From NCBI GenBank assembly GCA_951406725.2, contig OX597820.1:90520001-90584000 (forward strand): a stretch of 64,000 nucleotides of DNA. The letters run 5' to 3'. The translations under genes were made by a program, and so were the position numbers. Origin of the DNA: Octopus vulgaris. Taxonomy: Eukaryota. Below the pieces are notes generated by a model that ran no database searches, was not told the origin of the DNA, and saw only the letters and a list, made by a program, of their open reading frames with translations. Below, in pieces: positions 1 to 64,000 of this stretch. The number at the start of each line of letters is the position of its first letter. Position 1 is the first letter of the stretch.

Positions 1-1613
1 CTAAATTTTTTATTTAAATTTTTTATTTTATTTTATTCTTTTTTTATCTTTTATTTCATTTTATTTTATTTATTTATTTATTTATTTAATTTTTTCTTTT
101 TTTAAGGAAAACTTAATAATAATTTAACTTTACTTGAAAAGAAGATTTCTAACAGTGCACCGAATCGCTTGTCCAATGGTTATAAAGGAAGCGCGCCCCT
201 CAGGAGGCTGCCAGCCTGATGGCGACAAATTTTCAAATGGCAGAATATCTTCCCCGAATACGAACCTGGAAGGTCACTTAAACGGGATTTGTCCCAAATT
301 AAGCCCCCAAAGTTCACCACCACAACGACCAGAAAATCAAAAAAGTAAAAGAACTAAATGGAACCGGGAAGACTATAAAGAAGTAATATATGCTTATTAC
401 TTTGCATTAAGTAGGCCAACTCAAGAAAAACACACCGCAAACTCCTACAGAATTTGGAGGAGCCGGAATCCAGCTAGCAGACCAAACCTGGATGAAAACA
501 GATTAGCAAATGTTAGAAGAGATATCTTCAGAAATATCAGACTCACAGATGCAGAATTAACCTTTATTAAAAAAGTGGTAGAGAATGACCGAAATGTAAG
601 TCAGGAAAGAAATAACGAAGCTGAGGAGAGGAATGTTGGGCTACAAGCATTGACTGAAAGGCGACCATCTGCCGAATCGACTCAAGATCCTGAAGAAGAA
701 GGAAAATATGACCCCAGGAAAAACAGCCCGGAAAATGATGTCGAAAAAGAATTTGAAAATCACATGTTTGTTGAACAACACAGAAAATCTATCATTGAAA
801 TGAAGCAAGAAGTTCTGAATGAGCTTGCAGTTATAGGGCATAGAACTATGAATGATAGGGAACCACTCCATAAACTCTCAAATGCACACCAACATAAAAC
901 ACAAATAAAAATTGGCAACTGCGTTACACAGGAAATCATACAACAACAAAATCCCGATCTTAATAAATTAAATGAAATTATTTACTCTGTCGCTAAGGTA
1001 ATCGAAAGACGCTGTTTAACACCCAAAAAGCCAACAATACCAAAATCGAAAAGAAAATCAAACTGGAGGAGTAGAATTGAAATTGAAATTGAATCGTTGC
1101 GAAGGGAGATATCAATATTAACTGAGCTAATCTCTGGAAATGATGTAAGATCAAGAAAAGCAGGAAGATTGTGAGAAAATATGGACATTCAACAAGAGAA
1201 GAATTGATGTCAGCGAAAGAAACACTTAAACAAAAAGTTCAAACAAAAGCTCAGAGAATACGCAGATTTGAGAAAAGAATCAAATTCTACAAACAAAATA
1301 AGATGTTCAAATCCAATGCCAAATCATTTTACAGGGACATAGGGAAAGAAAAAATAACCATTGAAAATCCACCCCTAATGGAAGAAGTTGAAAACTTCTG
1401 GAAGGAGACTGGAGTGATGAGAAACTATACAATGAAAATGCAGAGTGGATCAAACGCACCCAAGATGACTACAAAAATCTACAAGAACAGGTATGGGAAG
1501 ACATCTCAATCGCCGACCTAAGGAGAGCACCAACAAAGGCTCATAAGTGGAAATCCCCTGGTATTGATAGAGTACCAAATTTCTGGCTCTTATCACTCTC
1601 GTCCGCACACAAA

Positions 1614-2453
1614 ATGTTAGTAATACTATTTAATAGTATTATGAAAGACCCGAAAAAAACACAACATTGGATGGCAAATGGTATTACTTACCTCCTCCCC
1701 CAAAATAACAAAACGAAAGACCCAAAAAACTATCGGCCTATAACATGTTTATCTACTACCCATAAGATCTTGACATCTATTCTAGTAGAGAAAACATATA
1801 CGTTTATGGAAGAGAATAACCTCTTTCCCACTGAACAAAAAGGATGCAGACGAGGCTCATACGGATGCAAAGATCAGCTCCTAATTAATCGCATGATCCT
1901 TGAGAACTGCCATAACAAGCGAGGAAATCTCAGCTCTTCATGGATTGATTATAAAAAAGCCTTTGAAAGCATACCACATTCGTGGATCCTGAAATCGCTG
2001 GACATTTTCAAAATTTCTCCTGTCATTTCAGATTTTTTAAAGTATAATATGTCCCTATGGAAAAGGAAGCTCCAATTATATCATTCTAATGGAGTATTGC
2101 ACTCAAACAACATTAGCATAAACTGTGGAATTTTCCAAGTTGACTCACTTTCACCACTAATATTCTGCAAAGCACTAATACCACTCTCAAGTGAACTGAA
2201 TACAACAGGATATGGCTACAAAATTGACAACGAGAAAATAAGCCATCTATTTTATATGAATGAATTAAAGCTATATGGCAAAGATGATGAAGAGCTTGAA
2301 GGATTATTGCATACAGTGAAAGGATTCAGTGATGATATCGGGATGGAGTTTGGCCTTGAAAAGTGTACCAAAGCCACTTTTAAGAAAGGGAAATTGGTAA
2401 AGTCTAGTTCAATCGAATTAGATGTCGAAAGAGTAATAAAGGAAATTGAGTAG
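1614..2453 (+). pseudogene. Reverse transcriptase domain of the R4/Dong element, catalytically dead
   Basis: RT motifs are present, but the catalytic YMDD reads YMNE (2253-2264). An in-frame TAG at 2451-2453 lies just before EQTYKYLG. Confidence 0.9.
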
Positions 2454-2510
2454 GAACAAACCTATAAATACCTAGGAATTAATGAAGGCTCTGGTATCCA
2501 GCATGCAAGC

Positions 2511-3778
2511 ATGAAAAAGAAAGTTAGGAAAGAATGTTATAGAAGAGTCCGAACAGTCCTGAAGTCTGAGCTGAATGCATATAATAAGGTTTTAGCCATA
2601 AATTCCTTAGCAGTACCAGTTGTTCTCTATAGCTTCAATGTGCTTAACTGGAATACTAGTGAAATAATGAAAATTGACAGGAAAATCCGCAAGCTACTGA
2701 CTTGTAATAAGATGCACCATCCAAAGGCAGACGTGGATCGCCTTTACCTTCCCAGAGGTCAGGGAGGTCGAGGTTTGATCCAGCTTGAACTTACATACAA
2801 AACCACCACAATCGGACTGGCCAAATACCTTGAAAAACATGAAAGACCTAAAAAACTTCACCCTATTCTCAAAGAGAGCAAAAAATTTGCTGCTGATCGC
2901 TTAGATACCCACCAGATTCAGCAGGCTGAAGGAAATGCACCAACTGCAGCTGCAAAGAAAATAAAATTAATTACAAAGACAAATGCACATGAAAATTTAG
3001 CTAGCAGATGGGAACAGAAACCTCTCCATGGCAAGTATGTGGCCCGTAGCAAACAAACTGATGTTGACCAGAAACACACGCACCAATGGTTACGAAGTTC
3101 AGGGCTAAAAGCAGAGAGTGAAGGTTTCATATTAGCTGCTCAAGACCAAAGCTTATTTACCCGGAACTACCAAGCCAATGTGATGAAAAATGGAGCTGAC
3201 CCAAAATGCCAATTCTGTAACGATGAGATTGAAACAATAGACCACCTAATCTCAGGGTGTAGAGTCTTAGCACCTGCAGAATATAAAGCAAGACATGACA
3301 GAGTCGGCCAGTATTTACACTGGACAATATGTCGGCATTATAAAATCAAAACCACTGACAAATGGTATAAACATCATCCTGAAGCTGTGACTGAGGGAGA
3401 AAATGTGTCGATTCTATGGGACTTCCCCGTGCAGACCGACATGACTATAAAAGCCAATAAACCGGATATCATAAAGAAGATTAGACAAAAAGGATGTGTT
3501 TATTAATTGACATGAGTATTCCCTGTGATCACAATATAGCGGCGAAAGAATTTGACAAGATTAGTAACTATAAAGACCTGCTAATGGAAATTGAAAAAAT
3601 GTGGCATCTCAAGGCGACTGCAGTACCAGTGATTGTAGGATATCTAGGAATGATAAAAAAAGGTACTGAAACCTATTTGAAAATGATTCCAGGCTTACCA
3701 TCCCTACAGGGAGTGCAAAAAATCGTATTAACTGGAACGGCTCGTGTACTGAGAAGAGCACTATCGCTGCGAAAATAA
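2511..3778 (+). pseudogene. Thumb / CCHC zinc knuckle / PD..D restriction-like endonuclease part of the R4/Dong ORF (frameshifted near 3480)
   Basis: AINSLAVPV, DVDRLYLPRGQGGRGL, KPLHGKY, AAQDQSL, CxxC..H..C, KPDI and LIDMSIP..K..YKDL motifs across two ORFs. Confidence 0.9.
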
Positions 3779-3975
3779 CATCCATCCATGAATTTATTTA
3801 TTCATTAATTTTTAAATACATATTTTATCTGGGAATTTGCGCGTGTAATCTGGGAATGCATACAATCCCCTTCTCTGCCCTAGGTGTAATGAAAACACTC
3901 GGCGAGAAACGGAAGAAATTTTGAAGAAGGAAAAACATAATAATAATGATAATAAAAATAATCATAATAATGATT

Positions 3976-4265
3976 TCCAATTTTAACACAGCGCAGGCTG
4001 CTCAAGAAGTGGCAAGACGTCGATTACATCAACCACAACACCTAATTGATATCTGGTTTATCGTCCACGAAAGAATGAGAAGCAATATAAATTGAAACTT
4101 ATAACGTAAAACCGGAAGAAATGGCCCTAAGTATTTGCTCTGCATGCTAAAGAGTTTAACACTGTATTTCCTTAATCATTTCCGCTATACACACCAGGCT
4201 TGAAATTTTGGTGGAGGGGAGTCGATATCATCAGCCGGCTTGTAATTCGTCGTCTCCTAAGGAAT
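3976..4265 (-). mobile_element. Decayed OK-like SINE fragments
   Basis: Degenerate matches to the local SINE consensus (gtcgattacatc, tttatcg.cc.cgaaagaatga). Confidence 0.5.
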
Positions 4266-5252
4266 GAAATGAAAGAGGACGTACTGACTGAGGGCTGTGA
4301 GTACTTGCCAAGCACCTTTTCTCAGTGTACGCTCGATCCAGCATTCTAACTTCGTGAATAACTTGAGCTACGGGAAATCTTGTTTAACAAGCAGCGGCCA
4401 TACCTACTCACTGTCAAGGAAATGCTGGAGATGTCGCAGCTACAAAGCATGTCTGTGCATCATTAGCCTCAGCATGCCTGATCCTCCACACACTGACTGT
4501 TGATAGCAGATAGAATTTCTGACGGGTAGAACAAGTCCATCGATAGAAAGTGGAAGAGCAGGTGCTCTAGCTTGATCAACCAACAAGCTGGGCAAGAAAC
4601 GACGGTCGGGCGTTAATAGATGACGGAAACAATATACGTTATTTTACCTCCACCGGACCAGTCAGGAACAGCATCCTCTCTGCTTATTTCTGAATGAGAC
4701 TGTCACCCTGCTCATCACCTTCCCTAATTCTTATTCACCTGGAGTTCCAGACCAGGCTCCGAGCATTTTAAGCAGTTCATTTTACCATCGCCCCACGACG
4801 CTATCGGATATGTACCTGAATCTTCAAGTATCAAACTACAGGCCCACCAATTTCTGGTTAATCTTTGCTCTTGTCACGTCTTCGTACTTCGTAAAGGAGT
4901 GCCATTCAGTTAGATGTATGAGATGTCCTAGACTACTACGGTGACGTCGCTCATATACGCCGACGCCAAACTTCCTCATCGTAGTTAATGAGAGATGCCC
5001 TTCGAAGCATCTAGCCTCCACAGCAATAACTCGAGCGCAAGTACGTACAGAAGAAGAGAGCACGGGCGTCCGTAAGGGACTGAATATTTTATGCTAAACT
5101 ATGTCCGATACGTGACCATTTACGCTGACCACCGAAAAAATGTCACAGTACATTATTTTTTTTCTCCAGTCTCAGGTTGTATTACTGAATTCAGATGAAA
5201 AGTCTCATACATTGTATTTAATTGTTTAGTCATGTCAATCAAAGATTCCATA

Positions 5253-5499
5253 ACGGGAAAGTTTACGAAAATGAACAAAAGGCGAAGGCAGGTGGAGTAC
5301 AAACAAAGACATGTATTAGTATAGCGCTCAGGAATAGAATTAGAAAATGTCTTTTACGTTTCGAGCCTACGCTCTTCGACAGAAAGATACACAGAAAAAA
5401 ACAAGGAGAGAAACAAGGAGAGAAAAAAAGGAGAGAAAAAAGGAGAGAGAAAAATGCGTGTAGGAGTTAACGAACTATCATGGCGTCCTGACTTCGGAC
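5253..5499 (-). mobile_element. 247-bp Penelope-LTR/retrozyme-like non-coding insert with 11-bp TSD
   Basis: AAGATTCCATA is duplicated at 5242-5252 and 5500-5510. Removing the insert plus one copy restores the Tudor reading frame. The insert contains a hammerhead motif. Confidence 0.8.
5350..5387 (-). ncRNA. Minimal type I hammerhead ribozyme motif (Penelope-type, variant core)
   Basis: Minus strand reads UCUUU-CUGUCGA-A-GAGC(GUAG)GCUC-GAAA-C-GUA-AAAGA. Stem I is UCUUU/AAAGA, stem II is 4 bp, and stem III is loop-less with palindromic ACGU. The core is CUGUCGA instead of CUGANGA. Confidence 0.7.
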
Positions 5500-8024
5500 A
5501 AGATTCCATAGTCACTTCATCAAGTATTTGACAGTAGAAACAGTCTCTGTCTACAACCCATTTACAGAGCGGATCATATTGTGTATTGACCTTCAGCTGT
5601 AGACATCCCATACTTTTGGCATAATACTTTACTCTGTTTGCTCATAACATATCTTCTTCTCAAACTTCCTGTTTTTAAGCTTTGTTTCTAAGAGATTGCA
5701 TAAAGGATTCCTTTGTTTGTCTATCATCAGGCAACTTTTTCTCAGAAGAAAACTGGTTCTCAAAAGTGTGTTCAGTAGAGTCCTTATGATGTTGATGACG
5801 GGATGAAAGATAGGTCGTTTGTGCAGGAGACGATGCACCCACTGGTTACCCTTCAATACTTTGAGGAGACTGAGAATGAGATCTGAACGGAGATATTAAA
5901 AGCGAGCTAGCAGATTTTACAAAGTTTGACTTTGATATAGTAGTGCTATTTAAAGATTAACTTCTGGGAAAATAGTCATTAGGAATATTCTTCTCCAAGC
6001 TTTCTTCAAAGCAATCATTAACATAGCTGCCATCACAAGTATAAACAACGATTTCATAGACATTTTTGGAGCAGTTTTCTAATATTTGCACACATTGTTG
6101 CAGATGAACAGACTAAGTTTGTCATTGTCTTTAATACCACATACACCAGGAAGATAGCAGTGTAAGGCCTGTTTAGGATAAGGAATGAAATGCACCGGAA
6201 ATGGCTGCAGTTATAAATTATTAACATTCTCAGAGTTATCATAATCTACAAAACAAAAGCTATATATCTGCCATCAGCAGTGGGGCTGATTATCTGACCA
6301 CCATACCACTGGTTGTCCTGGGAAAACTTGGCCGCAACCATTTTTTTGAGGCAAGGATTATAACACTTATGGTCGTCTTTCATTTTCAAGTAAGAACTAA
6401 ATCCTGCAAGGAAACTGATCTATACAGCCTCCAAGTATTAGTGGTCGATTGTACCAAAAGCTTTCGAGTGAATCAAATCTATCAGGACCCCACCCATACT
6501 ACATTCTTTACCTTTCCGCTCCATAAGATAAAGTGTGAGATGGGAGTTGTCGTGGATAGATCTCTTAGGGATACTACCCGTCTGTGATTTGCCGATAAGG
6601 ACCAGCACCTTGGTCAAAATGTTGTATTCCGCGTTAAGCAGAGTTGTATATCTAAATTTATTTATTTGCTGTCCCCGGGTGCTTCCGTAATAAGACCACC
6701 ACTCCACGTCTCATAGCTCTGCTTATTCTTCCGTTCTGCTACCAGTTGCTGTAGACTTAAACCAAAATATCACCGAACTTGTTTGATATAAGAATATAAA
6801 ATTCGAAGGTAGACCAACCAGCACCAGAGTTGTCTCCCTTCTGCAGCTCATAATCTCGCCCATTATGCCTTCCGCTTTTATCGACATTTCACAAGATTCC
6901 GTGTCTCTGAGGTAAGGGGTTAAATTCACCCCCGTCCCCGGCTAATCGTATGATCAGTATATTTCACCGAAGTGCCCTAAATTCAGTACACATCTCCTTG
7001 AATTTGAGAAGTATTCGTCCTGTTTTAGTCCATCAAAGATCGAATTCTAGCTTTGTTGATACGTAGCACCTCCGCTACACTGGCCTATTGAACTGCATGT
7101 ATTCCCTCGTGTTTCAGGGCATGCGCCTTAGCTCTGAAAAACGCAAACTTCTTTGGTATACAATCTTTGTCAATCGCGCCGCCAGCATGTCAGTCGCTAT
7201 GCCTCTTGTAAGTGCCTTTTCTCACTACTTAACAGGTCTGAGGTCTGTTAGCCTAGGTGCCTCTAACGCTGTTTCATTACTAAACACAAACATATCTACT
7301 CTAAGAACCCTTTTTTGGGGTTATTCCCCGTTGGTAGTTGATGATTGCACCCGAGAACCTCCGATAAGCTAACCTGCTAACTCGGTCACTGAAAGCTTGA
7401 CAAGTTAGAAAGACGCATTCAGTTTGCAGTACCCGAAACCCTGCCTATGGACACTATCTAGCTCATTCGTACAGATCACAAATTTCTGGTCAGTGCTGAT
7501 GATAACTGCATTTTTTGGACAACTTATGCTACCTCTATCTACAGCCCGGCAAATTACTCAATCTAGATACGATATGTAAAACCCGATGCAGTTTACCCAA
7601 TTCCACATTCCACATTCGACCAGCTGAAAGCGACTGAGCAGGTTCACTTTTCTATCGGCTAAACTAACTCTATCAAGATGAGCGTTCAATATGGCGGTTC
7701 AATCGCTCACTAGCACTAAAGAGAGAGGAATTCCGCTACCCAACCCAATCGGGGGGAGGAGCACACACTAACTAGTCTAAAAGTACTTCATTCTCTGCTA
7801 CACGTATGCAGGACTAAGAATTTACAATCCGGGTCTAGAAAGATTGTCTATAACTCAACATGCAGGCTTTCCAAAATAGCACTGTCTCACCACCTTTCAT
7901 TCCGGGCCGTCACATCCATAGTTACGGACGTGAGGTTGTTCGGAAGGAGGCTTCGCATCCAGGTGACTCGAGGCCAGGAAAATTTATAAAACCCACTCCT
8001 AAATCCGCCATGATGATGGAAAAA

Positions 8025-8098
8025 CTACTGCTACAGCAACAACAGCAACAGCGACGACGACGAAAACGATGACGACGACGACTACGACGACGACGACT

Positions 8099-8129
<31 letters not shown>

Positions 8130-8152
8130 TGATGATGATGATGATGATGATA
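8025..8152. repeat. Compound trinucleotide microsatellite (CAA/CAG)-(GAC)n-(GAT)n
   Basis: Directly visible. Confidence 0.9.
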
Positions 8153-9459
8153 GATGGCTGGTGTCTGTATTATGGATGATAGAAACAAAGTAATAAAGAA
8201 AAACAATGAAACTAGTTGTCATATGACTACGATAGTTGAATTTATAGCATGCAAACAAGTGTATGACTAATAGAGTCGCCACTCGCCAAATTCAGAAGAT
8301 CTTAAAATATAGATTTTTTGGTGCTAGAAATCGCCCACAAATACTTATACGAAAATGTACACAAACGTTCACGATTAATTGCTCCCGATGCTGCAAACGC
8401 ACGTAAGTGATTCGTGGGGCTGGCGATGAAGACAAAATTACTACAACTAGACGTAATAGCGTCGATTATTATGATAGTTATGAAAATCACTACAAAAAAT
8501 GTTACAAACATCGGCACACAGATTGAAAATTTGAAATTTAGTTTCTTTCCTGAATAAAAATAAACTATTTTGGTAAGTCATTATTAGCCACACAAGCAGT
8601 ATTACTTCATAATAGCAATCAGTTTATCTTGCTTAACGAAGATATGCAGTAGAAAGTCAGAAAACTGTGATATTCGTCTCGAGAAAGCATCCCGTTTGCG
8701 AGACATAGAGTGCTAAAAGTCACATGAGTATTTCAGCAGCAAACGAAATGTGTTTGGTGAAGCGCTGAAATTATTAAATCCGGATTTCTGCTTATTGAAA
8801 GCGCTGTCACCTATCTCAAACAATGTCGTCGAATAACATTTATTCAAGAGAACGGATGCGTTTTTTGTGTATCAGATTTTGTATGCCGCTATATCCGAAC
8901 TAGACATGTGAAAATCCTCAATATAAAATTGTTCACCGATGTATGCTTATCTCGTAGCGTCTGCATTTGTACTTAAGATGGTAAATTAATTCCTCTGCAC
9001 ACAGTATCTGCTGATTGTATATTTCTGCATATATTTCAATGGGCATGTATTGAGTTATATACACACGTAGTATGAAATGGAAGTAAATATAATATATGTT
9101 TATATATCACTGTACATGCACTGTTAAACAGAGGGTTTATATATGCATACAGGTTCTTATGCTCTCATTTCCGAATAGGGGAGTTCAAGTAGTGTATATC
9201 CATATATGCGAATAAATGTTCTAATGCCATTTGCCCATATCTGATCTGCATTATGTTATAGAGAACATAAATATAGATGCACATCACTGGATTCAGTGAT
9301 TGCAGAAAAACAAGTGCATGATCATATCGGTGTTGTCAGAATGAATTTGTGAATGTAAGTACTCCGTATATGTTCATCATGGTTATGCATGTTTTTTTAC
9401 AACCTAATTAAATGAGTGCACAATATACATGTAAGTGTATGGGTATTCATGAGTAGGGC

Positions 9460-9467
9460 TGTGTATA

Positions 9468-9512
<45 letters not shown>

Positions 9513-9516
9513 TACA

Positions 9517-9584
<68 letters not shown>

Positions 9585-9655
9585 CATATTATATATATAT
9601 ATAAATATATACATACAAATTTTATATATAGAGATGAATAAGTATATATATATAT
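9460..9655. repeat. (TA)n/(TACA)n microsatellite tract
   Basis: Directly visible. Representative of many TA/CA tracts (e.g. 11636-11760, 12064-12126, 17330-17450, 26855-26955, 27763-27825, 61845-61935, 63410-63590). Confidence 0.95.
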
Positions 9656-10066
9656 TTCTTTACTACCCACAAGGGGCTAAACACAGAGGGGACAAACAAG
9701 GACAGACATAGGTATTAAGTCGATTACATCGACCCCAGTGCGTAACTGGTACTTTATTTATCGACCCCGAAAGGATGAAAGGCAAAGTCGACCTCGGCGG
9801 AATTTGAACTCAGACGGCAGACGAAATACCTATTTCTATTTCTTTACTACCCACAAGGGCTAAACACAGAGAGGACAAACAAGGACAGACAAAGGATTAA
9901 GTCGATTACATCGACCCCAGTGCGTAACTGGTACTTATTTTATCGACCCCGAAAGGATGAAAGGCAAAGTCGACCTCGGCGGAATTTGAACTCAGAACGT
10001 AGCGGAAGACGAAATACCGCTAAGCATTTCGCCCGGCGCGCTAACGTTTCTGCCAGCTCGCCGCCT
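9653..10066 (-). mobile_element. OK-like tRNA-derived SINE, tandem dimer
   Basis: On the minus strand: head aggcggcgagctggcagaaacg, B-box-like gagttcaaattcc, core gcctttcatcctttcggggtcgata and tail gccccttgtgggtagtaaagaaata. The body is present twice. Confidence 0.88.
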
Positions 10067-10107
10067 AATAAGTATATATATAGATGAATAATGTATATGT
10101 ATATATG

Positions 10108-10140
<33 letters not shown>

Positions 10141-10465
10141 ATATATATACACACATTTACCCAATTGAATAAGTGTAAAAGCATCGTGTGTGCAAACGAG
10201 TAGATGCTTTTTGTATTTATATATTTATCATTATATATATATATATGTGTGCAAGTACACACACGCGCACACATATACATACACACAGATGCATATACAG
10301 AAACGCACACCATTCAGACATACATATACACCAATATTCGTGTATATGATAAATCTGTCTGTTCCATGAGTCTATGAGTATGCGTATATAGGCAAACATA
10401 ATTTATAAGCACATTGGTGCATATGTACGTACGTATGTGTCAACACACGCATTCTTGATTTCCTG

Positions 10466-10496
<31 letters not shown>

Positions 10497-10899
10497 GTTT
10501 ATATATTTGTTGTGCAAGATTTTATTGGATAAACTGGCAAAATGACCATTCCAAAATACAACAATATATATATATACACATATATATATATATATATATA
10601 TATGAGTGTGTGTAAGAGAGACTGGTAGGTATGTATACATGTATAAGTAAGTATATTGCTATATGAGTAACTACGCCTCGATGCATCCATGTATACGTAT
10701 GCAAGAGTGCGCATTCTATTGCTATATAAATAACAATTCTAGCACACAAACACTGCGTTTTGTTGTGTCTTTGCATGTGTATAGGTTTGTGTGACGTTAC
10801 GTATATCAATGTTTTCCTGTACACGTGTGTATAACTATTTCTAGTCCTTCTAGATCAATCACGCACGTAAGGTTCCACGGAAACCTTAAACATTCAAAA

Positions 10900-11420
10900 C
10901 TACCTAATGTCCTCTGTACATACAGTTTTACATTAAAAGCTACTCCCGTTGACCGTTAATGTCTACCGTTTCCTCCAAACAAGTAATATTGTGCCCAATC
11001 ACTTATTCATCCCCACCTACATTTCCATCTCCTATAATAATGTTTACATCTCATTCCTAACAACAAAGCACTTTTGTCTTTCTTCAACAGAAACGATTAA
11101 AAACTATAAACACCTAGATCAGTCACGGGCAAATTACGGCACGCGGAACCTTGTGATGACACGCTTAACAACAATTAAACCTCAGATATTTTTTAGTTAT
11201 TTGACCCGTGTTATGATAAGTCAGGTTTCATACACCCCGCTTCTCGAGAAAAATTGCTCTTCATCTACATCTTCATGATCTACATCTACACCTTCATGTC
11301 CAGCAAATTTCTATTGTCCATACTCATACAGACACTGTGTGTACTCGGCGCAATCCTATAGGCATGCACCACAAAAAACTAGCAAATGCGCCTCGTATTG
11401 TCTCCCTCTACTGATTTTAC
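10900..11420 (+). mobile_element. Possible highly decayed Penelope-like RT/GIY-YIG remnant
   Basis: Only faint motifs (IHPHLHF...SFL). Next to a TA tract. Confidence 0.25.
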
Positions 11421-11629
11421 TCCTTATACTGTAGCAATTAATGATGGTCCTTGACTTGTTTACTTAAATAAATGAACCACAATACTTATATATCACAGCT
11501 GTCTGTGTTGTGAAGGTGCAGCGAAAATACGTGACGCAAAGAAAATATGCCTGTTGTTTAGCGGAGTGGAGCAAATATAGTCACATTAACACACAAACAT
11601 GCACACAAGCAAACACACACACAAAAACA

Positions 11630-11747
<118 letters not shown>

Positions 11748-12060
11748 ATATATATATACATACATGTGAGCGTATGACTAGCCATGTTTACGTGTTTACT
11801 ATGAAATTTTAATCTTATTTTATATAAATAGCAGAATTATAATACACTAATTTCCATTTATATAACGGTATTTTTTCATAGCATTTTTCAGATGGCCAGA
11901 TAAACGAAGAGATGGTGTTGTAGATTTCCACTTCGGCATCTGAAACTCAGAGTTTTATCTTGAATTTTGAGTAAATGTAACATATTATTTTATAGTTAAA
12001 TTACCTCTATTTACATAATATTGGGGTCTTTTTCTTTCTTTTGTTACCTTAACGTTTTTA

Positions 12061-12130
<70 letters not shown>

Positions 12131-12190
12131 TTACAATATCAGGAATTGGGAGAAGAGCATACTCTATAAAATATAGAGCAATTGTTTATT

Positions 12191-12631
12191 TTTGTATATA
12201 TGACATAATAGTTAAAAAAAACGTTGGTTTCATATCTAGACGGACTAGACATCTATTCAGTTTCTCTAAACGATAACCGTTCTCTGTCAAGAATGTTTTT
12301 TAAAACACAAGAAGGCGGTGATAGTTCAAGAAATATTCCTATTAAAAAAATTTGACCGGGCGAGTTGTCTCCATTTTCGACGGTAGTTGTCCACATTTTC
12401 GGAAATTTTTACTTCAAAATTGGAAAAGCTAGCTGTTAAGCGAAGGAAGAGAACTCGCGTGGACATAATTATTTAAGAAGAATATTTATTGAACTATCAC
12501 CGGCGTTCTTGTGTTTAAAAAAAAAGCATTCTTTGCAGAGAACGGTTATCGTTCAGAGAAACTCAAGAGATATCTATTTCAGGCTACATATAAAACCAAT
12601 AGTTTTTTTTCTTAATTAAAACGTTGCACAT

Positions 12632-12636
<5 letters not shown>
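12191..12636. mobile_element. Fold-back/MITE-like element with ~175-bp imperfect inverted arms
   Basis: agtttctctaaacgataaccgttctctg..aaaacacaagaaggcggtgatagttcaagaaatatt (12259-12338) is the reverse complement of aatatttattgaactatcaccggcgttcttgtgttt..cagagaacggttatcgttcagagaaact (12481-12563). Confidence 0.85.
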
Positions 12637-12666
<30 letters not shown>

Positions 12667-12672
<6 letters not shown>

Positions 12673-12855
12673 TAATTTAGGGTATCTAAGAGATACCCCC
12701 ACGCTGGAAATAGCAGCCAAAACTTATCTCTAAAACCACATTAAATGTTCATACAACACTAGTGCTGTATGAACATTTAATGCGGTTTTAAAGTAAAGTT
12801 TTGGCTGCTATTTCCAGCGTGAAAGTATCTTTTAGATATCCTAAATTATAATTTT
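12667..12855. repeat. ~190-bp near-perfect palindrome with no spacer, centred on CACTAGTG
   Basis: cacgctggaaatagcagccaaaactt..attaaatgttcataca mirrors tgtatgaacatttaat..aagttttggctgctatttccagcgtg. Confidence 0.9.
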
Positions 12856-12942
12856 AATAACAATTATTACCTCTGAAGGTTTTTATTCCCATGCTGGCCA
12901 TTTGATAAGATCGATAATTAAATTAACGATCTTATCCTTAGT

Positions 12943-13008
<66 letters not shown>

Positions 13009-13139
13009 TGTGTGTATGTGTGTGTGTGTGTGTGTCTATGTATGCATACATGTTCACGCACCCGCATATACACACATACATAGATAAATAAATAGGTAGA
13101 TGGGAATATATATATATATGAATATAAGTATATGCACAT

Positions 13140-13290
13140 TACAGATTTTCCGTGAACCAAATTCACTTACCAAGTATTGTGATTAAATTCCAATGTAAAC
13201 TGAGTTCACAGGGGAAACACCTTCACAAAGTGCTGCCTTTTGAATCTGAACCTAAACGCATCTATTCGAAAAACCCAAATAATTACCACA
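13140..13290 (-). mobile_element. Decayed OR-like SINE head
   Basis: Degenerate match to the 45473-45888 family. Confidence 0.45.
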
Positions 13291-15787
13291 CAGCCATACC
13301 TGCTGCTTAAAACAAATACGAAATAGAAGCAAAATAAAGCTACTTTCTATACACCACACATTCAATGAAGTACACCTCAAAACCCGTAAATACGGCATAG
13401 ATTTCTCTGTACCTTGCTTAAGGTTCCCAACCAGTGAGGAAATAAGAAATCCAATCCCATAATAATTGCATTACTATAAGAACACAGAGAGCATTTGTGC
13501 CCTAGTGTAGTGTGCAGAACTAAAATCAAAATTGCCGAAGACAAATAATTCAGAATGATATGAATTAGATGATAAAAACGAAAAATATATATATTAAATA
13601 CCGTATAAGACCGCATCTGCAGAAGCGCATCCTGCAGTGCACACGCACTTGCATACGTATTTGAATACACACACAGGCATACAAACACATACACATACAC
13701 AAATAAACAAACACACAGACACACAGACACACGAACAGAAACAAATATATATAAATGTGTGTGTTTGTGTGTGTGTGTGTTTGTGTATACGCGTGGTCTT
13801 AAATATTCATAAATATCATCATACCGGTAGTCATTACTTTTTTTTTTCACTTGGAGAGAGATTCTAAGTTGAACAGTGATAAATTGAAATGTTCGACACA
13901 GATATTGCGTATTTTCACACCATCATTGATTTATTTTCACAAAAAAAGAAAACATTATTTATTTTGTATCCATGTTAATATAAATATGATGTGTAACTAA
14001 GGCACATTATATTTAAAACTGTTAAGTGTTTCTATTGATTTTGAGTGCAATTTTGAACCCATATTATTTTGGCATGGAAACAGTTATATGCATACTTAGA
14101 TTCGGTTGTTTTATGAATTATAGATTTTTGTCTATAAAAATTTTTCGTATTGCTTATTCGTTCTTCAGTTCATTGAGTATATTCCACAGGGCAAAGTGAT
14201 TAATTGTTTAAATAGGCACCTGATCAATATTTCCTATACAAGAATGTGCTTAATTGAAATTTATTTTAGTCGAATTTGAACCCAGAACAATAGTTTACCA
14301 AATTGGATATATTGTAAACAAATCCTTTTAACCGAGTGAGCAAAAGGTGCTCCGATAATAATAGATTGAAAATTAGAAAGATGAATGAATAACAGAAGGC
14401 TAGAAGCTACTTAGGGAAATCTAATAGGAGCAATGGTTGGCAGGATGAAGGAGTGACACAATGTCACTTATTAAAGACGTATAAAGACAATTTATTCAGA
14501 ACTGATACAAAGAATTCGCATTTAAAATGCATTATGTAGCGATTTCAAAATTGTATATCAAGAGCATCTAATCCAACTTTTCCATCTCCTTTAGGAGTTC
14601 AAAGCAATGTATAAATCTCTTACATGGATTGAAATATTACAGATTATATTTTGTGGGAGATAATCTCTCAAAGAATATTTTTAAACTTTCGGTTTGATGT
14701 TAAATTTTATATGAGAATAGAATATAGAAACTGATTATTGAGCAGAATTTACGTCAACAGTGCAATAACATATACCATCCAAGGGATTCATTCCACTGTT
14801 ACATCGATATGCAAAGAATGACTGCTTTTATTTAACATATATTTTATATTTATTTCATGCTTTGTGGAAGGTGACATTATATTCAATTATATTTTATGTT
14901 GCGGCTTTCAAAGTTGAATTATTGCACCATCATGGTAGGCTGTTTAACCAATGTATGTTAATATATGTACAACTAGCTACGATGTCTCTACTTACACCAG
15001 GAGAGAGTATTTATAAGTACATTCCATGACCAATAACCTCTGGTCATAGTGGTAGTAAATATTTCAACTATAAGCAGTGACTCATAGGTAATTAATGGTG
15101 CATTCGTCTCCTGTCAGATATCAAGCCAGAAATATACATTTTTCATACAGCAATATCCATTGCAGCACTAAATGTTTCTGCAAAGATGGCTGATGATGAA
15201 GTTTTTGGATTAATTGAATAAGAAGAAACAAATTGTTGAGAAATAATTTGATATCTCCAAAATTCCTGTTGATAAAGTATGTCTTCAGAGCAAGCAGACA
15301 AGTTTAGAGCATGTTTTGAATAAATAATTGTTAGGAATTATTTATTATAAGGCAGCTACGCTAGAGGTTTTAATAAAATGACCTCTGCAAACAAAAACAG
15401 TTCTTTATATATAAATAAATAAATAAAATAATATAACGGAAAAAAGAGATAGGGACCACAACATCGACCATCCTTCCAAAGTGGCTGTGATTCAAAAGAG
15501 ATATTGATTAAATAACTCTATGCTAGCTAGTAATCTAATTTAGAATCAACAGATTTGGAATGTTTTGGTTTGTATCTGCTTACTTGTGTATACAATTTCT
15601 TTCTTGTTTTACACACAAAACACACATCTATATAAGAATACAGCTATAAACACTCACTTGGGGACAATGGGACAAACTCATATAAGCATATATACATACA
15701 GACACAACCGCTCACATAATTGTTTATATTCATAAGCTCTTAAAACACAGATGTACTTCGCATGTATATGTGTGTGTGTATGTGTGC

Positions 15788-15832
<45 letters not shown>

Positions 15833-16059
15833 CTACATTCATATATATACATATCAATACATTCGGATATACATGCTGAACAATGAACATACACGCAACA
15901 CACACACACACATATTTATTTCAGCGTGCGCATGTATGTTTTATTTGTTTTGCGCATACACTCCCTTACGTTTACAAACATATATCAAATGTATGTATAT
16001 ATATATATATATATATATACGTACATTCATGCATATAGATGTTTATGTGTGTATGTATG

Positions 16060-16099
<40 letters not shown>

Positions 16100-17333
16100 T
16101 AAGCATAAATAGATATTGCGTATATATGTATATACAATTACAGATATTCACCCACACGCTCATCTATACCCACACACATACACTCAAACACACACGAGCA
16201 CACAAACACACACGTGCGCTGATATATGTATATACATGCACACAACCAAGCAAAAATTATACATATCTTGAAAAAAGTTGGGGAAAGGAATATTAAAGCC
16301 AATTATATGAATATTATAAGTATATCATAAGCCTTACACACACACACACACACACATATATATAAAATATATGCATGGTTATGTATTCTTACGTACAAAT
16401 ACACACATACATATGTACATGTACACATGTAAATGATTTTTGCATTTATGTATGCGTGTGATTCTTATAAATGTTGTATATGGATTTTATGGTTAAATGC
16501 AAAAACAGAAACATAAATAATAAGATTGAAATACGTATCGTGTATCCCATCAGATACATTTTACTGGTCAGGAGTTTAGACATTTTGTCTTCTATATCAA
16601 AAACGCAGTTTTATTCTATCACTTTCCTCTATTTTTTTCTCTCGCTCCCACTCTTTCTCTCCTTCAGCTATTTATTTTCTTTTCCCCCATTTATTTCACC
16701 CTCTCTTAAGCTCTTCTATAGCATTTCTTTTTATTACTGCCAGTTACTTTTAAGTATATCACTGCCTTTTTTATCTCCCCCTCGCTTCTTCTCTCTCACT
16801 CACTTTCCATATACATACACATGCACACACATATGTATATACGAAATTCTAATTGACTTGTTCAATCATAAAATTAATTACAGAGAGGAAAAGAGGAAAG
16901 ATGAAAATAATCAATGGATAAAATGAATAATAATATGAATATATCAATAACGATTAAATAAATAAATTTTTGTAAATCATGAAAACGTAGATATTGCTTG
17001 CAGATCTCATCTAAGCGTAGTAATAAACTAAGATGAATGCTCAGAACTTGGTTGCTTACATAAGCACAGTCACCTTCACATGTTAGGAAGAAAGCTCTAG
17101 ATGACCTTGAAAAGCCATAAATTTCTAAACATGCCTCAATGTTTGTGCTTCTTTCGGTTTGAGAAGAATATCACAGGACTCGGTGTTTGGTTCTCTCACG
17201 TATACATGAATGCTTGTGAGGGCCCATTTTTACAGAGATTCTGAAGGGCATAAAGCGAGAAAGTGAAAGTGAGAAAATGTGAAATATTACTGTTTAAACT
17301 GGCAACATGGCCATCCACAAATTCAAAAATATA

Positions 17334-17448
<115 letters not shown>

Positions 17449-17651
17449 GAATCTATATATTATATTATGTGAATCTAATGCGCTTGGCTTAAATTTTCCT
17501 TTGGGGCTGGGCAGATCGGAGCAATCTCAAGATTAATCAGCCGAAATTGCGAGGATGGTCCGGTTCTTGACTGAAGATTGAAGGCTTCGAATGTCCCGTC
17601 AGTGTTTTTTCTATCGTCTTCTAAATGTTTTGCGTTCTTGTCCCAGATTGT

Positions 17652-17719
<68 letters not shown>

Positions 17720-17721
17720 GT

Positions 17722-17754
<33 letters not shown>

Positions 17755-18149
17755 TATATATATTATATTTATATATATTCCCTTTCTTCATCATACTTCT
17801 GTAACTGTCACATCACGTAGTCTACAATAACCCTCTTTATTCGATATCGTATGATAGTGGTTTTTTCCGAGTGTTGCTCCGATGTGGACCTATTGGATTT
17901 AGTATGTTATGATTGAAATGAAAACGCAGCCCTTGCATTATAATTTTAGCAATGCTACACACACACACACACTCACACACACATACACACATACACACTC
18001 ACGCACACACACATACACTCATACATACACATTCACTCACACACACCACTAACACACACGCACGCACACAGAGGTTCACTAGATATTGTACATCAGATTT
18101 TTGTAGCTGTTTGGTTTGTTTTAGATTTCGATTGTTATTTCCGTTACTG

Positions 18150-19000
18150 GAGTGAGTGAGATGTTTGTGTTAGTGTTAGTAATTTTATGTACTTTTGTGA
18201 TGTATTTTGGATCTAAGCGGAGGTAATGTAACGAAAGACGATTGCAATGATCCTTTTCATGTCTTACGTAATGTCGTCAGTTTGCATTGGATAACCGTGT
18301 GAGTAGAAAATTACTAAGGGAGTTTTGAAGATAATCTGGTCGGTACAACCTGTAAAAGTTGAGATTCACCAGGAAACTTCTGATCCATCAAATGCGTCCC
18401 GGATTGAAAATGCGTGTGTGAGAAACTTACTAAGATGTTTTACATATCAGGTTCGGTAGCCAGTTTTCTGGCGTTAAAACATTTAACATAACCGTTTTCA
18501 AAATCATATAATAAAATATACTAAATGTAAGGGAACATAGTTACATTACATATTGCACTAGGAAGATTGTACTGGTGTGCGTGTAGGGGGGATTCAATCT
18601 GGTGAAACAAGAGGAGGTTGAGATATTGAAAATGGGAGCGATGGATTGGTAGTTATAGGAGTCAGATTTGTCACTATTTTAAGAAATATATCTGTAGCAT
18701 ATTTCTAAATGTTGGTGATGGATGAGTAAAATCCTATATAAGGTTTTAGATTTATTCGAGCGACTATTAATGATAGAAATTATTGCAATAGCTAAACGGT
18801 GCAGATGGCTCAGTGTTATAGGACATTTTTTGAGGTAAAGAAAGTGCTTTCTTTTTTTATCGATGAAACAATCCCGTGTTTCCTTTAATTCCATTAGCGT
18901 GATAAAGCAACAGAAGCAAACCGTAAAATAGAATTTGAGATTATTGGATCGCAGGTGCATTATTGTGTGTCGGAAACGTGGTTGCTAGGCAAGTGATTGA
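18150..19000 (-). mobile_element. Possible decayed Penelope-like element
   Basis: Weak RT-like string FLYLKK..IISIINSRSNKSKTL on the minus strand. Heavily disrupted. Confidence 0.25.
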
Positions 19001-19199
19001 CAACTCCATAGAACGAGTTACGAATTTCATGAGTGAAACAGTTTTAGCTCAAATATCTTCTTATAATGACACACACATACTTTAACTGCTGTTGCTAGAA
19101 GTGTCACGTCAGCATTAGTAGTAGGAGTAATAGAATATGATAAACTGACATAATAATTAATTCGTAAATCGAGTGGTAATGTATACTTACTAGTAATGC

Positions 19200-19515
19200 T
19201 AGTTTCGAATTTTGGCATGAGGCCAGCAATTTTGTGGGGATGTAAGACGATTATATTAACACCAGTGTCCAGCTGGTATTTATTTTATCGATCCTGAGAG
19301 AGTGAAAGGCAAAGTCGATTTCAGTTCAGAACGTAAAGACGGGCCAAATGCTGTTAAGCATTTTTACCTGTCGAGCTAACGAGTCTGCCAACTCAACGTC
19401 TTATCGTCAGTAGAAATATTGGTTTCAACTTTTGACACAAGGCCAGCAATTTCGGGCGAGGAGAGTAAGTCGATTCCATCGACATCAGTGCTTAACGGGA
19501 AATTATTTTATCTAC
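19200..19515 (-). mobile_element. Decayed OK-like SINE copies
   Basis: ttttatcgatcctgagagagtgaaaggcaaagtcga..cagaacgtaaagac and a second partial copy. Confidence 0.7.
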
Positions 19516-19576
19516 ATTTAAGGTATTAAAAGGAAAATGGTATTTGAGCTCAGAAAGAAATTGCAATAATTTAATG

Positions 19577-19630
<54 letters not shown>

Positions 19631-19809
19631 GCAACAACAACAACAGCAGCAGTAACAGCAACAACAACAACAGGAACAACAACGACGACGACGACGATGA
19701 CGATGACAATGATGATAATAATAATAATGTTGATGATAATAATGATGATGATGATAATAATAATAATGATGATAATAATAATAATGTTGATAATAATAAT
19801 AATGATGAT

Positions 19810-20376
19810 GGATCTGTATGCACTGGAAACTATGCCAACACTACGGAAGAACAACAGAAAAAAAGATGGTAAATGCACCCGCCAGAAAAGGTCACACAAA
19901 AGTGGGAAAGCGCCATAGTATGGGATATGCCAATATACACAGATGGGGAAATTAAGATCAGTAGGCTGGATATAGTTGACAGAGATCATGATAAAAAATG
20001 CTTTCTAATCGAATTATCAATGCTAACAGATGACAACGTTTCTCTTAAAGAAATGAAGAAACCATCAAAATACAAAAACCTGGAAATTGAGGTAACTCGA
20101 ATGTGGAATCTACAAAAAAAAAAAAACAATTCCTATCATAGTAGGCGCGTTACGTATGCTAAAAAAATATTCAGACAAATATATAACAAAAACACCAGGA
20201 CTTGCAAGTATATATAACAAGCAGAAAATAGCACTACTAGGCATCGCACACATCCTACGTAAAACACTTCCAACACAATAATAATAAGAGCATCTCAACA
20301 AACCACAGCACGTACCCAAGGTACACAGAGCTGCACTCGGTGGTGAAGTGAAAGCACTTGATAAAAACAAAACTAG

Positions 20377-20381
<5 letters not shown>
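19810..20381 (+). mobile_element. 5'-truncated R4/Dong copy (family A) between (TAA)n arrays
   Basis: HPPEKV..IVWDMPIYTD..DIVDRDHDKKCFLIELS..KYKNLEIEVTRMWNL. The 3' UTR matches 49950-50049. Flanked by TAA-type arrays at 19574-19810 and 20381-20657. Confidence 0.9.
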
Positions 20382-20657
<276 letters not shown>

Positions 20658-20726
20658 TTAATGTTGAAGCATCTTAACGAAATGTGTTTCTGTTGGTAGT
20701 CTTGATTTTGTGTATCCAGTTCTCTA

Positions 20727-21888
20727 AGGTTGACCAGGAAGTTCTGAGCGTTTTTCAATATGCAAAAAGGGATATAAATAATTCATCTTTCAATAAATCT
20801 TATTCAATAAAATAATTTCTGTTATTGCTAATGACCTTTGACCATCTATCAGGCAATTTAAATATTCCATCAACATAAAATTTGACTGGTTTTTAAGAAA
20901 AAATGTTACCTAGATATATTTTGACTTTCTAAATCATTAAATGTTTTTCCTTGCAATGAGTTCTGTAGGGACATAAAACATGTGGTATTCAGATGTCACA
21001 CTATCAGGAGATGGGGTAAGTGATCCTAGCCAATTTCATGTATGTTTGTTTGGGCAACCAAAGACATATGTGATCGAGCAATGTCTTGTTGGAACACAAC
21101 CCCTTTCCTGTTGGCAATCTCTTATTTATTGGTTCAAACTAGCCAGCTGACGACAGCAAACATCAAGTCTAGTCTTGTGGGAGAAACTCATAATAAATAA
21201 TGCCTTTATGATCTCATGAAACACAAACATAGCTGATTGTGTGTACTTGCTGTTTTGAGGCACCCTCATATAAACTCCAAGTTGTTTCAAGAATGGCATG
21301 CTTTCATTTTGTTTCAAAAGTATATCACAAAAGGAATACCAGTCCAAGCAATTCTTTTCTGAGAGTTTATGAGAGATTCATACATTATGGCGAGAAATTT
21401 ATTCTAGCTTCATTAGGTGTTCATGAACTGAACTTTTAGAAATTTCCAACTCCTCTGCAAGTTCTCTAATCATGATATTTGAGTTTTCTTGATTTTTGCC
21501 TTCAAAGCATCTCCATCCAATTGTGAAAATCTTCCACTGCGACTGTCATCTTCCAAGCTAAACTTTCCTGCTTTAAATTTTGCAAATAACCTGTGAATAG
21601 TTCATTCACCTACAACATAATCACCATAAACTAGACAAATGTTTTTGCAAGTCATTGCAGTATTTTCTCCATTTTCTTAAAAAAGAAAAGCATTACAATG
21701 CGAACTTGAAATTTTTGGTTATCCATTTCAAATGTCAATAGGGGGTAACCGGAATGAAAGACAAAACTATTTTTAGTCATGAATAAAGAAAAGGTGCACT
21801 ACTACATTAAGCAATGCCAAAGTTTTAAGTGTGTTACATTTCAGGAGTGTTCAATGAAGCGTTAAACGCTCAGAACTTTCCTTCAAAA
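20727..21888 (-). mobile_element. Mariner (Tc1/mariner) transposon relic, ~1.16 kb
   Basis: Minus strand gives CLVYGD..RLFAKFKAGKFSLEDDSRSGR (HTH region), SPDSVTSEYHMF (YSPDLAPSDYHLF-like) and FYVDGIFKLPDRWSKVI. Inverted termini: ggaagttctgagcgttt (~20737-20753) and aaacgctcagaactttcc (~21864-21881). Confidence 0.88.
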
Positions 21889-22509
21889 TTCGACACCTTC
21901 TAAAATGTTGATTACTAACATAACCCAGTGCGACAATAAGTAACGATTGAAATGGGATTTATAAAACGTGTAGAGAGTTGAAAATTTATGGAAAACCGTC
22001 CATAAATATTCTCTTTCTTTTGAAAGAAATTTTGACATCCAGGTAGTAGCATATTGCCTCTGATTGTACCTATTTTCTTTTTTCTTTTCTGTTCTTTTCG
22101 TCCTAAACAACTACAAAGACAATTCTGCTTTACCTGCACTTGGTGGAACTTCTGAAGCAAATGAAATATGAATACCACTTGCTAATTTATTGACCGCTTA
22201 CAAGTTATTTCGTTGGGATGACAGCTGTCGTAATCGAATTTGCTACCATGAGCACTCAACTAAATTTTGTATATAAGCCATATAAAAAAATACTACAGGG
22301 AATCCTAGCCAATGGACGAAACAACAGAGACGTGTCTACGTGTTCGCTCGCCCTGCTAGAATAGCAAATTTATATATATCTCAAATTAAACTACTGTCTT
22401 ATACACTAGTTGACTGAATAGAAAATGTAATCAGCAATTCACATAAGGCTTCAGTAAATTATGTAAACTGATCCCAGATTTGCTATATCAGGGACGAACC
22501 AGTGCTAAA

Positions 22510-22525
22510 GCAACAACAAAAGCTA

Positions 22526-22556
<31 letters not shown>

Positions 22557-22630
22557 CAAAGCCACCGCCACCAACACCACTACTACTACCACCACCACCG
22601 CCACCACCACCGCCACCACCACCACCACCA

Positions 22631-22680
<50 letters not shown>

Positions 22681-22681
22681 G

Positions 22682-22737
<56 letters not shown>

Positions 22738-22810
22738 GCTACTACTACTTCGTCTTCTTCTTCTTCTTCTTCTTCTTCTTCTTCTTCTTCTGCTGCTGCT
22801 GTTGCTGCTA
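22510..22810. repeat. Compound trinucleotide array (CCA)n-(CTA)n-(CTT)n-(CTG)n
   Basis: Directly visible. Source of the poly-T/S/L/V ORFs. Confidence 0.95.
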
Positions 22811-23444
22811 CAAGAGTGAGAAACATAATCCAAGAAAAAGGAAAGGAAAGCGAAAAGCGAGCAATCCCTAAAAACAAAACTATGAAGAACATCTTTGTCA
22901 TACAAACAAAGGAAGAATTTGGATTCCGGACTTCAAAGGTTTTAGAGAATATATTACAAGTTACTTTACTAAAGACAAGACAGCTTAATCCCTCATAAAA
23001 GCATCAATGATCACATCTTCATTAAAATATTAATAAGAAAATAATAATGTTAAAAAGACAAAAAAAAAACAACCATAACGAACATACACAGATGTACAGA
23101 TTACCCGGCTCATTCACAAAAAGGGAAAACATCAATCATTTCACATTTCTATATTTGCAAGATATCGACTAGAATTAAATTTACATTCCATTAATCCTTT
23201 AAAAACTCAACAAATGATTGTTATTAAAGCAAGAAATGTATAAACGTCGACAAAAGGAGATGTAAGAAGAAAGCAAATCAAAGAGAAGTAATGAAGAAAT
23301 TGGTGAAATACGTATGTGTATGTGGACGCGTCTGTGTGTGTGTGTGTAAGTATGAATGTTTATACGTTTGTATGTATATGTGTGTGTTCGTTCGTCTGTG
23401 TACAAATACATTATGTCTCTGAGCGCGGGTGCGTGTCTATGTGT

Positions 23445-23800
23445 AGAGTAACGTGGCTTAGCAGTTAGTGTGTTGCACTCATGATCGTAAGACTGTGGTT
23501 TTGTTCCTGAAGTGTGCAATAAATTATCTTCTTGAGCGTTGAGTTCATTTCCCATCGCTGCAGTAATCCTGCGATGGACTGTAGTCCCGTCCAGGACTAG
23601 GTTTACTCGTTGCAGTCATTAGACATTGGCCATAATGTAGCACAACATTTAAGAAATGTTTAGACCGATGAATCGACTCCAGCACATTGTTTGGAAGCCT
23701 GGTACTTATTTTGTCTGTCTCTTTTGCCGAACAAGTTGCGGGGACGTAAACACACCAACACCAGTTGTCAAGTGGTGGGCAAGGGACAAACACAAACTCA
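23445..23800 (+). mobile_element. Decayed tRNA-derived SINE plus an inverted OR-like SINE 3' piece
   Basis: cgtggcttagcagttagtgtg..gatcgtaagactgtggttt matches the 52291 family. 23690-23790 matches the OR-like 3' half in reverse. Confidence 0.55.
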
Positions 23801-24204
23801 CAGAAACATATATTTATATATCACTCCGTTTCGCTCTCTCTGTCTGCCTTTCACTCACAGTCGAAAGACACCTGTTGTTGTGTCCTGTTATTTGTATTTG
23901 TGTAACATTCTCCATTTTTTCCCGTTCAGGTTCTCGAATACATTCGCTGCTTTCTCCCAAGGACTCTAATAGTTTTTAGCTTAGTTTTTTCTTGGGGTTG
24001 GCCAGATTTGAGCAAGCTCGAGTATAACCAGCCGAAATAGCAAAGATAAACTGGAACTCGAATGAGGAAAGAAAACTCCGAATGACCTGTCCTTGTTTTC
24101 TTTGTATCGGATATCTAGGTGTTTTCTTGTCCATTTTTTTTGTATTAACTAACTGTCTAGATGTTTTGCGTTCTTGTCCCATTTTGTATTTTACTCTTTT
24201 ACCC

Positions 24205-24399
24205 TTTTACTTGTTTCAGTCATTTGACTGTGGCCATGCAGGAGCACGCCTTTAGTCGAGGAAATCGACCCCAGGACTTATTCTTTTTAAGCCTAGTACT
24301 TATTCAATCGGTCTCTTTTGCTGAACCGCTATGTTAAGGGGCCGTAAGCACACCAGCATCGGTTGTCCAGCGATGTTGGGGGAGATAAACACAGATACA

Positions 24400-24487
<88 letters not shown>

Positions 24488-24645
24488 CATATATACGTTG
24501 GGATTCTTTCAGTTTCCGTCTACCAAATCCAATCACAAGGCTTTGGTCGGCCCGAGGCTATAGTAGAAGACACTTGGCCAAGGTGCCACGCAATGGGACT
24601 GAACCCGGAAGCACGTGGTTCGTAAGCAAGCTACTTACCACAAAC
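24205..24645 (-). mobile_element. OR-like tRNA-derived SINE with internal (TA)/(TG) microsatellite
   Basis: Reverse-complement match to 45473-45888 (tgtggtaagtagcttgc..gggttcagtccc..caaatgactgaaacaagtaaaa). Confidence 0.85.
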
Positions 24646-25544
24646 GTCATATATGTATGAAGAGGGAAGAGGGTGGTGGAGATAGATAACTCTATTGATA
24701 AATAGGTATTGTACTGTTCTATTATATACCTATGTATGTAAACTGGTGCTTGCAACTGTCTATGGTAATCTATGATTAGAAGAGAAGTTGTTGGGTTAGT
24801 AGAGTGAAACATAGGAAATGAAACGATGTTCAATGATAATTTTCAAATTTATTCCTATGACTCTTGCATTATCGAACTACATCTTGATGTAAAAGTACAG
24901 GAAACATTAACAAACATTTCATTTAATCAAGTTACTCACCTGACTTTAAGTAGTTCTTTTATTAATTGAGATATGACAATTAATTTTCCAGACGACGGGA
25001 AAAGCAAAAAACACATCCTTTGCAGTACATGTATAACAGCTTAGAATGAATTTCTCATGCATGATTTTCGCGTTTACATACATATACATACGCCTTCTTT
25101 GAATTTTTCACTCTCTGCCTATCACTTTATCTCTCATTTTGTCTCTCGAAATTATGTTCGATGTAGTGCTAGATATGCAACAGCGTTACTTATGTTATAG
25201 CTAAGGTAATTATTCTCTGTTTGAGATATCCACTTGTACTTTTTCACAATATAGCACTGAAATAGTATTTGCTAACAGAACCGTAGCATACAAGCATAAA
25301 CGTGCACGTTCATCCACACAGAGAAACATATGTGCCTGCACACAATCACAAACTCATACACAAGTATATCAAAAGTTTATAGTCTACTCTGAGTTTTGCT
25401 GAGGAGGGTAGGATTGTTTCCATTTATGAGATAAAATTGTCTGCAGCTTATATAAAAATGTGTCGATCTTCTAGATGGGTGCCTGGTGGAAGAGTGACAT
25501 AATTATTATAAAGTATTTTTCAAGCATTACGAATGGTATATTAC

Positions 25545-26215
25545 ATTCAGATTATGGCACAAGGCCACCAACCTCGGGTATGAGGGTAAGCCGATTAAAT
25601 CTACCCCAAAGCTCATCAGATACTTATTTTATCGAAACCCAAATGGTGAAATGCAAGGTCGATCTCGGTGGCATTCGAAACCCGGAGGTGCTGGGCATTT
25701 TGTCTGGCGAGCTAACAATTCTATTTCTTTATTAACCACAAGGGGATAAACATAGAGAGGACAAACAAGGACAGATAAACGGATTAAGTCGATTATATCG
25801 ACCCCAGTGTGTAACTGGTACTTAGTTTATCGACCCCGAAAGAATGAAAGGCAAAGTCGACCTCGGCGGAATTTGAACTCAGAACGTAGCGGCAGACGAA
25901 ATACGTATTTCTTTACTACTCACAAGGGGCTAAACACAGAGGAGACAAACAAAGACAGACAGGCGGATTAAGTCGATTATATCGACCCCAGTGCGTAACT
26001 GGTACTTGATTTATTGACCCCAAAAGGATGAAAGGCAAAGTCGACCTCGGCGGAATTTGAACTCAGAACGTAACGGCAGACGAAATACGGCTACGCATTT
26101 CGCCCTGCGTGCTATGGTTTCTTCCAGCTCACCGCCTTATTTAACGTAGCTACGGACGAAATACTGCTAAGTATTTCGTCCAGCGAGGTAACGATTTTGG
26201 CAGCTCGCAGCCTTA
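25545..26215 (-). mobile_element. OK-like SINE cluster (tandem dimer 25720-26140 plus older partial copies)
   Basis: Repeated ~185-bp bodies with the same core and tail as 9653-10066. Confidence 0.88.
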
Positions 26216-26856
26216 CACTGTACATATGATATTAAAACTTATATTTAAAGTGTATGTTATTACAAATAGGTTGAGACACTCCTTAACTGTACACGTCTTT
26301 TGAATTACATATCCACTTTACCCATTAAATCCCACTGTCCTATAAATAGGACACTAAATGAGAACATTAAATAAGCTATATCACATTGTTTCAGTGTCCT
26401 GGAGTATTTCCATTTCTACTTGAAGTAAGGGAGTTTTAATATTTAAAAATGTTTTTAACTTATTTTCAATCATCTGTAAAAAATTAAAGTAATATTCAGA
26501 AATTTAAGCACTGTGGGACTTAATAGAAATCGTTAGCGGGAGACTAAATTATTGCGGTTCACGTTTGTTCTGGTTCGAATGACAAATTTTAATTAACGTT
26601 GTTAGAAAGAAGTTAAAGTTTGAATATTGTTTATTCTCCCGTTTCAGAAGACAAATTTGTGCAAATCCTAAATCTAGCTAATGTTAGGAAAAGAGCTTTG
26701 CCTTCAATTGTTTTCTCACATTTATATGAATACAAATACAAAATAATTACAAGTTCTCTCTCGCTCTCCGTCTCTCTCCCCATCTTTCTCATTCTAGCTA
26801 TCTAATCTATTTACCATTCAGTTCATATCTCACTCTCTCTCACTCTTTCGCTGTGT

Positions 26857-26938
<82 letters not shown>

Positions 26939-27761
26939 TAAATACATATATATATACTACAAACACACACAAAACATACACAAGGACGTAGATGTGAATG
27001 GGAGAAATTCCAATGAAGCAGTCCCAATGTGCTTTTCTTTATTGTGCAATAAAATCCAATGTCATTTGTTTTACGAAAATCCTGTGATTATGTGCTAGGG
27101 CAAAAGTACACTTTTACTACAGCAAACGACGCCAATGTAATCCATAATTTCTTTGTAGACGAGCTAAATATATCTACACTGGAAACATTTACACTGCTGA
27201 GAAAATACTTGCCTTAGTAACAAGGCTTACTGCTGATACAAGAATGGAATTTGTCCAAAAGAAATCTTCATATTTGGTAGTTGAACGCAGAAAAATTGAT
27301 TCCTGAACACCAAAGCTTTTCACCATGAATGCGTCTTTCTATCGTTTCCTTATGAATAGTATGCATGTCTAGATACTAATGATAGCATATCAATCAAACT
27401 TTCTGTGAATGCAGATAAAGCAAAGAATACTATACTCCACCCCGCAACACATATAGCTGTCGGAGTTTTCCTCTTACAATATCATAATATCCCACAATGC
27501 ATTTATAGTTGCATGGCACAAAAATATTTGCGATATTTGACTAGTCCATAGATAGAATATCCATAGGCATTAATACATACAAGACTGATATCAACTGGAT
27601 GGTAGTAATGCTGACAAGCTTTATTTGAGAAAAAGGTCGGGTGAGGCTAAATTCGACACTGGGGTCCGGTGAAAGATTACAATAATACTCTAATACCAGA
27701 CACACTTATACGTATTTATCTATTTACATACGTACAAACCCCATTTGTGAACTTCTTACAA

Positions 27762-27831
<70 letters not shown>

Positions 27832-27986
27832 TTATATATGTATATATTTAGGAGAAAACACCTTATATCGATTCAATAATGAAAAATTAAATTATACCAT
27901 TTAGAAAAATTACATATTATAGAAAGATTAATTATAAGTTAAAACATAACAATGATTAAGTTATTTGCAAAATAGTAAATAAAACG

Positions 27987-28028
<42 letters not shown>

Positions 28029-28600
28029 CACTAATCACTTTTATTTCAAGATTTCTGACCAATAGATTAAGTGGCTGTTTCTAAACTGGATCCAAGGCTC
28101 CTTCATTGAAATATGAACAACTTCAACAGAGTATTTTTATATGTATGTGTCTATGTATACGTGAAGATTTGTATGTTTTGTTTTATGTATGTCTTCTGAT
28201 GCATATAGTTGCACATCTTATACAGAAATGGCGATTTCTGCCTGTCTGTCTGTCTATCTGTCTGTCCGTCTTTTGCTGTCCAAACCAGGGAGCCCATCTC
28301 CACCGAACTTTGTATACATACTGAACTAACATCCAGTTCAATTATGGGCTAATTGGATTTCAATAAAAATCGATAATGAATCGACTACAGGGTTTGAGGT
28401 ATTACATGATAAAATGAGCGTGTTGCAAAATTGCTTGTTTCAGAGTGATGTGGCATGATAAGGTTGTGTGATATCGGGGAAGGGGAGGAGACACGGAATG
28501 TAACAGACAGTCAGAGAGTGAAAACGACAGGGACACTTCGATATATATAAAAGAAAGTTTTTATGTGTGTGTGTATGTGTGTGTGTGTATGTGTATGTGT

Positions 28601-28654
<54 letters not shown>

Positions 28655-28664
28655 CTTCCTTTAT

Positions 28665-30090
28665 ACATTCGAAAACTGAGTTGCCGATTTTGAGGTATGG
28701 GGTATCAAAAGATTCAGTAATTTTACGACTGCCAAATAAACTTAATTTTCATGTTCATATTTGCATTACAAATCTTTTACATTGTAAACTTTTCCATAAG
28801 TCAACTATCATAAATATTTTATGCCACGACGACAAGGACGACGACGTCAGATTTTCTGTATAAGTGTCTACCTTAAAGGCATCCATTTCTCTATGTTATC
28901 ACGAAATACAGTCACTCACTCTCTCTCTCACATGCGCACACACACATATATACAAATAATACGTTTGCATATGTATTTATGCATGTGTATACAAAATATG
29001 TGTATGTGTGACACGGAGACATACAGAATGAGTGCCATTTACACATACATAACAATAAATATTTTCACTCACTCACTCTCTCTCCTTCTCTCTCTCTCAC
29101 GCACACGCACACACACATACTTCAATTTCATATACATGTACATATATCTTTCACATTCCCCTCTCATTCACTTGCTGCTCTTACTTGAAAGCAAATATCA
29201 CGGTTTCGCTTCCTCTTCTCTTTCAATTTCTGCTCTCTTTGAAAGCATAAAGAAAGAAAAAAATTGCGGAAATTAACGAACACATTCAAGAACTGAGTTG
29301 CTGATTTTCACGTATGGTGTATCAAAAAATTCAGTAATCTTCCGGCTAAGAAATAAACTTTATTTTCATTTACATATTTACATAACAAAGATTTAACATA
29401 ATAACCTCCCTATAATTCAACTATCCTATGATACCACGATGACAACCTCACATTTTCCATATGGGTGTGTACCTTAACAGTCATCTATTTCTCTATACAT
29501 TATGAAGAAATACAGTAAATAAACTTCCTCTCTCACATGCACAGGAAAACATACATACAAGAAAGGTGTATGTATATGTATTTATATACGTGTATATGAA
29601 AGAAATTATTGATGTATGAGAGGGAATATTTACACTTACGCGCAGTAACACACAGCTTCCCTCTCTATCTCTCTCACACACACACGTTCCTTTCATATAC
29701 ACCTACATATAGCTTTCACTTTCTCCTGTCATTAAGTTTCTTATTATTTTATTGCCCACAAGTGGCTAAACATAGAGGGGGCAAACAAGGACAGACAAAG
29801 GGATTAAGTCGATTACATCGACTCGAGTGCGTAACTGGTACTTAATTTATCGACCACGAAAGGATGAAAGGCAAAGTCAACTTTGGCGGAATTTGAACAC
29901 AGAACGTAAAGACAGACGATATATCGTTAAGCATTTCGTCTAGCGTGGTAAAGGTTTTGCCAGCGCGCTGCCTTTCAGTTTCTGCTCTTACTTCAAAAGA
30001 AATGTCACCTTTTCACTTCCTCATCTCTTTCAATTTCTGCTCTCGTCAAAGCATAAAAATATTTAAAAATTACGAAAATTAACGAACAAT
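28665..30090. repeat. Diverged local tandem duplication, ~620-bp unit; second copy interrupted by a SINE
   Basis: cattcgaaaactgagttgccgattttg (28666) is similar to cattcaagaactgagttgctgattttc (29283). ctgctcttacttgaaagc..aaattaacgaaca (29175-29282) is similar to 29982-30088. Confidence 0.85.
29738..29975 (-). mobile_element. OK-like SINE monomer
   Basis: Full body with head, core and tail. Confidence 0.85.
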
Positions 30091-30410
30091 CATATGATCC
30101 CGTATGATCGATCATATGATCGAGTTGACAACTTTCCTGTTTCAAAAGAAAGAATGCCGAAACGAACTTTGAAAAGCAAATATCGATACGTAGATACTTA
30201 GGTAAAAGTTTTTATTTTTTCATTCCCTTTGAAATTGCTTAAATTTTATAGTCTTCGGTCGTTTTGACTGTCTCCTAGCGTGTAGAAATTGCTTGTTATA
30301 GGCAATTTCTCTCTGTGTTTTAAAAGTACACTATTTTATATTGAATAATATGTCGTCCATTGACTTTTTACACATGCTAGGCCACTGATAGAGACATTTG
30401 TAAACATTTA

Positions 30411-30449
<39 letters not shown>

Positions 30450-31099
30450 ACCAGTTGAACAAAGTTAAAACATGGTCTGGTTTCCACGTTTCTTTTATTA
30501 TGGTATTTTAACATTAAAAAAATATTTAGTAATGCTCATAAATTTAAATTTGCACTTTCTTACATAGTTAAATCATCAAATTTCAAATGGTTTTTTGTGA
30601 AATTCGGTGTTCCTAGCGATACACTGAATATTTGATAACTATCGAAATACTATCTGTTACTTAGTTATTAATTTCCATCTTCGTGTTCCAAGACACACTG
30701 ATGTCTTGGCTTGAGATTTAGCGACAATAAAGTTGTTTAACTTTCGATGATAATTTTTTTCTGAATAGAGAATAACAGGATACGGTCGTGCTGATATCCG
30801 GATCTAAATCATAGTATGTCTCGCTGATTTTTCAGCTGGTTCTCAGATATTTTTAGCGATCTTGTGTTGACAATGTTGAATCTTTTCCGCATGCATACTA
30901 AATTTCGAAATAAAAATTCTCTAACAAAATCACTGTCTTTTCATTATTAGATCTCCAATTTCCTTCGCATCTCATATCATTTACTGAACAATTATAGAGA
31001 CATATATGTTGAATTCCTTTACGATAATTATAATGATTATTAAGGCGGTGACTTAACAGAATTGTTGAGCACTGGAGTCGATGTAATTAACTAGTCTCC

Positions 31100-31900
31100 T
31101 TCCAAAAAATCGGAGAACTCTTGCTGTTCTTCAGTCAATCCTGATTTTCTAGGTTTTCTATCTTTACAGCTGTACCAATCCTTTTCAGCCCTGTTGGTGG
31201 TTGATTATCGATCCTAATACTTTGTTATTTTCTCTATACGTTACAAATTGACGCCCTCATAACTTGGTACAGTTAAATCCCTTGTCTGGGATAGTCTATT
31301 CTCTTTGCTGAATACTACTAAATCAGGTTTTCTAGTTTCGATTACTCTGTCAGACTAGATGTTAAAACCCCATATCTTACATTTTTTAAAACTTTCTAGC
31401 ATTTGACTAAGTTAATGTTCATACCACTTATCCGTATGGTGATATCTTCGTTTTCTACATAACTCCAGTGGATTATTCTCCCATGGTTGTCATGTTTCTC
31501 CATGTATTCTTTCTTTCAGTGTATGTAACTTTCAGGGTATGTAAGAGTGAATGTAAAATTCACTAACACCTTCCTCTTTTGATTTACTTAATCCACATTG
31601 GGAATCTACCAGACTTTTGTTTGTTTTGTCTTTTATCCATTTAGTTCTCAATGATTGATCTTATGCTCTGACTAAAAAAATAAAACTCTCTCTCTCTCTG
31701 TCTCTCTCTTCCTCTCTCTCTTTTAAGCCTTCCTTTCTGCAATCACAACCATAGCTCACTATTACTAATTTCTGCCTCTATCTTTGAAAACCTAGCATGC
31801 AAAGCCTTCTATTGCGGGTCAGGTAATTTTTCTTCTTTCTGGTTCTTAACTTCATTTGGCTTTCGGATTTCTCTATCTCCTACTGTTACTCGGCATTTCA
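31100..31900 (-). mobile_element. Decayed R4-clade LINE 3' fragment
   Basis: Minus strand gives HDNHGRIIHW, DKWYEH and WGFNI*SDRVIETRKPDLVV. Confidence 0.7.
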
Positions 31901-31919
31901 GTAGCATAACACCAACTAT

Positions 31920-34060
31920 TTGGAACTAATGCTAATCGGGAAAGCAGTATGGGCGTCAGTGCCTACCTCTACAGCACGCCACATCACTCGGCAAAGGTGA
32001 GAGGAGAGGGGAAAGAGCGTTGCGAAATGCCAATAGCAGTCCGCGGAAATTTGGATGTGATGACGGGGGAGAAATCAACTGGTCTGGCTGGTTTGCCTTA
32101 TGAGTTTTACTTTTATATGCCATGCTTGTTTGGTGGCCTGTTGATAGATATCTAAGTCAACTGGTAGCAGTACGGGAAAATCCCCAATTTTGTGAGTCGA
32201 AGAGCGGTGGCACTGCCGAGAAAGGACTCAAACAGGGGTTCAAATAGAAATTTTCCGGCCCGAAATGATGCAGAGCGTAGACCTCAGAATTTTTGCCAAG
32301 GTGTAAGCAAATATTTAGGAACTTCTCGTCGAGGAACTGATTGATGATGCGCACACATACGCCATCCCAAGGATATCCATCTACGAAAACGTCCAACCCT
32401 AGCGGTACATCATAGACACTGTGAGTAGAGAAATTGACATGGGAGTAGGGACTGATCAGTATGTATCAATATAAAGCCTTCCAGTGGGTCGATCACCAAT
32501 AATTGGTTACCGTTCTCACGGTGGTTTGTTTAGGTCCTTTTTCTTGTAGTTTGATCGCCGCAATATAAAGCGACATCAGCTCAGTAGTTCGAGTGAATGG
32601 TTACCTATTGGAACTATTCACCATCATGCGCTCGGTCTGACAAGGGTGTCCTCTCTATCACTTCTGTATGTACTTGATCTAGAAAAATAGTGCTGAAATA
32701 GGAGGCGTTGCGAGACATTCCACACCAAGTAGGACGTAGGAGAACCGTGTCAACATGTGTGTACGACGTCACCACATGGTCAGTACTGCTCTAAAAGAAT
32801 ACGTGGTAGGGGCAGGAGCAAGAGTTAACTGAGAAAAGAGAAGCAGGTCTATACCGTGCAACAGCGTCGTGAGACGTTGAACGGAGGAAACGATTAAATT
32901 GTTTGGCGTGCGGTTTGGTCTGGATCTTCAGATGGAAAGAAATGGGACGAGGTGACGAGCAGTATAGCCAATCTCACCCATAAATGGGCCGAGACGCAGC
33001 TGTCCCTGAATTGTCGAACCGAGGAGGCGAACGCTTATATCGCATCGGTTATATATTACCACCTGACTGTCATGCTTTGCCTCCAATTTATGTCAGAGTA
33101 AACTGGAGTGCGCATGATTTCGCTTTCAGTGGATGGGACTCTTTGCACTGGTCAGGTTCCTCATTTGCTGTCAACATCCGCTGAATGAAGGACTGGACAT
33201 TCCGTACCCGCCTATACGCAGACACGCGTTGAGTCTAGGAAAGCTCCACTGCTTCATAGACGTTGAGCAGGTGTAGTTATCGTTTGTCAGACAGGATTTT
33301 ACATAGCATGTCCCTTTCACTCAGTTGCAGTCCTGATTGAAGCAGTAGTTTGGGGCAGAGCATGTGGCATCTTGAGTGTCGTCAGGTGCTCAAGATCTTC
33401 TGGCAGACGTTCTCGGAAAGTCCCTAGGCGTCGACAAAATGAACTGGTCGGTCTATTACAGAGAACATTCGGGCCAGAGACTATGGATAATTTCCTGGCA
33501 GTACTACCAGTGGGCATTGAGGGCTCCGGATAAAACCTAGAGGGATGGAAATGCCGTCAGCCGCTTTTGTACGACATGCTCGTAGGGTGGCGAAACCATT
33601 TTGCACGGTCCTGTCCAGTGCCCGAGTATTGCTGCATTTTTGGTCTATGTCGACCGGATCCGGCTATTGGCAGAATCAATTGTGAAGATTGTCCCAAGGT
33701 CATCATGTGGCCGGGATGCGAAATCAGTATTTCCTTGTCTGGTGGTCTTAGCAAATGTGATTTTGTGGTGAAGTAAAATAAAAGGGATGAAAGCCCTCAT
33801 CAACGTTTTCAAGTAAATCTTAAAAAGGAATGTGAAGGGAGAGGGAAGTACTCTTTCTTCTAACCTGTTCTGTCCCTTCAGGGTTCTGCATACTACTTCA
33901 CTTTCGAGCTCTCCTCTTATCATCCTGTATAATTACCTCAGTTCTTTCCGTGTCCTTTCCAGCTTCATTCGTATTCTCTTCCCCCAGTTTGGATCTTTCT
34001 TTTCCTTCTCCTTCTTTTCTTTAACCGCCTTCTGCTTGTATCCTATTAGGTCAGCTACAA
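31920..34060 (+). mobile_element. Decayed Tx1/L1-like LINE (RT to 3' end)
   Basis: GLAGLPYEFY (32080), KAFQWVDH (32473), VRVNGYL..SV*QGCPL (32585-32655) and PLNEGLDIP (33178). Confidence 0.75.
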
Positions 34061-34155
34061 ATTAGCAACAGCTATGATTAGCTAGTTTCTTTCACTAATG
34101 TTCTCTGTTTTATTATTATTATTATCTATTATTATTATTATTATTATCATTATTA

Positions 34156-34207
<52 letters not shown>

Positions 34208-34261
34208 CATTATTGTTATTATCATCATCATCATCATCATCATCATCATTATTATTATTAT

Positions 34262-34422
34262 TCTATGTTTGACTTTTGCTTTATATTTGTACAAGTTGGC
34301 TCCAAGTCTCACCCAGAGACCTCAAGAGACAACAGGGTTGGAAGTTCATGTTGTTGTTATGCCTAGTGTGCCATATATTAGGGGGTGGGGATGTTGTACT
34401 AATGAATGTCTAAAAAAAAAAG

Positions 34423-34454
<32 letters not shown>

Positions 34455-34855
34455 AAAATTATGTTTGTTTTAAAAATTGAGATTAAATAGAGAGTATTTT
34501 GCGTAGGATATGAGCAGTTCCCATGAGCACTATCTTTTGAACTTCTGCCATTTTTGGGTTTCCTGGTATCTGAGTTAGGTAGCTATCAGCCCCTTTTGCT
34601 ATCATTCCCAGGGCACCTATGACAACAGGTATTGTTTTAGTCTTCAGCTTCCACATTTTGCTGATTTCTATTTCAAGATCTTTATATTTGCTCAGTTTTT
34701 GGTAGGTCTTGACAGATACGTTTATATCGATTGGGACAGTCATATCAATGAGGAGGCATGTTCTTTGTTTGAAGTTTTTCAATATGATGTCTGGCCTATT
34801 TGCATCTATCTTCCTGTCAGTTTGAATGGTGAAGTTCCAGAGGAGTGAGATGTGG

Positions 34856-34858
<3 letters not shown>
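34262..34858 (-). mobile_element. Young 5'-truncated R4/Dong copy (family C) between (TAA)n arrays
   Basis: Open frame LLWNFTIQTDRKIDANRPDII..CLLIDMTVP..KLSKYKDLEIEISKMWKLKTKTIPVVIGALG..GTAHILRK. Arrays lie at 34110-34262 and 34858-34936. Confidence 0.92.
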
Positions 34859-34936
<78 letters not shown>

Positions 34937-34937
<1 letters not shown>

Positions 34938-35420
34938 GTCGCCTTGAGACTCTATTACACGGTCAGTTGGGTATAGAGAATTCCACATTATCTTACACCA
35001 GTTATTTTCAATTACAGCATCTATTCTAGATTCTGTACAATTTGTCAGCTGCTTCGAGCCGCACTTTTTATAAACGCCAGTCACTTTTTAAGCTACCTTG
35101 CAATATTCCACAATAAATTCCTAAGAGACTTGCCTATTTTATCAGACAACACATGAAAAATTGCTGGTTCCTGTCTCTTTTATTTTAACAAAATTTTCCT
35201 CTAACCTGTTTCCCTTATACAACTAACGGTCTAAAGACAATTGATCTCTTGGTAGAGCTTTTTTTCCTGACAAAATCACTATTTAAAGTCCTTATTTCTC
35301 ACTTATTCAACGTCTTATATTATTTTCTTTCTTACGCATCCTAATCTTCTCCTATATATTTATCAATCATCTTTCTGGTTCCACATATAATATCGTTTTG
35401 TAACATATGCATCTAGTCAT
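34937..35420 (-). mobile_element. Older decayed R4-clade fragment
   Basis: DAVIENNWCKIMWNSLYPTDRVIES resembles the WDF..TDR.I endonuclease motif. Confidence 0.55.
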
Positions 35421-36849
35421 ATACATTCAGAGCTGTGTGGGTTTGCGTTATGCAGTAGTAATTTATTTTACCTCGGTGCAGTCTGGCATAATTGTTTCAT
35501 GAAAATGCACCAGTGTTTATTGTCAATAGTCTTCATGGATGCCTATATATATTACTGATACTTTCAAAAATGTTATCCACTTCATGATCTGATTTGCTCT
35601 TTTTAAATTTGAATCGTTTTTTTATCTCTTCATTTATCTTCCAATTCTATTATCTTTTTTACATATTTAGAGTGGGGCCGACCTCACGAACATTTCCAGA
35701 TATTAAAAAAAAAAATTTTTTCGATGAAAACAAAATATTATTTTCAAAGCAGAAACCTGGTCTGAATGTTTGCAAAAGTTTACACTCTGCTACAGAGACG
35801 CATGGACATGGTGGTGTTTTGAAGTTCGTTGACTAATTTCTGTTCTTCCATCCACAGTAATGACCATCGAAACAGGTTTAAAGTCCCAGATTGTATTTAA
35901 TTCACTTTTTGTAGTGCACGTGTACTACCCCAAATGTCGTGTATTAGGATTGAACACAGAATGACGTTTCATTAATCAGAGAACGTCTCAGCTACACATC
36001 ATAAATTACGAACAAATATCTATACTCTTCTATTCCTCAACGAATTTATTCTTTCTAGTTCGACTTTGTACTTATCTTTATACCAAAATTTATAGTTAGC
36101 TTTTCCGTATTATAACCTAGATAATTTTATTCACTACTAAAATATATCTGATTGCCACCGTTAAAGAAATATTTTGATAAGGTCTTCCATTTATCATTTC
36201 CATCTTCTTTTCCACCAAGTTTCTTTTACTTACACATGTAGTGTTTTTTTTCCCTCTTATCCACTAAGCTAGTTTTTGTATTTAATGGCTCTCAATCCTA
36301 ATCCATCAAACCTGTTATCATATGTATCTATCTGCGATCATCCCATTTTTTTAAAATTCAGAAACTGAACATTCGCAGCCGTATCACCCAATAATCTATT
36401 CTATTCCAGGAAGGATCAGTGTGATAGCAGGAAGATTGTACAGTGATTTTGTTTTTCTGAAAGAATATAACAATCATCCATGGGCACTTTCTGTACATTT
36501 TGGAAATAGGAGCAGGAAGTTTGAAACAAAATTTAATCAACTAAAGCCACGACAAGTGCACTGTGGCTTTGCTAAATCTAGAGATAGATTAAATTTATTA
36601 TTCACCTAATTTATTATTAACCGAATTTCAATTATGTTTCTTGGGTGAATCCAAATTCATAGTTGATTATACATATCTATGGTACCATCCAGAACGACTA
36701 AACTATAGACTGCACGGCACCCTGCAATAAATGCTGAAATAAAAAAAAAGAAGCATATTCGATTTCTGCCTTTAAGAAATTCAAAGGTATTTGGAATACT
36801 CATCAAAAAACACCTGAAAATCCCACCAAATATATGGAATGGAATAGTT

Positions 36850-37960
36850 ACTTTTGAGACGGAAAAAACTACTCGCAATCGACTGAGATTTTTATATTAA
36901 AGCGACCCTGCCAATTGACCTGCGATATTGAGATACATGCTCATGAAGATGTACCTCATAATTTTGATGTGAGAAATACAAGTGGGACTGACCGATACAT
37001 ATTTGGTTCTATGTTCTTTTGTATCACAACAAGGGCCTCTTATTTAATGCGGGAGTTATCGAGAGATAATATGCAGTCGGAAGAGAATAGACATTTCATA
37101 ACATAGTGACAAGATTTGGCACATAAAGGCCTAACCATGAGTCAAAGCAACTAAATATTTAAGTGTAAAGACACAGTACATTCAAAAAATCAGAGACCCA
37201 TAGCATGTCTTCTTGTAACCTGGAGAATCATACTTCTTGTGCAACTGCTTTAATGCAGCATATAGATGTAAGGGTAAAATAAAGTGCAACAAAAGCATAA
37301 CCAAAGACTGAAGGAGAAAGGTTAGGGTTGCTATGGTATGGAAGGACTTCCAGGTTTTAACGGTACTGTTCTTACACAAATTATAAAATCACTAGCTCTG
37401 AATAAGTTAACAGCAGTCATATCAGATACAGAAGAAATAAAGAAACAAATCAACAGTGAATGGCAAACAATTTTACAGGCACAGATAAAGGGGGGTGGAT
37501 TATATACCGTAAACCAATTGCCATTACAGAAGGAATATTCCAAAGTATATATTCCCTTTCTTCTTTCACTGTCAGGCGTTGACATGTTAAATAGGGCTAG
37601 AATTAGATGCAAATGTGCAGAAAAAAACAGGCACTTCTGTTTGTACGTTGCAGTTGTTAATCAACTGGATGCACAATTTCAGGGAGTGTATAGATTTGTC
37701 AGAGTCAATGATACAAAACCGAAATTAGAAATAACTGCCAAGTAATAACTGAACAGAGGAAAATTAATTACTAAACACAATAGAATTTATTTAGGAATCA
37801 ATAAATATATACAACAACAAAATGAACGAAAATATCAAAGGGGAAAAACCATAGATGCGTTAGTTTAATACTTCAAAGAGTTAAATTAAAAAAAAAAGTT
37901 GGGTAATCGGCTTCAGTAGTTTAGCACTCCCAAAAGTACGTTATGGATATGATATGGGGT
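36850..37960 (+). mobile_element. Highly decayed R4-clade RT
   Basis: NQRPIACLLVTWRII (37188), GCYGM, EWQTILQ and LYVAVVNQL..QGVYRF occur in RT order. Confidence 0.55.
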
Positions 37961-39799
37961 TCAAAAAGAATTAGACAAGAAAACAATAATGACTGCATTC
38001 AGAATACATCTTCAAAACCTGATATTCAATGGTTCTGTATACCAGGAATATGGAGGATGAAGATGACTATCAAAACGGCATTTCCAATTACGCAACTAGT
38101 GTTAATGGTAACAACCATAACAGTAACAAGAACAAAAAACAGTAGCAACAACAACAAGATCCACATCAATGTGAAAATGCTAAACAAAATGTAATACGAT
38201 GGTACAAGTAATACCACCATCACACACCACTAACAATGCCATGTCATGAGCAGCAATAGTAATAACTACAACAGATAAAATAGAGAACGACCAATATATT
38301 CACTTTCATCTTCAATAACGCCAATACTGTAGTTAGTTAGCCAATTACTAACAATTACTCCAATATGTGCCTGGTATAAGGGATTGGATGACTTACATTA
38401 TGTCCCAGTATTTGAAGCATGATATTTTCATAACAGTGAAAGGGCAGCATCTTTAAACATACTGCAGAACATCCAGGGAAGACGTGTAAAAAGACAATAC
38501 TGTATTACGATAGAAGCTCAGGCAAATTCAGCGGGTAACGCAGGCCTGAGTTGAAAAGTACCTGAAATCAACCTGTTGCATTGAGACCTGCTTTGCATGC
38601 GGTAAATGGGTCGATATGTTTGGATTTAGATTACCGACCAAGTTAGGGACCAGCTAGTATTCAGTAAACTCCAAATAACGATGATCTGCTAATGCCGAAG
38701 GAGTAAAAATATATGTGCTCGATGAACCACCAGATATATATATATATATATTTGCCGCCCGTTGACAGTCGACGTCCTAGATATAGATGAGAAGACAACC
38801 ATAATACATTTCCACAGACTGCAAAAAGAAAGACTTTCCGCTATAGAAAAAGGGCTATTGACGCAAACACAGCAAGAAAGCATATAAGCTATCCTAGAGT
38901 CGAAGAGCCTGCATAGTGGCATTCAACTACTAATCGTGGTTGAGAGCATACGGAAAAGGTATCATTGGATAGTGCATAACCATATAAGGGGTTTCTGTCC
39001 ACAGTAAAATCTGGGAAGAAGAATCACACACTACCATAACCCTACACACATATACTCACAAATTGCTGCCAACGTCATTGCTATGAGGAACCGAAAGAGG
39101 AACATCAACAACAAAAACTGAGTATTATAAACGAAGGCAGTAAAACAGCAGCATGAAGAAGTGTGTCCTTAGGTAAAAACACAGAACAGAAATTAACTCA
39201 AGGGCAGCATCAGATGAAGCCAACGCTACAAACCAGGGGTGCAACACGACACCACTGAGAAACAATTTCTGCACCAGTCAACCAGAGTACAGACATGGAG
39301 AAAGAAACATTCATTGAACTTTTGCTTGAACTTTTCTTCTCTACTACGATTTTCTGACTTCAAAAACTCGTCGTGGGACAAAATCAAATCAGAAGACTCA
39401 CCAGAAGAGATTGTCGTAAAGTGGGTGTATGAAAAAATACGCGGTAAAAAACCGATTCCCTACCAGAAAATCAATCATGTTGTACGAAGAGATACAGAAC
39501 TCTACAAATAATCTCCCACCTTCCATTACCAAGACTAACTAAATCAGCACACCACCAAAAATAAGAATACATATCAGCACAACGTGATCACTCAAATACA
39601 CACTTAATTCCTGCCATCAACTTCACTGTTGCTAACAAAAATAACTACACCAATAGACTACATGAAACAGAGTGTATTTTATAATAGAGGAAGAGGATTT
39701 CAAGAGACTCGAAAATAATTTTTCACAATCAAAAACGCCTATCAATCTAACATAAGACTCACCCAGAAAGCCAAATATGAAATACGAAGGTGATTCTGG

Positions 39800-41130
39800 A
39801 AATTTTAGTGACAAGCTCTACATGCGTTGAAGTTTTGACAGTTAAATCTGTCCGAAATGCGCACACAGCCAGGAAACTATTTTCCACGCTCTCATTATAA
39901 GACCGAATATTATTCACATTTAGGTTTGTCTAGCAGCTGTAGTCACGGGTAGGACAGAGTTATCTATCAGCGAATTCCATGGCAAAAAATGGCTTCTTTT
40001 GACGGAGGTGGGTCAGGAGATTTCCTCTTCCTGCTAATTATTGTGAAAAAATTTGTGAAGTGAACTGGACGAAAAGGACTGAAGAGAAACACTTTCTTAT
40101 TAAGTTAGGTTTATCAACTTTACCAAGTTACAATTCGCATGTGTAATCTTCTACAGCCTTAGTCCCTTCATTGCTGAAAAGGATTTTCTTGGGGGTGAGC
40201 AGCTATGGTCAACTTGGCAGTACAGAAGTGCTGGAACAAACATCAAGAATACCATCACAGCTCTCTGAGCAATACAGTCGCTGGATATATCATCATGACG
40301 TCTCATAGAGGGTTGGATAAGAGCGACGACATGCTCCATGTAATTCTAGTCATCGATGAAAAAAAAACTGGTGGGAATTTTTCAGGAGAGCTCCCCGTTA
40401 GGTCATACATAATTTTCAGAAATCCATGTTTGCCAGTGATATCGATGCACGATAAGTATTCCTGGTTCAGGAGAAAGTTGGGGTGTTTGTCAGCCACGAC
40501 TGCCCAAGATGCAAGAGCAGCGATGAAACCATCTTGCACTGACGTGTGGAGTTATGTCGAAGAGTTACCTTCACTAGTAAAACGGACCCGGGTAGCAGTC
40601 GACTCCAACGCAGACATCACCTACACCCCACCTTCCAATGGCCGAGAATGGCAGTCAGATTTCCTATCTCTGGTGACTAAGGTAAAAGGGTGTGTGTGGT
40701 TGACGAAATAATTTAAGATAGATTCTTTTAATTTCGACCAAGCCCTTGTCAACGTTTTAAAGGTGAATGGATAGTAATGATGAAGAGAATGGTCGTTTCC
40801 CTGTAAATCTGTAAAACTTTGGTTGAATATAATAAGAAAGGCTCGAATGAGCGGACTCTTTCAAGCATGTGCTTGTAGGCTAAAAAGTATGGAGAAGATA
40901 GTTACCCTCATCATGGCACTGCTGATGAGAATGGTAATTCGAAAACTGTGACTCTCCTTGGTTACCACTGAGTCATTTTCCCTCCTGCTGGGAAATTTTG
41001 TTTGCTATAATTTTCTTACTAATTGTTATTGCTTTATAGTTTGCACATATTTATATAAATCCCCACTGTATTTCGTATTGTGCTAAATGCATATAGGTGC
41101 AACCCGTGTGGCCAAAAAAGAAAATATTAG
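39800..41130 (+). mobile_element. Two decayed Tx1-like LINE 3' ends
   Basis: CPKCAHSQETIFHAL (39849) and DVWSYVEEL..ITYTPP..FLSLVTKVKGCVWLT (40540-40710). A terminus-like gtgcaacccgtgtggccaaaaaagaaa lies at 41097. Confidence 0.6.
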
Positions 41131-41139
41131 ATTATTATT

Positions 41140-41152
41140 CTAGTAGTAGTAA

Positions 41153-41218
<66 letters not shown>

Positions 41219-41293
41219 AAGAAGAAGAAGAAGAAGAAGAAGAAGAAGAAGAAGAAGAAGAAGAAGAAGAAGAAGAAGAAGAAGAAGAAAGAA
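41140..41293. repeat. (TAG)n-(AAG)n compound microsatellite
   Basis: Directly visible. Confidence 0.95.
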
Positions 41294-42152
41294 GTGCTGG
41301 TGTTGGTGGGGCGGTGGTGGAACTTTCTATGGACTACATCCTCATGTCTAATAATAACGCCTGCAAAGTTTTTCCAGGATCTTCAGCAGTTTAAGTTAGA
41401 CCTTATAAAATAATATTTAAATAAAAGGAAAACCATAAAATATTGTAAATGCCATATCAGATATTTCCAACAACTGTATTGGAGAGAATCGCAACTATAT
41501 TATTAGAATAAAGTTGTTTGTTCGCTTTTGTTTCCCATTTGTGAGCGTCGTAGATGAATCCCTCCATAATTAGTTATAATATTACAGCTTTTAAAAATAC
41601 ATAACATGGATTAAATTGATCGAATCCTGTAACTAAAACGTGAATATGTCGATTTTGATTAGCGTGTGTTAGATAATAATATCTAATTTAATTTATTCAA
41701 ATAATTTGTTAGGAACCGAAATTTTCGCCCCCTTCCTAACAAGAAAGAGAAAGAAGTAGCGTAAATATATTATTGGATATGGTATACAGTAAATACAAGT
41801 GGACTAGCAGTTTTGTGAGTAATCCATAAAGTTTGTATGTATAATATTAGCAATGCGTCCTGTTGTACATATTTCTGCCGCAGTAGATCGATTCGAGCAA
41901 TGAACTTCTAATGTATAACTAGAAAATATGCAGGTCCAATGGAACTTCGCGCTTTTATTTTATCATTTATCTTTACCAGTCCAAGCTCTTATATCATTCA
42001 ATCACACTCCCACAGATTAGTATGAACACATTTGTTGCACTGTTTATTCAAGTCTCTGAGTATGTTAATTTATTGGAATTAAAATATTGAAAAGAAGATG
42101 CTGTTCAGATTGTATTAGAGTCCGATAAGATACAGAGACACGCCAATACAGG

Positions 42153-42184
<32 letters not shown>

Positions 42185-43984
42185 AAGAAAGAAAGAAAGA
42201 GCGAGGAGCAGGCAGACAGAGATAGAGACAAAGAAGGGGCTGCGGGGCAGCAAAGGAGAGGGAGGAAGAATGAGTAACGAGGAAGAGGGAGACAGAACAC
42301 AGAGAGAGGAAGAATGTTAGATTAGGAAGCGGAAAGGGAGAGAGACAAAGAAACAGAAAACAAGTAAAAGTTAGTGAGAGAGGGATGGAGAGATTATCAA
42401 ATATATACGAAGTGTTTTTGGCGGCCATAAATTTCTTTATAAGGAATGTTTAAAATCAAAATTGCTGTATTTTCTCCTGAATCAGTGTTTAATGTTCATG
42501 CTTTACTCGTCCGTTCTTCATTCTTTTTTTTTCTTAGTTTCTACTTCATTTTTCTTGGTCAGCTGATATGCCATGTTGTTATAACACTAGGGTCAACATG
42601 GTCTTTTAATCCGTCCAGATTTAATCAAATATTTACTTGTTTGGGATTGGAATTAATTTAATTTACTAGGTCCTGCATAAATAAATGGGCGTTGTTGTGT
42701 GCCATTACGCAACTTCATTTTATTCTTTATCATCATCATCATCAACATCCTCCTCTTCACCACCACCACCGTTTCTGTTGCTAGTTGTGCAGTTGCGTAA
42801 ATCGTGCAGAATGAAATTATCTAGAAGTTTATCTGCTTTCTTCTCAGGCATTTCATTGCGTAAAAGTACAATTTTCTTTATTTGTGCTAACTCGAAATCT
42901 TTTTTTCACTGTTGATTCACTGCTGTGACAGCTTTCTTTATTAGTTTCCAAAAGTGTTACTTTATGGCAATGACGATAAGCATAAACATGTTCGCTGTCT
43001 CTTCCTTGAAAAATTCTCCTCTCATCAAGATTGCTTTGTCCCATAACTATACTGAATTCTTCAATAAAACATAGCTGATGTTCATGTCACCTGCCTTCAG
43101 TTCTTATTGTCCAATATTTTTTTATCTTTGCTATTTTCTTTCTAATTAGTTAAAAAAAAAAAAAAAAGTAGTTGTAAGTTCTAAGGAATGAGCTTGGAAA
43201 GTTTGCATGTCGCAAGGAAAGGAGGAATCTAAAGTTTAGGGACTCCGTTTGAGAAAAGCAAAACTGAAATTCAACTAATTTAATTCATATCTTTCTTTCT
43301 GTCTCTCCTAGCAGCTTGTCTCTCACTCTCTCTCTCTCTCTGTCGTTTTCTCTTTCTCTCATTGCTGACTCTCCCCCTCTCTCTCTCTGTTCATCAGCCT
43401 TCTCTCTCCCTCTCATTCTCTGTTTGTATGATTATCTCTTTCACAGTCTGAGTCAGTCTCGAAATGTCACATGTTTTTCTTCTACATGACACAACCAGAT
43501 TAGCAACACTGTTTACCATTAGTTTCTCAATGTGTGTGTGAGTGTGTGTGCATAGGTATGTGTGAGCGTGCGTGTGTGTGAGTGCGGATGTGCGTGCGGG
43601 CAACTGGAAACAAGTTACATTATACATTGTTATTCATATCTTACAACATATTCTGGATTATGGATAAATTCAGTCTTTACCCTGCGGCACATAGCAGGAT
43701 CTACTTTCATTTTCTGCAGTTATTATTATCTCTTATGTGTATAATTTCTGATTCACCAGTTCGCGATCTAGTTGCACAAAGGTAAATAAACTTTTATGCC
43801 ATTGATTCTTCAGTAATATTCATCATATTCTTGTCATCATGATTGTTCTCTTTCTCACCGGTATTCCCAACAATCAAGTTTTAATTTCATGTTGAGTTCT
43901 TTGGAAATAATATGCATTGCTTTCTTTTCACCATATTGTATGACTTCAAAGCACAATTTATATAGAAAACGTGTAACCACTTTA

Positions 43985-44195
43985 CAAATTTTTATACAAG
44001 GCCTGACATTTCGTGGGAGGGAATAAGTTGGTTACATCGAAGCCAGTACTTAACTGGTACTTATTTTACCGACCCGGAAAAAATCAAAAGCAAAATCGAT
44101 TCCAGCAGAATTAGAACTCAGAACGTGAAAACACATAAAATTGTCGCTAAGCATTTTATCCGGTGTGTTAAAGATTCTACGAGCACGCTGCCTTA
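43985..44195 (-). mobile_element. Decayed OK-like SINE
   Basis: taactggtacttattttaccgaccc..gaactcagaacgt..gctaagcatt. Confidence 0.7.
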
Positions 44196-45472
44196 TCTAC
44201 TCCTAACTATTAATAATCCTAAGTAGCAAATCCAGTCCATCGCCCGTTTTGACCTATTGATTCCTAGTGTGCCACCAAACAATAAATTTTTTCTGTCTAT
44301 TAACCATTGCGGCAAGTTATTTGTCGTGGTTTGGTTTTTGCTTTTCTTATTTTGCTATTTAAGTGAAAACTGTAGAATAAGCGCCAATATTAAAAAAGAG
44401 ATAAATTCTCAATGTTGTCGCAAACAAGTATTGCGCAACCATCAACTCGATAAGACTTCACTATAGCAAGACATGCAGTCAAGTAGTAGAAGATGGCGTG
44501 CTACGTTGGTTTCCGATGACTTATATTCACATTGGATTTGATGATGAACATGATGGCGGGGCCATAAATGTTTTCCCTCTACTGTTACCATAGTTTTCGC
44601 TACAGAACCGTGAGCTGTTTGACTTTATTGTTTTCTTCATTATTTTCGTTTTTGTTTCTTTTCCTTAAACTTCCAAGTTCTTCTAAGTATTCAGCTCACG
44701 GGTTCACTTTACTCTGGCAATTGTAAAAACTAAGCTTTCTTCCTTGTATTAATATTATTAATATTATGCCCTGAGTCTAGGCAGAGCACAGTATTTCTAA
44801 TTATGATACTCGTGTTTCTTTGACATAAAATATATTTTCAAAAGGTTGCTGACAGTTTCAGCCTGTGATTTTATCTACCACAGATAGTGGTCGACGTTCT
44901 TCGTCCTGCAGTTGAGATAGAAAACTTAAACAAATGTTGTCCTTCATCAGTGGAAGTATATACGCACGCGCGCACACACACATATTAGTGTGGGTCTGGA
45001 GAGATATATTATCCGGGCGGATAACGCTCTGAGTTATATTCCAGGTCACGGCTGATCATATCCAGTAGTATTTAATATCTGTATATATAGATGAAGTTTC
45101 GAATGGAAATAAATTGCTCTTTAACAGGGGTGTATTATATCTAAGCGTACACCAGTTTATCTCCATTTCGATTAATGTACTTGGAATTCATTAATTTGTG
45201 TTAGTGTTAACAGCCATGAAGTTCCAGTAGTCGTCATAGATGTGTTCATCCATTCAATATAAGAGAACAAAATTTTAATTATATAATATAAGGAAAATTG
45301 AGGGCTTGAACATAGAAAAAAATCGTTTTATTCATATAATAGTCAATTTCATATCGCCTACGTACGTTTCAATTTCTTACCTTAATTCATATTTTGCGAT
45401 TGAGATTGCATTATGCATTTACAAGGTAAAAATCTCTTCAGGGCAAAATTTGACAAAGATTCATGTCCATCC

Positions 45473-45888
45473 AGGCGCAGGAGTGGCTGTGTGGTAAGTA
45501 GCTTGCTTACGAACCACATGGTTCCAGGTTCAGTCCCACTGTGTGGCACCTTGGGCAAGTGTCTTCTGCTATAGCCTCGAGCCGACCAAAGCCTTGTGAG
45601 AGGATTTGGTAGAAGGAAACTGAAACAAGCCCGTCGTATATATGTATATGTATATATATGTATGCGTGTGTGCGCTTATGTGTCTGTGTTGTCCTCCCAA
45701 CATCGCTCGATAACCGATGCTGGTGTGTTTACGTCCCCGTAACTTAGCGGTTCAGCAAAAGAAACCGATGGAATAAGTACTAGGCTTACAAAGAATAAAT
45801 CCTGGGATCGATTTGCTCGACTAAAGGCGGTGCTCCAGCATGGCCGCAGTCAAATGACTGAAACAAGTAAAAGAGTAAAAGAGTAAAA
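45473..45888 (+). mobile_element. OR-like tRNA-derived SINE, full length
   Basis: A-box-like tggctgtgtggta, B-box-like ggttcagtccc, central ccttgggcaagtgtctt, an internal TA/TG tract and a (TAAAAGAG)n tail. Confidence 0.88.
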
Positions 45889-45894
45889 CATAGT

Positions 45895-46093
45895 ATCCTA
45901 ATGGCTGGAGAGTTGCTTACCAACTGAAATAGCAGCATGTGTCTTTGCATTTGTTTGTGTCGGCGTGTATGTCGTTTGCATTCCTTTCTAAAAATAGGCA
46001 TTTTTAGAAAGGAATCCCCCCACCAAAAAAAAATGACACAAACAAACACATGCTGCTATTTCAGTTGGTAAGCAACTTTCCATCCATTAGGAT
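45895..46093. mobile_element. ~200-bp MITE-like hairpin with ~50-bp inverted arms
   Basis: atcctaatggctggagagttgcttaccaactgaaatagcagcatgtgt mirrors acacatgctgctatttcagttggtaagcaactttccatccattaggat. Confidence 0.85.
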
Positions 46094-46634
46094 GGGAATG
46101 AGAGTTTGTTAATTATTGCCCTGAAGAGATAGGGCTAATTTTGTTCCATAAATTATAGAAAAGTCAATTTCATATCGCACAGGTATGTTTCAATTTCTTA
46201 CCGTCATTCATATTTTGCAATTAAGTTTGAATTTCGAATTTAAAAGGTATATTTGAGAATGTAGGGGTAAATGTGCTCCATAAATTTCTAAATAAAGTGT
46301 TAATCTTCTTCCTGCATTTTAATTGTGCGTTTTTTTTTTTTTTCATCATCATACTGCTTGTGTTGCATATAATTATATTTTGGATTTGAAATGCCTTCTG
46401 CTTAAATACAATATAGAATGTTTGTGAAGCAAACCTCTATTTTGCTACGTACCCCCATTTATCGATGACAGCCATTCTTTTGTGAATGATATTTTACTTT
46501 GCCAGAACTACAAAGAAAATGTCATTGTTAGTGCATGGATTAAAACGGTTTCGATAGGAAAAGCAAAATCGACATCTTCAGAATATGGGAGCCGAATAAT
46601 AATAATAATATTAATATCAATAATAATGATGATG

Positions 46635-46713
<79 letters not shown>

Positions 46714-46721
46714 TAATAATG

Positions 46722-46773
<52 letters not shown>

Positions 46774-46804
46774 CAACAACAACAACAAGAAAAGAAGAAG
46801 AAAA

Positions 46805-48377
46805 AAAAACTCCAAGGTAGCACCATTGATCATAAAATATATAAAGCATTCCAGACAGTTGTATCCCCGAGACAAAAGAGGGACTCATAAAAACCAAAGC
46901 CATCCCCAATAGAAGAGGAATATTTCAGGGAAACACGCTCTCTCCAGTCCTTTTGTCCTTGGCGCTGACGCCTTTGACGTGCTAAACAGAACTGGATGTG
47001 ATTTAGATACTACAGTTACGGCAAAACTATGAACCGTCTCTTGTATATGGATGATTTAAATCTGTATGCTACAAATGATAAACAGCTGGAAACATTACTA
47101 CAGACAGTACATGGATTTAGCAAAGAAATAAACATGAAATTCGGCTTAGAAAACTGTACCAAAGCAACATTGAAAAGAGGAAAACTAGTTAAGTGTAAAA
47201 ACATCACACTAGATAAAGCAAATGAAATGTGATAATTAGACAAAAGCCAAACACAAATGTTTAGGAACCAATGAACTAGATACGATACGATACACGCAAA
47301 TGAAAGAGAAAATACGAAAGGAATACTATAGACGAGTTAGAGTAATTCGAAAACAAGATAATAGGTATCAACACTCTAGCCCTCCCCGTTATAAGATACA
47401 GCTACAATATTATTAACGGGACTCTAATCAAAATAGAAAAACAGGAAGAATAATGTCAGGATTTAGGATGCACCACACAAAGTCTGACATAGAAAGTCTA
47501 TATATGCAAAGTATCGAAGTTGGTAGAGGTCATATACAGCTAGAAATCTATTACAAAATAACCATCACAGGACTACAAAAATACCCATTTTAGAAGCAAA
47601 GAAAACTAATACAAATAGCCTCAAAACACGAACAAAAAACCCTGTATTCTGTCTTTAAGAAACCTGACAAATGCCAAACGGAAGTCATAGTAGCTAGCAA
47701 CTATGAAGAAAAAGAAGAAATAACAAAAGCTGTAAAACAACTGAAAACCAAACTAAATCTTGAACATCAACGTATCATGATAGAACGACTGAAAGAATAG
47801 CCTCTACATGGCAAATACTTGGTTAAAATAAACAGAAAAAAAATTGACAAAGCAAAATGGCTTCGAAGCTCAGGATTCAAATCGATGGTTGAAGGATTTT
47901 TAATTACAGCACAAGAATTACCACCAGAAAACACAGAAACCACGTAATGAAAAGAAATACAAGTAACGGCAAAATATGTTGTGATGGGCAAGAAAGAATG
48001 AATCTTATTGTCTATAGCTGCCCAATCCTGGCTAAGAAGAAATATATTCACAGTCACAACAGAGTTGGATTTATATACACTAGAGGCTATGCCAACACTA
48101 GCAAATAACAACAGAAAAATATGGTATAGGCACACGTCGAAAAAGCTTACAGAAAATGAGAAAGCAATCATACACTGAAATATGCCAGTACACAGAGATA
48201 GAGAAGGCCAATATGCCAGATATAGTTGTCAGAGATCACAAAAAATGCGTTCTAATCGATGTATCGATACCAACAGTAAATATCTTTCTCTTAAAGAAAT
48301 TTTCAAAATTCAAAACCTGGAAATAGAAGTAACTCCAATGTGGAGCCTAAAAACAGAAGCAATTCCTATTATAGTAC
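46805..48377 (+). mobile_element. Decayed R4/Dong family A fragment (RT C-terminal half to endonuclease)
   Basis: RGIFQGNTLSP, LLYMDDLNLYA, MKFGLENCTKATLKRGKL, PLHGKY and LEIEVTPMWSLKTEAIPIIV. Preceded by the TAA array at 46596-46790. Confidence 0.88.
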
Positions 48378-49182
48378 GCTTCGTGACCCAAAAAGTTGAT
48401 GAGATTCTCAAAGACATTCTGACAAAAGATGTAACAGAAACAAGGGACTTGATCAAATCCACTTCAATTTTAGTAGGTGAAGTGGTTGGAAAGAAACAGA
48501 GAAAAATAGACGGACAGAAAGAGCAATGGTGGAAGCGGACAATTGAAGGCGATATTTCAACTTTACATAAAGATCCGAGACGCATACAAGAGTGGTCAAA
48601 AGGGCAATGAACAAGTGGAGAAGAAAGTGCAAGGGCATATATTGACGCGAGGTACCATATAGAAAAGAAAGGATTCAAAACTGTCATGGAAACCCTAAAA
48701 CAACGTGAGTGGGCTAAAACATTACAGTTGCAGTGCTACACTGACCGCATACCTCAGTTCCAGCAAAACCGCTTATTTTCCAACAACCAGAGGCAGCTTT
48801 TTAATGGCTTAGGAGGAAACACAGAAGATAATACAGCTCCTGAATCAGAAGAAACCGGCCAATTTTGGAATAACATCTGGGGGGGGGGTCGTAGAACCAC
48901 AGTGGTAAGTGGATTCATTCTGTGATATCTGAACTCCATCAACCAGAGGCTCCATGATAGTACCATATGCGCATAACAACGGAAGATCTCCTTGTACAGA
49001 TATCAAAACTTCCAAACTGGAAAGCTGCAGGACCAAACAGGAGTCAAGGCTACTGGCTCAAGTGGTTTAGGTCAATACACAAGAGAATTACGTTGCAATT
49101 GGACAATTGCTTACAGAACGGTGCAGTTCCGGAGTGGATTGTAGAAGAACGAACAACATTGTTAATGAAAGATCGGTCAATA
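48378..49182 (+). mobile_element. Fragment of a different R4-clade element (pre-RT region)
   Basis: WWKRTIEGDI, ETLKQR..QFQQNRLFSNNQRQLF and PNWKAAGPNRSQGYWLK..VPEWIVEERTTLLMKD. Ends at the TAA array. Confidence 0.85.
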
Positions 49183-49184
49183 AA

Positions 49185-49283
<99 letters not shown>

Positions 49284-49316
49284 TATAATAATAAAATAAT
49301 TATAATAATGATGATG

Positions 49317-49384
<68 letters not shown>

Positions 49385-49461
49385 TATAATACTGATGATG
49401 ATAATAATAATAATAATAATGATAATAATAATAATAATAATAATAAGAAGAAGAAGAAGAA
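49183..49461. repeat. (TAA)n array ending in (GAA)n
   Basis: Directly visible. Confidence 0.95.
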
Positions 49462-50049
49462 GGAATATATTCACAGACATGACAGAGTTGGAACCTACAT
49501 ACATTGGAAGCTATGCCAACATTATGGAATAACAACAGAAAAAAGATGGTATAGGCACACACCAGAAAAGGTCACAGAAAACGAGAAAGCAACCATACTC
49601 TGGGATATGCCGATACACACAGATAGAGAAATTAAGACCAGATATAGTTGTCAGAGATCATGAAGAAAAAAAAATGCTTTCTAATTGATGTATCAATACC
49701 GGCAGATGACAACGTGTCTCTAAAAGAAATGGAGAAACTCTCAAAATACAAAGACCTGGAAATAGAGGTAACTAGAATGTGGAATCTGAAAACAGAAACA
49801 ATTCCTATCATAGTAGGTGCATTAGGCATGATAAAAAAAAATATTCAAATACATAACAAAAACACCAGGACTTACAAACACATATAACATACAGAAAATT
49901 GCACTACTAGGCACTGCACACATCCTACGCAGAACACTTTCCATACAATAACCATCAGAGCATCACAACAAATCACAGCACATACCCAAGGCACACAGAG
50001 CTGCGCTCGGTAGTGAAGTGAAAGTACGCTATAAAAATAAAACTACTGA
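49462..50049 (+). mobile_element. Young 5'-truncated R4/Dong family A copy
   Basis: EYIHRHDRVG..HWKLC..LWDMPIHTDREI..CFLIDVSIPADDNV..KLSKYKDLEIEVTRMW. 3' UTR followed by (TAA)n at 50050-50126. Confidence 0.92.
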
Positions 50050-50067
50050 ATAATAATAATAATGATG

Positions 50068-50126
<59 letters not shown>

Positions 50127-50700
50127 TGATGCAGTACCAGGCAGTGGCTCTCATGGCTTCTGATCTTAACTGATTGGAAGTGTTATCATGTACATTGTTT
50201 TGTCTTGGTATAAAAGATGGGCTACAGCAAATATTCTGCTCAATACCACAGATTTGCTTGTCAGTTGTTTGACCTTAACCAGTTGAGCATGTCCCTTAGT
50301 GGCTGACGATATGTGCATCTCTGATCACGAGCAGAAGTAGTGGGGGAGCATCATAGCCATGTGTTGAGAGGGATTCTTTGGGGTTTGAATAGTTCACCTC
50401 TGGAAACATGGGTGGTTCTTTCAACATCCTTAAACAACCCTTATTCAGGGACCGTTTGAGCAGGATGGGCTACTCAAAATGAAGAAAATTCTAACTGGGC
50501 CCCACCTGCAAGGTCATGTGCTGTTTATCTTGATATGAGATCACCATGTCGCGCACATATGGTTGTGATGCATGTGCCTGGTGTACCTTTATCAGACGGG
50601 TAGTCATGATGGGTATATTGGGCTTCGTATATTTTACCCCAGTGTCACTTTGATGGCATGAACTGCTCTCTCACTCAATAATAATAATAAAAATAATAAT
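50127..50700 (+). mobile_element. ~550-bp non-coding insert between TAA repeats (probable LINE 3' UTR or non-autonomous retroelement)
   Basis: Complex sequence that is GC-richer than its flanks. It starts right after (TAA)n and ends in a TAA tail at 50677-50700. No listed ORF. Confidence 0.6.
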
Positions 50701-50709
50701 GTGATAAGT

Positions 50710-50904
50710 GTCCAATTTTTTCACATCAGAATTGCAGAATTTGTGGACAAACTGTTGAAACCGTATGGTATATTACCAGTCAACGTACAACACTAGCCCA
50801 GAAAGAATATAAGACACGTCATGACAACATAGCAAAGATTTCCATTGGATATTTTGCAACAAGTAGGGATTTGACAGAGCATAAAAGTGGTACGAACATA
50901 AACC
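50710..50904 (+). mobile_element. R4-clade CCHC fragment
   Basis: CRICGQTVETVWYI..LAQKEYKTRHDNIAK..KWYEHKP. Confidence 0.8.
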
Positions 50905-51071
50905 CAAAGGTTTATGTTCGTACCACTTCATGGGAAGGCAGCACTGAGAATTTGAGCATCGGAATGTTACTTTCATACATTTCTCTAACTGTATTGTTAT
51001 TGTTGTTGATTTCGTTGCAGTCGTTGCAGTAACTGCTGCTGTTGTTGCTGCTGTTGCTGCTGTTGCTGTTA

Positions 51072-51429
51072 AGTGAAGCGGTCTTCGTCCCAGAGTGGGA
51101 GAAGTCCGAAACGTGATCCTTTGCTATTCATAAGACCCGAAGAAGAGAAAGTAGGTCGACCCCCGACACCGAAAGCATCTACGGATGGATGAATGCGCAT
51201 CCAGGCTCAGCGGTTGAGTAGGAAGTCGGGGACAAGAAACAGAAAGAGAGACTAAGAGAAAGTTGGAGCGAAAGTGTAGAACAGGGGTCGCCACCACCCC
51301 CTGCCGGAGCCACGTGGAGCTTTAGGTGTTTTCGCTCAATAAACACACACAACGCCCGGTGTGGGAATCGAAACACCGATTCTCCGATCGCGAGTCCGCT
51401 GCCCTAACCACTGGGCCATACCCCCTCCA
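51072..51429 (-). mobile_element. tRNA-derived SINE (third family)
   Basis: Minus-strand head tggcccagtggttagggcagcggactcgcga..gtttcgattccc with A and B boxes, followed by ~280 bp of non-tRNA body. Confidence 0.8.
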
Positions 51430-51970
51430 CAACTGCTGTTGCTACTGTTGTTGTTGACTCTTACAATTTGGCTATCCTGCTCTGCGGATAACTGGCTCTT
51501 CTTTCAGCAGACGGAAAACCATCGTCCGGCATATTTCTTTTTAAAACAATAATTGTTGGCCCTGTTTGCTGATCAAAGCCCAATCTGACTCCTAAAGGCT
51601 ACAGATGGAGAAACGTTAACCAGCTCCCTAATGTCCTTGTTAGTTTATGGATATAAGCATTAAAAGATTTCAATTTATAACTTTGTGTAATGATAGAAAT
51701 AGCAACAAACATACGGGAATGATGTGCAATACGTATCGATACACTATCAACAGCAACAGCAGTAACAACAACATCAACAACCACATTAATAATAATGGTT
51801 TAAATTTTTGAAATAAGGCTAGTAGTTTCAGTGGACCCAGTTTCAGTGGTAATTATTTTATCGATCCCAATGTGATTAAAAGCAAAGGCAACCTTGCCTG
51901 AATTTGAACTCTAAACGTAAAGAGAGCGAAAGTACCTATGCATTTTTCCAACGTGCTAAACATTCGTCGC

Positions 51971-52023
<53 letters not shown>

Positions 52024-52036
52024 CAACAACAACAGC

Positions 52037-52114
<78 letters not shown>

Positions 52115-52145
52115 AATATTAATAATAATAATGATAATAATAATA
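51971..52145. repeat. (AAT)n-(AAC)n compound array
   Basis: Directly visible. Confidence 0.95.
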
Positions 52146-52290
52146 GTTTTCAGATTCTGGTATCCTTTCTGTACAAGATATCATTGCTAATCATAATTAT
52201 TGCCCATTGTCAACCTTGCTGTTACTAGAAGTCTCGTATAAAACAAAACAACAATAACATAAACGATAATAATAATAACTAAGCATGATG

Positions 52291-52530
52291 GAGGCGCGTG
52301 GCTTAGTGGTTAGAGTGTCATGATCGTAAGATTGTGGTTTCGATTCCTGGACCAGGCGACGCGTTGTGTTCTTGAGCAAAACACTTCATTACACGTTGCT
52401 CCACTCAGCTAGCAAAAATGAGTAACGCTGCGATGGACTGGCATCTCGTCCAGCTGGAGAACACATACGCCATTTAAACCAGGAAACCGGGTCCATGAGC
52501 CTGGCTAGCCTTTAAAAGGGCGCATGTACT
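52291..52530 (+). mobile_element. tRNA-derived SINE
   Basis: ggcgcgtggcttagtggttagagtg..ggtttcgattcctgg..gttgtgttcttgagcaaaacactt. Related copies lie at 23445 and 62010. Confidence 0.8.
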
Positions 52531-52985
52531 TATTATTTTTTTTATTATAGCTAGTACAGTGAGTTATATCGATCATACTTCTTGACACTTATAATTCTAT
52601 AAGCACCGACAATTGTGGAAAAGGGAACGACTATGTTACTTTCGCAACTGTACGTATTCTCTTCATCTGGCATATGTCATAATAATTCTCATGGCGCTGC
52701 TGTCAGTAGAGATATCGGTTTAAAGTTTTGACACAAGGTCAGTAATTATGGGGGAAGGTGTAATTCGATCACATCCACCCCCTAGAGTGATGAAAGGCAA
52801 AGCTAGATTTGAACTCAGGACGTGAAGGCGGTCGAAATGCCACTAAGCATTTTGTCTCCGGTATGCTAACGATTCTACCAGCTCGCCACCCTACAATGTC
52901 AATAGGAATATTAACTGTAATAATAATAGTAATTGCGGTGATAGCGGTTGTAGTAGTAGTAGTAGTGGTGGTGGTGGTGGTGGTG

Positions 52986-53016
<31 letters not shown>

Positions 53017-53129
53017 GTTTTATAATTACAGCGTTATCCAGTGACTGTCACTGCAAGCAAGAAGAGCTCTCATAATTCCAGTATTGGTAATAAAACATCT
53101 ATTAAAAAAAAAGGAAAAAAACGAGATCC

Positions 53130-55050
53130 TTTATATTGCTTAAAACATATCTTCCTTCAGCTCATATAAAACATAACCGAGTTAGTAAAATATTAGTGGA
53201 GCAGAATTTTTGTCATTAATCTACACTGTTTCTGCTACTGCTATTGGTTTTGGTGGTAGAGCTAGGGAAAATATTATTAACAATTTTAACTGCCAATATT
53301 GTTATTAATATTTATGTAGCCTTATTTTTATTGCTTATATTCTGCACCGCGGTGATCAGTTTTATATGTCTTCGTAAAGGTGTGTTTCATTTTGTTTATG
53401 TGGTTTTCTATTGTATTGAAATTACTCAGCCCAATACAGGCGTAGCTTTTACAAGTTACGTCTAAACGTTGTATAATTGTGTATTTCTTCTTACTTCCGT
53501 GACTCCTACTGTTATAAAGGGTTTTCTTTTATTAATATTTTTCGACCCCATATTCTAAGTATACTGTTTTTTACTTCCGAGAAGGCACATTCCCTTAAAT
53601 GAGTTCGGCAGTTATCCTCCAAAGTTACATTTATCTCAGGATTAATTTCTTTCTACATGTATGCGATTAATACCTTTCTTTCTCTAGTGGTGTATAACTC
53701 TGAAATATATATGTAGTGTTGAAATGCGTTTCTTTTAAATCTATTTGTGCTTCATTCTGTTTTAATTGCTGGGTTAGAGATCTGACGTATATCCTTTTAG
53801 TAGTGACTGTCATTGGTTTACAGTAATCGGACCGCTGCATATATTTTCTTTCGGACCACAATTCGGTAATCCGATTTTTCGTACATTTTACGTGCGCATA
53901 ACAAATGAATTCCTTTTTCCATTCTCTTTGAGCCAAATATTAATCGTATTGATTACCATTTTTTTTCTTTTTTGCATAAGGGACTAAGTTTATCTTTAGT
54001 TGATTTCTCTTGTGTCCAGACTAACGTGTTTATACGGTACTAAACGGCGCGTAGTTGGGCATTTGATATATATTACTCATATTAACAACAACAAAAAAAT
54101 CATGTCAATATTTGATTAAGCTATTATGTACATTGCGGACATTCTTTTTTATTTTCAGATTATTAACGTTCAGTAGTAATATTTGTTAGCCGATTACAAT
54201 GTATTATAAAACAACTGCATGCATATCTGAACAGCAGAGACGTACCTTAAGATTTACTGATATCAAAATTCTAACGCTTTTAACGATTCCGTTTTGCTAT
54301 TCCCAAATTAATTACAACTTCTCGAAAGCTATTATTTTTGCTGTTCTAGAGTTCCAGCAAGTGTAAACTTTATTCCACCATGTCTTACAGTTTTCTCATT
54401 TCTCAGCTCATGTCTATGTTTTAATATTCTCTATTCATCTCTTTTAGCTGCTTTCATACGGTAGTATTTAATAATTATTTTCCTAATATATATATTTTTT
54501 CTTTTCTTTCTTATAACCATAAATCTAAATCTGCTTTTGTTTCATAGTCTGGTTATACTGATTTATTTTACATAACAGCCGCTCTTCCTTTCAAAGCAGT
54601 AAATCCTATGTTTTTCCTTAATTCACACACACTGACTACCGAGTCTTCCTTTGTTTTTCTGTGTATTCTTACTGGCAAAACATTTACAATTTTGACTACC
54701 ACTCCATATATCAGTAAGTTACTCCCTTTCAATTTTCTGCTTACTTTTGTCATTTAATAAGTTTTACTGTTGTTGTTCGCTCTACAATAACCGATTAGTG
54801 GTTTTGATCCTTTTGTTGACCCCCATGTTTCAAATAATCTGCTTCGTTTCGGCTCTATAGACTGCTTACATAAAAAAAGAAACAGTTAATATAATATAGC
54901 TTTTCTTCTATTAGACTTTACTACTGCTTGTCAGGACATGGTTATGGTACTCAAGTAGATGAAAGGATTGTATATATGGAACTTGGGCTCTTATAGACAT
55001 ACTATATTTAAAAACATAAACATACGAGTAAGAGAGGAAAATTTTCCAGC
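53130..55050 (-). mobile_element. Very decayed R4-clade LINE
   Basis: Scattered minus-strand motifs in the expected order (YGYK, LVWTQE, SPRCRI). Confidence 0.4.
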
Positions 55051-55515
55051 AGCCGTAGTAAGAATGTTAGATGCGCCGTTCTTCCAAATTGGACTTTGTC
55101 AGTTTGGTATTCTACTGACAAAGATCACGTGACAGAAATGCGAATCTAGCACTCCCACCCATGATGCAGGACTATTTTTGAATCCTGCTCTTATATTTTT
55201 ATTATTGAAAACGGAATGTCTACCAGAGATATTATCTCTGGGCAGAATACCGCAGCAAATTCGCCTTCTCCCGATATATCTGCATAAAGTATGATACACT
55301 GATGGCTACTCTAATAATCTAATACTAATTCTATTGTATTTACACACATGTGCAAGATACACACATATACATACATACGTTAGCACACTCTCAAACACAT
55401 ATACACATGTATATATTGAACTAGGAAACTCGCAACATCGACATTCACAAACAGACACTATTACCGAACGTGTGTATGTGTGTGTGTGTGTGTGTGTGCG
55501 TGCGTTTGTATTTGT

Positions 55516-55555
<40 letters not shown>

Positions 55556-55624
55556 GTGAGAGAATTATATGTCGGCAATTTTCATGTTACCTCTTACATC
55601 ATGCTTAAACTACTCTAGACATAG

Positions 55625-55785
55625 AGGAGTGGTTGTGTGGTAAGAAGCTTTCTTCCGAATCACATGGTTCCGGGTTCAGTCCCACTGCGTGGCACCTTGA
55701 GCAAGTCATTTCAACTATAGCCTCGGGTCGACCAAATCCTTGTGAGTGGATTTGGTAGTCGGTAGCTGAAAGAAGCCCGTCGTAC

Positions 55786-55823
<38 letters not shown>

Positions 55824-55975
55824 ATTTGTATGACTGTGTTTGTCCATGTCCCCCACCATTAATTGAAAACCGATGTTGGTGTGTTTACATCCCCGTAACT
55901 TAACGGTTCGGGAAAAGAAACCAACAGAATAAGTATTAGGCTTACAAAGAATGTCCTGGAGTCCATTTGACTAAA
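55625..55975 (+). mobile_element. OR-like SINE, 3'-truncated
   Basis: Colinear with 45473-45888, including the internal TA/TG tract. Confidence 0.85.
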
Positions 55976-56241
55976 TGCCAAACTAGCAAAGAATATAAAC
56001 CCAATTGAACGAACAGAAATAACGACATCATCTATAGCAACTAGATAACCAACATCAGCATTCACATCAACAACTCGAATAACGTTCATGAGAACAACAT
56101 TAACAACAACAGAGTAAGCAGCAGTAGCAACTGAAGGAACAACAGACCCGTCAGCAGCAGCGGCAGTAACATAAGTATCGTAAACACAACAGTAGAAATA
56201 TTTGTCACCAACACAGACACAGCAAAAACGTTGACAACAAA

Positions 56242-56641
56242 TCTTTATATATAAAAGTGAAGTTGTGTGAGTGTCTGTCTCCTACGATTTAGATTCCTAA
56301 CTACTCCCATATTTTGCGGTGCAGTTTAGCCAAAACCGGGTATCTTATAGTCGTGATTCATATCGAGCCCTTCTGGGTATTAGCGCGCGTCTACGATGAG
56401 TGTACGATTTTAAAAATAATTTACCATCATTTCTTTCCATTTTAATGCATTTTTTCGCTATTATATAAGGGAAGTAACTCTCTAAAAATGTCTACGATGA
56501 GTCAACGATTTAAAAAAAAATTACCATCATTTTTTTCCCATTTTTAATGCATTTTTTGCTATTTTTTGGCTATAACTCTCTAATAATGCTTATATAGTTA
56601 TTTCCCTTACAAACCCGAGCAACGTCGGGCGATACTGCTAG
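56242..56641 (+). mobile_element. Non-autonomous Helitron, 400 bp
   Basis: 5' TC, 3' CTAG (56638-56641) and a subterminal hairpin CCCGA-GCAACG-TCGGG (56614-56629). It sits between host A and T with no TSD. An internal ~70-100-bp direct repeat starts at 56390 and 56491. Confidence 0.88.
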
Positions 56642-56844
56642 TATAACATAAAACAGTAACATAAGCTACAAGGGCAGCATAAAGAAGTATCAATGATGAA
56701 AAGTAACTACGGGTAAAATTTCGTTTACGAACGTCACGGAAGAGTTGATTACTCATTCACCGGAACGGAAAGCGAATGTTACTAAAAAGTATAAGAATGG
56801 TATTGTGAGGCCTGCTTCCGGAAGTAGAAACCTTGTGTGCAAGA

Positions 56845-57433
56845 AGGCGGCGAGCTGGCAGAAACTTTTGCATGCTGGGCGAAATGCGTAGCTGTATTTC
56901 GTCTGCCGTTACGTTCTGAGTTCAAATTCCGCCGAGGTCGACTTTGCTTTCATTCTTTCGGGGTCGATAAATTAAGTACCAGTTACGCACAGGAGTCTAT
57001 GTAATCGACCTTATTCGTTTGTCCGTCCTTGTTTGTCCACAGTGTGTTTAGCCCCTTGTGGGTAATAAAGAAATAGGTATTTCGTCTGCCGCTACGTTGT
57101 GAGTTCAAATTCCGCCGAGGTCGACTTTGCCTTTCATCCTTTCGGGGTCGATGAAATAAGTACCAGTTACGCACTGCCGTCGATATAATCGACTTAATCC
57201 GTTTGTCTGTCCTTGTTTATCCTCTCTGTGTTTAGCCCCTTGTGGGTAGTAAAGAAATAGGTATTTCGCCTGCCGTTACGTTCTGAGTTCAAGTTCGACT
57301 TTACTTTCATCCTTTCGGGGCCGATAAATTAAGTACCAGTCATGCACTGGGGTCGATGTAATCGAATTAATCACTTTGTTTGTCCTTGTTTGTCCCTTCT
57401 ATGTTTAGCCCCTTGTGGCAATAAAGAAATAAT
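56845..57433 (+). mobile_element. OK-like SINE tandem trimer
   Basis: One head (aggcggcgagctggcagaaac) followed by three bodies. Junction spacing is 184 bp. Confidence 0.9.
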
Positions 57434-58299
57434 AAATCTTGTATACAAAAATAGAAGTATCATTTACTAGTGCATCAATCGCGAAGAAAGGAAGGATGAA
57501 TAACTTTGCCCAGCCGTGAGGAACGTCTAGAAAAAATGTAGCCCTTCCGTAATCTACAGATGCCAAGGAAAGCAACATGGAACTATAGTAGCTCTCTGCA
57601 ACAGCAGTCAGAAGGCTGGTAGGATGACTCCTGTACTACCCAGGTGTTAATGATGATATACAGAAATATGTGGGATGACGTGTGAGAAATGTCAAGATCA
57701 CAATTGTAACTCCTCATAGAGATCACGACATGCGAATAACCATGCTAAAGAAGCACAGGGAGAAAATCTCTGTAAAGTCCAGCCCCTAGTATAATAGAAT
57801 GGGAACGCTTTTCCTAAGATGTGCTTGGTGTCCCAGATTTCTGTTTCATTCGATTAATAACTCGATTGGATATTCACTAGACTAGCACAGATATGCCGTG
57901 TACGTTGCTTACATTTTCAGATAGCTGGTTACTCAGACCACTACTTTGTGACATTTATTGTTAACTTAGAACAGACGAATATGCAAGGACCTGGTTACTG
58001 ATAGATAAATGCTTTCTTGACAGCGCAGAAAGATTTCAAGGAAAGGGGTTAGAATGGAAGTTAAGCAAGAATTAGCGAGAGCGATCATCAAGACGTGGTG
58101 AGACTATTTAAAAGAAAAATTAGAGATACATCTGTCAGTTTTAGCAAAAAGATGACTATAGAAAACAATATAGCAGAAAAGAAAGTATTTAGTTGCTTAG
58201 AAAAAGCGCATAGAAGACTCATCGCAAACAATGAATGACAAAAATGATACTCGACCACTTCTTCGATGCGAAACACGAAGATTAGATGTCATAGAAAGA

Positions 58300-59090
58300 A
58301 TGTATCTGAGTGATCTTTTCTAGGGAAATTTCACGCCAGAGACATGGATAGCTTCCAAATTTTCTTGGCGCGGTAGTGCTACAAAGCTAGAAGGAGTATT
58401 ACTTATTCCAGAAAAGGTCTTGCGATAGGGAAGCACTAACAGACTTACATACCCGAGACGCACACAGAAGTTTGAAAACATCTTGCAAGCCATTGTTCAC
58501 TGTCTATGCATTAGTGGATTGTGTTCTTACCTGTGTTCTTGTGTCAAACACCTACTGTCACATGTAAAATGAATTCAACTATCTGCCGTGTTTATAGTGA
58601 AGATCGACGCACCAACTTCCTTCGGCATCTACCCGGCCTGGAGGCTATGGCGAAATAGATAGTATGCTGGACTCATCTGAAAGATGGTGAAAATTAACAA
58701 TGTTTAAGGGAGAGAAAGTTGATGGTATAACTTTTAGTAGATTAGATACTAACTTTGAACGTGAGTGACAACATGAGTGAGTCTGACTTCACATACGCAG
58801 AGTTTGATGTTTTTTTCTGAGTTGTAGGAAAGAAACTGGGGAGAGGTCTCTTTCTATGCCTTGGAGATGAGAGAATAATCTGGGATATATTCTGTCTGCT
58901 TGTGAATCCCCCGAATTACACTAAGTAAAATACCCTGCAACTTGGGACATATTTATATATTTATTCAAATTCCATCTTTACATTTTTGTTAGGTCTTTCC
59001 ATTTAACCTTATCGTTGTTGATTCTCCTATGATTAATGAGACACATTCTGCAGATTGTGTTCAGAATAAAATGTCGTCATAATAAAGGTA
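58300..59090 (+). mobile_element. Decayed Tx1-like LINE 3' end
   Basis: TYPRRTQKFENILQAIVHC resembles the zinc-finger region at 39849. LEAMAK*IVCWT follows. Confidence 0.45.
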
Positions 59091-59316
59091 ATTTTTGACG
59101 GGTTTTAAAATATGTGTGGATGCGTTAACTTGATTTGCATTACATTACTCTATCCAATATTTAATCAGGCTTCACATATTGTTTTGCGTCTTAACCTCAT
59201 CATAGACTTATTATGCACGCCTGAGTATGCGCACTTGTACTTATGTATGTATTTATACATGAGACTACAGAATATTTTGTAGTGTTCGTTTGGGTCCTAT
59301 AGCCAATAAAGAAAGG

Positions 59317-59382
<66 letters not shown>

Positions 59383-59400
59383 GCAACAAAAACAACAACA

Positions 59401-59453
<53 letters not shown>

Positions 59454-59634
59454 AATAACAATAATAATAATAAAGATTATTATTATTATAGTCTACATCC
59501 AGAGTTCTAATCCCACTATCGTTATCTTTGCTTTTCATCTCTCTACGTTCGATCAAATAAGTGCCAAGTTTTGGGATCGATTAAATTGACATCACTCTTC
59601 CCCCAAATGTGTGGCCTCGTGCCAAAGCTAGAAT

Positions 59635-59635
59635 A

Positions 59636-59674
<39 letters not shown>

Positions 59675-59686
59675 GACTACTAGTAG

Positions 59687-59718
<32 letters not shown>

Positions 59719-59740
59719 ATAGTAGTAGTAGTAGTAGTGT
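59635..59740. repeat. Inverted microsatellite (CTA)n-(TAG)n
   Basis: The strand switches at 59680/59681. Confidence 0.9.
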
Positions 59741-60707
59741 TGCTTTATAACGTTGTTGTTGCTTTTATTGTAATGACTTATTGTAGCTGACGTTCATATT
59801 ATGTTATTGTTAATTTTATTGTTTGCTGTTTTGTATTTTATGTATTGTGCGTATAAATTATTTACAGGGCAGAGACTTGGAGACGACAAATATCTAACGA
59901 CGATCAATATAAAGATTTAAGCTGTATTTATTTAGTGTTGGATCGACCGACGTCGACGGCGCTGTAGTATTCCTTTTACAGTCTACAGTCAATCTTAATA
60001 CCATGTGATTAGATCGGAGCAGAGATGGGAAAATATCTTCTTGAAACAGTCTGGGTGGATTGACCAACTGCTAGGCTAATGGCAACAGCCTACTCTAGCA
60101 AGTTAAATCAATAAACAAGACCGAGAGGTCACATAGGAGGAGGTTAATAGAATCGGATCGTTGGTATTGACTTGGGGCGGTGTTGATAATTCAGTTGGCG
60201 AAGGGAGGAGGGACTGGTTGAAACCGCAACAGTGTTAATGATGGTTGGAGGAGTTTGAGGTGTGGATCGATCGAAAGGATGGTTGTTTGGTATCTAATGC
60301 GTAGTAGCTGAAGTAACAACGATTTCTGAAGATTTGTTAGAGTTACAATTGGTGATGTTGGAGGGGGATGCTGGAGATGAATGTAATGATAATGATAATG
60401 ATGATGATTGTAGGATGTATTTGTTTTATTTTACAAAGGATAGATGGGGGTTAAGAAAATATTTATAATTTGCTATGGAGGAGGTGCATATTGTAGGAAT
60501 GTGGGAAGCTGACGTGTATAGCAACTGGTTGTTAGTAAAGCTCTAGAGAGTGGATTCCTTTGCGTATCCCAAAGGACAATGCGTAAAAATTGGAGGTGGG
60601 ACTTTAAAGTTATGATCTGGCTGGCAGCCGGATGCAATAAAGAGGCGTGTTGAATATAATGGAATTTCATTGGCAGCATACTGATCTAAGAAAGGGTAAC
60701 TTCCCAG

Positions 60708-60772
<65 letters not shown>

Positions 60773-60777
60773 GTTCT

Positions 60778-60829
<52 letters not shown>

Positions 60830-61839
60830 TGTATGTATGTCTAAGTATGTGTAACACATATATTTATGCAATATATATATACATATATATTTATATATAT
60901 TCCATACACATATTTATTCCATTATGCGCGTGTTAACCAGCGTGAGTGTGCATGTATTTATGTGCGTGTAGGTGTGTGTGTGTGTGCGTTTTTGTGTGTA
61001 TGCATGTATGTGTGTGTGTGTACGAGTGTTTATTATATGTATGAGCGAAATAAATTAGCTATATAGTCTGGCAAATGCACATGATTAAGATCCCAATAAA
61101 CCATCCCAAATAGACAAAGAGAACAACGAGGGTGCAATATACGAATGAGAAAATAGATTTAGAGAAAATGATTATCTTTTTACCATATATGGATAAACAA
61201 ATATTTTACGACTTAACGAAGGCTTTAGTAACTGCTATTGCGTTAAGAAGAAATAATTTCCTATGCAGCACCAGTATTTCCTTCTTTGAATAGTAATTTT
61301 CCACAAAATATACGAGTTAGTTTTTTTTTCGCCCTACCGTATGAGGAATATTGAATGTAACTTCATTGCACTTCTATCAACTATCTTTCCACTCTCTCTG
61401 TCGTTCTCATTCTTTGTCTCTCTGAGATTCTGTCTGTCTATCTATCTGCCTCTCAAGCTGTCTGTTTTTCTGTCTCTGTGAGTGTCTGTCTGTCAGTCTC
61501 TCCTAAACAACAGTAATAGAATATTTTTGTTATTATTTATATTTTTAACTTCTTGAATGTTGCTATTAGTAATGGCATTGGTATAGTAAGCCGAGTGTGA
61601 ACCCTGTAAATGTTTTATTTTATATGATGACAGAGAAAATGGTAAGGGAGTACCTGCAAAATTCGTGCAGAATAAATATCCCTACAAATTGAGTTCACTG
61701 ATGTGTACACTTTCAATCACATGCATTAGCAAAAGCTATACATGTATATAAACATGTGGTTACACCATAGATATAGTGAAGAAGAGACACAGACATACAC
61801 TCCTTACTTATGCATTTACATGTGTGTGTCTATGTGTGC

Positions 61840-61907
<68 letters not shown>

Positions 61908-62009
61908 AATATATATAATATATATATATATATGTATGTATACATATACGCATACATACGTATGTGTGTGTGCGTGTTTTTGTGTGTGAGTGTGTGATTT
62001 ATTTATTGT

Positions 62010-62280
62010 GAGCGTGCGTGGATTAATGGTTAGAGCATTCGAGTCGTGGGTTCGATTCCCAGCTGCCCGTTGTGTCCTTGAACGAGACACTTTATTTCAT
62101 GCTGTTCCAGTCAAGTTTGGGAAAGTGAGTTGTACGTGTAATTCAAAGGGCTAGCTTTGTCCAATTTAGGGTAGGCCTATCTAAGGTATACTCCGTTACT
62201 TCCTTGCTAATTTCGCAAGCAGGCTGTTCCGTTAATTGGATCAAATAATGCACACGTCGTCGTAACTGATATCGTGCTAA
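62010..62280 (+). mobile_element. Decayed tRNA-derived SINE
   Basis: cgtggattaatggttagagc..gggttcgattcccag..gttgtgtccttgaacgagacactt. Confidence 0.7.
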
Positions 62281-63140
62281 TACTATATATTAGGCACATA
62301 AATTATATCTACATATATATACATGCATAGATATACATATAGATATATACATGCATATCTGTATACATATCAAAATAATACTGTTCTACATCCTTACCAA
62401 CAATCCAATAATACTAATCCACATATACAAAAACAGCCAAACCAACAATCCAACATACCTCCTTCATCAGCTGCCCCACAGATATCATTATGGTTTCGAC
62501 GCCTGGGCAGTACCATTCAATCCGGTGCTGTCAGCAGCACTAAAAGAAGAGTTAAGAACAAGCAAACCAAAGAAGCCACCACTTTCAAACACATTTACCC
62601 AATGTACAGCCGTATCGATAGAATAATTCCATAAGTAAATTACAACCACTCCTAAATATGTAGCTAAACAGCGACAGCTCAATTAAGTCATAGAAAATTA
62701 TAATCCCTACCGCCTCCGGTAGTGTAATATACAAGTAAAAGCTTAATAACCATATTATTTCAATCAAGCAATATATAGGCAGGATTAAGCACTAATTTTA
62801 CTAAAACTACGACAAGAGTCATTTAAACTAACGTACATTGTATCGGTATTAATAGTAAACTGCAATAACTAAATTATATGCTAAATTGTGTTCCATCTGT
62901 AAGACAGTATAATAATAATCCCACCGGTCTTCCATAGATACTACTATAGTGAAAGTTCAGACGTTATAATTTTTTTTCCAAAACAAAACCGACTTAAATT
63001 AATTTTAAAAATATTTTTATGAGTGGAATACATTTTTTCATCATTCAAGAGTTGATTATGAAACACTACATACTCATTAATATATTTCTACTAGAAGTTA
63101 TATTAAACGAAAAAAAGTCGATATATATATATATATATAT

Positions 63141-63362
63141 ATCGTGAAGTATATTTGCTACTTAAATGTGGCGAACCCTTAAGGGTGGATGCTACTGTAG
63201 CTTGTAGCCCCAGGAAGATACCTCCTCCAGCTGGCTATTGCCCTAGGGCACAGAAAGTGTGTCAATAGCCAGCTGGATGAGGTGTCAAGCTGGGGCTACA
63301 AGCTACAGTAGCATCCACCCTCAAGGGCTAGCCACATTTAAGTGGCAAATATACTTCACGAT
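63141..63362. mobile_element. 222-bp fold-back/MITE-like hairpin with ~100-bp arms
   Basis: atcgtgaagtatatttgctacttaaatgtggc..gggtggatgctactgtagcttgtagccccag mirrors ctggggctacaagctacagtagcatccaccc..gccacatttaagtggcaaatatacttcacgat. Confidence 0.9.
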
Positions 63363-63402
63363 GTCGTGCAGCTACTGTTTATACCTCGCTCAGAGATTTA
63401 TC

Positions 63403-63458
<56 letters not shown>

Positions 63459-64000
63459 TGTATATGTATATGTATATATACACACATTCACACGCACATA
63501 CATATATACATACATATATGCATATATATGTGCAAGCATGTATACACATACATACATACATACATACATACATACATACATACATACACATACAGAATCT
63601 CACACACATGCAGACACATATACAACAGCCTATATGATTGGTTCTGCCTTGCAAAAAGATTCCAGTAACAATGAGTTGGCTGTCCTATGGCTAAAACAGA
63701 AGACAGTTGCCCTCTGAACCCTACGTTGTTTTGGCAATAACAGCCACATTGTGAGAAAGTGAACTTTCCAACAACAGAGACATGACTACGACAGTTGTTA
63801 CTAAATCGACAATTGTTAAATATCGATGGAGATTTTAAACTATGAAAGGTGAAGCGAATATCATTTAATAAAATCTCGTTATTTATTTTCATAGCAAGTT
63901 TAAGTAAGCACAAATGTTGTCAGCCGGCCTTTATCTTTCATAAAGAAGTTAAATATCTTTTGACAACTATAAAAATCTATCAAATCTTTGTCAAAATCGT

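Follow-up and report, generated by a model that had tools for sequence, protein, structure and literature searches.

The described systems closest to this locus are class 2 templated insertions and endonuclease-independent retrotransposition, for which the accessible part of the source (PMC5110952) reports an intact distant template, with spliced cDNA among the known templates, together with an absent target-site duplication (TSD), a small target deletion and untemplated bases at the junctions. The octopus insert described here shares these traits. It differs in that the class 2 events were described in human cells and as polymorphisms and, in that part of the text, carry no A run, whereas the octopus insert is molluscan, old, common to several organism labels and bordered by a short run of eight A's (A8). 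The class 1 insertions of the same source are processed pseudogene fragments made by LINE reverse transcriptase (RT) acting in trans, with 10-40 A's and a polyadenylation signal 10-20 nt upstream. Like them, the octopus insert is intronless, 5′-truncated, decayed and single-copy; unlike them, it lacks a TSD, a natural 3′ end and a clear polyadenylation signal, and its target lost 48 bp. Partial mRNAs flanked by retroelement sequence are also described, in the accessible portions of the respective papers, for LTR-mediated retrocopies (PMC5131818), LINE tripartite chimeras (PMC2104539) and L1-RNA chimeras (10.1101/2025.02.02.635956). Such template-switch chimeras are co-insertions, whereas the octopus LINE and its insert differ in age; LTR retrocopies show microsimilarity at both joins, which is not significant here; and L1-RNA chimeras join at the L1 5′ end. 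Finally, fragments of piRNA-pathway mRNAs (nxf2 in TART-A, piwi, aub) sit within non-LTR elements of Drosophila, where, according to the sections available (PMC13534243), active multi-copy families produce piRNAs against the host gene and the captured region is fast-evolving. Our locus is alike in holding a fragment of a likely piRNA-pathway mRNA within a non-LTR element, but it is present in one copy, its RT is broken, the piece most likely arrived after the death of the element, and the parent gene shows no acceleration. No paper on this locus was found in the open-access literature.

The window, that is, the whole stretch of 64,000 nucleotides that was analysed (C7:90520001-90584000, on contig C7 of a 2.8-Gb genome), looks like a gene-poor repeat field: it holds 15 frames of at least 150 aa, which by eye are retroelement or simple-repeat frames. 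On its minus strand, positions 6421-5162 contain a 1,002-nt piece of an Octopus gene encoding an RRM, a MYND and four Tudor units, lying inside a decayed LINE and itself interrupted by a short repeat (Table 1). The locus is a real, single, decayed and spliced copy of an internal 1-kb part of the mRNA of this gene. An Rfam search of positions 5000-6600 gave no match; at the young LINE arrays, Rfam gave none at three loci and ARAGORN none at five loci.

Table 1. Features of the nested locus, listed in minus-strand order (window positions)
Feature	Positions	Strand	Supporting observation
Decayed L1/Tx1-type LINE ORF2, 5′ part: apparent start codon (8011), endonuclease, RT motif to YLEAV	6424..8011	-	
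Two junction bases: filler, or the parent's first two bases carrying one C>T change	6422..6423	-	
3′ part of the parent's large exon, retrocopied, 2 frameshifts	5513..6421	-	808/913 identical to C2:175135155-175134244; PF00567
First bases of the next parent exon, exact splice join; 5510-5500 = duplication copy 1	5500..5512	-	Parent alignment
247-bp later insertion of a very high-copy short repeat	5253..5499	.	Perfect 11-bp flanking duplication
Remainder of the retrocopied second exon; 5252-5242 = duplication copy 2	5162..5252	-	76/91 identical to C2:175130750-175130660
Seven untemplated bases (six A's, one T); filler or tail remnant	5155..5161	-	
Same LINE ORF2, 3′ part; traceable to about aa 925 of 1,145	4284..5154	-	

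An earlier sequence-only reading of this DNA had recognized host Tudor coding sequence within the LINE, and the comparison with the parent gene bears this out. The motifs that it quoted are found in the minus-strand translation at the positions it gave, and the insert is 88% identical to an intact parent on contig C2, which is unlinked to the window on C7. In a profile search, two pieces of the window matched PF00567 (TUDOR) with E-values of 7e-4 and 5e-3, both scoring below the curated cut-off, while the intact parent exon matched the same profile with an E-value of 1.3e-29; the second, partial Tudor unit taken alone in its correct frame gave no Pfam match. The large-exon part of the insert comprises most of Tudor unit 3, the linker and the start of unit 4, and the insert as a whole corresponds to residues 899-1233 of the Octopus bimaculoides protein. 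Over its whole length it carries 6 stops in 332 codons and 2 frameshifts in 1,002 nt. The RT had been read as running in frame into the Tudor motifs; the motifs are there, but a stop codon lies at the junction and a second one six codons earlier, so that there is no LINE/Tudor fusion frame today. The piece is likely inert at present.

The parent is a multi-exon gene with exons spread over about 40 kb (C2:175126088-175165618), and its copy of the large exon is an open frame of 514 codons. Its protein is 95% identical to that of O. bimaculoides, which has RRM and MYND domains plus four Tudor units and which is named 'tudor domain-containing protein 15' at NCBI. In a BLAST ranking, as distinct from a tree, the parent is followed by Argonauta, then an annelid Tudor protein, then an RRM-MYND-Tudor snail protein together with vertebrate TDRD1s, the scores of the snail and vertebrate proteins being weak (98-116 bits). 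The combination of RRM, MYND and several extended Tudor domains is also that of Vreteno and Tdrd1, although, in the accessible part of the source (PMC10711660), insect Vreteno has an RRM with two to three Tudor units and vertebrate Tdrd1 has four without an RRM, whereas the parent has an RRM with four. On domain architecture, then, the parent would be classed as Vreteno/TDRD1-like, and the same architecture suggests a likely role in the octopus piRNA pathway and transposon defence. No acceleration of evolution was seen in the copied part: amino acid differences to O. bimaculoides number 15/335 in the copied and 8/180 in the uncopied part (P=1.0; two exons only).

The sequence-only reading had also raised the question of whether the fragment spans introns in a parent gene. 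It spans one, and that intron (C2:175134243-175130752; 3,492 bp, with GT...AG ends) is missing from the insert to the base. That is, the similarity to the large exon stops at the donor site, and the window bases that follow match the next exon, 3.5 kb away, with 84% identity. Since the intron is precisely absent, the insert derives from an mRNA; this origin is shown by the single splice junction that the retrocopy spans. Modest independent support for the splice comes from two of the four probable RNA runs, in which parent-type contigs align from 6421 to 5500, i.e. 13 bases beyond the splice junction. The insert begins inside the large exon and ends mid-exon, 23 nt short of the parent's next donor.

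The sequence on either side belongs to one LINE copy. On the 5′ side, a tblastn alignment to the intact ORF2 of the relative L074 covers aa 78-620, the translation starting at 8011 resembles an ORF2 N-terminus, and RVT_1 is matched weakly (E 0.002). Both flanks align in order to one intact ORF2 of the same family, and the ORF2 of L074 contains PF03372 (Exo_endo_phos), PF00078 (RVT_1) and PF13966 (zf-RVT). The host element belongs to the L1/Tx1 group of LINEs, Tx1 being a putative clade assignment that had also been used in the sequence-only reading. In all 23 distinct relatives that span the site the flanks are collinear with a small gap, and measured against the relative L075 the target has lost 48 nt, or 16 codons of the RT region. 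The two flanks are thus a single LINE copy with a small deletion, as had been proposed against the notion of two unrelated insertions. Several positions from the first reading needed only adjustment: the loss had been put at roughly 15 codons, the LINE had been said to resume at about 5150 and does so at 5154, and the later insertion, given as 5253-5510, is present but consists of 5499-5253 plus an 11-bp duplication. The stretch is present in public DNA runs under four organism labels, which may be synonyms. Of four DNA runs, one for each label, the 5′ junction is crossed by single contigs in 4/4 and the 3′ junction in 3/4; organism A's run may lie near the source of the assembly, and those of B-D show differences of roughly 2-5% from the window. 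A decayed exon or DNA duplication already in place and caught between unrelated LINE insertions, or an artefact of assembly, was considered as a source of the nested arrangement, and nothing was found in favour of either. Precise intron loss, flank collinearity and the bridging contigs refute these explanations, which leaves them a negligible probability.

The junctions are old and mutated, and their anatomy points in two directions. No TSD could be detected, in agreement with the first reading, as the flank ends share repeats of at most 4 nt. The 5′ join is blunt and without microhomology (best 9-mer similarity 4/9), and the similarity at the 3′ join (7/9) was equalled in 11.7% of 5,000 random pairings and is not significant. 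At the 3′ junction lies the A8 run, in which six of the eight A's come from neither the parent nor the LINE and the last two parent bases complete the run. The statement that no poly(A) is visible was therefore too strong, although the run is short and has no signal at the expected distance: AATAAA is missing from the parent's 60 nt before the break, and an ATTAAA about 55 nt upstream in the window is absent from the parent. The A8 run may be what is left of a poly(A) tail, and target-primed reverse transcription would then be favoured over a patch at a break. In that case, a prematurely tailed or broken mRNA would have been primed on its A-tail in the dead LINE and copied in the ordinary way, with 5′ truncation and loss of 48 bp of target. 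The A run does lie at the sense-strand 3′ end with its six untemplated A's, and its length varies among the contigs of other organisms, so that the tail may formerly have been longer. The insert is 5′-truncated as well, which is usual in retrocopies. The absent TSD, a 3′ end lying mid-exon in coding sequence and the lack of a polyadenylation signal at the expected distance all speak against this course of events, which we regard as unlikely but as the main rival. In contrast, the absence of a TSD, the target deletion, the untemplated bases and the two mid-exon ends match the class 2 templated insertions. We therefore hold, with moderate confidence, that the LINE was already dead when the mRNA piece, after reverse transcription, was used to patch a DNA break in it, a break to which the junction anatomy points. 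Templated insertion at a break, one of the two routes named in the sequence-only reading, is thus the best-fitting option.

The other route named there, template switching during the LINE's own insertion, makes a prediction about age. If LINE and insert had been integrated together, the two should show equal decay. In conserved codons, 53/606 of the non-CpG 0-fold sites of the insert differ from the parent (8.7%, 95% interval 6.7-11.3), whereas in the LINE flanks 147/816 sites of the same class depart from the family majority (18.0%, 15.5-20.8; P=4.5e-7 versus the insert), the ancestral state of the LINE being estimated from relatives only 64-77% identical, the best found, with no close sister copy, among 40 scored of 614 and of 1,088 candidates. 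When stratified by ancestral base and kept away from indels, the LINE count is 117/654 (odds ratio 2.3, P=5e-6), and transversions alone amount to 49/654 in the LINE versus 18/606 in the insert. With the comparison limited to codons that are conserved across 11 distant ORF2 proteins, 60/337 sites of the window copy differ, the highest value of the 33 copies listed in the family decay tables, from which copies with short homologous spans are omitted. Intact relatives are 3.7-4.6% off the ancestral estimate at such deep sites; after subtraction of this baseline, the contrast is borderline at deep sites (P=0.049) and holds over all sites (P=2e-4). Frameshifting indels are informative because a working master LINE cannot carry them, and they number 20 in 2,125 nt of LINE (9.4/kb) versus 2 in the insert (2.0/kb; P=0.013). 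Stop codons (23/679 in the LINE versus 6/332) go in the same direction without being significant (P=0.23).

Recent change does not separate the two parts. Differences accumulated since the split from organism D are 41/1005 in the flank versus 29/878 in the insert (P=0.39), and those to organism C, for the 5′ flank only, are 24/511 versus 26/842 (not significant). Since these values are similar, the age gap is unlikely to stem from locally faster change in the LINE. Two further candidates were tried and rejected. RNA editing as the source of the extra LINE divergence found no support in sense A>G changes (6/167 versus 3/208, P=0.19), and transversions are also in excess. Nor was gene conversion from a chimeric cDNA of younger age supported, as no clear tract of low divergence lies at the junctions; among the 100-bp bins of the 5′ flank, the one adjoining the junction ranks second lowest in divergence (7/64), a value that may reflect noise.

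A single event in which LINE RT left the LINE RNA for the Tudor mRNA and then returned, with joint integration, would account for the sense orientation of the insert and for the LINE picking up 48 nt further on, and double template jumps by LINEs are described in the accessible part of PMC2104539. It would not account for flanks that are about twice as decayed, with some 4.7 times more frameshifts per kb, and it meets no excess of sense A>G changes on the LINE part, no significant microhomology at either join and, next to the junctions, no stretch of LINE that is clearly younger. We consider such an event improbable. With the LINE about twice as decayed as the insert, the piece most likely landed in an already dead element, and the succession of events, with the LINE first, the mRNA piece second and the short repeat last, is well supported and very probably correct.

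The proposed break repair would then have proceeded as follows. An L1/Tx1-type LINE would have inserted and then decayed over a period about equal to the age of the insert, until a germline break in its RT region cost it 48 bp. A fragment of a germline mRNA, probably reverse-transcribed by LINE RT in trans, would have been end-joined as cDNA into the break with a few untemplated bases. The short repeat inserted afterwards with its 11-bp duplication, and the whole nest would since have decayed neutrally. The two copies of that duplication lie at 5510-5500 and 5252-5242, within the retrocopied second exon; the repeat is identical at 161/184 positions to a copy in L078 and has a summed contig depth of more than 2 million. 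The Vreteno/Tdrd1-like parent is likely germline-expressed, and heritable retrocopies arise from germline-expressed mRNAs. Comparison with O. bimaculoides bears on the date: at the 15 residues where the parent and the O. bimaculoides protein differ, the insert agrees with O. bimaculoides at 7, with the parent at 5 and with neither at 3, which would place the insertion near or before the split of the two.

The possibility that a LINE family carried the Tudor piece had been left open in the sequence-only reading; the piece was single-copy in every search made. A DNA search with positions 5520-6420 returned only the window and C2:175134252-175135154 (2/2 candidates scored), and no third copy turned up in a protein search that scored 34 of 59 candidates, with a stricter first look. 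With the 5′ junction as the query, none of the 39 non-self matches extends beyond the LINE (40 of 302 candidates scored), while the DNA search with the 3′ junction matched only the window and is a weak test of copy number, since it missed even the parent's 84%-identical exon. At the site, 0/23 sister copies carry an insert, the 23 being the distinct copies represented by 33 loci. A LINE lineage that carried and spread the piece and used it against host silencing would have a strong precedent in the Drosophila telomeric elements with nxf2, piwi or aub fragments, as given in the available sections of PMC13534243, and would suit a parent with the architecture of a piRNA scaffold (PMC10711660, in part); the copy counts from this genome are, moreover, lower bounds. 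Set against this are the searches, which yielded the parent and the window and nothing else, the 23 relatives without insert, the 16 RT codons that the insertion deleted, which breaks the RT, and the copied part of the parent, which evolves no faster than the rest. We regard such a lineage as very improbable. The LINE is the landing site of the mRNA piece and not its carrier. Among the public runs listed as containing the stretch there is no RNA run; in the four probable RNA runs, of 10 flagged as possible, the listed pieces of the Tudor part are parent-type and the junctions are uncovered, which is not evidence of silence.

In a window so dense in repeats, a LINE as the landing site needs no special cause, and the pairing of a Tudor gene with a LINE, striking as it is, is expected by chance now and then. 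The locus does not support the capture of a defence gene by a transposon. We consider it distinctly improbable that it is what remains of a chimeric element that was short-lived, or that its insert, still 88% identical to the parent, is a source of small RNAs aimed at the silencing scaffold of the host. The latter would follow if the LINE-dense region makes gonadal piRNAs, and would amount to a feedback or anti-silencing link by analogy with TART-A and nxf2. If true, it would be a molluscan case involving a different group of LINEs, and the significance of the locus would be much higher if gonadal small RNAs from it target the parent mRNA. As it stands, the locus offers a clean, dated case of an RNA-templated, TSD-less insertion in the cephalopod germline. 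It indicates that, in germ cells or early embryos, reverse transcriptase had access to this Tudor mRNA, and the nest of LINE, mRNA piece and short repeat is a usable marker for relationships within Octopus.

The LINE group of the decayed Tx1-like copy that surrounds the Tudor retrocopy also has a young relative, which is found in head-to-tail arrays with a period of about 5.87 kb and whose 1,145-aa ORF2 is open in one unit of locus L074. The array loci checked gave no Rfam match (three loci) and no tRNA (ARAGORN, five loci). Immediately 5′ of the ORF2 start of the window copy, a run of trinucleotide microsatellite occupies positions 8040-8160; since the end of ORF1 in the intact relative carries a comparable low-complexity stretch, this run may be part of the LINE element. 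Just past its traceable 3′ end, the Tx1-like copy is adjoined by a long, little decayed non-LTR element (128-3760, + strand) with frames of 348, 353 and 350 aa and with C-terminal motifs like those of R4/Dong-type restriction-like endonuclease elements.

Features in the window and elsewhere in the O. vulgaris genome (C, contigs; L, loci)
Feature	Location	Remarks
Decayed pieces related to the window LINE ORF2	window 32015-33870, 39810-40762, 57861-58623	+ strand
Young LINE arrays	C50 (for example L074), C47, C29, C13, C4	many places, identical scores
Additional multi-Tudor genes	C8:42748828-42762203, C15:59118892-59119539	protein search, 34 scored of 59 candidates
Later high-copy repeat	window 5253-5499; L078:9377-9802, L053, L080	

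In the additional multi-Tudor genes the open frames are long, the largest reaching 1,264 codons. These genes are 25-32% identical to the protein of the retrocopy's parent, the intact RRM-MYND-4xTudor gene on C2, and may be Tudor/TDRD6-like paralogs.

An Rfam search of window 5000-6600, including the later repeat inserted into the retrocopy, returned no match. A stretch within this repeat resembles a minimal hammerhead ribozyme core, and units of its type lie in tandem in the L078 interval. The repeat may represent a retrozyme-like or Penelope-derived unit.
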